Source of the DNA: Azolla caroliniana
Taxonomy: Eukaryota; Plantae; Polypodiophyta
Length of the DNA stretch: 64,000 nucleotides
Direction of reading: 5' to 3'
Assembly (NCBI GenBank): GCA_043228905.1
Contig: JBHGNT010000014.1
Span: 682,001-746,000, forward strand
The position numbers were made by a program, and so were the translations under genes. The notes under the pieces were generated by a model that worked only from the letters and a program-made list of their open reading frames with translations, was not told the origin of the DNA and made no database searches. This document shows, one piece after another, positions 1-64,000 of this stretch; positions within the stretch are counted from its first letter, which is position 1; each line of letters starts with the position of its first letter.

Positions 1-3000
1 CACTAGTTATCTGCAGCAGAAGGGAATTCGGCGAGAGTTCAGCTGCAGATACACACCGGAGCAAAACGGTGTGGCCGAAAGGAAGAACCGGACACTCGTC
101 GAAGTGGCAAGGGCAATGCTGGAGGAGAAGAGCATGCCCCGGTTCTACTGGGCGGAGGCGGTCCGGACGGCCGTCTACATACAAAACCGAATTGGTGACA
201 AGGTGTCAACTCATGAGCTGTATTTCGGGCGCAAGCCGAACTTAAGACACCTTCGGATATTCGGCAGCATAGCGTATATGCATGTGCCGGATCAGAAGCG
301 GAGAAAGCTAGATGCAAAATCGGAAAAATGCATCCTAGTCGGCTATGCTGAAGAGCAAAAGGGGTATAAGTGCTATAACCCCCGGACGAAGGAAGTCCGG
401 GTTAGCCGGGATGTCGAGTTCGATGAATCGGCATCCTGGTACTCCGTACCGACTCCGACTTCCGATCCCGACCCAATGTCGGAAGATCAGGCCAGTGAGC
501 CTGAATCAACCCTGGCAGAGGATGATGATGCCGGGACTCAAGATGAGAGTCCGGAATCGTTACGGTTGAGTGGACCGAACGAGCGACTGAGTCGGTTGGA
601 CCAGTCGGATGAAGAGACGGCAAGTGGTTGAGACTCTGCCGTGCTCTCCCCGCGCAAGGCACCGAGGAAACGGTTCACGCGCAAAGAGAAGGGGAAGAGG
701 AAGATGCCGGAATTCGAAACCGGCAACGATGAGTCAGATTGGTGCGTATCCGACTCCGGAAAGGAGAAAGGCGGATCTTCGGCAACGAAGACCGAACGGG
801 CCAAGAAGGGCCTCAAATCAGGTGACGGTGCGTTGCGCCGATCAACCTGCCAGAAGGATCCCGTCACGCGGTACGGGTAAATGAATACATGGCGCATCAT
901 TATGCGTACATGAATAAGGTGACAGAAGTGCGTGAGCCAGAGAGCTACGCAGAAGCGGCAAAGGACACGAATTGGCGTGCCGCTATGGACGAAGAAATGC
1001 GGGCACTCGATGCCAACGAAACTTGGGACCTAGTTGATCCTCCCCGTCACTGTAAACCGATCGGATGCAAGTGGGTGTACAAGGTCAAGTACAACGCCGA
1101 CGGTTCTGTTAACTGGTACAAAGCCTGGTTAGTGGCGAAGGGATATGCGCAGACACACGGAATCGACTACGATGAGACCTTCGCTCCTGTGGCGAAGATG
1201 ACGACGGTTCGGTTGGTACTGGCGGTTGCTGCGGCAAGGGGGTGGCATCTTCACCAGATGGATGTGAAGAACGCCTTCCTTCAAGGAGATCTTGAAGAAG
1301 TAGTCTTTATGACTCAGCCCCTCGGATTTCAATCGGAGATGAACAAATCGGCGGTATGCCGACTGAAGAAGTCGCTTTACGGCTTGAAGCAAGCCCCCCG
1401 AGCTTGGAACGCGAAGATCACGCACCGGTTGTGTAAGCTGGGGTTTGCTGTCTCTAAGTCGGACTCTTCGTTGTTCATCCGGCAAGGCTTTGACGGTCCG
1501 GTATGTATACTCTTGTATGTGGATGATTTAGTCATCATCGGACCAGGTCTTCCCGAAATCAACCGCGTCAAGTCCCAGTTGTCGGACGCATTCGAAATGA
1601 AGGACCTAGGGGACCTTCATTATTTTCTTGGGATCGAAGTGATCCAGACCCCCGACGGCATATTGCTCTCACAACGACATTACGTGTTGAATATGATGTA
1701 TAAGTTCGGCATGACGGATTGCCGACTTGTCTCCACACCCCTGGACTGGAACCAGAAGCTCCGTCCCAACTCCGGACTGGCCTGGAATGAGAAACGGTTC
1801 CGACAGGTTGTCGGAAGCCTGATCTACTTAACCATCACCCGCCCCGACATCAGCTATCCGGTCGGCATGGTAAGTCAGTTCATGCAGAAGCCGACCGTGG
1901 AGCACCTTTAGTGCGCGCAACGAATATTACGGTATGTCAGTGGCACTAAGGACCGGGGACTGCTATACCGGTGAGGTATACCCGAAGAGCTTGTCGGTTA
2001 CACAGATGCTGACTGGGCCGGCGATGCGTCTGATCACCGCTCCACTTCCGGATACATGTTCTCCGTAGGTAGCGCGACCGTTGCGTGGAGCAGCAAGAAG
2101 CAACCCACAGTGGCTTTGTCAAGCACTGAGGCTGAGTACCGGGCTGCTACTGTTGCCACTTGTGAAGCCATCTGGCTTCGGCGCCTGCTGCGAGACTTGC
2201 GGATCGAGGTACCGACCCCGATCCCGATTTACTACAATAACATGAGCAGCCTGCAGCTCGCCAGGAACCCTGTGTTCCATGCTCGCACAAAGCACATCGA
2301 GGTGCACTACCACTTCGTGCGTGAGCGGGTTCTGAGCGGTGAAGTTGACCTACGGTATGTTCATATGGATCGGCAGGTTGCCGACATCTTCACCAAGCCG
2401 CTCGGATCGGACAAGTTGCAGCACTTTACCGACATGCTTGGTATTCAGCATCTCGACGTGCCGCACTTGAGGGGGAGAAGCAAGGGCAAAGTCTCTACCG
2501 AAACGGGCAAAGGCCAAAAAATTGTTGAACCCGTCGGTAAGAGGAGAGCCGGAAGAAGAGGAAACAAGAAGATGAAGGAAGCCGAGTCGACGAAGGAAGT
2601 CGACACATCCGAACAGGTCGGAGCAAGCGGATGTGAAGAAGAGTTGTGCACTCAGGAAGAGAAGTGCATGCTGTGCGGAGGTCATCACGACGGTACTGAC
2701 CATGATGCGGAGTGGAATGAAGAATTCGATTTCGGTTCACCCGCTGAAGAAGCCGAGGGAAGCATGGAGAAGGCCAAGATTCGGAAGTGGTCCGATGTGG
2801 TGAGAGGCCTGAAGCCGGAAGTCGAATCGGAGTGTTCCGATTCGGACAAGAGCTGGAACGAGTCGGAGACAACTGACTCGGATCAACAGATGGATCTGGA
2901 TGAGTCGGATCGACTGAAGGCCAAGGGGACACGGATACAGCGGAAGTCGATGCCATCGTGGGAGAACCGAAGAATCGGTAAGCGCCAGAGTCACAGCAAC

Positions 3001-3210
3001 GTGAGTGCTGAGATGGGCCTATTGAGCAGACATGCCGACCGAGAGGGTCGAGGCACGTAGAACCAAAGGGGTCGCGGCAAACGGGACCAGACCGGACGAG
3101 GAGCGCGAGCTAGGCGGAGTGACGCCAGGAGAAGTCGGTTGAAAGAACCGACTTCCACAGAGGTCGACACTACGACCCCACCTCAGGTTGAGCTTGAGGG
3201 GGAGTGTTGA
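1..3210 (+). pseudogene. Copia pol (IN-RT-RH plus C-terminal extension), disrupted
   Basis: ORF pieces 71-631, 641-880, 889-1911, 2056-3060. In-frame stops at 629-631, 1909-1911, ~1972 and 3058-3060, and a 1-nt frameshift near 880. The frame continues to ...ELEGEC* inside the LTR start. Confidence 0.92.
3194..3204 (+). other. Polypurine tract of copia element 1
   Basis: TTGAGGGGGAG directly before the TGTTGA LTR start. Confidence 0.9.
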
Positions 3211-3533
3211 GCGGCAAGCTCAACCGGAGCCGGATCGGCTGAATAAGCCGGAGCCGGTAAGCGAGACGGATCGGGCGAAACGGATCGGTATGACGATGAG
3301 CAACCGAACCGGCAAGCAGTAGAAGCCGGGTGCAATCCGTAACCGGCAGTCCAATCGGAAGCCTAGTATAGGATAGACTACTAGGTAGCTATAGTCTCGT
3401 AGTAAGTGTCAGATGCTCGTGTGAGCATTGAAGTAAATGGTACTTCTGTCAGTCCCAAGAGGACTTGTATAAGTAGTGCTACTTAGCACAGTGTGTATAT
3501 AGAGTCTTGATATAATTTTGGAAATTACGTTCT

Positions 3534-3570
<37 letters not shown>

Positions 3571-3610
3571 TGTTCTCTGTTTTACGCTTCCGCAAACACT
3601 CACGTTTACA
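3205..3610 (+). repeat. 3' LTR of copia element 1 (~406 bp)
   Basis: Starts TGTTGAGCG after the PPT and ends ...CGCTTCCGC...CACGTTTACA. Both ends resemble the LTRs at 38691-39146 and 55516-55907. Contains a (CT)n tract. Confidence 0.85.
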
Positions 3611-3759
3611 TTATTGTTGGTTCATTAACAAGTTGAAGTATAGATGGGGGAGTAACAACTCAATGTAGAATGCAGATCTAGAATTGAGATATGGAGCATT
3701 TTGTGAAGACAAATATGTGGAGGGAAATAGAGACAAAATCCAATGTCATTGGTATGGGA

Positions 3760-3960
3760 AGACATCCCAGAATGACTAAGACATTGATAGTCTAACAAGA
3801 TGTGTAGTTTAATAGTCTTAAAATTGCATTGAAACAACCACACATGATCCCCAACTTAAAATATTGTTGCCTCTACTAGAGAATGGAAGCGATTATGAAG
3901 TGCATTTGGTTTATGTGTTTTCTTGGAGCTATGGAAATGGAGCAAAAGCTTAGCTTGAAT
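3760..3960 (-). pseudogene. Degenerate Ty3/gypsy (Tcn1-like) integrase C-terminal fragment
   Basis: VGDHVWLFQCNFKTIKLHILLDYQCL resembles VGDRVWLLRRYIKTTRPCAKLDYQRL in the chromovirus at 59647-60393. Confidence 0.55.
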
Positions 3961-4149
3961 ATCTTGGGTTTGACCTAGATGGTCCACAACAACAACATTC
4001 CTCAAAACTTCTATATCATGCCTTCCCAATCCAAGTTGGTCTATATAAAATTCTCAATTGAATTTTCAAAATTGCAATTAACTTTTGACCTTGTCCTTTT
4101 TAACTATTACCAATTCCTCTCATAATACTGGGACATTTGAAACAGGTAA

Positions 4150-7100
4150 TATGTCGCATTTCCCCCCCCAAGAAAACACTACTTCGCATTAGTTAGCAAA
4201 TAGAATACAACAAAGTTTACCCAAATCACAGTGGGATCAACATATACAACTCAGAGGAACAACTCCAAAACTATCAAACAAAAACAACAAAAACTCACAC
4301 AACCCTTAACTCCAACAAAACTGAAATAAACCCCATTTTACCTCGACTCTACACCTCCCAACTAACTCTTTTATAACAAAGTTATCCGGGTAACATGACT
4401 ATACTAACCCACTTGTGCTTCAACTATACATACATAATTACAACCATGTACAATATTGGGAGCCATTAGCGGAAACAGCCACCTAGGCGCCTGATAATTC
4501 CACTTAGGCCTCGACGAAGATTTGAACATCATGGGAGAACCACCCCATTTCAGCAAGAACTTTGACCTTGCCCTTTCTGCTTCATTTGATTCCCCCTGAA
4601 TCGAGTCATACCAATTGCGCAACCAAGCCACAAGCTCAAAACAGATATTTGACATCACCTCCCCGCATGAGAGCTTTTGCTATTGAAAAACAAACTTACA
4701 ACGCCTGATCCAGATGTGCCAGACCAATAAACACGCCACCATAAGCCAAATCTCCTCAAAAAATTCAGAATTTGTGGCAGGTCTCACCTCGTCACATTGG
4801 AACATGCTACCACCCTTCATTATAAATCCATATCCTTGTGGGTTTAACTTCCCCCCCCCAACTTTTCCCTTTTAGAGACAGTCCTTGTATGGAGCCCCAC
4901 ACACCGTTCCCATTCACACCACAGGCTACCACGATTCGAAGGCTTCTACTCCAAATGCTAATCGCCTCTGTACAATTCCAAAAACAGTGAGAGATTGATT
5001 CCAAAGCATGTCCACATAACTTATAGCCAGTCTCGCCACCATAAGAACTCAACCACTCCCATATAGATATCGCCTTGTGGCTAATAAGCCACAACCAAGC
5101 CTTTATTTATTCTGGTGTATCCAATGCCCGTAGTTTCCTCCAAAATGACTTTAGATCGTCATTTGATATGCCTTTATCCTTCAAACTTAGTATTGTGGAT
5201 CATTACAACAGCCACCGCTTTGGAGGCAATGATTCATCTTCCTAGCTTAGTATTGTACTTTAAAAACTTTTTTAAGTCGATTGTTCCTAGTGTTTGCCAC
5301 CATACCTCTAGTGAATCCCACTTCAAATCATATAAGTGCTTCTTGTTGAAAAGCCATATTTTACAATCCTAATCAAGTGTCTTAGGGTCTGGGTTCAATT
5401 GCCACCTCCTACCCTCCAACACTGCCACCCGCACTGCCAACCACCTACCATCATCTGTCAAAGAACTTAGGTTACCCCACAAACGCTCCTCATTAGTTGA
5501 GCACCTACAACAAATAAGTTTTGCATCACCCTCAACTACAAACCAACCTGACCAAACTGCCTCTTCTGCATTCAACTTTCCTAATCCATCAACAACCTTA
5601 TCTATTAGCTGGGTCACCTTCACTAGTCTTGTAGTAAACCTACAACTAATAGCCTGACCCTCCCGCCTCTTCATGCTGAAGAACTCCCAATTGTGTATTG
5701 ACCTATTCTTGTACCCTAGCATCCTCCCCCATGGCAAGTACTTTTTTTGTCCAAGCATCATACCATCTTCCCTTCTAATCCTAGGGTTCCAAAACAAAGG
5801 TTGTCGTAGCTGTTCATCCAATGTTTTCGGTTGCATTAACACCAACCTTCTCTGAAACTTGAGCATGCTTTCATTATGGCGCAAACCACCTTATCCTCTG
5901 TGCTAGCCGGTTCTTTCAACTTTAGAGCTGAACTGAACAACCACCTTGTATTTGCCTGCAAGGAACCACCATTCTTGGGACACCAAAGGTCAACTCTGTT
6001 CCTAAGGAGCACCTTCCACAATTCTAGTCTGGGTTGCAAACTTCACACTAGAAGCTTACCAAGTAGGACCTTACTTTTGTGAACCGGATCCACCAGCCCA
6101 AGTCCTGTCTGATTCTTCGCCTTAATTAAACAACCCCACACCAGTTTATTTGACGCCATCTCATTGTCTCTACCCGACCAAAGGAACACTCTCACCATTG
6201 CCTTAATATTTTTTATGCAGGCTTTGTCTAACATCCAACATGGCACCGAGTGTCACATGGTGGCCAACAAAATATGGTTCACCACAACCACCCTACCAGC
6301 AAGGGAAGGTTTTACTAATGCCCACAATTGAAGCTTTTTTCTAATTTTTTCTTTCACCTGCTCGAGTTGCTGATTTTTAGGTGTCTCAACTCCCACCAAA
6401 AAGCCCAAATACTTAACAACCATTCCATTGGGGATCCATTGAAAATCAACGTTAGGACATGAGAGCGATTGTGGGTTTGAACTTACCCAGAATCCTATAC
6501 TTTTGTTCCAATTAATTTCCCCCCCTGACGCTTTGCAAAACAACTCAATCCGTCCTTCAACCTTCTGTAAATTAGTGTCATTGCCTTGCAAGTAAAGCAT
6601 AGTGTCATTTGCATACTCATAGTTCAACAAATCCTTGCTCGCATGTGGAACAACTAAACCCCTTATTCCCGCATCCGATCTATTAAAAAAGAAAGAGAAT
6701 GCCTTTGTACTAAATAAAAAAAGGTAGGGGGCCATCGGGCGCCCCTGCCTAATAGACATGTGTAATAGAATCGATGGGCCACGATGCCCTGTCATTAACA
6801 CCTTACTCAAACTTCCTTTGTAAAGGGCCAGTGTAGCCAATCTCCATTTTAAAGGCAATCCCAACCCCTCCATGACTTTGTCTAAAGAAGGCCATTGAAC
6901 TCTATCATACACCTTCTCCTCAAAGTCTAGAATGAGACATGCAATGTGTCAGTTGGTTTTCTTTGCCAAGGAAATCGCCTCCCAAAATGTCAACACATTA
7001 TCAATTATGCATCTGTTTTCCATGAACCTTGTTTTTCCAATGTGGATTAGTTCATGTTGGTAGGGTTTTACCCTTTTGGCCAGTTTATTGGCAGATATCT

Positions 7101-8250
7101 TATATATTGTGTTGAACAACGTGATTGGTCTCCATTGCCTTGCATAAATTATTACACCTCGTACCTTAGGAATTAGAAATATCATCCCCTCTTGAAATTG
7201 CGCAGGTAAGCACCCAACATCCATGCCTCTTTTAGCCCATCAACCAAATTAGCCTTAATCACGTCCCAAAAATTTTCAAAAAAATCTCTTGATAATCCAT
7301 CGGAGCTTGGGCAAGACATTCTGCAAATACCCACCGAAGCATCATCCACCTCCTCTTCCAAGAGAGGCCTCGAAAGATTAGCTTGTGCGGCATCTAAAAT
7401 TCTGTGTTGCATTCCCTCTAGCACATATTCTATCGGAGCAGGCTGTTCGGGGATACTGTAGCTATCTGAAAGCAACTCATGATAGTGTGATTTGACCGCC
7501 TCCAAGATCTTCGAAACATCCTTTGACATAGAGCCATCTTCCTTAACCAACTTTGGATTGTAGCTACAATTTTTTCTAGGCTTTTTATGCATGAAAAATT
7601 GTTTATTCACCTTATCCCCATTTTTGCTCCACCATGCCGCCGAACTCCTGAATAACATCGTATTTTTGGATGCAATCAAGCATTGCAACATTTCTCTGGC
7701 CCTCAAGGCCTACCTTGGACCGTTGGCACTAGAGATCTTTCTATAACAGCCTTTGGGCAGCCGCTATTGATCTCCCTAAAAGCATTTTTTCCTCCTTGGA
7801 CCTCACAATTCTACTTTTAGTCGTTGTGTGGAGATACATTGAAGTTTCGATAATCTTCCCTCGAAGTTTATCAATTGCGCCAAACCCACCGAATTGCTTT
7901 CCCATATGCTCCTTATGTTCCTACTCACCTCCACATCCTCAGAAAGTTTTTTGTTGATCCTCATATTACAGTCCCTTGCTGGCCTCCTCTGCATTTCTAG
8001 TGTTATCTTAACTAACATATGATCGGAGTAGGTTGAACCTGCAATGATTTCAACATTGGTTCCAAATTTTTCTAGTTCCAAGCTGATGTATATTATGTTA
8101 ATGCGAGACATGCAAAAGCCATTCATACTGCAGGCATCTCTCAAAAAGCTTAGTGAACCTTGAGGTTTTTTTATTACATGCCAAGCATCTTTCACCCCCA
8201 TTCAACCCATCAACAAATCCCATGCAACTAGCTTAGTCCCCAACACCACC
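4150..8250 (-). mobile_element. Degenerate, 5'-truncated L1-like LINE (endonuclease end, RT, zf-RVT)
   Basis: Colinear fragments with many stops and frameshifts: SRINIIY...YSDH (endonuclease), WRPITLFNTIYKI, LDFEK.YDRV, SIRQG.P.APYLF, EYANDT, KYLG, ESISHCFWNC (zf-RVT). Boundaries are approximate. Confidence 0.9.
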
Positions 8251-9790
8251 ATGAAAGCATTGCATTGTGCAAAGTTTTTCGAGAACCTACTAAACATTTG
8301 ATCTATATGATCATGGGTATGAACAACTAGTCAGAAGTTGACCTTAATCTTCTTAAATAAGCCCTTCTCTACTATCATGCTTAAATAACCGAAAACAATC
8401 GAGTTTTTATTTTCTCTGGATGTATTGTCGAGTTGCATGTATAGAACATGTAGGAGTATATCTAGCCAAGACTGTAGCACTCTTTGCATGACTGTGATTG
8501 TAAGATTAGGGTCGTTGTGGATATTAGGATAAGTTAAGAATACTTGAGGCTTTATTGTCTGACAATATGATAAGCAACCTACTAAATTCATTTGTACAAG
8601 GCATTCATCTCTAATGTCCTTTGGCAACCTTTGAACGTGTGGCAAACAAGTCTTCTTCTAATCCATGCCATCAATAATCATACACATATACCTTTAGGGT
8701 GATTGAAGAGGTTTTTGTCGGTGGTGCATAGCTTTAGAACGTTCTAATGCTTAACTCTCACGATATTCTTTCAATAGAATCTTGTAATTCTTTATTTCAT
8801 CATCTAATTTCCCACCCTTTGCCATACTTTTTAAACTTGCACATATTGAACAAAAACAAACTCCAGGAGAGAGTGGACTACCCATTTGGACCTTACACAG
8901 TATAACCACATTGTTAGATCGTGACCTCCATAATCTATTGAAATGTCGATACTATATGTAAGGTACACCTTGTAATAACATCTCATCTTTATATTCTTGA
9001 TAAACTGCATAACGAGGGAAATTATCAAACAAGTGCAATCTTCTAGTAGTAGGCATAATATCACATTGCTTTGAGAAATATATCTCCATCCAATTAATAG
9101 AATGACGCCCTATAAGACCCTTATTACCAGAGGAATTCATATCAAAAGGTATCCATGATCCCTCTACTAATCTTAGTTGTATTCACTGAAGCCTCATGTT
9201 CCCAATGCTATGTGCAATTTTAAAAGCAACTCTACAACACTTAGTGCTCAATCCAAGGTAATATTCAACGTGCGTTGAACTAGCCCCAACGACGTGATCT
9301 CTTACAAGCTGCATATGTGAAATAAGAAAATTGTTCCTCACCATTAAGTGAAAGATACTTCTCCCACATTATCTGTAAGTTTGCCTTTCCAAATTTATTA
9401 AGACATAGATTCCCACAACATGTCTTGCTCGAATTGCAAACAATCTGATGATCAAAACATAAAAAGTTAAATCTCTTTACACTAATTTGTCAAGGAATTC
9501 TTTTAAATGTGAGAGGCTTTGTTATGCCAGCTTCGTCAGTTGTGGTTTCATCCTTGTCAATGCTTGCACAACGTTTTCTATGTTGTATACCACGTTCTCC
9601 CGGCCTCATGAAAGGGTAGATTGAGAAAAGTGAGTTTGAGTCATTACCAACATCAATATTAACATTTTCACCTAGAACCTTTGAAACACTTGGGACCTTG
9701 TACTTATAGATTGAGAAATATGAGTTACTCCATAAAGCATAAGGATCCACAAATAATAAGGATGATCTACGCGAAGCAGAAGACATCTTG
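8250..9790 (-). pseudogene. Degenerate Sola-like / DUF7869-type DDD DNA transposase
   Basis: Minus-strand motifs in order: CCGNLCLNKF, CCRVAFKIAHSIG, YMCMIIDGMD*KKTCLP (~8690-8640), LYMQLDNTSRENKN, F*LVVHTHDHIDQMFSRFS (~8335-8280). These supply the three catalytic Asp motifs. The family assignment is from motif recognition, not a search. Confidence 0.75.
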
Positions 9791-10324
9791 AAGCCTAACT
9801 TAAATTAACAATTTTGGCTATTTTAAACAGAAGCTTAGAAATTTAAGATGTAGTCTTTGAAAATAAACCATATGAAGACATCTTGGGATAGAAGCTAAGG
9901 CATCATATTATTATTAAATTTTATAAATTTCTTATAATAATCATCTGTTTAATAATGTATTTTTTCTAGGAGAATTTTTTTATAAATAATTATTTTATTT
10001 TCCCAAAACAAAAAACAATTTAAGTTTAGTATATAAAAGAGAGGACCCCCCTCATTGTCTCTTACACATTTCACTACATCCAAGAGCTCAGAGCACTTTC
10101 GAGAAAAAATTGTCGTTTTTGCTTTTGTCAACACATCATCAACAACCAGTCAACATGAAATTGGGCAAGAAAGTTGTCAAGTAAGTCTTCTTCCACCCAA
10201 TTTTTCTTCCACCCAATTTTAAAGCTTCCAAAAGATACCATAAATATTCTTTTTTATTTTCTGTAAAATTAAGTGACTTTAATTACAACCATTTTGGTGT
10301 TTGATCAAATTCTTGTGTATGTGT

Positions 10325-11052
10325 CCTCTAGAATCTAATGTAGTGGTCAAATTCTAGAGCCCTATGCTCTTGATTTCTTGTTTAATCCGATGTAGTGCAT
10401 AGGATTAGATAGGAAATCATAGAGCTTCTGATGCACTACATCAGATTAGAGAGGAAGTCCTCCCTAATCCGATCTAGTGCATCGGATTAGGGAGGAAATC
10501 ATAGCACTTCCTCCCTAATCCAATGTAGTGCAACGGATTAGAGAGGACTTCCTCTGAAATCCAAAGCACTGCATCGGATTTGGGAGGACATCATAGACTT
10601 CCTCCCTAATCTGATGCAATGCATTGGAATAGAGAGGAAATCATAGGAATTCTTCCCTAATCCAATGCAGTGCATCGGATTTCAGAGGAAGTCCTCTCTA
10701 ATATGATGCAGTGCATCGGATTAGGGAGGAAGTCCTCCTAATCCGATGCATTGCATCGGAATAGAGAGGAAATCATAAGACTTCCTTCATAATTCGATGT
10801 GGTGCATCAAGTTTCAAAGGAAGTTCTCTCTAATCCGTTGCACTACATCATATTCGGGAGGAAATCATAGAACTTCCTCTAAAATTCGATGTGCTGCATT
10901 GGATTTCAGAGGATGTTCTCTCTAATCTGATGCACTACATTGGATCAGGGAGGAAATCATAGAACTTCCTCCCTAATTCGATGCAGTGTATTGGATTTTA
11001 GAGGATTTTCTCTCTCATCCGATGCACTACATCGGATTAGGGATGAAATCAT
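10325..11052. repeat. Array of ~15 palindromic 37-bp units
   Basis: Consensus CCTCCCTAATCCGATGCANTGCATCGGATTAGGGAGG. Clear units start at 10459, 10510, 10551, 10601, 10652, 10693, 10734, 10784, 10825, 10876, 10917, 10968 and 11009, with partial or degenerate units at 10325-10455. Linkers are either 4 nt (AAGT) or 13-14 nt (AAATCATAGAACTT). Confidence 0.95.
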
Positions 11053-11210
11053 CAGGATATTACACTTATTTTAGGTGTATGTTTTGTGGTTTGGGTCATA
11101 TATTTAGGTGTATTAAACGTTGTCATAGTGTATTTCGTACACTACATGAAAAACGTATAAAGTACCCGATTTAATAAATATGAAGAAAACGAAGAAAATA
11201 TGAGAATACA

Positions 11211-11833
11211 TGTTACATGGATAGGGCAAAATTCGAACCTTGTACCTCCATGTTAATAATATAAAGCCTTACCATTACACTAACATATCATTAGTATCAA
11301 AAAGTAGATGTCCCACATAGAAATTTAAGTTCACGCTAGGATAAACTTTAGGAAAACGCACGATAAAAGAAAAAGCTACACATGCACATCTAGCGTGCAT
11401 GAACACTATAGTCGATAAAAAACGCATGACTTTAGAAAAAGCATGTTAGAGAAAGCATATAGTCTATTGATAGAAAAAGCATGGAGGGCATAATTAGAGA
11501 AAAAAGCATGGATTGTTAAGACTCTCTCATCACTATATAAGGATGGGGAGCACAATGTAATAGGTGTGTGAAAATTTTGGAAATTGGATATATGTGGGAT
11601 TCACGAGGTTTCTATATCTCTCTCTTTCAGTTCAAATTCATATTCTTATCTTAATATTGATTAATCTAATAAAATATATTATACTCGTGAGATTCATGAG
11701 GTTTTTATATCTCTTTCTTATAATCTATTCATATTCATAACTAGATTAGCCTCAAATTCTTCCTCCTCCTAGTCCAAAACCCCAACGGTTCCCACCCGAC
11801 TCAGGCAATGATCTGGCACAGAAAGGCATGACA
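11211..11833 (+). repeat. Candidate solo LTR (chromovirus-LTR-like)
   Basis: Starts TGTTAC, has a CTATATAAGG TATA-like box (~11534) and a possible end at ...CATGACA. The first 80 bp resemble the U3 end of the LTR at 59194-59617. No matching TSD found. Confidence 0.4.
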
Positions 11834-11945
11834 ACGTTTAATTTCACCTAAAAATCTGCGTTTCCACCAAAAATCTGCTTTTCCACAAAAAATTGTGCTT
11901 TTTCTCAAAAAAAATTGCTTTTCAGTGAGCCCCATTAGAAGGTGC

Positions 11946-12533
11946 TATTAGGAATAGTACTAGAGGCAGAGAGAATTAGTACTAGAGAGGTAGAGAAGAG
12001 AGAAAAGATTGTGTGAGGATCACAAGAGAGAGAAAGAAAGAAAGAAAGAAATATTATATGAGGATCACAAGAGAGAGAAAGAATGAATGAATGATATATT
12101 ATATGAGGATCATAAGAGAGAGAGAGAGAAAAAGAAAGAAAGATATATTAACGTCTTCTAAGGCCAAAATTGGCCCATGAGACAAATGGTTTACAACAAA
12201 AAATGGGATATTTACCTATTCATCAAAAGTATGATAACAAGAAGTATATTATATGAATAAGAGTACAAGGATAGTTATGAGGCTTAAGAATGGCGTTGAA
12301 CCGAATTGGTTCTAAATAATGTCATGTGCCTCTATTTATAGTGTTATCATGAGTATTCCTGAAGTTTCTAGAATGTTCCAAAGTAATCTAGAATATACAT
12401 GAATTTTTTATAATGAAATTATAAATGGAAATAATATCTCTTGTATTACAATGCATAGCTTTCAGGAATAGTACTAGAGGCATAGAGAATTAGTACTAGA
12501 GAGGTAGAAAAGAGAGAAAAGGTTGTGTGAGGA

Positions 12534-12592
<59 letters not shown>

Positions 12593-12875
12593 GATAACAA
12601 GAAGTATATTACATGAATAAGAGTACAAGGATAGCTACGAGGCTTAAGAGTGGCGTTGAATCAAATTGGTTCTAAATAATGTCACGTGCCTCTATTTATA
12701 GTGTCATCATGAGTATTCCTGAAGTTTCTAGAATGTTCCAGACTAATCTAGAATATACATGAATTTTCTAGAATGAAATAACAAATGAAAACAATATCTT
12801 TTGTATTATAATACATAACTTAATTGTATGGCTTCAATCTGTGTAACATAAGGTCATGGGTTCAAATCCATTTGA
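11946..12875 (-). repeat. Tandemly duplicated chromovirus-type LTR
   Basis: Two similar copies start AGGAATAGTACTAGAGGCA (~11950 and ~12464) and share CCTCTATTTATAG and the TTCTAGAATGTTCC block. Related to the LTR at 59194-59617 and directly adjacent to a chromodomain relic. Confidence 0.75.
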
Positions 12876-12876
12876 T

Positions 12877-13165
12877 TGAGGACCTGGTTTGATTGGATAT
12901 TGGCGATGAAAATCCTCAAGCGCTTGAGCATTGGCCACATTCTCTATTGGTTCCAAAGTACGATCGCTTGGACTATATCTTGGCCAATCTACCAAATAGT
13001 AGAGCTTGTTGCAAACAATCTTGGAATCGAGGATGGCAACAAATTCATATTCAGGTCCATCTTCAAGTTCGATCGGGGGTGGAGGTGGTGTAATACGATT
13101 AGGAATGGAGCTTTCCTAACGTGGTTCTAAGAGAGAACTATGAAATACCATATGTATCCATAATT
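12877..13165 (-). pseudogene. Chromovirus integrase chromodomain relic
   Basis: The minus strand reads PPPIELEDGPEYEFVAILDSKIVCNKLYYLVDWPRYSPSDRTLEPIENVANAQALEDFHRQYP, matching the chromodomain at 59647-59900. Confidence 0.85.
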
Positions 13166-13559
13166 GCGAACGTAGATCAAGGCGAAAAGTGACATCATTA
13201 TTTTTTCCATTAATACAAAAAGGGCCTAACCTTTGATAATCCAGTTTGGCACATGGTCAAGTAGTCCTTACATGTCATTGTAATAGCCATACTCAATCTC
13301 CAATATCAAAATAGGATAGAAGCCGTTGACGATCTGCATAGTCCTTCTATGTTTGTTGGGCTTGATGTAGGTGGTTAGATAGTTCTACCTGAATCTTGCG
13401 TAGTTGCTCCAAATGATCCTATGCACTAGGATTTGTGGGTAATACAAGAATTTCGAATACACACCAATAAGGATAATAGCCTATATAAGCATAGAATAGT
13501 GTAACCCTAATAGAAGAGTGGATAAAATTATTATAAGTAAATTCAGCAAAGTGGAGGAG

Positions 13560-15820
13560 ATTGTCATCCCAGAATTTGAGAAGGATGGTATAGTTCAAGG
13601 ATGGAAAACATTGTGAATCCTAAATGTTAGTGGAAGTGCTAACCAGAACGTGATTGGGTTGATTCACTCGACGATACGGAAGGGGGCTAACTTTTTGTAG
13701 TCTAGCTTCGCGCAAGAACGGGTGGTGGTGATGTGGCAGTGTAGCAACCAAACCATGTTACCGACTACAAAAGGTCGACGCGGCCAAGCAATGATGGTTA
13801 GCGTGATCCCTATACTGTTTGCCAACAACACGGAGCTCAAGGGAGAGGTCACAATGGACATCTTGTAAAGTGCGAGCACGCATCTCTACCGACGGATTGA
13901 TAGAAATTGTAGGAATGGAAATGTTGAAATGAGGGTGGAACCCATAGTTTGCAAATAATGGGGAAACCTTAGTGGAGGCATGGATACTATTATTGTAGGA
14001 AAATTCCACCATGGCAAGGCAGTCCAACCAATCCTCTTGTTGGTAGCTTACTGTACACCAAAAGTATTGTTTGAGGATTTGGTTGACTCTTTCGGTTTGA
14101 CCATCATTTTGAGGGTGGTATGTTGTTGACAAGTTCATTGAAGTCCTGAATGTTTGCAAAAGTTGTTGCCAGAAGTGGGAGATAAATTTAGGACCTCAAT
14201 GAGAGGTGACATCCTCGGGTAAGCCATGTAGATGAACGACATTTTTCAGAAAAAGATATGCCACCTCCTCCCCCAAAATGGTTTTTGAGCATGGGACAAA
14301 ATGAGCCATCTTCGAAACTGATCGATGATCACTAGCACCATGTCATGGCCACCGACGTGAAGGAGGTTGATTATAAAGTCCATTGAGAGAGAGACCCAAG
14401 GTCGACTAGGAAGCAAAAGCGGGTGGAGAAGGCCGTAGGGACGATGGTGAGCCGCTTTGGAGCAGGAACAAATGTCACACATCTTGATAAATTCTTTGAC
14501 AAATTTCCAAGGTTGGGGCCACCAAAAGCCCCGAGATAGCAACTCCAGTGTTTTCACGACCCCAAAGTGGCCAACAAGAGGATCATCATGGCAATTTTGT
14601 AGGACTCGAGTGCGACATTCTCCAAGTGGTACATAAAGGAGGTGATTACAATAGAGTTGCCCATCCCGAGTTGTAAAGTGACTGAGATCCGAGCTTTGCA
14701 TTCCCTGGGATGGGTTGTTGATGCACGCCAGGATGTCGGTAGTGAATGGGTCTGACATGGTGGCCTGGTTGATTTCGTTGAGCAAGGATATCATGCAACA
14801 TGTAGGTTGCGAACATATGGAGTTGATTAGGCCGCAATAAACAATGTGATTGCTAAGAATATGCATCGTCACCTGGGCGTAGCACAAAATCTGGTCACGG
14901 AGAGAGGGCATCCGCTTTTCCATGTTGAACGTCGGGTCGAAACAAGATTTCAAAGTCGTAGTCAGCGAGAAAAGATGACCAATGAGCCTGCCTCTGATTC
15001 AATGTATGACTGGTGGTGAAGTAAATGAGATTGTTTTGGTCGATCAATATCTGGATACGATGTTGGGCCCTAGCAAGATAGGGTCGTCATTCGGTGAAGG
15101 CAGAGATGATAGTTGCAACCTCCTTGTCTAGACGGGATAATTGATTTTCGGGGTTGTAAACTTCCGAGAGTAGAAGGAAACTGGATGTAGTGTACCATCG
15201 TCATCTGGCTGGGACAGAACTACGCCAATGGTGAAGTTAGAGGCATCCGTTTCAACTTGGAAGGGTCTCTTTGGGGTCGGGGTGAACCAATATAGGGGCT
15301 GAGAGAAAAGCTACTTTGAGGGTCTCAAAAGCATTGTGTGTCGCAGGGGTCCAAGGAAATGGAGTATCTTTTCGAGTAAGTTGGATAAGAGGTTGCACGA
15401 GGGAAGAAAACCTGTCTATAAATCTTCTATAGAAATTTACAAAACCAAGAAATGATTGTACCTCTTTCAGTCAAGTCGAACTAGGCCAATCGGTGATTGC
15501 CGCTACCTTGCTCTTATCCATTGTGATCCCGTGGTTGAGATCATGTAACCCAAGAATTCGACAGAGGTTCGAACGATTTCGCATTTCTCACTTTTGGCGT
15601 AAAGCCCATATTCCCGAAGTTTGGTTAGAACTAGTCGGACATGTTGTGTGTGCTCCTCTAAGTTGGAAGAAAAAACTAGGATGTCATCAAGGTAGATTAC
15701 CACGAAGTGATCAAGGTACTCTCGAAATATATCGTTCATCATGTGTTGGAAGACTGTTGGGGCATTGGTAAGGCCGAAAGGCATCACCTTGTACTGAAAT
15801 AAGGCATATTCCAACATCTC
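13560..15820 (-). mobile_element. Degenerate Tcn1-like Ty3/gypsy pol (RT-RH-IN)
   Basis: [65 protein letters not shown], with several frameshifts. Confidence 0.92.
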
Positions 15821-17869
15821 CCCAAGGTGTGAAAAGGAGAATGTGACATATTACATGTTTTAAATGTCCTAGTGTTTTATATATATCACACACTTTTGCC
15901 TTTTATATCTTTATGTCATTTATTTCTCATCATAAGACACTGTTGATTAGAACGTGTTATTTTTATGTGCATAAGATGTATTGGTGCAATATATCTCATG
16001 CATTAGTTCTTACACTTATAGTAACGCCTAGTGCCTAGTTTGTGAAAATATGCAAGTTTGAAAGATAATACATAACTTAGCTTAAAATTTCAATTGCTTA
16101 ATGCTTACATAATTTTCAACAATATTGGTTTGTGTATCCTCATTCCCTAACTTTTCTTGCATAGGATAATACTTTTGTGTTAGGCATGTTTTGGATGTTC
16201 AACAATAGTGTATCAAGGATGATGAGTAGTTTAATGAAAGATGGACTTAGTTCTTGTAAGTTTAGAATTTGACTTAATCATCTAATTGATAGTGTCATGA
16301 ATATACAAAATATCCTCCTCAATTACTTCAACCCGCGACCTCCTCAATGTTTACATTTGATGTCAATAATTTCCCTGATGTGTTGGAGTAGATCTTATAC
16401 CAATCTTCAACATAACTTTGTAGCTCTTCTTTTTATCTATAATAAAAGTGATTTTCCTTATTCTCTTTTCTCAATTGAGTATTATTTTTTGCTTTAATCC
16501 TTGACCATTCAAATCATAATTCCTGTATTACGCTTCTTTTTTCGGAGAACACTGCCAAACTTTTCTCCTAGGTATGGAGTTTGTCAATAAGCAAGAATAC
16601 ATGTTTATCTCATTAAAGCTTGATTGCATCACCACCAAGTTTGCGACACTAGAGTAAATTAGAGTAAATGCTTTATCGTCCACGAGGAGGCCAATGTTGA
16701 ACCATGGAACCAAATCAACATATCATCTTGTATGTGACTCCTTAAGAAGAATGGTTACTACTATGTTTGTAAAAACTCTCTAAGTGAAAATAAAGCACTC
16801 ACATCTAAGTGAAAATAAAGCACTCACATCTGTGTCCATTCAGCATGTGATAAGTAAGTAATATTCATCCATTGCTAGGTTGTCATTTCATACCTTGCAT
16901 ATCTTCATATTTGAGTGATGACACCATGATGTTACCTCAACACCTAACTTGTGCGAATGAGTTCAAAGAAGTGTTAAGGTTCTCCAAGGGCCAAGGTTCA
17001 TGGGGGTAGTGAGATGCAATTGGATACATTCTGGCATTTTTACCTTGTATTGGGGCCAACATTAGGGATTAATGTTTGCAACGTAACATTCCAATTCTAA
17101 TATTTCGCATCTTGTCATTGGTGCCTCGACTAATTTATCCTCAATTATTACATACTTCATAGTATCACCTGAAAGCTCCAATTGATATTTTGCTCCCCAT
17201 CTCTTAAAACATTTCATAATGTCAAGCACCCAACCAAATGATAGGATTTTGCTCTTATTAGTTTGTTGTACCTTGCATCCTTGTTCCAAGCTTGTTTTGA
17301 TAGTCTATCATTAGGCATATTCTTGACTTTTCTTATATACTTGTATATTCTTTGCATGGATGATACCTCTATGGGTTGAGCATTGTTTCTAATAGCATGG
17401 TAGAATATGATGTTGAGGATTTTACCTCCAATTTTCTACTTAGAACAATTTCTTAGCTTTCTCTATTTCATTCCATGCACTAAGTGAGATAGTGTCACCC
17501 CACACTCCACTCTATAAAGCAACACTTGAACCACCATAACATTGAATAACATCAATCTCTCTCACCATCCTCGAGTATCACTTTGGTTGCATTAATTCTC
17601 AAACATATCATAACTATTCCAACTCACCACAATAAGTGATGAGAAGGCATAACAATATGTGGAGCTAACTCAACGGTCCACCAATTGGAAGCTCTTCTAT
17701 TAACTTTGTGACAACATGTATCAAGAGGACAAAAGTCTCCCAAAGAACCAATGATCATTCTTCAAATGAAGTTTGATCGGATGAGATCTTAGTTTTGATT
17801 ATTCATGAACCAAGCGCATTTGGTGTGTTTTTATCTAAAAACTTCAATTAATCTTCGAAGATACACATA

Positions 17870-18110
17870 GTTGTGGACAATAATAAACAAGATCTAAAGA
17901 TTGTGATAAGGAGATCACCCTGCCTTGGCTTATGGAACTAACTTTCACTTTAAGATGAAGAGTCATTCATGGATCGATTTCTTCATGGGCTACGCCATGA
18001 TATGAAGGATTTGCTAGTTACTTTATGAACAGAACATCCCTTCTCCCCAAGTTATGAGGCTCACTTATAGATGTGATTAGTCAAGTTGTGTGATGTGATC
18101 ATCCTTTATT
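17870..18110 (+). pseudogene. Highly degenerate chromovirus gag fragment
   Basis: DEESFMDRFLHGLRHDMKDLLV resembles the gag stretch at ~63780-63850 on the minus strand (DEQALMEQFHSGLHSDVKDLLL). Confidence 0.5.
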
Positions 18111-20569
18111 TGAGTGGTTATTGTTGATGATGAACATGATCATTTAAACTTCATACCCACGCCCTCGGGAAACCACCTCTAACATGAGTAATTTATCTAT
18201 TTTTTTAAACAAATACAATGAGTAAGTTTCAAACTCCACATCCAACTTCCTTGAGATAATGTAAAATATCACTAAGATGACTAGTTCATAATTATTGTAT
18301 CTTAATGTTTTCTTGAATTCATCATAAAAACTAATACATTCAATCTATAGTTGTTATGGGCATGACCATAATCTATTCCGTGGTAAGTTGTATCGTAGTA
18401 TTCTATACACGAGGATATAGTGTGACGATTAATTGAGAGTGTAAAGAAGGGAGGATTACTTTTAATCTTAGGATTTGAGACAACCCAATAGGGCCAAGTG
18501 TAAACTTGCCTAGGGGCCTTAGGTCTGGCTATAAATATGATGCCTAGCTACCCTCATTAGACACATCATTTGACTACGTTGAGACTGTGATCATGTGGTG
18601 AACAGACTCTTGTGGAGAGCGCGTCAGTACCGGGTATGACTCGATGTCATGGCGGTGGTATGGGATGCCGATCAAGGCTCAAGTCCGTCTCAATCCCTTC
18701 ACTCGGGGGTGGTTAGGTAGATTGACACCCTTCTTTCCCTCTCTTTCTCTATCTACCTATCTTATATTTCCTTACTTCATGCTTACATTAGGATTAAGCT
18801 CTAACAATAGCGGTGTCAATGAAACGAGATTTTTGGAAGGAACAAACATGAACTATATCCTAGAGTGTTGCAATTCCAAAGGTCACCACCTAGTCTCGAG
18901 GTATCTTCTTCCTCATGATAGGCTAGCCAAGGAATTGGAGGATGTCACTTCCCAATGTCAAAGACCATGCCATATATCAACACATAAAAACACTCAACTC
19001 TCCACTCGATGTAACTATCGAATCCTCAAAGGCTTCTTAAGTTAATGTTTGTCTTAATTAAAGAGGTAAGATTACAATAGAGTTTATCTCTAATACTTCA
19101 CTCTCTCTAACTTCTAGTTAGGCGCAACCCTCTAACCAATGTTAGTTTGATTGATCCAAGGGTTATCTTTTTCTATATTCTTCTTTGACTTGTTTATAGA
19201 AGTGGATGACAGAATACAATCATACCTCCATTGCTCACCCTTTGGTTGTATTGTCTTATAGGCATATAAGGCTTTCAACAATTCACACTTTATGGTCGAT
19301 TATGCTTGTTACCCTTTACATAGAGTATACACTCCAATCACATTTAATAGTTCACAATATCCAATTTCTTACATTAATATCTATATCTTGTCCCTTTGTA
19401 GTTACAAGTCCCTAGCTCACACTAAGAAATTTACAATGTTGTTCAACTATTCTAATTCATTATCTCCATCTTCTACGATAACCTTATAGCTCTTATTCTT
19501 ATCTATAATAAAATATTTCTATTTATTCTCTTTTCCTAATCTAGTATTATTTTTGTTAGATCTTTGTGAAATAGTTGATGAAACATCGAATCTATAGCTC
19601 TAATGTGTGGTTTGTACACTCAATTTGGTTGTCACCTTTGTGGGTGATAGTTTGAAGAGAGCTTTTAAGTGTTTTCAAGACTTGGAAACAAATTGTGACC
19701 CATGATCACTTATGTGTCATAATTTTGAAAACCATGATGTTTAGATCTCAAGCCAAATGCATGTTTGGGAACAACAAGATATATTGTGCGAAAGCATCCA
19801 AATGATGTTATGAGATATTGGAACGTCACTATATATTTTTCGCTTTTTGCATGCTTGCCATTTTGCTAGTGTGCATGCTTGCCACTTGCCTATCATGAAA
19901 GATGCTACAATCATTATAATTTATAATATTATCATTCATGCAATGGTTCACATCATCGCTAAAATCTAGGTGTTATAAATTTATGTCGTAACAACCCATC
20001 CATGGACATGCCTAACATGAAAAAACAAGTTTGTGTCCCACCTAACCTAACACCCCTAACATGCATTATTTGGGCATAAAGCAAGAAAAGACCAACATGC
20101 TCATACCCTACCCCAAAGTCAGTGGTGTGCATATATGTAATACATCTATGGCCCATGCTACAAGTACTGTGGAGCTCGACTTGCAAACTCTATCTAAAAC
20201 AAAAGAAGAAGAAGAGGAGCTCGATGTTCATACATAGACTCTAGTTTTGGACAACCTCAAAATACCTCCCCCAAAAAGTACTAAAACCCTAATGATTGTA
20301 TTGAAATTCTGATTATCCAAACTAGAGTCGAATTGAAAGGTCATCCACGAACTAAATAGCCCCGTTTCTCTGGCTCAATAGATCGATTAAGTGACATTAC
20401 CATGTATCATGCGTTCACGGGCAATTTCGGGCACACAAGTGATGGTTCTAGGATTCCGCTCTAGAATGAGCATCTCATTTGCAAGACATGAGAGAGAGAG
20501 CCGTTGTTGTATGTTGGTATATAATGACAGCCTCCACAAAAAAGGAGATGTGTCAATTCATTATATAAA

Positions 20570-21190
20570 TGGAGGTTTTAATGACATCAAGGTTGTTGAG
20601 GTGGGAAGGTAAACACCTTCTTAACCATCACTTTAATTGGATGAGTAGATTGGGTTTGGTAACAATCAAGGATGTTATGTTGGTGTCACAAAGAATATTA
20701 ATGGCCTTTCGAACTACAAGATCAACATTTCGTATTCCAAGAGGTTATACCTTTATTTGGGGTAAGTTGCAACGATTATTATCGTCTTACGAGCCAATTA
20801 TTGATTTAGATTGGGGACCTTCAAGGGCTTGATTGGACAAATTTGGTTGGAAATAGGAGATTGACTATGATATCAAAAAACTATGTTTGTCACAAGTTGA
20901 TTGACAAACATAAGTGGATGGAGGAAACGGGTTATAAAGATATGGACCTTACACAAGCCTCGTACCTCGTGGTTTCAAGTGATCAAGGCAAGGTTGATGT
21001 TATCAACTGATGTTGCGAGCTACGATATTCATTTAGAGGGTCATGGTTGGCACTTTACCACTAGGGGGACGATGCGTTTCTTTTGTTCGGTGGAATTGGA
21101 ACATAGTGTGGATCGATTTCTGTCATGCCGGATGATTAGAATGGTTTTGGAGGTGTATCAATTTAGTTACGGATATCTTTCACTGGAGTA
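20570..21190 (+). pseudogene. Possible LINE 3' relic (zf-RVT-like)
   Basis: FCSVELEHSVDRFLSCRMIRMVL resembles the C..C...E...HLF..C...R..W motif. Weak and degenerate. Confidence 0.35.
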
Positions 21191-21605
21191 AGACTATCTT
21201 CATTCATTGAGATAGTACTATAGTTTGCTCCTATCTTCATTCATTTTAGATAGTACTATAGTAGTAGTGTTTAGAATGATCCCATAGAAGGCTTCTCTAT
21301 CCATAGTTTGTACTAAAGTTAGTTACTACTAGTCATTGGTGGTGTTTTTTTTCCTTTAGTAATGAAAGCCATTCATTATTTACTTCACAAAGAAACAGAG
21401 CTGCTCTGTTCCTGACCCCCCTTCTAAAAAATGAACAAATCAGAGAGCTGCTCTGTTCCTGCATGATATCCTTGATCCTTGATCTCGTTTCTGTTTTTCA
21501 AAGCCTCTACGTTCAATCGGGTACTGATTTTGATCCCGTTCAATAGGTGCGTTTTTCCATTCTTTCTCTTTTTATGGCTTTTGGCTATGGTTTCTCTTCA
21601 CTTTG

Positions 21606-21655
21606 TATGTATGTATGTATGTATGTATGTATGTATGTGTATGTATGTATGTATG
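21606..21655. repeat. (TGTA)n microsatellite
   Basis: About 12 TATG/TGTA units, probably in the 5'-UTR intron of the CstF-64-like gene. Confidence 0.9.
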
Positions 21656-22331
21656 TTGATACATATTACATTTTCATATACTTTGGGATCATGATAAAAA
21701 ATATGATGGCTCATTATTTTGAGTCCTTATAATCCTGTAGATACCATCGCAGTTTTTTATTCTATGATTCATTGTGAAGTAAAATTTGAATAGTCCAACT
21801 TCGTTTCGTTCAACCTTTGAAACTATCAGTTTATCACACTTTTATGGCCAATGCTGTTTCCATATGAACTCGATTATGGTGAAGTAAATCTCAAATAATC
21901 CAATTTAAGTTCCGTAAATGTGGAGAGGCTTGATGTGCATTTTCAAATGGACTTGCTCCAACTAGCAAGCGCATTTTTGCTGAAACCATTCGACCCTAAT
22001 TTCATGCCAAATGTTTTCTCATGTAATTGTTCATAGATTGATATATACGATGCGAAAGTATTTTCTTTTTATGGATGTTGGCGATTTTGCTTTAGCCTAC
22101 ATCTGACCAATTATATTTTTTGCCCATGAAATTGTAATTGGGGATGTCCATTTGGAGATTCATCCAAATTAGAACTTAAGATTAATGGCTGCTCCAAGCT
22201 TTTTGTGAGATTATGTCTTACCAAAATATAGACATTTTTGTATCCTATGTTAAGTGAACTTTTAAACAACAGCGAGATTCGAAACTTGAGCTATAATGAT
22301 TAACCAAGCATGATATATTCTCAGTCCATAG

Positions 22332-22442
22332 ATGGCTTCCATGATGAATCAAAGCACCCAAATGGAGGTGCCGGATACAGTCACTGATCCTGTAGCTAAC
22401 ATGTCAAAGCATCAACTTTACCAAGTTCTTTCTCAGATGAAG
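22332..22442 (+). CDS. CstF-64-like coding exon 1
   Basis: ATG at 22332; ends ...SQMK, followed by the GC donor AAG|GCAAGT. Confidence 0.8.
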
Positions 22443-25213
22443 GCAAGTTGCGAGCAAAATCTAGCTTTTGCTTTCTGTGATCTGTATGATTTTGGCTTAT
22501 CTATTTAATATTTGATGCATGTCTGTGTGAAGAATTTGATTCACCATAATCAAGAACAAGCTCGCCAAATCTTAATTTCTAATCCTCAGTTGACCAAAAC
22601 ACTTTTCCAAGTAAGTAAACAGTTTCTGTTTATGAGAGTTAAGCATTCATACATAAACATAAATTGTATGATCTAACACTTATGTTGGGCAAAACGTTTT
22701 CATTCTTTTTTCCCAGGCACAAATAGTGTTAGGCATGGTGCGAGCTCCAGACACGGTGAGAGACTAAGCTTTTTCAGGCAATGCATGCATACATAACACT
22801 GGTTATATTATCTAACAAGTGTTTTGGTTTTGAAGTCATCCCTTGCAAATATATCAGCCCAAGCTTCACAGCTAACACAAGCTCAGGTGCCGACTGATGG
22901 GCCAGAAGAAGTAAGAAATATTATTCAGCATCCACTTATTCAGAACATGCCTCCTCAACAAGGGCAAGATCATCAACCTATGCCCACAAAAGAGCAAGCT
23001 CATCAACATAGGTCTATGCAAGGGCAAGATCATCAACGTAAGTCCGCACAAGGGCAAGTTCAACAGTCTCAACCACCAGTGTCAGCTGAATGGCAACCTA
23101 ACCAACCATCCTCATCCCAACAACCTCAAGAAGCTCCTTGTGCTGCCATGCATCCTGATCCTTCTGGCTTTCTATATCAGCAATATATTCAGACACATCA
23201 GCAACCAAGCTTTCATTTAAGTTCGATGTCATCTCTGTCGCAGTCACAATCGATACCCTCATCTAGCCTACAGTCACCTGTGCAACATTTGCCACCTCAA
23301 ACTTTGCAACCTCCAGCTTTGCCAGAGCAGCCTCGACAATCTGGAGTGCTTCAACATCAAATTTCACAGGGCTTTGGTGAAGATCCCCTGAGGTATCATC
23401 CTCAGTTTCCCTATCAGGTACTATGTAGAATATTCTAATTAAGTAGTGTTAGCATTGGCTTTATAAGTTGTTGCTACCATTTGCAACCATTCAATTGTAG
23501 ATAAGCCAATTCTTTATAGGAAAACAGTGTGTTAGTGATCTGTGAATGTACTGTGTATCTCAAACTAAAAAGATAAATGCTGAACTGAATCTGTAAATCC
23601 ATCTTTAGAAGATCGCAAAACTAAAAATGGGAAATGATTTTTAACGTGAAGGTAGTGTTAAACCCATTGCGTTAAACTTGAACTCACAACCCTCAGGCTA
23701 TAAAAGTATAAGTTTTGCTGCCACCCAATGTTTATACATTTAATGGGAGATGATTTTTAAAGTGATGGTAGTCTTATACCAAATGCTTAGACTTGAACTC
23801 ACAAACCTCAGCCCATCATAAAAGTATGGAATGGCTTGTTTTTCTGCCTCCTTCATATTTCTTCTCAACTCATACGCCTGTTTTTTCACTATATCAGATG
23901 TCTCAAGGTGATATGAACACAAACACAAACAATGCCAACTTTACACTAGGTGGGCATTCGCAAGCTGGAATAAGCTCAAGTGGTGTAGGTTTTCCTAGTG
24001 GGTCTACTTCATTCGGTGGATGGGATCAAGCAATGGCATCCACAGGATATCATCCATATTCTGATCCTTCTAGCTTGACTCATGTTCAAGGATATGCTCA
24101 ACCCTTGCCACAACCTCAACGTCGAGAATTACAGGACGAACCACAGGTTTTATACCTTCCGTCTTTTCTTTAATATTTGCTGTATTAGGCATGTATCTTA
24201 GTCATAAGCCGAGTTTTTGCACGTTCAAATTGATCTGTGTGCACTACTTTAGTAGATGCCACTGCAAACCTATGACCTCCTCGTCTCCCCCGTGTAGAAA
24301 ACAACCATTGCGTTTTGAGGGGCAAGCAATGATTACATGGCATTCTAGGGGTCGAGAGCCCTTGTATAAATGTGTCTGGCCTGAAGAAGGCAGAGTGCGC
24401 CATTCGTATGCTGTGTTATAGCAGCTGTGTCTCCACTTGAATCAAGATTCTGTCTAGCTTCTGGAGTGTTGAGCAGCCTTGTGCGGTGTTCTGTTTCTGT
24501 CACAATATTGTTGATGTGCCCTGGGGGATCTAGAAAGCACCTGAGTCAGAGAGAAACCTGCACACCATCTTCCTCCCTTGCTGATCACAATATTGTCGAT
24601 GTGTCCTGCAGAGCTAGAAAGCACCGGAGCCGGAGAAAAACCTGCACACCATCTCCTCCCCTTCATCCTTCATAGCACAAGCTACTTCGACTGTTTCTTC
24701 ATGGCATTAATTGTAGTTGACCACCACCATCGGAGACCTTCCTTCCAACTCATGAGATAACAATGAGAATGGTGCAAAAAGAGCTACATCTGATCCAACA
24801 TGCGGGATGCATGTTGAATATTTTCTTGTATCATTATGATTTGTTAAGAAAGATGTGTTTTCATGGCACAGTGTTATCTGGACCAGATATTGAAATATTT
24901 CATTATTTTTTAGAGAAAAATAGGTTTTCATATACCACTGCTTTCATTTATCTATGATTAGGAAAAAAATGGCTTGCTATGCATGGGCTTACATATCAAA
25001 GATATATTATAGATTTTATGAAAATCAGTTCTCATGCAAAAAGTATGTGTTTTGGGTGGTTCTCATGCACAGATTGCTTCCAATGCTGAGCAGCAAATGG
25101 TATTGCTGGAGAAAGTAATGAATTTGACACCTGAGCAGATCGATTTGTTGGCGCCAGAACAGAGGCAACAAGTGATTCAAGTCCAGCAAGCATTTCGAAA
25201 CCAAACAGTTTGA
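22332..25213 (+). CDS. CSTF64: CstF-64-like protein without RRM (ESP1-type cleavage stimulation factor homolog), ~399 aa, 6 coding exons
   Basis: Exons 22332-22442, 22533-22610, 22717-22755, 22836-23417, 23898-24146 and 25073-25213 are all phase 0 and join into one open frame. Hinge domain MSKHQLYQVLSQMK-NLIHHNQEQARQILISNPQLTKTLFQ-AQIVLGMV, a Q/P-rich middle, and a CSTF C-terminal domain QQMVLLEKVMNLTPEQIDLLAPEQRQQVIQVQQ. Confidence 0.88.
22533..22610 (+). CDS. CstF-64-like coding exon 2 (hinge)
   Basis: AG|AATTTG...TTCCAA|GTAAGT; NLIHHNQEQARQILISNPQLTKTLFQ. Confidence 0.88.
22717..22755 (+). CDS. CstF-64-like coding exon 3
   Basis: TTTCCCAG|GCA...ACG|GTGAG; AQIVLGMVRAPDT. Confidence 0.85.
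22836..23417 (+). CDS. CstF-64-like coding exon 4 (Q/P-rich)
   Basis: Lies inside ORF 22824-23438; TTGAAG|TCA...TATCAG|GTACT. Confidence 0.8.
23898..24146 (+). CDS. CstF-64-like coding exon 5
   Basis: Lies inside ORF 23793-24173; ATATCAG|ATG...CCACAG|GTTT. Confidence 0.75.
24500..24665. repeat. 85-bp tandem duplication in the last intron
   Basis: TCACAATATTGT.GATGTG...CTAGAAAGCACC...AAACCTGCACACCATCT at 24500 and 24585. Confidence 0.85.
25073..25213 (+). CDS. CstF-64-like last coding exon (CSTF_C domain)
   Basis: GCACAG|ATT...GTT TGA; contains LTPEQIDLLAPEQRQQV. Confidence 0.88.
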   Translation: MASNAEQQMVLLEKVMNLTPEQIDLLAPEQRQQVIQVQQAFRNQTV

Positions 25214-26099
25214 TACACATTGCCTCTTGTATTGATAAGTTTTGAGATGGAAAACTTCATATCGAAAACCATTGATATCCTCCACTACATAATTTTGTTC
25301 ATGTCTTAGTTTTATCATCATTATGAGATGTATCAGGTTATATGCATGATACAGCCACTATGGTCGGGCCATCTCTTTTGATCTTTCCATTAAACGTTAA
25401 GCAAAAGTCGTAAGATATTTTGCTGGAGTCACGTAAATTCTAGAATTGTGTATCTTCAATTTGTGTGGGTATTTTGTTGTTTGCCCCTGCCATTGATGGC
25501 CAAAAGTTATGGATTTGGTTTTTGAAATATGTAGATTTTTGAGCATATTCCTTTAAATCTATTATTACTTTCAGCTCTCTCTCTCTCTCTCAATGTATTG
25601 GATTGTACTCTATAATTACAAAATCTCATGATCGCATTAAACTCACATTGGATGATAGATACTCATATCAAAGGAGTCTTTTACCTCTCTGTTTTATTGA
25701 GGATTGAACCATACTGGTATGCCAAATTTTTACAAACCCATGCGCCTGGGTTCAAATCTAGTATATGCTCTACATCAGTGGATGCTACATGCCAAATGCA
25801 GCATAATCGACATTTCCAACTGAGTCACAATTGTTTCGGCTCTCGATTAGAGTTTCTTAAGAAGACATTAGTTTTGTGAAAATTTACATGTACATATGCC
25901 TGACATCTCTTGAAAATTTCGTAAGTGCTTCTGATATATAGTATTTCAAAAAGTACAATGCTCTTACATAAACAGTGTGCATACATATTCGTAAGACAAA
26001 TGCAGATGTCAGTTTCCAGCATCAACAAACACATTTATATAGTTCAGTCAAATTATATCGAATGCTGAAAAGAGGACATATAAATGACTATGTTTGCGA

Positions 26100-26270
26100 A
26101 TAATATCCGGTGAGTGCAGTAAAAGAGGGAGAAAATGGTGAAACAAAAAGGCTGATAATATCCAGTGAGTGCAGTAAAACAAAAGGAGAAAATGGTGAGA
26201 CAAAAAAGGCTGATAATATCCAGGGAGTGCAGTAAAAGATGGAGAAAATGGTGAAACAAAAACTTGGCTG
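26100..26270. repeat. ~57-bp minisatellite, 3 copies
   Basis: ATAATATCC.G.GAGTGCAGTAAAA...GGAGAAAATGGTGA.ACAAAAA..GGCTG at 26100, 26155 and 26213. Confidence 0.9.
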
Positions 26271-26381
26271 ATTTTCGTCATTGAAAGAAAGAAAGAAAGA
26301 CAGATCAGTTGATTCTTCTTACCCTCCACCGAGAGAAAGCAAAAAACAGTTTTGCATCATGTCATGTCATGTCATGTCATC

Positions 26382-26876
26382 TCATCTCATCTCGCGAACG
26401 AGGAACACGGAGAAGGTCACGATGACGAAGGAGATGAGGAAAGACATGAGGGTTTCGGCGACAACCGAGTCGGTGGACGAGGAGAAGCGAAGCAAGGTAT
26501 TATAGGAGGAGGAGGTGGAGGAGGAGGTAGATCCAGAGGCAGAGGCAGTCTGATGCATGCGAAGGGCCCGACACTCGTGGCAGGAATGCCGATGAGGAGA
26601 ATGAGCAGTGGGGATGAAGAAGAAGGAGGAGGAGAAGAAGAAGTTGTTATCATTGGCGGTGAGGCGAGGGGGCGAGTGGCGGGGCGCTTTCACGACGGCC
26701 GACGAGAAGCCGAGGGCGGACGTGAGGGAGACGGCGGCCACGGTGGTGCCGAGGAGCACGCCATCGCAGAGCCAGGCGGGGGGAGGGGCGGGGGCGGGGA
26801 CTGTGCGCGCGGAAGCTCGAAGCAGCATCACGAACCAGAAGGCCTTGGCGCGGAGCAAGGCCATGGAGGAGGGCAT
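26382..26876 (-). CDS. Hypothetical small membrane protein (164 aa)
   Basis: Open ATG-to-TGA frame in a GC-rich island with C/G-ending codons. Hydrophobic N-terminus, APAPPP, a second hydrophobic stretch and a C-terminal TM-like segment (LMSFLISFVIVTFSVFLV). No recognisable family. Confidence 0.4.
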   Translation of the reverse strand: MPSSMALLRAKAFWFVMLLRASARTVPAPAPPPAWLCDGVLLGTTVAAVSLTSALGFSSAVVKAPRHSPPRLTANDNNFFFSSSFFFIPTAHSPHRHSCHECRALRMHQTASASGSTSSSTSSSYNTLLRFSSSTDSVVAETLMSFLISFVIVTFSVFLVREMR

Positions 26877-28779
26877 GTTTACAGGACACCCTGCTTCTCA
26901 TCACCATGAGGGGCATCCATGGTGGCACTCTCATTCATCTAGATGCCTTCATCTCTGTCTCTGTCTCTGTTCTCTGTGTGTGTTTGTGTGTTTGTGTGTG
27001 TGTGTGTGCGTATGTGTGAAGGTGAAGGTGAAGGTGAAGGTGAGGGGGTAGTTGAGATGGCTTCATGTGGCATACCGTTGACCGTTTTTTTCCCCTCTTC
27101 ATCTTCTTCTTCTTCATCATCATCATCTTCTTCTTCTTCTTCAACTGAGCCCTTCACTATCCTTCATTTCTCCTGACTATTTTTCACTTGGCCGCCCGCC
27201 CATATTAAGGTAAGAACCGGATCATGGATCTCGCAACCATTGTTAGTATGTGCGAGCCGCGAGACTAGCCAACGTGCTTACAGGTCTTGGTTATGTGGCA
27301 TGTGCCATGTATGCTAGGGTAGCATGTATTCATTCGATACCCGCTTCGAGTGTAAATAGAGTACTGGAATATGAGGTCACACGGCTCATCCTCTACATGT
27401 TGTTCACCTTCTCCACATGCATGTGGCACTCGTGTGCAATGCATGTAGGTATTGGGGGGTCATGGGTGCATGTGTTTGTAATGCATGTAATTTGGTGTGG
27501 GGGTTCGTGTGTGTGTGTGTGTATGTGTATGTCAATGGGTAGATATCAATTGTTAAAGAAGAATATAAAAGTAAGGCATGAAGTCACTCAATTGGATGGA
27601 TATATGTAATCTACATATATGACAAATGTTCGATAATCTCTCTTTCCATTATTCGACCATGACGCATGCTTCGTCACTACAATGGAGGTAGATTTTCAAA
27701 AGGAAAAGGGCTATGGAAATCTTGTTCCTGTGTGATTCTTCAAGAATTGAGGAACGTGATGGGAGCTGCATCATTACAAATGTAGATAAAAAAAGGAAAA
27801 CCGGCTATGGAAATTTTTGTTCGAGTGTGATTCTTCCTTTGAGAATTGAGGAACATGGTGGCAGTTGCATCATTGAATCACGAACAACAACAATATATGA
27901 GGGAGGAACAAATTAATTATTCGCTTTTTCCTAGCAAACAAAAGAATCGCTATCATTGTACACGCTCAACTAAATGTGGGTTCAGTAATTGATTAATGCA
28001 CAATCATTGTTGGCATACAAAAATCAAACAATTTGGAATAGGGAAACCAAGCAAGACTTGTCTACATCTACATATGGCCACATTTTCAGATACAACACCT
28101 TCATAAAATGCCACGTCATGATGTGACTTTACACCTACATTTAGACCACATCATTGGGCAAAGAAACCATCTTATCTTAATTTAATTGTTTTTATCACAA
28201 TCCATGTGTTTTATTTACACCATTCGATCACATCAAGGAGAGTAAGAATTTCCACTATTTCATGCTATTTGTGTCTATGTTGTATGCCTTACTTGTCACT
28301 AAGATTGGGTGTTGATGTTGCCTTCATAGGAGAAATTAAAGGCAATAATGAAGGGGTTAGGGTTGCTCAATGGCGTATAGTGAATCTTATTTAAGTGTTT
28401 CTTTGAATAATAATGTTGGAGTTCTTATCATGTGCACATTTATATTCGAGATGGAAATGTCCCAACCCAGGGCTATCTTGTTGATGGACCATATTTCTTT
28501 AGTACTAGGATGGCCCTCAAATGCGTACAGATGACTCATTTATAAAAGCGACAATATCAAATATCTAAGCACTTTCAAATATTTAGACATTGATACACCC
28601 ATCAACCATAATTGGAGCACCTACATAGAACATTGGTTGGGTAATTTACCACATTGTTACATCCAAATGCAATCTCACAATTGCAATGCAGATGCAAAAG
28701 ATCAAACATGTTAATGCATCGTAATACAAGTCTTGTTGTATGGGGTGGAGTTATATTGGGAACAAAGGATATATAAGAA

Positions 28780-29130
28780 ACACACAAATGGTTTAAGAGA
28801 TGGCATTGATAATATTCTCATGACGGACATCGAACCACGCCTTAGAGACAAACTCATAACCATATGGAACAAGGAATCATGTTAAGAATGGGAAAGAGTA
28901 GCTTGACAAGGAAATGGCCAGACACTCTGAACAATATATCTTCTTACCCCATGCCATACAATGCAAGAAGGACACTTGAAGCCCTCCACACTTGTAGTCA
29001 TGAAGTTGAAATTAAAGAGTTTAAGAGGACAAGCTAGAAGAGTACATATGCATAGTATTTCTTAATTAGGAGGTCAAGGATGAGTAGCATCTTGTGGTAC
29101 ATTGTGAAGCATTCACAACCATATGGCAAT
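28780..29130 (+). pseudogene. Possible RTE-X/L2-type LINE 3' relic
   Basis: LHTCSHEVEI...EEYICIVFLN*EVKDE*HLVVHCEAF resembles the RTSSH.L.IE...R.C..C...VEDE.H....C zinc-finger tail of these LINEs. Confidence 0.4.
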
Positions 29131-30350
29131 GCTTTATATTGTTAATTACATCATACAAACTTCTCCAAGTTGGGCACATGAACCCACAAATCTTAGGCAC
29201 ACAAGTTCTACCCTAAATTATAATAGTGAGGTTAACAACAGAAGGCTATTCTCACAATATCCTAGGCATTGCCAAAGGAAACTCTATAATAATTCACTTT
29301 TTAGTTTGGGTTCCATATGTCATGTTTCTAGTTTCTTGAGGATGTGCAAATATCATAATTTCTCATTATATACTCTCGTTTTGTGCTTTTTCACTCCAAA
29401 CCTTGAATGTGTGCTCTCTTCCATGTCTATTGGATGTAGATTGCGTGCATGTATGTGGCTAGGGTGACTTCTTGTCATCATTCTTACAGAGTATACTTGA
29501 AGTAAGGACAATCAAAGGAAGAAGTGGGGTAAATATGAAGTCACGATATTTTTATGAGAATAAATGCACGCATACATAGAAATACTTCATGTAGTAGCAA
29601 AGTCATAAGAGAAAACCACAATAAAGAATTATATCAACATGTTTGCTACTTGACTATTGAATTCAAAGAAAGAAAACACATTGTTATAATGCATTTGAGA
29701 TTATATAAATGATGTCTCCCTAAGAAAGGTTTATATTTCTTGAGGAGCACGCTGAACTTGCTATGTTATATCTAACATAACTCACACATTTATATTTGTA
29801 TGGGCCATTATGCTACTTGTTGCATTTGAACGTATAATGATGATGATGTAACTATGCAAAAGTTCTAACAAAGAAAACAATTTACAAAAAGTAGCATCAA
29901 CACTATAAACCAATGGATTTGACTTGTGTTGCTATTTTAAGTTTAATCCAACCTCCTTAATTTCTAAATTTTGGTTGGGTAAATCCCTAACTCCATATGA
30001 TGCTAGAGTGACTTGGCAATGAAACATGAAATCTTTCACATTCATAGTTCCCTTAATGTAAAAGGGTAATGAAAAACCCTTTCCATCAAACAATCTCTCC
30101 ATTATTAAAGGATTGGCATAAACATTAAGGAAATTGGGTCAATGCCCCTTAGATATTTAATATGTTGTCAAAAAACAAGTTGATGGGATCACAAGGTCCA
30201 CACATGTACACACATTGGCCTTCATGAATTGGGAAAAAGATCAAGTGAGGGAATTGAGTGAACACTCCCTCAATATTTAGCATGTTGAAAAAAAACACAT
30301 CAAGGTGAATGGTGAGGAGAGAGCATCGAGGTAGATGATGGGCAGGTGGG

Positions 30351-30362
30351 GAGAGAGAGAGA

Positions 30363-30395
<33 letters not shown>

Positions 30396-30404
30396 CGCGC
30401 GTGC
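30351..30404. repeat. Compound (GA)n(GT)n(GC)n microsatellite
   Basis: Read directly from the sequence. Confidence 0.9.
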
Positions 30405-31546
30405 ATTTAGTAAATTAATAAAACTTAATGAGATTTGTACCCACATGAATGGGTAACTAGAAGTATGGCTTACAAGCAAGGTAAAGCCCCAACATATCAA
30501 AAATTTAGCGGCGGCAATAGAGAAGAAGGGGATTACATGAAGCAATTTGATGTGCAAGCATGGAAGCGCATCATTTGGTCATACCTAGCAAGATTTAACC
30601 CTTTAAAAAACCTTGAGAGAAAAGTGATTTGATTGTCATCCTCATGTTCAAAAGGGGGCCAATCTAAATCAAGAAGGGGTAGAGACAATGGTTGACCCCA
30701 CCCAAGGTTGAGCAACATTATAGAAGCACGTGATCATGAGAAAGAGAAACACGAGGCATGCCTACAATTAGGACATCCTTCATCACCACCCAAGATTCGA
30801 GAACGTGATAGTCAAAGCACAAGGGGCTATCTATGAATAGAGAGATATCTTTTGCAACATTATAAAAACTCACAAGGGGACTTTGGACATCCATTGACCT
30901 CATCGACCAAGACTTCATAACATTGTAGACACACAAGCAAAGTCCTTGTCATTGTCGATAACATTACAGAACCATAGAAGAGAGATGACGTGATCCGTGT
31001 GAATATTGATAATTCATTTTAGAAGCACAAGGAGTTCCATGTAGAGAGAGAGGGAGGGAGAGGGAGATGGCCCGAAAACATCATAAAGTACGGGGGTGCT
31101 CATGAAAATTGCAATGCAAGGGAAATCTCAATAGTGATACATAAGTGAAAAGGGGGCAAGGTGAGATGCAACGCTAAAGAGGAGGCACAAAATTAGGAGA
31201 TCGATGGATAAGAGGAATGCAACTCAACCCACAACCACGGGGGGGACGAGGATTCTAATGATCAACCTTAGGACGTGCATTGGGAACAAACAAAAGAAGA
31301 AGGGGACGTCCTTTGAGGTGAAGAAGAATACATGGGACATGACAACATACATGTAGCGTTTGGACGTCAGAAACAACGAGACGCAAGGAGCTTTTGGTTC
31401 CAGGTAAACTTTCACAAGAAAAGACGAAGAAGAAGAAAAGAAAGGGGGGGGGGGGGGTACGTGTATGTGTTCCTTCTCACATGATCTTCTTGCTAGGTGA
31501 AGTGTCAAGCCAGATGATGGCAACACATTGGTGTTGGTTTTGTGGT

Positions 31547-31572
31547 GGGGTGGGGTGGGGTGGGGGGTGGGG
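31547..31572 (+). promoter_or_regulatory. G-quadruplex-forming motif upstream of ADT
   Basis: GGGG T GGGG T GGGG T GGGGGG T GGGG, ~350 bp before the ADT ATG. Function is inferred. Confidence 0.5.
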
Positions 31573-31921
31573 TTGTAAAAAGAAGAAAGATTTAGGAGAA
31601 GGAAAACATTTTGATTTGATGGTATGGTGGTAAGAGACTAGTAGAGACAGCCAGCCTGGCTATCTTATTTCACTAATTCCCTCCTTTTTAATGGACAAGG
31701 AAAAGGAGCCACTCTTTTCATGCCTTTAGACCCCAACACACACACACACATTAACACACACTAACACTATTAATTAGCACACAAGGATCTTGTGTGTGCT
31801 CTTTCTCTCCTTCTCTCCTATAGCCTATCTTTGTGATCCCCCCCCATTGCTTCCTTCTCCTAGGCTTCCTTCTCCTAGTTGTCGCGCCTCTTGCGCCGAT
31901 CCATCGGCAAAACATCAACAT

Positions 31922-33346
31922 ATGGAGACCTCTTCTACACCTTCTCTTTCATCTTCTTATTCTTCTTCTTCTTCTCCGTCATTGTCTATGATGACCAACA
32001 CCTCCTCGCTCAGCCACCACATGTTGAGCTTCCATCGCCACCGCCCACTCGTCTTCGTGTCCGTCTCCACCCCCGGTGGCGTGCGATGCCACGGATCGGT
32101 GAACCCTAATTGGTCGGCGCCGGTCCATGATTGGAAGAGCTTCTCCGCCACATCTAGCCCTCTCAATTGTACGAGGGAGATCATCCACCCCGCACCAAAT
32201 GCTCCGATGAATGCCCCAATGACCGACCTATACAATCTCGCGGGCGTGGTAGGCCGTACGATTGAACATGTGAATGGCACCAAACAAGAGCAAAGCCTGG
32301 TGAATGGGAGGAGCGAGGTCGGGACAGCGGCCACGCCCGGGATGAGCGGCAATGCCGATGCGAACAAGGCAGAGATCGTGATCAACCAGTTGCCGAGGCC
32401 GCTAACGATCGCCGACTTCTCCCCGGCCCCGATGCACGGGTCTCAGCTCCGCGTTGCATACCAAGGAGTCCCGGGTGCTTATAGCGAGGCAGCCGCAGGG
32501 AAGGCATACCCGGAGTGCGAGCCGGTCCCTTGCGAGCAGTTTGAAGCAGCATTTCAAGCGGTCGAGCTATGGCTAGCCGATCGGGCTGTGCTTCCGGTGG
32601 AGAATTCGCTTGGTGGGAGCATACACCGGAACTACGATCTCCTCCTCCGGCACCGGCTCCACATCGTGGGTGAGGTCCAGCTCCCGGTGCACCACTGCCT
32701 CTTGGCGATGCCGGGCGTGCGCAAGGCCGAATTGAGGCGGGTCATAAGCCATGCCCAGGCGCTTGCCCAATGCGAGCACACGCTCACCCGGCTCGGGCTC
32801 GGGCACTCCGTGGCACGCGAGGCGGTCGACGACACCGCGGGGGCCGCCCAATTCATCGCGGACAACAACCTCCGGGACACGGCCGCGATCGCGAGCAGCC
32901 GCGCGGCCGAGATCTACGGCATGAACATCTTGGCCGACGGCATCCAAGACGACTCGGGGAATGTGACCCGGTTTGTGATGTTGGCGCGCGAGCCCATCAT
33001 TCCGCGTGTTGACCGCCCTTTCAAGACGAGCATCGTGTTCGCCAATGAGGAGGCCACAGGCTCGCTATTCAAGGTCTTGTCCGCGTTCGCATTCCGTAAC
33101 ATAAACCTTACCAAGATCGAGAGCCGGCCCCAACGCAAGAAACCCCTACGCATTGTCGACGACACCAACTCCGGGAAAGCCAAGTATTTCGAATACCTCT
33201 TCTACATCGACTTCGAAGCATCCATGGCAGACCCGCGTGCCCAAAATGCCCTCAATGAGCTCCAGGAGTTCACAAGCTTCCTCCGTGTCCTTGGAAGCTA
33301 TCCCATGGACATGACCCCACTCGTCCGATCACCACCCTTGCTCTAA
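31922..33346 (+). CDS. ADT: Arogenate dehydratase/prephenate dehydratase, plastid-targeted, intronless (474 aa)
   Basis: Ser-rich transit-peptide-like N-terminus from ATG 31922. PDT domain [34 protein letters not shown] domain TSIVF...[30 protein letters not shown]. Confidence 0.97.
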
Positions 33347-35674
33347 ACGGGCCCCATGGACCTCCTCAAAAAGCTTTGGTCATAGGGCAACCCCCAACAA
33401 GTTCCCTAGTGTCACTTGTACATTGGAATTTTATAAGGTCCCTGGATGTCCCTAGTGTCACAACATATATCATTAGAAACTACCGGCAACTTACACTTGC
33501 TTTTGTTGTCTACCTAAGCCATCATGTATTTATTCCAGCTATTCTTAATTTTGCCCTTTAAGCCTTCGTACACCCTTCTGCTTCTCGTCGTCCCTGTCCT
33601 CTTCCTCATTCATGTCTTCGAGGATGAGGATGAGAACGATGATGTTTTAATTCTTCGTTGGGTTCATGAGCATGATGCTACTGTGATGATTGGATCCTTC
33701 TTGGGGGCATGTGGAACCATGGCCAAAACCTCGTCTCTTGCAACATCTTGGTTAGGGTACTAAACTAGTCCCCCGGAACATAATTTACTACCGAAAAAGG
33801 CCATAGGCCTTAGTGTACCAAAATAATCACAATTTGCCGTGACTCCATAATAGATTGCTTGGTTTTTTTGCAAGACCGGTTTTGTTTCACATTTGCTCTC
33901 TACTTTGAATGTTTAATATTAAGATATCATCTTGTGACTGGTCTAGATTATAAACGACACAACCGAATGTCTATTTCCGTCACCATGGAGCTATATTAAT
34001 TGAATGGCTAGTCTTAATGACAAGTGACTCAATGGGTAGTCTATTTCAATACCTTTGAAGAATTATATTGTCCGGTGACTGGTCTCGATTGTAAGTGGCA
34101 CAATCGAATGTCGATTTCCATCAACATGGAATTATAACGACACTTCGGTGATGAGAGTTGGAGACGCATTCACATCTATCGTAACGACCATTCATATATA
34201 TTGCATGACTAATCCTTAAGCATTGAATATATTGTTTATTGTGTTTGGTTTGACTTGCACTTCATGATAATAATATGTTTTTATTAGTTGCTATATTTCC
34301 AAAAGCAAGAGTTGGATAGCCACGACTTGTACCACATCAATTACCCCCCCCAAAAGCTACTTTCATATGTTGTTTTGCATATTCATTCACATAAAGTTGC
34401 ATCATAATTTCCCAAGCAACAATCACCTAAATTCTCGAGTATATATTTACTTACCCTACAAACCACAAATTAACGAACATCCTTTCCTTCAAAAAACAAA
34501 AGGAAACAAGCATAGTGGGACAAATAAAAAATAAAAAATCCATGTTTGTTAATAGATAACATTACCACACATTATATTAAACACTACGTTTTTATTTAAA
34601 CCTCAAACATGTCCATGTAAATTTCACACATAGAATATGTGTAGCAAATAATAATGGGGAAGATTGCAACATCATCCACTCAATGCATGGATGATGGTTC
34701 CATTATGACGCGCGACCTCGTGCATTGGCTCCAACAAACAATTGTGTGTACACAAATTATGCCATACTTAATCTATAATGCTTCAATTCTTCCATACCTA
34801 AAAACATCCAAATGTGCACCAAGGGAGCACTCGATTTGTTACCTACTAACTGACACTCTTGGACCCCAATGCTTTGAAGCCTAATCTAAAATACACAAGA
34901 CTAGTACCCATCACAAAGGCATCTCTATCATTGAGTGCATGCAAACTTAGGCATTACTACCTTTAGTCCTTTATGAACAAAGGTGTGCTAATTCACCATA
35001 TTTTCATCCACGTACATCAAATTATTGGAGCTCTAGATGCCAAAACGAAGTGCAAGGACACATGGTCCTACATTAAGTACATTTACTTTTGTTTCAAAAG
35101 GGTTTCCTTAACAATCACTTATGTGCCTCAATCATAGCTCAATGCACAAACCATGCCCAAGCATGGATGGAAGACTACACCTCCATGATGCCCCACACCA
35201 CCACGAACAATACTCAATAACTCCTAATTTCCTGATGCTCTTCCAAAGCAAGAATATATATAAATTATAATGATGCATTTGACTATCATTAATCTCCCAA
35301 GCATGAGCATGAGCATGAGGTTATACCTCCTTGATGGCCCACACAACAACTAACATTGATCATCATTTCATATTTGCCATAATGGCCATCTACTTCCAAA
35401 GCTAGAGAATTTAGAACACCGCCTTTCATGGCTAAATTAATTTGTATGGAAACCAAAGTGGTACGATTGGGTGCGTGTAAGTTTGAGTTCTACATGGTAA
35501 ATATTCGCATATTATTTTGAAAAGACCATGTATAGTAAGACGTTGACTTTTGCCCCTTATTTTGTACAAGATCAATTAAATGGCACCATGACCACGATAG
35601 CAAGCTCTCAATGTTGCCATTTGAACTCGGCTTTTCTCTTTCTATTTGACCTAATGATGACCCAAATCATGTCA

Positions 35675-36035
35675 TAACCTCGTTCTCAACGTGTTTGTCT
35701 TTAATGGGCAACAACTTCCATGTGTTTGTACTTGAGGAGTTGAACTTTGAACCTATTACTCACAAGTTCAATGTGTGGTTAACATTTAAAATCTCTGCCA
35801 CATAGTCAAAAATTCCTATCGATAACCTTTTTCTCAACATGTTCATCTTTAATGGGGGGAACTATTGCTATTTGTTCGCACTCAAGGATTTGAACTAAAA
35901 AACTATCGCTCACGAGTTAAGTGTGTGGTTAACACTTTAATTTTGTGTCACAAAATTTGATGTTTGATTCAACAAGTCACATAATTTGACTAATAACCTT
36001 TTTCTCATCATGTTCGTCTTTAATGTGGGGAACCT
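35675..36035. repeat. Degenerate ~150-170-bp tandem repeat, SINE-like
   Basis: ATAACCT..TTCTCA.C.TGTT..TCTTTAATG starts at ~35675, 35822 and 35993. B-box-like AGTTCAA.TCC motifs on the minus strand. Confidence 0.6.
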
Positions 36036-36717
36036 ATTTGCAATGAACACCTCTTTTGACAATAAAAACATTTACCATTTCACGTGGACATTTCTCTCGG
36101 ACGTTATAGATGTATTTTCATTTGTTGCATCTTTATGAGTATGTTAATTAGATCACAATATTAATAATCAATGCTACATGTGACCTCCAAGAGGTGATCA
36201 TCTTATTTTTGCTCCATGCTATTCCTCTCATTTTCACAAACCCTAATACAATCAAGAAATTCTTTACAAAGAACAAGGCCATTTGCTACTTCTAGTCGGT
36301 GATTTTATCATCCTCGTTGGAACATTTATTGTCAATTTAGAAATTGTCAAATACCCGGTTATCAATGAACATTTTGTTTTGTTACCATTGTTGTACTTCA
36401 TCATCAATGAACTTGTAAAATACCTCAATGTCAACATCTCACCATAAGCTATGTATCTAGTATCCACTTAGATTTGTTGATTGTACAATCCAACATCGTT
36501 TGGTTAAGGGAAGTAGCTTAATTTAAAAGGGAATCCCCACCTTAAGCTTGAATACACGATGACCTTGACATAAAACGTCAACCTCCATGTAAGAAGGGTA
36601 TAGTAACTTTTATTGCTAAATCAAGCTTTTGGTTAGTTCTTACCTTTTGCAATTGGGAAACTTTCCTTAGTTTTTGTCCATCGAGGAATATTACATTAAA
36701 GACTAACTTTATTTATT

Positions 36718-37067
36718 AGGGAAAATCACCTAAAAATATGTATATGTCAATGCATATTACAAAAGTATGCTTCGTTATTTTCAAAAATTGCAAAACATAT
36801 GACGTCAAAGTTGAGGCTCTAAATCATGCAACAATTAAGCTTTACATAAACTTAGATGGCATAAAGTATACGTAGCTTTAATCCACCTAATCTAAAATTA
36901 AGGATAGTCATAATAAACATAATTCAGATTATTCTGAATGTATATCATAAACTTCATGTGATTAGCAACTTCAACTTTGACCAAGCATAATTTTACTATT
37001 TTGAAAACCGGTGGTGTATACCTTTGTAAATTCTAAAATATGCATGCACATACATGTAAATTTCCCT
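36718..37067. mobile_element. MITE with long imperfect TIRs (Mutator-like)
   Basis: AGGGAAAAT...TTACAAAAGTAT...TTTTCAAAA...GTCAAAGTTGAG is mirrored by TTCAACTTTGAC...TTTTGAAAA...ATACCTTTGTAA...ATTTCCCT. The AT-rich flanks give only an imperfect TSD. Confidence 0.65.
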
Positions 37068-38690
37068 TATTTTTATTTGTTACAAGGTATATGTCACTTG
37101 TTCTCCTACATGTGTGGTGGTCATTTGAAAAACTTGAATGTGTAGTATCATGCATTACGTTAAGTTATGGTAATGGAAGGGTTGTTTATGTTGATGATAC
37201 AATGATTGATTTGGCAGCACTATGTAAACCATCACAATTAGAGGGAGATGTTCCCACATTTAGCAATGCAATAAGTTATTGACAACGAGGTTCAAAATTA
37301 TTATTTTTGAGTTAGTATTTATTTGCTCAAATCGTCTAAAACCATCGTCGACTCTTATAATGGGAGTTCTTATTTCTATTTTCATCACCAAGGTTCGGTT
37401 CTTATTTCTATTAATAACTCATTCGTGTTAGTTTGACCATTCCATTGAAAACAGTGAGGTTTGCATAAAACATCAAAATCATGTAATCTCATGTGCAATT
37501 TGGTCAATTGTCAAGTTGTCATTTATAAATTATTGATTGGACATCAAATGTTGAGTCTTGTAATCAAGTATGGATCCTTCTATTCAACATCACATATGAA
37601 GACTTGTCATCACACACTCAAGTTCAACTATTGTAATGAATCATAATGTTATATCTTCAAATTCATTTCAAAAGTATTAATGTAGATTGGTTTTAGTAAC
37701 TCCTATGCTTGGAATTGCTTGTGAAGTATTGTATTGAACATGAAAAAAACATTTCAAAAACAAGGTTTATGTTGATTATGTGTTTCTAAAATAGACATAT
37801 ACGCAACAACAAGAAGTGAAGCCTTCAATAAAAATTGAACACCAAAAGAGACAACAATTTCAATATGACTGCTCAGCATACAAAATAAGTGTTTTATACT
37901 TTTGAATTTTTAAAGCCAGAATAATCAATTGATGGCAATACTCAAGAATGTAATGCCCTTGTTATAATACCTCTGTTTCACTCGTTTATCAAATTTAATA
38001 ATACAATGATCGATATTCATATAGCTAACAACAAAATGATGGCACCACATATGTGTGTCAATAATTATCAAGATTCCCCATGTTCATTCCTAGCTTCCAC
38101 TTTGGTGGAAGAGGAAGGAGGATCACAATATCGTATTGCCTAGTCTATAAAAATGCTAAAGTCACACATGTATCTTCATCAGAATACCAACTTCAATCAC
38201 ATTGTTAATCAAATCAACTTCCTCTTTGTATGTGCGCATATATTCGGTGGTACATACATATATTAATACAATCAATTATTCTTTTTCATGTATGTGATGT
38301 GATACACATAGGCAATTATGTATGCCTTTATGGACTTAATAACAATGCTCAAGAAATAATCTCTCATGTGGATGAGAATTAGTTATTAAATTTTTATGCG
38401 AGAAATGCGATCATTTCAACAATTGATTATCACATAATATCACAGGAATGGTCTATCATTTTGGTAATGGGAGTAGATTGTCAATTTGTCATTGAAATTT
38501 GAGGGGCGTTTTCTTCTGGAAAAAAGTAAATGTACTTTCTTCTCTTCTCTTTCTTTTTTTCCGTAAAAGCCATGTATATATTAGAACATCACGACAATAC
38601 AAAAACACATGCTTGACATCATCCTCCATCACTATAGAGAAAAAACACAACCAAAGGCAACATGTCTTAAATGTATCAATGTTTCAAAGG

Positions 38691-39146
38691 TGTCAAAGTT
38701 AACGTGTGGAACCATTAGATAGAACTGGCTCAGGCGGATAGCAACAGAGAATAAGATGAAGGTTTAATGGAGAAGCTTAACACAAAGAGTATATACGGGA
38801 GAGACAGAGAGAGCAGAACATAAACTCAATTCAAAAATAACTCTAAAACTCTGTACATACAACGTGCTAAACAACATTATTTATACAAGTCCATAAAGGA
38901 CTGATAGAAGTACTCACAGGTACTTCAATATTACTACGTGCGACTGACACTGACTATAAGACAATGATTACCTAGTAGTCTAGGCTACTACTAGGCTTCC
39001 GGTTCCCGCTCGAATCCGGCTCTCCGATCAGTCTCCCTGATCCGGCCGGTTGTTTCCGGATACCGATCCAGCTCATCCTTCCGGATGTTGATTCGGTTCA
39101 GGCTTATTCAGCCGATCCGGATCCAGTTGAGCTTGCTCGCTCAACA
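38691..39146 (-). repeat. 3' LTR of copia element 2 (456 bp)
   Basis: TGTCAAAG...TCAACA, adjacent to the PPT (CTCCCCCTCAA on the plus strand). Confidence 0.93.
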
Positions 39147-39516
39147 CTCCCCCTCAAGCTCAATTTGAGGTCGGATCGTGGTGTTAGTGTCTGTGGCAGC
39201 TGGTTCTTCTACCCGACTCCTTCTGCCGTCGTCACGCCTTGCTCGCGCTCCTTGTCCGGTCCGGTTCCGTTTCCCGCGACCCGTCCGGTACTGCGCGTCT
39301 TGACCTCCTTGGTCGGCTTGTTTGCTCAACAGGCCCATTTCAGCTCCCTCGCTGTTGCGACTCCGGCGCTTGTTGACCCGTTGGTTCCTTCGTGTTGGCG
39401 TTGACTTCCACTGCGTCCGTGTCCGCTTGGCCTTTAGTTGATCCGGCTTCTCCGAATGTTGAACTAAATTGGCTTCCTCCAATTTGTTCCAGCTTTTGTT
39501 CGAATTGGTCGCTCCC

Positions 39517-39935
39517 TGTTATTCTCTGACCGGACAAGGCCTAACACAAGGTGTCACGGAGACACTTCACCAAAGGGTGATTACGGCATAGGATTATGAC
39601 TCAACGATTACACCGACTTAAGTAGGTTACACGATTAGATCGCTTTTGTTAATTACACGCGTAAGATATAACAGTAAGTACAGAACGGAAATCAACACAG
39701 AAGTATAAACACCATATGCTCTATTAATTATCCGCTGCGATTACAATGGGGTCCGGGCCTTTAAATAGGTTTCCGGCCCGTAGTACAAAACGGTGCCTAT
39801 CGCACCTATTCGGGATCCGTCCGGATCTGGAACGGCATACCGTTTCCAGTCCGTCCGTCCACACTATGCTTCTTTACAACCATACTTAATTAATTCCTTC
39901 ACTCCGTATTTTGGACTCCTTGCCGGCCGGTAACA
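39517..39935 (-). repeat. 3' LTR of nested gypsy
   Basis: TGTTATT...GGTAACA, near-identical to 48920-49338. Confidence 0.96.
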
Positions 39936-39987
39936 CATGGCACGCCCGTGGGACAGTACCTTGTACATCGAACCCTTCTCGGCCCCT

Positions 39988-41589
39988 TCATTGTTCACCC
40001 AAATTGTCCAAAATACTTTGTTCCAGAGTTTCCACTTGTTCTTCCGGTTGTGGTTGTTGCGGCTGTGCTTGCTGCTGCTGCTGTGGTTGCGGTTGGGACT
40101 GAGGCTGCTTCGGCTGCTCTATAGGCGGCTGCTCCGTTTGTTTCTCTGACTCCGGCATCTCCGTTTGACTGCTTCCGGTCCGGTCTCCTTCCAGTAACGG
40201 TTCCTCATCACTGAGGTTGACCGTAACCGGTTCTCGTGCTTTCTCTTCCCGGATCCGGGACCTCTCGTAGCTTTCAAACTGGATCTGCGCCTCCAGCCTG
40301 TCGTCGTCCAGCTGAGCTACAAGTTGCCGGACTTGCCCTAGTTGGTCCTCTGCCAAGGCTTGAAAGTCTTCAGCGAGCTCATCTCTTATGCCGGTGAAGT
40401 CTTCGGAAGTCAGCATATAGCAATCATCTCCCTCCTTCCGCCGGTTCTCTACGTCGGCCCGGAGCAATTGGAGTTCCGCCGCGTTCGTGGCCCACTTGGT
40501 CCACCATTTGACGGACCCGTTGTCAATCAAGCTCTTGGTCTGGTTCAACCAGGCCCGCATGATATCCTGGATACGACTTGCTCCCATTTGCGCTCTACTT
40601 TCCACAACTTGTCGTTCCTCCTTCAACTGCTTGATGAGATTAGCCGTATCCTCCGCCTGCTCTCTGTAGCGCGTCAGCTGCCCTTGATATGTTGTTTGCA
40701 GCCTCTGCAGTACCTCCGCCGCTCTTTCTTTTTCTGCCTGCTGTTGCCTGAGGAGCTCTGTCCGAACCTTCTCCGCCTCTTCCAACCGTCTTCTGGTTTC
40801 CGCTTGTTCATTAGCGTATGCCGTTGCGGTCCGATCAACTGCTTGCCGGAGCTCATCCGTCCGTTCCTTGTGCTCCGTTTGCAACCGTTTATACTCCCGG
40901 TGCAATTGCTCAAATTCCTCCGTTTTTTGTTTAAGCTTGCCGTTGATCTGGCGATGGTTCCGGTCCTCCCGGTCCTTTAGCTGCCGGAGTTCCTCTTTCA
41001 GGCGCTCTATTTCTGTTTCGGCGTTTCTCTGGAGCCTGTCCTTCTCTTGCAGCATTTTCTCCTTTTCCTCCTTGAGCCGGTCGTACGCTTGGTGGCCTTT
41101 TCGTAAGCTCTCCTCGGCCCGGCGTAGATTTTCAGCAGTCTTTTTGAGTTCTGCCTCCGCTGCCGTCTTCAACTCTCTTTCGCGGCTCCTCAACGCTTCT
41201 TGGGCAGCTAGCTCATCCTTTAAGTCCGCAAGCTCTTGGGCTTGTGCCGCATTTCTCTCCGGAACGGTTTCCGTTGCCGGAGTCTGATTACTATGTACAG
41301 GTTGATCTGACACTTTATTCTGTACATTGCCCGGAGTCACTGGTGCTTGGACTTGTGTTGTCAAAGCCAATTGAGCCATTTCCCTTGTGACCCTGTCCAA
41401 GTCTTGTTCAAGGCTCCGGATTCTGGACCGGGCCGTCTCGAGATCTACGGTTGTGACGAGCAACCGTTCGTGGTGCGCTCTCTCCTCCGCCTCTATGTAC
41501 TCGACCGCTCCGGCGATCTGCTCGCCTACCCACCGTAGCCACATGCTACTGGTGCCTTGCTGCTGTACTGGTCGGGTCGGCTCGTTCAC
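39988..41589 (-). CDS. Gypsy extra ORF, C-terminal part (long coiled coil)
   Basis: 533-aa E/K/R/Q/A-rich heptad-like ORF, in frame with 41620-42957 across a single TAG. Confidence 0.7.
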   Translation of the reverse strand: MNEPTRPVQQQGTSSMWLRWVGEQIAGAVEYIEAEERAHHERLLVTTVDLETARSRIRSLEQDLDRVTREMAQLALTTQVQAPVTPGNVQNKVSDQPVHSNQTPATETVPERNAAQAQELADLKDELAAQEALRSRERELKTAAEAELKKTAENLRRAEESLRKGHQAYDRLKEEKEKMLQEKDRLQRNAETEIERLKEELRQLKDREDRNHRQINGKLKQKTEEFEQLHREYKRLQTEHKERTDELRQAVDRTATAYANEQAETRRRLEEAEKVRTELLRQQQAEKERAAEVLQRLQTTYQGQLTRYREQAEDTANLIKQLKEERQVVESRAQMGASRIQDIMRAWLNQTKSLIDNGSVKWWTKWATNAAELQLLRADVENRRKEGDDCYMLTSEDFTGIRDELAEDFQALAEDQLGQVRQLVAQLDDDRLEAQIQFESYERSRIREEKAREPVTVNLSDEEPLLEGDRTGSSQTEMPESEKQTEQPPIEQPKQPQSQPQPQQQQQAQPQQPQPEEQVETLEQSILDNLGEQ

Positions 41590-41619
41590 TGTGGAATTGT
41601 CTGGCCTGAGTGCCTGTAT

Positions 41620-42657
41620 CTACCGTTCTGGTTCTACTCCTTGGCCGCTGTGTGCGCTGGCTGGGCTCGCCGGCTGTTGAGTTCCGGTTCTCGCCGTCTC
41701 CGGAGCCGTTGGAATGACTTCTGGTATAGAAGTCGACAAGGCCGGTTCTACACGCACCAGTTCCGGTTCCTCCCTTGCGGTTTGCTCAGGTTGAGTTGGG
41801 GGCGTTTCTTCCTTTTGCGGGTCCGAACGCTCCCCCGTTGTCCCGGCGGTACTACTTCTTGACCGTCGTTGGAGGTGCTCTTCTGGCTCCTCCGTTACCT
41901 CTTCCTGGGTAACGGCATGTTTCTGTGCCGTCAAGGGTTCCGGTTCCTTCTGTCCCGGTCGCCGTATGGTTATCTTAACGGGTCGGACCGGTGACACCTC
42001 CTCCAGTTCTGGGAGCCGTTTCTTCCCTTTCGTTGCCTTCGACGCCAGCAGCTGCTGTCGTTTGGACGCGGGCTTCGAGGTGCTTCCTTCCGATAATCTT
42101 GGCCGCTTCTTTGGCTGAACGGTCTCGACCGGCGGCACGAGCAATGTTATCCACTGAGCTACGGCATGCCACAGCTTCCGGCCCTCCTTGCCGTCCTTTC
42201 CTCGTACCATGTCGATTGCCGCGCACAAACCGTCTGCAATCAACACCGGCCAGTCCACCTTGATCCCTTCATAGGTGGCTATGATCATCCCTGCCCGATT
42301 TTTTGGCATGACAGGGGGTCGGGGGTACACGTGGCCGTACTCATGGAGCACTCGAGCTATCTCCCTGAATAGCGGATCTTCGCCGCCCTGCGTTCGATAG
42401 CCTTTGCCGGCTACAGAGTACTCACCGAAATATCGGATGAGTTGCTCCGAGGTTGGGTTAACAATCTGAAAAATACCTCCCTCCGGAAGGCCTGTTAGCG
42501 CACGGATCGCTTCTTCGGTGATGACTTCTGTGTCGAGCTCCTTGATGACCCGGTCGGCTTCTCTGTGCGGTGGTGCCTCCATGATGGTCAAGAACCCATC
42601 CAGTCCGTGTTGCCTGAGCCATTTCCTGGCCGCTTCCGACAGCGTTTGTGGTTCCAT
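41620..42657 (-). CDS. Gypsy extra ORF, N-terminal part (plant-transposon-associated/PMD-like domain plus low-complexity linker)
   Basis: Likely start MEPQTLSEAARKWL at 42657; motifs WLRQHGLDGFL, ITEEAIRALTGLPEGG, KVDWPVLIAD. Confidence 0.65.
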   Translation of the reverse strand: MEPQTLSEAARKWLRQHGLDGFLTIMEAPPHREADRVIKELDTEVITEEAIRALTGLPEGGIFQIVNPTSEQLIRYFGEYSVAGKGYRTQGGEDPLFREIARVLHEYGHVYPRPPVMPKNRAGMIIATYEGIKVDWPVLIADGLCAAIDMVRGKDGKEGRKLWHAVAQWITLLVPPVETVQPKKRPRLSEGSTSKPASKRQQLLASKATKGKKRLPELEEVSPVRPVKITIRRPGQKEPEPLTAQKHAVTQEEVTEEPEEHLQRRSRSSTAGTTGERSDPQKEETPPTQPEQTAREEPELVRVEPALSTSIPEVIPTAPETARTGTQQPASPASAHSGQGVEPER

Positions 42658-43049
42658 GTCTGCTTCGAGGTCGAGGAACGATGGCGAGGTAGAGTGGTGA
42701 TGAGAGTGAGAGCGAGAGAGAGAGCGTTCCGAACGTGGGGGTTCTCTGAGTGCAGGTTCGCGTTTGCTAAGCTTCCACTGCCTTGGTGCTTCTGTGCTTC
42801 TTGGCTCGCGAAAAAAAAAGGTCTCCATGCGTTCTTCTTTTTCTCTGTGCGTCTTGGCGCCTTTTTCGAGCATGCGCACGTCGTGTACCAATTTAGTATT
42901 AAGCAATGTGGCGGCTCTTAAATGCCCACTACGTACCTTTTCGCTCCTTGCTTTCACGTCCGTTCTTACCTCGATTTTTAATGATTTTTTTTATTTTTAT
43001 TTTTTTATTATTTTTTTTATTTTTATTAAATAAATGACGGTATGTGATC

Positions 43050-46000
43050 TTACACATCCGTAGGTCCCTTCGGACCCTTACCGTTTTCCTTACGGGTTGC
43101 CGTGTCTTCCTTCGCCTCTGCTACGGGTTCCTCGTCGTCTTTTTCTTCCATCCGTACCGTTCCCGGTATAGTGCCGGTGGGCTGCATAAACGGGTTATTT
43201 GGCATCGGTCCTTTATAGGGCTTTAGTCTAAATCCGTTGACCCACTTGCCTAGCACTTCACCGGCAAGTGTCCCTAACTGATAGGACCCGTTGTATTCCC
43301 GTGTCAGCCAATACGGGCCTGTCCATCTAAACCGGAGTTTACCCGGCATCTTGCCCATCCTCGTTTGGAATACTAGCACCGGCTTTCCAATTTCGAACAT
43401 CTTTTCATTACCTTTCCGGTGACGGTCAACGAACGCTTTCCGTCGTCGTTGCTCCAGTTCCATGTGTAGGATGCTGGCCAGCCGTTGCTCCTCCAGTTCG
43501 CATAGTGCTGCTAGCCGCCTTTCTTCCGACTCCTTTTCATTCAGCCGTTCCCGTAGTTGGATCCGTAAGCTTGGTACCTGAAATTCCACCGGCATGACCG
43601 CCTCTAAGCCGAACGCTAACCGGAACGGCGTTGTCCGGATACTTGTTTTGTATGCCGTTCGGTACGCCCATAGCGCGCTATGGAGCTTTGTATCCCAGTC
43701 CGTCCGGTTTTCATTGACGATTTTGCGGAGAATGTTCTGCAGCGTTTTGTTGGTGGACTCTGCTAACCCGTTCGCTTGTGGGTAGTACGGTGTACTCCGT
43801 TTATGGACCACGACATAGAACGTTGTTAAGCTTTTGACTACCTGGCCGAGGAAGTGCCCTCCTTGGTCGCTGATTAATTCAATCGGACATCCATACCGGC
43901 ACCAAATGTTCTCGTACAGGAATTTTGCTGTGGATGACGCCTTAGCCTCCACCCATTTAGTGCAATAATCTGTTGCCACGATGACATAACGATTACCTGT
44001 TCTCATTGCCGGTGGCTTGAACGGTCCGACAAAATCCAACCCCCACTTCTGGAATGGCTCTAGTGGAAGTACCGGTTGGTGTGGCATCCGTGCCTGCTCC
44101 GTAGGCTGGCCCATTCGTTGGCATAGGTCACATTCCTTAGCATACTTGACGGCGTCTTTTAACGTTGTGGGCCACCATAAGCCGCTCTGCCATACTTTCC
44201 TTGCCGTTGCTTCCCCGGCATAGTGTCCTCCGGCAACCCCACAGTGTGCTTCCCGTAAGATTACTTGTTTCTCGTCACTACGGACTGCCCGTCTCCATAT
44301 TCCATCTGCTCCCTTGTGGTAGAGAGTGTCCCGTAACAGACAGAAATTGCGGCTCTGCACCGCCAGTCGTTTCCTCTCGTCCCGGTTCATTTCCTCCGGT
44401 GGCAGGCCCGTGCTTAGGAACTGGTGCATGTTTGTCAGCCACCTATCTTCTGATACCACCGTGTCGTCCGCTGCCGTTTCCGGGGTGATACGGAATAACT
44501 CTGCGTCCGGGAATTCATCCGCTACTCCGACGCCTGATTCTCCGGACTCTAACCGGCTCAGGTAGTCTGCTACGGCATGCTGGATACCGGGCCGGTGGAA
44601 GATCTCGAATTCGAACTCCTGCAACAGCAAGGTCCAACGGGCCAACTTACCGGTCAGGGACGCCTTGGACACTAAGTACAGGAGCGCCGAGTGATCCACA
44701 TGAAAGGAGAACTTCCTTCCCAATAGGTAATGACGAAACTTTGTGACACTGTAGATCATGCCCAGGGCCTCCCGTTCCGTAGTCGAATAGTTCTTCTCCG
44801 CTTGGGACAGCTTCCGGCTGGCGTAATATACCGGCCGGTACCATTTGGGCTCCGTAAGTTGCATTAAGGCGCTGCCGATAGCGATGTCGGAAGCGTCCAC
44901 GAACACATGAAATTCCTTGCTCCAATCCGGAGGCTGCACGACGGGTGCTTGCGACAAAAGTACCTTCAGGGCATTGTATGCCTTATCCTCCGTATCCGTC
45001 CATTGGAACGGTGTCCGATGTACCGCGGTGTGTAATGGTGTAGCCAAGTCAGCCAAGTGACGGAGCATCCGGCTGTGCCACCGGATCTGTCCTAAGAATC
45101 GGCTTAGTGCTTTGGCCGTTTTCGGCGCCGGTGCCCCTAGTATCGCGTTTACTTTGTCCGGGTCTACCGCAATGCCCTCCTTACTTACAATGTGTCCCAG
45201 TAAGATTCCACTTGAAACTCCAAAGATGCATTTTGCTGGGTTTAAGCTTAGCCGGTATAACCTACACTTTTCAAGGCATAACCGTAGGTGCTGCAAATGG
45301 TCTTTTCCCCGGCTATAGACTGCAAAATCATCCAGGAAAACCTGCATGAAGGCAGGAATGTATTCGCCGAAGATCTCCATGATGATTCGCTGGAAAGTTG
45401 CTGGTGCCGTTTTTAGGCCGAACATCATTACTTCGGCCACAAACACCCCCCATTCGGTGACGAACGCTGTCTTCTCCTGGTCGTCAGGGTGCATCCGGAT
45501 TTGATTGTATCCGCTGAACCCGTCTAAAAAACTATAAACTTCATGGCCGGCGACGGCATCCAGTACTCCATCCGTGAACGGAAGAGGGAATGCATCCGTA
45601 ATTGTGGCTGCATTTAGTTTCCTGTAATCTACACACACGCGGATTTTACCGTTCTTCTTTGGAACGACGACGATGGGGCTCAGCCACGTCGCTTTCTTTA
45701 CCGGCCGGATGAAGCCCACTCTTAGGAGTTTGTCGATTTCCTCCTTCACTTTGGCGGCGTAGTTGGGGTTCATTCGGTAACGTCTTTGCGCCACTGGTTT
45801 CGCGTCCTTGCCTAAGTGGATCTGATGCTGATATAATTGAGGGTCCAACCCTCGCATGTCTTCGTATGACCAGGCGAATACGTCGCGAAACTCCGTGAGA
45901 AGTTTGATCATCGCCGCTTTATCTTCCGGCTTCATTTCTTTGGCGATGTGTACCGGCTTTGATTCGTCCTTGCTTCCTAGGTTCACTTCGTCGAGCTGGG

Positions 46001-48866
46001 ATGTTTTTACCCGTTGGGAAACGGCCATTTCCCGTTCCAACGCTTCCTGTGCTTGCCGTAATTCCCGAATCGAATCTTTGTCTGGTTCGGCTTCGGTTTC
46101 GTCCCGCTGCGGCAAGTATGGCGCTACGGCTTCAGCCACGTCAATCTCGAAGAGTGGTATGATTTTCGGGTGTTCCTCCAAGTACTGGGCTTCTTCGTCG
46201 TCTGCCAACCCTTCAAGCATGTTCACGCATTCCGCATACAGCGGTGTGCATTCCTTACCGTTGCTCGTCCGTGGTTGTGTCGGTACCCGGACCTTGGCTT
46301 TTCCGCGCCGGAAGGTAATCATATTTTTCCGCCAATTTTGCTTGATGTGTGCTGTTTTCAACCATGGTCTGCCCAGCAACAGTGGGTACGCGCCTTGCGC
46401 CTGTAGCTGCAGCACTACAGCCGAGATGTGAAATGTGTGACCTCCTATGGTGACTTCCAATTTCCGTATTAAGCCCGTCGGCCGTACAGAGCTCGTATCC
46501 GCCATCCGTAGCCAGAACGGACATGGCTCCCATTCATGTATACCCAAGGCATCACACGTGTGGAGGCTGATTACGTTCACCCCGGAACCTCCATCGATTA
46601 CTGTGCCGGGAAGTTCGTGCCCTTTGACAATAGCTGTAATCACCGGACTACTAGTGTCCACCACCGTCGGTCCCTCCTCCGGATTCGAGAAGAGGACTGG
46701 TGCCGGTGGGGCTATACCGTCTGTCATGCCCGTTTTTAGTCCTTCCGTAAATCGCGGCACGAGCTGCAAGAGTCTTCCTAATGGCAACGTGATCTGACAT
46801 TCTTGCAGTGCTTGCCATGTCTCGTTTTCTGGGTGGCTACCGCCGGCACTCCTTATGGTATTCGCCTTTTGCCGTTCCGCGTCCGCGACGTTCCTTTCAT
46901 TGGCTTCCTTCACCCATTCCGTCGCCTGTTTTCGTATGGCCTCTTGTGTTTCCCACTCTTTGGCCATGCCTTTCGACCGTGTGGTTACTTGCTGTATATC
47001 CGCCACTTCCGGAACCACCATATTAACTGCTGGTCGTTTATCGTAGCTCTTTGCCGGGCACTGGTTACTGTAGTGGCCTTCCTGCCTGCAGTAATAGCAG
47101 TACTCTTTACGGGTATTGCTGGATTCAGCATTGCTGGTATCCGGAGTCGGTCCCGTAGTGAGTGGTGCGTTCTGTGCCGGTTGGCTCCTTGGGGTTCCAT
47201 GTTCCGGGTCCCTAGTGTGACCACCTTTCTTGAAATTACGTTTCTTATGATTCTTATTTTTATTTCGGTAGTCCGGTCGTGGTGGATCGTAAAATCGGCC
47301 GTAGTCCTCCTGGTGCCTTCGGTAACCAGGGGAATGGTCTCTGTCGTATTGCTCGTGTCGTCTGTTGGACTCCCGATAACGGTCTGATCGCTCATACCGG
47401 TCGTAGTTATCATGCCGATCCCCGTACCGGCCATCATTCTCTTGTCTGTCTCCGTACCGGACATCCTGTGCCGGTCGGTACCGGTTCATTCTTTGCCAAC
47501 GATCGTCATCCTCGTCTCGGCTGCTTCTTGGCTCGATCCGTCGGACGGGTGGTGCTTGTCGGTTTAACAGGTTATACTCGCACCGGTCCGTTGTATGACT
47601 CTTGGATTGACAAATCACACACTGAGTTCGCATGGTGCACTCCACTGCCGAGTGTCCGGCATTCAAGCAGATTGTGCATTGAATTGCCTGCCGGAACCGG
47701 AGATCTTCATCGGTGGGTAACGCCCGTTGCAGTGCTCCCAGTGTAAGCCATGAGCTTGAATTTTCCATTTCTCTGACCCGGTCAATGACCTGGTCAATGG
47801 TGCTTCCTCGAAAGTCGATTACCGTACACACCGTGCGTAACGGTTCCCGGAGTGCGTTTAAAAATATCGTCCGTAATTCCTCCTCCGGGGGTGCACGGGC
47901 GAGCTGGCTATGCATTCGTTGGAAACGGATGACGAATTGGGGAATGCTTTCCCCTGCCTCCTGTGGGATCGTATAAAACAGGCCCACCATTGTCGTCTGG
48001 TCGACCTCCTTGTGGAAAAAATGCAAGAATTTTGCTTTTAATTCTGCAAAGGTTGTGATGGTCGCCGGGTCCTGCGTCCGCCGCCATCGTGTCGCTGGTC
48101 CTTCCAAAGTGACCCCGAATTCCGCTATCTTCGAGCGTTCTTCTTCCTCCGGTGTCATTCGCTGGGACGTGTGATTTGCTTCCCATGTCTGCTCGAAGGC
48201 ATGAACATGCGCTTCCGCGTCCGGATCATCGCGATACTTTGAGTATTGGAACGGCATGTCGTCGTCCAGTATTAGGCCGCGGTTTAGTGGCGTTTGTTGA
48301 TATCTTTCCGGTTTTCTCTCCGGTTCCACTTCCGGTTGTTTTGCCGGTGTTTTTTCCGGTTCCTCTTCCGGTTCTTTCGCCGGCTCTTTCGTTGGTGTCG
48401 GTGGCTTTGCTTCTTCCACTTCCGGTGTTGGTGAGTTGACGGCTTCCGTTTGCGGTTCCGGATAGCCCTAGTCGAGCGGTTCCGGTTCTGGAGTCGGCAC
48501 GGTATCCGACCCGTCGTCCTCCGGGCCGCCGGGGGTATCGTTGCTGCTCCGGTAGTTCGTGTGCACGCTGTATCCCCCGTCGGAATCCGATTCGTAGGTT
48601 GAAAAGGCTTCTGCCTCGTTTTCTCCGCTTGCTAGCGCCTCAAGGAGGCGTTCGGTTTCCCGGAGACTACTTAGACTGCTTCCGTCGTCCTGGTCGCGAG
48701 TTTGCTGTAACCGAAGAGATTCCTCCGCGACTCTCCGGATCTCGTTGGAGAACGAACGATCCGAGCGAATTTCGTGCGCTGCTTGCTGGAAAGTCTCACG
48801 CCGTCTTTGCCGTTCGGCGAGGCGTCGAGCTCGGTCTGTAACCAGGTCGTGCGTTGGTCTCGTCAT
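43050..48866 (-). CDS. Gypsy gag-pol polyprotein with one in-frame TAG at 48468-48470
   Basis: Gag with CCHC knuckles (CTICLNAGHSAVEC, CYYCRQEGHYSNQC), protease (IDGGSG), RT (FLDDF), RNase H (DASD), integrase (HCG..GGH, CDLC, LDFVG, SDQG, ANGLAE). ORFs 48468-48866 and 43050-48419 are in the same frame, 16 codons apart. Confidence 0.93.
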
Positions 48867-48903
48867 CCATTAAGCCGTCGTTCGCTGCGAGAAAGTAGGA
48901 ATC

Positions 48904-48913
48904 GTGGTCGCCA
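48904..48913 (-). other. Primer binding site, tRNA-Arg-like
   Basis: TGGCGACCAC, 6 nt downstream of the 5' LTR; complementary to a ...GUGGUCGCCA tRNA end (plant tRNA-Arg(UCG), from memory). Confidence 0.7.
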
Positions 48914-48919
48914 AAACTG

Positions 48920-49338
48920 TGTTATTCTCTGACCGGACAAGGCCTAACACAAGGTGTCACGGAGACACTTCACCAAAAGGTGATTACGGCATAGGATTAT
49001 GACTCAATGATTACACCGACTTAAGTAGGTTACACGATTAGATCGCTTTTGTTAATTACACGCGTAAGATATAACAGTAAGTACAGAACGGAAATCAACA
49101 CAGAAGTATAAACACCATATGCTCTATTAATTATCCGCTGCGATTACAATGGGGTCCGGGCCTTTAAATAGGTTTCCGGCCCGTAGTACAAAACGGTGCC
49201 TATCGCACCTATTCGGGATCCGTCCGGATCTGGAACGGCATACCGTTTCCAGTCCGTCCGTCCACACTATGCTTCTTTACAACCATACTTAATTAATTCC
49301 TTCACTCCGTATTTTGGACTCCTTGCCGGCCGGTAACA
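48920..49338 (-). repeat. 5' LTR of nested gypsy
   Basis: Matches 39517-39935 and is followed by the PBS on the minus strand. Confidence 0.96.
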
Positions 49339-49461
49339 CTCCCGATTCGTCTTCCGGTTTCCGGCCCTTCACCACATCAAACCATGTCCGGGTCTTGGCC
49401 TTTTTCTTCTGGTCGGCTTTGTCCTTCTTGACTCTACCGCCATTGCCGCTCGTTGTTGCGT

Positions 49462-50287
49462 TGTTACGCGTGCGCGTGTAAAAGGGCGGGACCATGGGGG
49501 TCTCGGACGAGGGAAGGAGGGAAGCCGAGAAGAGGATTCCGGACGTGTTCCAGAAGCAACCGAATGAGAGAGAGAGAAAGAGAGGGTGAAAGAGAGGGAG
49601 CGCATGCTTGACACCGACTCACACCCACACACACACACACGCCGACCCGACTCACGCCCTCATGTACAGGGAACGCAGGGAAGGGAAAGCACCCGACCCC
49701 CAACAGAGACACGAATATGCATAAACAGACGCAAATGTATATATATTACAAGGGAAAGAATACATCCCCGGCTTCAAGCCGGACCAAGGTAGGTTACAGC
49801 AGCGGTCTGCTGCCAAGCCGCCGATCGGGGAGCTCACGGGCTTGTCGCGCCGAGCGGGGTCTTGCACAGGAGGCCGAGCCGAAGCAATCCTCTAGAGCAC
49901 AACCACGGCCCGAGCCGGCTATGCACAGAAGAAGAGAACTAACCTAACAACTTGCCGCCATAGCTACAACTCGACTCCTCGAGAAGGAGCAGGAAAAAAG
50001 ACGAAGAAGAGAAAGAATGTAGCTAACCCTAGAAAGAAAACACAAAACGGTATACCCTTCTGACTCAAAAATGGGCAACCCCTCTACAAGGAACCATCCC
50101 TTCCTTTTATAGAACAAGGAGAGGGATGCGTTACAATGTGGGATAAATTCCAATTTACATGGGATTCTTCGTCCCGACTTAAGTCCTATTATCCATACAA
50201 TTATAAGAGGGTGAGCGCACATGGTGCACTCTGCCGATGTAGCCGATATTCCCTGGTTTCCGCCTCTGGACGAAATTCTTCACGACA
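49462..50287 (-). mobile_element. Candidate solo LTR of a third family inside the copia 3' region (~826 bp)
   Basis: Absent from the homologous region of copia element 1. Minus-strand ends TGTCGTG...GTAACA, a CTATAAAAGG TATA box at ~50103-50112, and imperfect 4-bp flanks GCGT/TCGT. Confidence 0.6.
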
Positions 50288-50480
50288 TCGTCCCCACTTG
50301 TTCAGACGTGCCGACTTCCTTCGTCGACTCGGCTTCCTTATTCCTCTTGTCTCCTCCTTTGTTGGTTCTTTCTTCCTCTCCGACTCCTTGTTCGGTGCCA
50401 TCCGTTCCCTTTCCTTTTCTCCCCCTCAAGTGCGGCACGTCGAGATGCTGAACACCAAGCATTTCGGTGAAGTGCTGCAA

Positions 50481-53400
50481 CTAGTCCGATCCGAGCGATT
50501 TGGTGAAGATATCAGCAACTGGCCGATCTGTCTGAACATACCGAAGGTTGACTTCACTGCTCAGGACCTGTTCATGCACGAAGTGATAGTGCACTTCTAT
50601 GTGCTTTGTCCGAGCATGGAACACGGGGTTCTTGGCGAGCTGAATGCTGCTCATGTTGTCGCAGTAGATTAGGATCGCGATCGGCACCTCGATCCGAAGA
50701 TCTCGCAGCAGTCGTCGAAGCTAGATAGCTTCACAGATGGCATTGGTAGCACCCCGGTATTCAGCCTCAGTGCTCGATAGAGCCACTATTGGCTGCTTCT
50801 TACTGCTCCACGCAACAGTCGCGCTACCTAGAGAAAACATGTAACCGGAGGTGGATCGACGATTTGATGCATCACCGGCCTAGTCGGCATCTGTATACCC
50901 GACTAGCTCTTGAGCTATACCATGCCGGTATAACAGTCCCCGGTCCCTCGTGTCGCTAACATACCGGAGTATTCGGTGTGCGCACTGAAGGTGCTCGACG
51001 ATCGGCGTCTACATGAATTGGCTGATCACACCGACTGGATAACTGATGTCGGGTCGGGTGATTGTCAAGTATATCAGGCTTCCGACTATTTGTCGGAACC
51101 GTTTCTCATCGCAGGCCGGTCCGGAGTTGGGACAGAGCTTTTGGTTCCGGTCCATGGGTGTGGAGACAGGTTGGCATTTCGTCATGCCGAACTTGTACAT
51201 CATATTCAACACATAATGTAGTTGTGAGAGCAATATGCCGTCGGGGGTTCGAATCACCTCGATCCCAAGAAAATAATGAAGGTCCCCCAGGTCCTTCATA
51301 TCAAATGCGTCCGATAGTTGGGCCTTGACACAACCAATTTCATTGAGTTTGGGCCTGATGGTGACTAAATCATCTACATAAAGTAAGATGCAAACCGGAC
51401 CGTTCGAACCTTGCCAGGTGGACAACGATGAGTCGGATTTAGAGGTTACAAACCCCATCTTACGCAACCGGTGCATGATCTTTGCATTTCAAGCTCGGGG
51501 GGCTTGTTTCAGATCGTAAAGCGACTTCTTAAGTCAGCACACCGCCGACTTGTTCATCTCCCACTAAAAACCGGGAGGTTGGATCATATAGACCTGTTCT
51601 TCAAGGTCACCTTGAAGAAACACATTCTTCACGTCCATTTGGTGAAGATGCCACCCCCTTGCTGCAACAACCGCTACTACCACACGAACCGTCGTCATCT
51701 TCGCTACCGGAGCGAAGGTCTCGTCGTAGTCGATTTTGTGGGTATGTGCGTATCCCTTCACCACTAACCGGGCCTTGTACCGGTTAACCGAACCATCGGC
51801 ATTGTACTTTACCTTGTACACCCATTTGCAACCAATCGGTTTACAGTGTCGGGGAGGGTCAACGAGGTCCCATGTGTCGTTGGCATCTAGTGCCCGCATT
51901 TCTTCCTCCATATTGGCATGCCAATTTGCGTCCTTTGCCGGTTTTGCGTAGCTCTCTGGCTCACGCACTTCCGCCACCTTAGTCATGAACGCATAATGAT
52001 GCACCATGTACTCATTGTACCCGTACCGCGTAACGGGGTTCTTATGGCGGGAAGACCGAGTAACTTGTCATCACCCGGTTTGGGGCCCTTCTTGGCCGGT
52101 TCAGACTTCGTTCCCGAAGATCTGCCTTCATCCTTTCCGGAGTTGGATTCACTCCGATTTGACTCAACTTCGCCGGTTTTGTATTCCGACAGTTTCTGCT
52201 TCCCTTTCTCTTTGCGCGTGTACCGTCTCCTTAGTTCCTTGCGTGGGGAGAGCACGACAGAGTCTCCACTATTTGCCGGTTCCTCATCCGACTGGTCACT
52301 TTGACCCAGTCGTTCGTTCGGTCCGCTCAACCGAAATGATTCTGAACTCTCTTCTAGAGTCTCAAGCTCATCATCTTCTATCTGGACCGGTTCAAGCTCA
52401 TTGGCCGCATCCTCCGGAATTGGGTCTTCGTCGATTTCGTGGGTCTGTGCGTATGCCTTCGCCACTAACAGGGCCTTGTACCGGTTAACTGAACCATCGA
52501 CATTGTACTTTACCTTGTACACCCATTTGAAACCGATCGGTTTACAGTGTCGGGGAGGGTCAACGAGGTCCCATGGGTCGTTGGCATCTAATGCCCGCAT
52601 TTTTTCCTCCATACTGGCACGCCAATTTGCATCCTTTGCTGCTTCTGCGTAGCTCTCCGGCTCACGCACTTCCGCCACCTTAGTCATGAACGCATAATGA
52701 TGCACCATGTACTCATTGTACCCGTGCGCGTAACGGGGTTCTTCTGGCGGGAAGACCGGCGTAACTTGTCATCACCCGGTTTGGGGCCCTTCTTGGCCGG
52801 TTCAGACTTCATTCCCGAAGATCCGCCTTCATCCTTTCCGGAGTCAGATTCACTCCAATCCAACTCAATGTCGCCGGTTTCGTATTCCGATAGTTTCTGC
52901 TTCCCTTTCTCTTTGCGCGTGAACCGTCTCCTCAGTTCCTTGCGTGGGGAGAGCATGACAGAGTCTCCACTATTTGCCGATTCCTCATCCGACTGGTCAC
53001 TTTGACCCAGTCGTTCATTTGGTCCGCTCAACCGAAACGATTCCGAACTCTCTTCTGGAGTCTCAAGCTCATCATCTTCTATCTGGACCGGTTCAGGCTC
53101 ACTGGCCTCATCCTCCGGAATCGGGTCTTCATCGGGAGTTGGAGTTGGTAAGGAGTACCATGATGCCGTCTCATCAAACTTGACATCTTGGCTTACTCGG
53201 ACCTGCTTAGTCTAGGGGTTATAACACTTATACCCCTTTTGCTCATGCGAGTAACCGACTAGGATGCACTTGTCTGACTTCGGATCCAACTTCCTCCGCT
53301 TCTCATCCGGTACATGCACATATGCTATGCTACAAAATATCCGAAGGTGTCTCAAATTCGGCTTTCGCCCGAAATACAACTCATGTGCTGACACCTTGTC

Positions 53401-55430
53401 ACCGATCCGGTTTTGGATGTAGACGACTGTCCAGATCGCCTCAACCCAGTAGAAATGGGGCATACTCTTCTCCTCCAGCATTGCCCTTGCCACGTTGACA
53501 ATCGACCGGTTCTTTCTCTCGGCCACACCGTTTTGCTCTGGTCTGTATCTGTAGCTGAATTCTATTTTGCTACAGATAATTGTTGAATTGGCCGGAAAAG
53601 TATTCTTTTCCGCCATTCGACTGCAAGCACTTGACCTTCCTCTCCGTTTCCCGTTCAACTGAACTTTGCAAGTTCCGGAAACATTCGAAGACTTCGCTCT
53701 TTCGTTCGATGAGGTAGATCCATGTGTGCCGGTTGTAGTCGTCGATGAAGGAGATGAAATACCGACTCCCGCCAAGACTAACATTTTGTGCCGGTCCCCA
53801 TACATCCGAATGGATTAGATCGAGCTTGTTATGGGTCCGGTTTCGTTCGGTGGGGAATGGAAGCCGGTGTTGGTTCCCAAGTTGGCAGGCTTCACATATT
53901 TGGGCCTTCTGGCCACTGAATTTCGGCAATCCAAACACAACTTGTTTCGATTGCAGGACTTGAAGCCTCCGGTAATTGATGTGGCCGATCTGCTTGTGCC
54001 ACCGATCAATGTCCGACTCGACCTTCTGCCCTTTTGCAAACATAGCGGTGCCGACGTCATTAGTGTTGAGGATGAACATCCTCCCTTCACTGCGCCCTTG
54101 CGCTATTATCCGGCCTTCTTCTTCGATGAAGCACCTGAGGTGCGTAAACCGCACCTGCATCCCTTGGTCGACGATTTGTCCAACCGACACTAGGTTCTTT
54201 GTGATAGTTGGAACGTATAATACATTCATCAGCTTCCCCTTTTATCTGACATAGCTTAAAGGAACTTCTCCGACATGCACAATCGGGTGAGGGGTGTCAT
54301 ATCCGGTTTCGACAATCCCCGGTTGTTCCCGTTTCTCCAAAAAAGAGAACCACTCTTTATGGCTCGTCATGTGATTGGACACTCCGGAATCAACGTACCA
54401 TACTTCCTCCAATTTGGAAGTAGTCTTCTTCATCGAGTTGGCCTGTCCTCCATCGAGAAGGTTGGCCCTTTACTAGTTTTCCTAGTTCCGATCCTTCCGC
54501 GTAGTGCGAGCTTTGCCGGTTTTTCCGACCGGCCTTGCCGGATCCGGATTTGTCCGAATCGGCGCGCTTCTTCCAACACTCGCTTTCCCTGTGGCCCTTT
54601 TTGCCACAGTACCAGCATTCCGTGTCAGCTTTTCCTTACCGGTTCCCGACGCCACTTTGACTCCCCCTTGCTTGTGGAGGGTCCGGAACTGTTGTTCGCA
54701 CTACCTCTGTGCCTTCAGTTTTGCTCTTGCCGGCTACCTCCACTGTGTGCCGACCCACCTTGTCCACCATGTCCATGGGGCCGGTCTGTCTCCATGTATA
54801 GCATCTGTCCGTCCGATGGAGTGGTCCTCGACCCACTCACGTGGTTTTCTTCTACCATCAACATTGATTGTAAGTCGAAGAAGGACAGTGGCTTCTCCCG
54901 CGTGCAGATCGCCGTCCGGATTGGTCCGTACCAGACGGTGGTTTCTCTCGGGTGTAGATTGTTGTCCGGATTGACCTGTACCTTTGCGCTAGACCACCGA
55001 GGAAGATTTGTACCATCTCATCTTCGTCCACCGTCATGTTGATGGTGTAATCCGTAACCGACATGTCTCTTTTCCGGATGTTGTTCAGCTCTTGCCGGAG
55101 CTGCAACTTACGGGCCGTGGTACTCGCGGCAAAAATCTTTCGTAGATTTTCCCAGGCCTCCTTCGACGTCTTTGCATCCTTGATGTAGTTGAGCATCTGA
55201 TCATGCACACCGGACACGAGACAATACAATACCCGATTCGCTCCTTGCTCCCATATTGGGAAGTCACTGTGTGTCTGCTCCGGTGCTACCTCGTTCGCTC
55301 CTTCCACGAAGCTCCAATATCCATGCCCTAGCAAGTACTGTTGCATTTTATATGACTAGGGCACATAGTTACTCCGGTCGAGCTTCTCTGTTGGAAGTGA
55401 ACTTACCATTCCTCTGTCCATGTCTTCTCT
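50481..55430 (-). pseudogene. Copia gag-pol, disrupted
   Basis: Gag (WEQGANRVLY, KLQLRQEL), protease (WYVDSGVSNHM), GAG-pre-integrase/IN (WHKQIGH, CEAC, HSDVWG), RT and RH, with many stops, frameshifts and deletions. Confidence 0.92.
51730..53131. repeat. 701-bp direct tandem duplication inside copia pol
   Basis: Identical motifs offset by 701 nt, e.g. TAGTCATGAACGCATAATG at 51980 and 52681. The junction reads THEID|EDPIPED. Confidence 0.92.
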
Positions 55431-55503
55431 CTGTCTATTGTTGCCGGGTTCTAGGGTTCGTTTACGAAAGCAAGAGTCGACTGCAGAGGTTCTCAACCCT
55501 CGT

Positions 55504-55515
55504 GCTTTGATACCA
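55504..55515 (-). other. Primer binding site, tRNA-iMet
   Basis: TGGTATCAAAGC directly after the 5' LTR (canonical TGGTATCAGAGC). Confidence 0.9.
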
Positions 55516-55907
55516 TGTCAAAGTTAACGTGCGGAAGCGTTAGACAAAACCGACTCAGCCGGATAGCAACAAAGAATAAGATGAAGGTTTAATGGAGAAG
55601 CTTAACACAGAGAGTATATACAGGAGAGACAGAGAGATCAGAACATAAACTCAATTCAAAATTAACTCTAAAACTCTGTACATACAACGTGCTAAACAAC
55701 ATTATTTATATAAGTCCATAAAGGACTGACAGAAGTACTCACAGGTACTTCAATATTCCTACGTGCGATTGACACTGACTACAAGACAATGATTACCTAG
55801 GCGTCTAGGCTACTACTTGGCTTCCGGTTCCCGCTCGAATCTGGCTCTCTGATCCGGTTCAAGCTTATTCAGCCGATCCGGATCCGGTTGAGCTTTCTCA
55901 CTCAACT
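55516..55907 (-). repeat. 5' LTR of copia element 2 (392 bp)
   Basis: Homologous to 38691-39146 but ~64 bp shorter. The terminal base is altered (TCAACT) and the AAAGG TSD follows. Confidence 0.92.
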
Positions 55908-56661
55908 AAAGGGACTACCAAAGGTAACCTACCACTATTGCCCCTAAAGAAATGCCTTCATATGGAATGGATGATAAGTTTGTCAGCTTGTGTCCAACAG
56001 TAAGTTTGTCATCTTGTGTCCAACACTCAATGCTACCATCATATAAAAAGAGTAAGATTTCATGTAAGAGATTTTCATGAATTGAAGCCAAATACTTTTA
56101 CCTATTTCTAATCTTATCTTAAATAAAGTTATGAAGATGTCATTGATGTGCATCTATAAGTATTGATTTTTCGATATCAAACTACCAATCTTTTCATGTT
56201 CATCTACAATTGCCCTTAGAACAAAGGCCACAAGGATAGACAAAGAAAATAAAGACTGTCAAATATGATCATTAATATCCAACCAATCAATAATAGACAC
56301 ACAAATATGTAGAGAGTTTAACGAGGACAAGTAGTTAGGATAGTATTATTGAATGTCAGTTTTTATGGTGGAAACACGATTATATAGAGAAACTAACTAG
56401 AACAAGCAACTAAGCTAACATTACATGATGTAACTCTTTAATGTATATGGGGCCCTAAGTGTGTGTTAGGGTAAAGGTTGGGACTATGTCGCTTCCATGT
56501 ACCTCATGAAACGTATTTATAGATCGATGGATTTTTGCCTCCCGTTGCTGTTGTTAGCCTTGATTCCAAACCGACATATACCCTTTTAATGGCAAATTGG
56601 CGAAAGTGGTTGTCAAGCACTTTTGAGATACTAGCTTGCTTAATGTTTACCTATTAGTTCT

Positions 56662-56665
<4 letters not shown>

Positions 56666-56703
<38 letters not shown>
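56666..56703. repeat. (TC)n microsatellite
   Basis: Read directly from the sequence. Confidence 0.9.
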
Positions 56704-56705
<2 letters not shown>

Positions 56706-57639
56706 TGCTTTACTCTCTCTTACACAAAGAAGCTATTATTATTAACACCACTTCTTAATACAAAGAGGAATATTAGGGTTCAACTTACTTAACTCTTAAC
56801 CTTAATCTCTCTTAACTCTAATGAAGGATTAAGGAGATAGAAGAGGAGCTCCTAGTGCACTAATAGAAAAGGAGAAACCCTAGGAATCAAGAAGAGGCTC
56901 CCTTTCATGCTAGGTTGCCCATTGGGCTACATTGTTTCCTTTTTGGTCTGTTTTATCCCCCTTTTTAACTAAGGTTGGTTGAGCTTAGTGTCTCTTGTTG
57001 GTGCCATAATCTCAATAGTCGGTGTGTTGAGTGTCTGATACTTCACAAGGATTTTGATATAAGGTTTCATTCGATCACACGGAAAAACACAATGGTGATT
57101 GAGTGGAAGAGTTCATTAAAGAGGTGTTAGGTCAATTCCAAGTCATGAGATCATCCATTTTCGCACAAGTCCATTTGACTCCCTCTTCAGACTTTGTCAA
57201 TGGTACTATTCTCCTTTTTCTCTTTGAAGTCTTGAAACTCCAATATGTAGCTAAATCTATTCTCCACCTTTTATGGCAAAGAGGTTCATAGTGATGATTC
57301 ATAGAAGAAAAAGATAATTTTACTTATTGTTGCAATGTTGTTCCTCAAATCACTACATTTCCTTTCATTTTCTTCATCAATTTCGTAGAAGGAGCTTCAT
57401 TGCTTCATACCATTTTGTTAAATGTATTGAGAAAATTAGTATCTAGGTTGTAATTTTTGTTTATAGTATTAAACATATTAGTGTTTGGGTGGGCAAAGAG
57501 ATAACAAAGGGAGAGGGAAAGTGTCAAGGACATGTCAATGTGTCGTGATAGAAAGAGGGGAGGCGATTTACACCAAATTGGCATGGGATCCAATTGACTA
57601 TCTACGGATAAACACATTGATTGGTAATAACTTCAAATT

Positions 57640-59190
57640 TTTCCAATATTCTGTGTAGTTAGGCTAACATATTTTGTTTGTTGCATGGGATGTTTTACCA
57701 ACTGCATTTTAATACTAGAGTCAACAAGGTATTGCTCCAACGTTTCTTAAGTTTTGGGGTAAGCTATAGGAAAGAAAACAATCATGACAAATACTTAACT
57801 TGTGGTGGTTACTTGTGCATCGAGCCTTGCTTGTTAGCACATGGTTGCACAAGATGAGTGTATCCTCTAATTGTGCTCATCGTTATTTGCAAGTTGAATC
57901 ACAAAAACATTGTCTACGGGACTTCCTTGAGTCACAATTGGTATGGAAACGTCTCTTAAGAATATTTGCGAATTACTTTCGCCCATCATTATTCACACGG
58001 GGCATGGTGGTTTGGACATCACTTGTCTGCTCAGTTTTTCATTATGATGTTGAGTCTATGGACCATGGTTTTGGCATCAATTATGGAATAGTTCATGTAC
58101 TTCGTTTAATGTTCATGTAGTTTTTCGGAAGAAGGGAGGAGATGCAACCATTATGGGAGTTATTGAGTAGTATTACTATATACTACATCTGGAAGGCTTG
58201 TTTCTCTCACATTTTTGGGAGCCCTACTCATGCTTTTGGGAGCCCAATGAGCCCGACTCACTGGCTAAGGAGCCTGCAGAGGCCGACTCACTCGTATGGG
58301 AGTCCGAGGAGCCCCATTCAAATCTAAGGAAGGAGCCTTGCTCATTATTTTGGCTTACTATAAAAATCCTTCAAACCTTGATGCCTGTCATTTTCATCGA
58401 TGGTTCAAACAAAGCGTCAGGGCCTTAGGAATTGTTCCATGCATTGCATGATGGTTGTTGAAGACTAGATCTAGCAGTCTTCGTGATTGAGGGTGAATTG
58501 CATTCGTTGTGCAGAACAAGGGAGATGGCATCCACGTGGATGATGCCCTTCTTCCACATGTGGATGGACTACTCTGTCCCCCTTGAGATCAGTGAGCGAT
58601 TTCATATTGTCCATCCATTTTGGGTACAACTGGTAGGGAAAAGTGATAAGGGGGAAGATATCCTCATTCGGGTACCTGAATGGGAATATGTCTTCATTTC
58701 AATGGGTGCTTTGGATGTACTCGCGATCATGTTATACCAGTGTAGGGGCCAAGAAGGTGAGGAGCCCAATAGTCTATTGCGACCCATTGAATAATCCGTC
58801 GACGGTCATCAGCAATGAGGGGCATCATGTATTGCATATCCCGACCAAACCCAATGGAAAAGATTGTGGGTTTGATGTGATTCTTACTATTTAGATGATG
58901 GTTGAGGAGTTCATTCAGGGATTTGATTCGGTAGATTTTGTAAGTATGGCCCAAGTATTGAATAATGGAAATTTGTTTTTGTAAGAGCTATAGTGAATGT
59001 GTGCATTGGTGTAGGGTAAGGAGCAATGGTTCGGAATCGAAGACGTGGAGCTCCTTCGGAAAATGCGATGAAATGGGCACGCCGGATTCAGGGCTTTCCC
59101 ATATATTAATCGTCCAAGGTTGTACTTTGTAACATCAAATATATGATATCGGTGTATTATGAAGCTTTTTTTGGATCAGTTTTTTGTAAC
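57640..59190 (+). mobile_element. Degenerate LINE 3' fragment (zf-RVT region)
   Basis: WLLVHRALLVSTWL...C...VESQKHCL...VWKR and LWELLSSITIYYIWKA; similar in type to 4400-5100. Interrupted by short GAGCCC/GACTCA repeats at 58211-58345. Confidence 0.6.
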
Positions 59191-59193
59191 AAG

Positions 59194-59617
59194 TGTTAGA
59201 ACCAAGAGAAAAGATAGAGTGACAGAAGAAAGATATAAAGAGATCACAAGAAGAGAGGAATGAAATAATAAGGGAAGAATGAATGTATTAAGATAGAATG
59301 AGAATGGATACAAGATAGGTAATGAGACCTTAAGACTGGTGTTGATTCGAATTGATTTAAGAATACATGTATGTCTGTATTTATAGGTTCCTATAGAATA
59401 GCTTAGAGATTTCTATAATGTTCTAGAATGTTCTAGACCTAGAATATTCTAAGATGTTCTGGGACATTCCAAAACATTCTTGAATGATCTCGAGTTTTTA
59501 CAATAATCAATATATTACAAAAGTAGCTTTTATCCTCTCATATGACAATGAGCTATCTTAATGGTTGGTTTTCAGTTATGGATTACAAGGTCCTAATTTG
59601 GTCATGTGTTCATGACA
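59194..59617 (-). repeat. 3' LTR of the chromovirus
   Basis: TGTTAGA...CATGACA, related to 11946-12875. The PPT is eroded. Confidence 0.75.
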
Positions 59618-62600
59618 CCTTCGAGAATGATGAGTGGAAGTTGGCATTAACATTTTAGGGCTGGGTTTGTTTGGACAGTGTCGATGGAAGTCGTCGACAA
59701 GAGCTTGAGCATTACAAATGTTATCAACAGGTTCCCAAGTGCGATCACTCGAACGATAGCCAAGCCAATATAAACTAGATAATAGAGCTTATTGTGCACA
59801 ATCTTAGAATCGAGAATAGCGGCTACCTCGTATTTTGGGCCATCAACAAGTTGGATAGAAGGCAAAGGTGGCACGACACGATTAGGAATTAAAGAGGTGC
59901 GGCAAGGTTCCAAAAGAGAACTATGAAAGATTGGGTGAAGCCGCATGTGTGTAGGAAGGTTAAGATGAAATGTTGCATCATTAATCCGTGATGTGATGAG
60001 AAAAGGACCTAAGCGTTGATAATCGAGCTTAGCACACGGTCGAGTAGTCTTGATGTAACGACGAAGCAACCATACTCGGTCACCAACCTTAAGAGGAGAC
60101 TTAAGACGATAGTGATTTGCATTGGTCTTGTGGTGTACTTGAGCTTTCTGAAGATGTGAAGATAACTCGAACTGGATTTGTTGTAGTCGGTGGAGGTGAT
60201 GCGCCGCACTATGTTGTCGTGATACCTCGAGAAGATTCAGGATACACCATCGAGGGTGGTTGCTGGTGTAGGTAAAGAAAGGTGTAACTTTGGTAGAAGA
60301 GTGTACCGTGTTGTTGTATGCAAACTTGGCAAGATGTAAAATATTACTCCAATCATCTTGTTCATAACTGATGAAGCATCGGAGATAAGCCAAAGAGAGT
60401 TTGCTCGTCAGTTTGTTCGAGCGTTTGATTTGTTTGCTCTGTTTGTCCGTTAGTTTGTGAAGGATAAGCTGAAGAGAGTTTGCAAGAGATTTTGAGGCCT
60501 ACCCATAGGTGCTTCCAAAAGTGAGAAATAAATTGAGGACCATGATCATTAATTATATTGTTCGGAAGACCATGATGACGAAACACTGCACGCATAATGA
60601 AATCTGTGGTTTCTTGACTACTGATACTCTTTACACATGGAAAAAAATGGTCCATCTTGGTAAATTGATCCACAGTGACTACTGTTAAAATAGTATCAAA
60701 GCCTTCGGAAGGTGGTAGATCCGTAATGAAATTCATAGAAATAGATTGTCATGGCTTGTTGGGAGCCGATAATGGTTGTAGCAAGCCATAAGGATTATGC
60801 CTGGGTATTTTGGCACGACAACAGGTGTCACACGTGCAAATGTAATCTTTGACAAATTTTTACAAGTGAGGCCACCAAAACGAACCCTTCACCAGCTCAA
60901 TGGTCTTGGCAATACCAAAATGTCTAGCCATATGGGCAACATGACAGTGTTCTAAAACTTGAAGGCGGGGTGATCCATCAGGGACATAAAGGAGATTCTT
61001 GTAGAAGAGTAAGTCATCTTGCCACTTGAAGTCCTCATAGTGCTAAGATGACCCTTGCAATGTGGAGGAAGATGCATGGCTTGAACCAATGTGGGCTAAG
61101 ACATCCTAAGTTAGCTAAATCATCGGAGTGAAGTTGTTGTCGAATAGTATCAAGAAGGCTTGAATTGAGTGGTGTGGCATAAACTGTTGTTGGTTGTATC
61201 TTTGATGGTCCGAGAAGAATCTGTTGTTGATTGTCGAAGGCCGGATCTCCAGGTCAAAGTGCCAGATATGAATGCCGCGACAAAGCATCTACTTTCCCTT
61301 GTTGTTTTCCTAGGCGAAAAATGATCTTGAAATCGAAACGTGTTACAAATTGAGCCCACCAAGCTTGTCACCTATTTAACACTCGAGTTGTTTGAAAATA
61401 TGTAAGATTTTTGTGATCACTATAAATGATGATTTGATGGAGGCGATCCTTCTAAGAAATGTCACCATTGCTCGAAAGAGTCGACCACAACTAGTAACTC
61501 CTTGTCATACACCTCATAGTTTATCTCCGCAATAGTAAATTTTCTCGAGTGAAACACGACTGGATGGGATTGCCCATCCTCACCTGGTTGCGATAGGATA
61601 CTCCCCTGTGCGAAGTCTGATGCATCCACCTCAATGGTAAATGGATTTTCGGGATCAACATGAGCTAGGATAGGAGCTTATGTGAATGCCTCTTTCAGTT
61701 GAGTAAATGACTTGTCCGCTTCAATAGTCCAAACAAATGATTGATTTTTCTTGGTGAGTTGGGTGAGGGGCAACACAATGTTGAATAATTAAATTTGTGA
61801 TAGAAGTTGGCAAATCCGAGGATACATTGGACGTCTCGAACTGAACATGGGGGTTGCCATTCTAATATTGTTTAGACTTTTGTTGGATCCATAAAAATAC
61901 CCTTGGATGACATCGTGTATCCCAAAAAATCGACTTGTTTAGAATCAAAACTGCACGTCTCAAGTTTGGCATAAAGACCATACTTTCCTAGGCATTCAAA
62001 TACTTTCCGCACATGTATATCATGCTCCTCCTGTGTTTTAGAGTAAATCAACAGATCGTCTAAGTAGATGATGAGAAAGATATCCAAGAAATCCCAGAAA
62101 ATGTCATTTGCCATATGTTGAAAAATTGCGGGTGCATTTGTGAGCCCGAAAGGCATGACTGTATACTCGAAATGACCATACCGAGTGCGAAATGCAGTAT
62201 TCCACTCATCTCTCGGTCGAATTTGAACAAGATTATATGCACCCCTTAGATCAATTTTGGTAAAATGCTTTGCCCCACCAATGCCCTCTAAAAGACTGGA
62301 GATTAAAGGTAGAACATACCTATTTTTTATGGTGACTTTATTTAAGCCTCGATAGTCCACAACCAAACGCAGTGAGCCGTCCTTTTTCCTCACAAAAAAG
62401 ATAGGAGCACCAACTGGAGACTTTGAATGTAGAATAAACCCATGTGCAAGATTCTCCTCGATGTATTCTCAAAAAACCCCAAGCTCAGTTGGTGACAAAT
62501 TGTAGATCGGACCCCATCGTGGCTCTTTTCTTGGTTGGAGGTCAATGGGACTATCGTGCGACTGAGGCTTTGGAAGTATAGTAGCTTTAACTTTGTCGAA

Positions 62601-64000
62601 AACATCAACATATTCTTGATATTTTTGGGAATTTGAATGTTTGAATTCCCTTGATTGGCACTAGAAGTGTCACTGATACTAGAAATAAGAAAAGTTCCTC
62701 CTTTCCTCCCATTTGGCACAATTGTTGCAATGTGATCGTTGAAATTTGATGAAAAGGAGATGGTGCGTTGGTAGAACAACATTCTTTAAGAGAATAATCC
62801 TGGGTTCGATCCTTGGCAATGATGTTCTCTACTGAAGGGCACCAAATTTCTCGCTTGCTCCAATCAATTCTTGGGTTATGTATAGCTCGAACCATGGCAA
62901 ACCGAGGACAATTGGATGCTCGGGGCTACGGATTATGTTAAGGGAAACTACACATCCTAAATCACCTAAGAGTATTTGTATTGGCTCAGACTCTTCAAAT
63001 ATCTTCCTAGAAGCTATGAGACATCCATCAATCACTACTACGGAAACTGGACAAGGAAGTGTATTCAAGACATATTTGGTGTTTTTGGGCAAAATCTCTA
63101 TTCATGAAAAAAGAATTGGCTCTGGTATCTAAGAGAGCTTGGACCTGAAGTTGACAACTCGGTGTCCTAACTTGTACTTGGGCTGAGAAGACTCTACTAA
63201 CATGCTTGGAAGAAATGGAACCCACACTAGGTTGTACAAATCTAGGGTTTTCCAACCAAATGACTCCTATTTTGGCCAGACTTATTAGTTTGACTCCTCT
63301 TCTAATTGGTTTAGGACTTCAAACTTATTGGACAGGGGTGGATTATTTATAATATTAGAATCACTGACTACTAAAACGTTGGATTCATTTTTATTGTCAT
63401 AGTGAATTTGATTTACCTGACATCTCGGCTTGCCGGAGCAATGAATGGCTATATGTCGTGGACCTCCGCAATATAAGCACGGACAGTTTGCTCGACGTCA
63501 TTGCTTCTTTTTGTTCAACAACAATCCTCATCGTTGGGTCATATCGATCTCCATGGGTGTAGGACTATCCATTGGGATTGGACTATGTGTTTGCCTGGGA
63601 GTTGGAGCAGGGCTTTATGTTTGCCTTGGAGATGATTGCGTCATTACTAATGCATAAGTTGGTGTGAATCTTGATCTTGTTATTTGTTATTGTCGCTCAC
63701 ATCGATGCTCAAAAAGGTGATTATCACACCGTATTGCTCAACTAATAGCTTCTGTAAGTGATTTTGGATCCTCGCGGAAGGTAAGAAGTAAGTCTTTAAC
63801 ATCACTATGAAGGCCAGAATGAAATTGCTCCATTAGGGCTTGTTCATCCCAAGGAATATCGTTTGCGATGAGACAAAAATTGGGTGCATATGTCGATACT
63901 AGCTAATCACCTTGACGTAGTGTACGAATCTTTTTTATTGTTGTTCTTGCTCCATCTGTATCTCCGAAGCAAGCATTAACTTCTTTGACAAATTCCTCAA
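59194..64000 (-). mobile_element. Degenerate Tcn1-like chromovirus (Ty3/gypsy), 5' end outside window
   Basis: Gag (63450-64000), protease (LLDTRAN), RT (VDYRGLN, YLDDLL), RH, IN (SAYPSQTNGQTE), chromodomain (GPKYEVAAILDSK), 3' LTR. Confidence 0.93.

Follow-up and report, generated by a model that had tools for sequence, protein, structure and literature searches.

The window, that is, the whole stretch of 64,000 nucleotides of Azolla caroliniana DNA analysed here, contains a dead copy of a DNA transposon at positions 4124-15876, with an array of palindromic units at its centre. The parts recognized in and around this copy, in window coordinates, are as follows.

4120-4123, plus strand: flank TCAT, sharing 3 of 4 bases with TTAT at 15877-15880
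4124-4161, no strand assigned: right terminal inverted repeat (TIR), 36 of 38 bases agreeing with the intact element end
4165-8250 (approximate limits), minus strand: LINE-like remnant nested in the element, with reverse transcriptase at 6253-6948
8252-9786, minus strand: pseudogene of a Sola-like DUF7869 transposase, covering residues 13 to about 515 of 917
10030-10039, plus strand: TATA-like box in an AT-rich stretch between the head-to-head starts at 9786 (minus) and 10155 (plus)
10155-10186, plus strand: predicted coding mini-exon 1 of the ParB-methylase gene, 26 nt, MKLGKKVV plus 2 nt
10325-10345, no strand assigned: degenerate relic half-unit preceding the array
10377-11045, no strand assigned: palindromic array of 15 decayed units, in predicted intron 1 of the ParB-methylase gene
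12834-15850 (approximate limits), minus strand: Ty3-like retrotransposon remnant with reverse transcriptase, integrase zinc finger and chromodomain
15794-15876, minus strand: left end of the copy including the decayed TIR, 83 bp, 87% to the intact element

The TCAT and TTAT flanks are likely a decayed target-site duplication (TSD). The transposase pseudogene, which carries seven stops and one frameshift and has the LINE remnant in place of its 3′ part, matches Pfam DUF7869 at 75.4 bits (cut-off 26), and its ATG at 9786 on the minus strand lies 540-590 bp from the array, in agreement with the distance of about 550 bp to a degenerate transposase given in an earlier note on this DNA. The Ty3-like remnant occupies the expected place of the exons of the second gene, which is deleted in the window copy beyond the mini-exon and its phase-2 GTAAGT donor at 10181. 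The AT-rich sequence that separates the two divergent start codons is, from its position, a predicted promoter region shared by both genes. Two other repeats were seen nearby: a 180-bp repeat at 11115-11295, unrelated to the element body, which also adjoins several other loci at 85-90% identity, and, at 11944-12821 where the Ty3 remnant has its 3′ end, duplicated blocks (106 bp and 233 bp, ~91%) together with 45-bp repeats rich in GA, which are possibly LTR pieces.

The description of the array as about 15 units agrees with our count of 15 units at 10377-11045, each matching the 37-mer consensus at 24-34 of 36 positions, and the two classes of linker, measured at 3-4 nt and at 13-14 nt, were likewise recovered, as was the 92-bp dimer (41 + 51) beginning at 10784, 10876 and 10968. 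The units had also been called perfect palindromes, which is true of the consensus alone, as the units in the window pair at only 10-16 of 18 positions. The 37-bp unit is present in the window array but is specific to the subfamily, the unit common to the arrays being a 23-bp palindrome with a 15-bp core. In the window this 23-bp core reads AATCCGATGCA-N-TGCATCGGATT and recurs with periods mostly of 41 or 51 bp. C>T or G>A changes account for 28 of the 44 mismatches to it, indicating that the window array is decaying, and the asymmetric core variants that had been noted in both orientations are likely products of methyl-C decay that were copied via duplications. A scan for CGATRC-N3-GYATCG with up to two mismatches gave 12 matches in the window, 11 of them inside the array, where 4.3 were expected window-wide; the array is thus more than chance.

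A search of genome G000 with the array yielded 37 candidate places that were scored, and the 36 besides the window were compared. Coding remnants of transposase, ParB or methylase lie within 5 kb of the array at 35 of these 36 loci, and transposase and ParB remnants are both present at 29, so that the proposed link between array and transposase holds and the arrays are not found independently of the transposase family. Alignment of the array loci defined elements of subfamilies A and B of 7.7-9.0 kb, of the cut-and-paste type, with 37-bp TIRs and a TSD of 4 bp in 16 of 19 complete A/B copies and 5 bp in the other 3. An exact 33-bp TIR pattern matched 299 times in G000 and not at all for a control. 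At one locus, L058 on G000:C7, the duplication is 5 bp and the insertion site at the left end finishes with AACACCGG, bases identical to the first ones of the TIR. The array does not have the subterminal position suggested before but is internal, in L034 about 4.4 kb from the left TIR and about 3.5 kb from the right. A subterminal or TIR-derived array was rejected, as the array is central and the TIRs are without the core; the best match of a TIR to a half-site, 7 of 11, is at chance level by rough estimate.

In intact copies, a DUF7869 transposase gene stands head-to-head with a spliced gene for a protein with a predicted ParB fold and an N6/N4 methyltransferase. Several copies have intact 923-codon transposase frames, 98-100% identical, with a DUF7869 match of 169 bits and the conserved acidic motifs DGMD, QLDN and THDH, although the structure model of this protein is poor (pLDDT 42.7). 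For the element, the nearest homolog with a name came from a fern (72%). First-look searches yielded 1205 transposase candidates and 1305 candidates of the second gene, figures that are not to be read as copy numbers. DNA transposons of the Sola superfamily have TIRs and make a 4-bp target-site duplication, as the present elements mostly do, and the transposase is provisionally called Sola-like, after the earlier note. Its C-terminal domain (residues ~730-860 in L034:6066-8816) is beta-rich (PFWIAKI...VHWY) and is reminiscent of chromatin readers of the BAH/Tudor type; an Atlas search with this part returned unnamed eukaryotic clusters only and no named family. A further family, D, has elements of ~9.2 kb with a 927-codon transposase frame, a TIR of ~36 bp and a TSD of 4 bp in three of three copies. 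The TIRs of families A and D are unlike except at their ends, while the core is common to both. Family D (L187, L191, L192 and many further matches), whose arrays are very regular at 51 bp, seems to be both larger and younger than the family of the window copy. At L188:4472-6206, a large self-inverted gene-less structure carries D-type cores and two TIR-like pieces close together. Bacterial REP/BIME arrays consist of palindromic units with few linker types beside an HUH (RAYT) nuclease and are not known to have TIRs or TSDs. The likeness to them drawn in the earlier note proved superficial: the present array accompanies a DDD/E-type transposase in an element with TIRs and TSDs, and it travels inside this element and is not dispersed alone.

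The second gene is multi-exon, with ~970 codons in our model, on the strand opposite the transposase. Contigs of run X2, presumed to be RNA, reach its downstream exons and not its 5′ exons, and skip three of four predicted downstream introns exactly, at GT-AG ends. The gene matches Pfam N6_N4_Mtase (PF01555) at 34.8 bits (cut-off 26.7), and the order of its methylase motifs by exons, DIPY, then PYQKP, then DLFSGTG, is that of the beta class (motif IV before X and I, FxGxG). Between subfamilies A and B its dN/dS is 0.044, a value indicative of purifying selection. Motif IV is DIPY (in 64 of 73 aligned rows) and not DPPY, which is present in the distant homologs P0118 and P0181; the annotated fern and Ginkgo homologs have EAPY, DAPY or DIPH. 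A D at this motif suggests an N6-adenine target, which is probably that of the present methylase. Homologs of the ParB-methylase were found in Ginkgo, Adiantum, Ceratopteris, Riccia, Chara and Clastostelium, and the one from Ginkgo matches CcrM, MboIIA and RsrI. The annotated Chara braunii protein P0044 (1825 aa) contains two tandem ParB-methylase units and may be a fused gene model.

The domain upstream of the methylase is predicted to have a ParB/Noc-like fold. The middle part of the protein, modelled at pLDDT 79.7, matches ParB/Noc in Foldseek (E 9e-6), and when the Foldseek matches were re-scored with VIA, the N-terminal fold gave Z 10.3 against ParB/Noc (rmsd 2.1 over 99 aligned residues), and the helical part a weak match to the DNA-binding domain of ParB (Z 5.3, rmsd 4.4, 91 aligned, 4umk). 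Bacterial ParB has an arginine-rich CTP-binding motif; at that place the present proteins have IGGSHS (68 of 81 rows) and no arginine, so a CTP clamp is uncertain and clamp-like spreading doubtful. Identity between families amounts to 72-75% in the helical region that follows the ParB fold, 52-57% in the N-terminal part of the transposase and 70-73% in the transposase core. As a lead only, the closest Atlas clusters to the ParB-like region of L034 (2410-3357, minus) were fungal DUF3723 (0.96); DUF3723 proteins are common as Starship cargo. A K-rich mini-exon with a phase-2 donor lies between array and transposase in subfamilies A, B and C, where it is clear in 10 of the 12 loci (window included), and in L034 it is in frame with the acceptor of exon 2; of 12 distant loci, 7 have a less convincing candidate. 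This position of the mini-exon places the array in the predicted first intron of the ParB-methylase gene.

The subfamilies have only the 23-bp core in common, their spacers being different. Across the cores of eight families, positions 1, 5-8 and 10 and their mirrors are kept, positions 2, 3, 4 and 9 vary symmetrically, and the three central bases are free. When the cores were masked, just 7 of 36 family pairs retained a match, of 23-92 bp, and the intergenic regions are nearly unalignable; synonymous sites between families are mostly saturated (dS). These comparisons indicate that the core CGATRC-N3-GYATCG is kept across saturated divergence while spacers and TIRs turn over, which also disfavours the earlier suggestion of a transposon-derived satellite seed. 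Exact TCGATRC-N3-GYATCGA sites number 3509 in G000, against 2 for a control. Nine array sites were sampled from this genome-wide scan; eight lie beside a ParB-methylase gene and the ninth beside pieces of family-D TIRs, and in six element loci the motif is confined to the intergenic cluster. For a set chosen independently of the array, 40 of 150 ParB-protein matches were taken, of which 22 have the core at 18/22 or better and 18 lack it at that threshold; the core-less loci, among those listed, are truncated, interrupted or with a symmetric variant core, and one (L074) has both genes and both TIRs and no core. Ten loci picked from the 150 best transposase-profile matches included nine with the motif and one that is truncated, and no transposase family without the ParB gene was found among these ten. 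Of 164 metagenome contigs 80 were kept, and eight of nine distant head-to-head loci on them have arrays in the same slot, the ninth being without an intergenic region; the distant transposases are 52-60% identical where long enough to measure. Between element copies the number of units in the array ranges from 0 to 22.

In 26 hand-picked loci, every one of the 90 periods shorter than 70 bp belongs to one of four classes, 31-33, 40-43, 49-54 and 63 bp, which are near 3, 4, 5 and 6 helical turns; a few off-phase periods (29, 38, 65-69 and 35 bp) occur at rearranged junctions. The modal periods of 11 families gave R = 0.945 at 10.4 bp, which was reached by none of 200,000 random draws, a test that is optimistic and overstates independence because the families share ancestry.

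A 3.9-kb family of eight loci (L196-L201, L204 and L206; for example G000:C2:24692295-24696332) has lost nearly all of both genes and retained 5-8 cores. It has been amplified, most loci being 96-98% alike and L197 ~90%, and many of its cores are 137-161 bp apart, roughly nucleosome length, with AT-rich spacers. Its ends are an A-type TIR on one side and a B-type TIR on the other.

The mutation spectra of the copies provide an indirect germ-line record of 5mC. In A and B copies, CG/CHG sites decay at ~8 times the rate of CHH sites. Core CGs decayed at 85 of 800 sites against 160 of 4195 in A, 26 of 388 against 419 of 10,979 in B and 16 of 704 against 122 of 4032 in D, core counts that are inflated in all three by inherited variant cores. 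No protection of core CGs from 5mC decay was seen in these spectra. The strong CG/CHG decay, together with core CGs that are not spared, counts against a simple shield from host methylation.

Taken together, the invariant half-sites, the free centre, the whole-turn spacing and the retention of cores by gene-less copies suggest that a protein binds the duplex DNA in cis. We consider it probable, with some reserve, that the array is a phased cluster of palindromes serving as parS-like docking sites for the element's own ParB-methylase, which would then methylate the element. A dimer would read two CGATRC half-sites, and whole-turn spacing would set neighbouring dimers on one helix face, allowing cooperative loading. 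The bound methylase would mark its copy, probably with N6-methyladenine (6mA), near the predicted head-to-head promoter, gene-less copies would be marked in trans, and the mark or the bound protein would favour expression or mobilisation. Self-methylation, putative and probably 6mA, is suggested by the fusion of ParB and methylase. The wider proposition, that seed-free land plants harbour an active transposon-borne parS-ParB-methylase whose dimers load on phased palindromes, spread and write 6mA on every array copy including the gene-less ones, and that this private mark at thousands of sites promotes spread, we regard as doubtful on the present data.

The binder could instead be the transposase, with the cores as internal sites for a transposition enhancer or for transcriptional auto-regulation and the ParB-methylase doing something else. 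The gene-less family retains its cores, as would be expected for a cis site of any kind on which movement depends; the transposase core is itself well conserved between families, at 70-73% identity; and transposases are reported, in the part of that source available, to regulate transcription in a sequence-specific manner (10.64898/2026.08.24.746577). Since both genes are present in all families examined, the two proteins are not separable as binder in this way. We nevertheless judge transposase sites unlikely and the ParB-methylase the better candidate, because the ParB fold family binds palindromes, because its helical region is more conserved than the faster diverging N-terminal part of the transposase, because the core, absent from the TIRs, is constant across families in which the TIRs have diverged, and because arrays of inverted repeats are found next to a ParB gene in elements with an unrelated (EnSpm) transposase, as described in the accessible portion of a preprint (bioRxiv 10.1101/2025.02.11.637652). 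A host DNA-binding protein reading the cores, with the cluster used by the element as an enhancer or for nucleosome positioning, would hold the motif constant as well, and the distance of the cores to the predicted first donor is 100-300 bp, with the roughly nucleosome-length spacing of the gene-less family also fitting. This explanation appears very improbable, given that the element has its own conserved ParB-fold protein of a fold that binds palindromes, and given the confinement of the motif to the intergenic cluster in six element loci and the sampled array sites, eight of nine beside a ParB-methylase gene and the ninth beside family-D TIR pieces.

The earlier note considered hairpins or cruciforms, and intronic RNA hairpins (as a small-RNA source or for splicing control) or DNA cruciforms are possible in that the folding energy of the array transcript is -394 kcal/mol, compared with -192 for shuffled sequences, the arm changes are compensatory, the three free central bases suit a minimal loop, and the array lies in a predicted intron. 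Palindromes fold strongly automatically, however, and structure alone needs neither invariant CGAT half-sites nor whole-turn periods, both of which this explanation leaves unaccounted for; gene-less copies still have cores, and an Rfam search with the array gave no match, which counts against it too, so that we find it improbable. A palindromic minisatellite that has no function and is maintained by gene conversion and template switching would fit the copy number of 0 to 22, the inversion and duplication of units and the free mutation of cores in inserted copies, but it is largely refuted, and in our judgment the least credible of these explanations, by a core that is kept while spacers, TIRs and synonymous sites turn over and by four discrete period classes.

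Docking by the element's own ParB-methylase, the reading that we prefer, has a close precedent in the brown alga Ectocarpus, in which the Sola transposon Sola1-1_Ec32 carries on the opposite strand a gene with a ParB-like domain and an N4/N6 DNA methyltransferase, and its authors propose that the accessory protein binds and modifies the sequence of its own element (PMC12477816). Both elements pair a ParB-methyltransferase fusion with a transposase on the opposite strand, a likeness in domain content. The Ectocarpus element is 21.5 kb with a protein of 1104 aa, two intact copies being listed for Sola-1, and the term 'palindrom' is absent from the main text of that paper (PMC12477816). In contrast, the present element is from a land plant and is 7.7-9.2 kb with many young copies; its core is defined, its arrays are helically phased, and a gene-less family has kept the cores. 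In Bostrychia, the Plavaka (EnSpm) elements with PAG2/PAG3 have tandem inverted-repeat arrays beside an accessory ParB-domain gene, proposed as binding sites for self-modification, and the available text of this preprint gives no motif or phasing for them (bioRxiv 10.1101/2025.02.11.637652). Those elements differ in having an EnSpm transposase, a ParB domain fused to a 2OG oxygenase and an adenine methylase in a separate, SET-fused gene.

The tested functional analogue is the VANDAL/VANC anti-silencing system, in which an accessory protein binds motifs in fast-changing tandem repeats in introns and upstream regions (PMC5735166, as far as that source was available). VANDAL elements are Mutator-like and have a 9-bp, non-palindromic, fast-changing motif, and VANC, a DUF1985/DUF287 protein, removes 5mC (PMC5735166), whereas here a palindromic motif with helical phasing has been conserved for long, the protein is predicted to write methyl marks, and the mutation spectra reveal no protection from 5mC; a Pfam scan of the element gave no DUF1985/DUF287 match. 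As predicted from the models, the protein resembles bacterial ParB/parS and Noc/NBS in having a ParB-fold N-terminal domain, followed by a helical part with a weak match to that of ParB, and in the clustering of palindromic sites, but it differs from ParB/parS in its methyltransferase fusion, its GGSH, its residence in a eukaryotic transposon and the lack of a ParA partner in the element. Retrotransposons carrying DAM show a prokaryote-type adenine methylase on a eukaryotic transposable element, linked to 6mA on its copies (bioRxiv 10.64898/2026.05.21.726589); they are of the DAM class and retrotransposons, unlike the present TIR element, and 'ParB', 'Sola' and 'land plant' are absent from the available text of this preprint. 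The present element is not described in the accessible parts of PMC4738411, PMC8885841, PMC5751038 or bioRxiv 2021.02.12.428880. No land-plant element, core motif or phasing of this kind was found in the literature, although supplements, subscription papers, Repbase, Iyer 2011 (ref. 50 in PMC12477816) and the Current Biology version of the Bostrychia work may hold such. Within the sources seen, self-modification by a ParB accessory protein in algal transposons is known as a proposal only, and the land-plant case, the core motif and the phasing are new.

The family supplies material for testing the proposal: it has young intact copies and a spliced gene under purifying selection, its site is exactly defined as CGATRC-N3-GYATCG and varies symmetrically in nature, the sites are spaced by a rule, and thousands of them in the genome could be examined for modification with long reads. 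Family D is the best material for experiments. Loss of 6mA from multicellular lineages has been reported in the group concerned (bioRxiv 10.64898/2026.05.21.726589, in the part available). If docking and methylation by the ParB-methylase are true, a land-plant transposon would write a DNA mark other than 5mC on itself, and its protein would be a compact, site-guided methyl writer.
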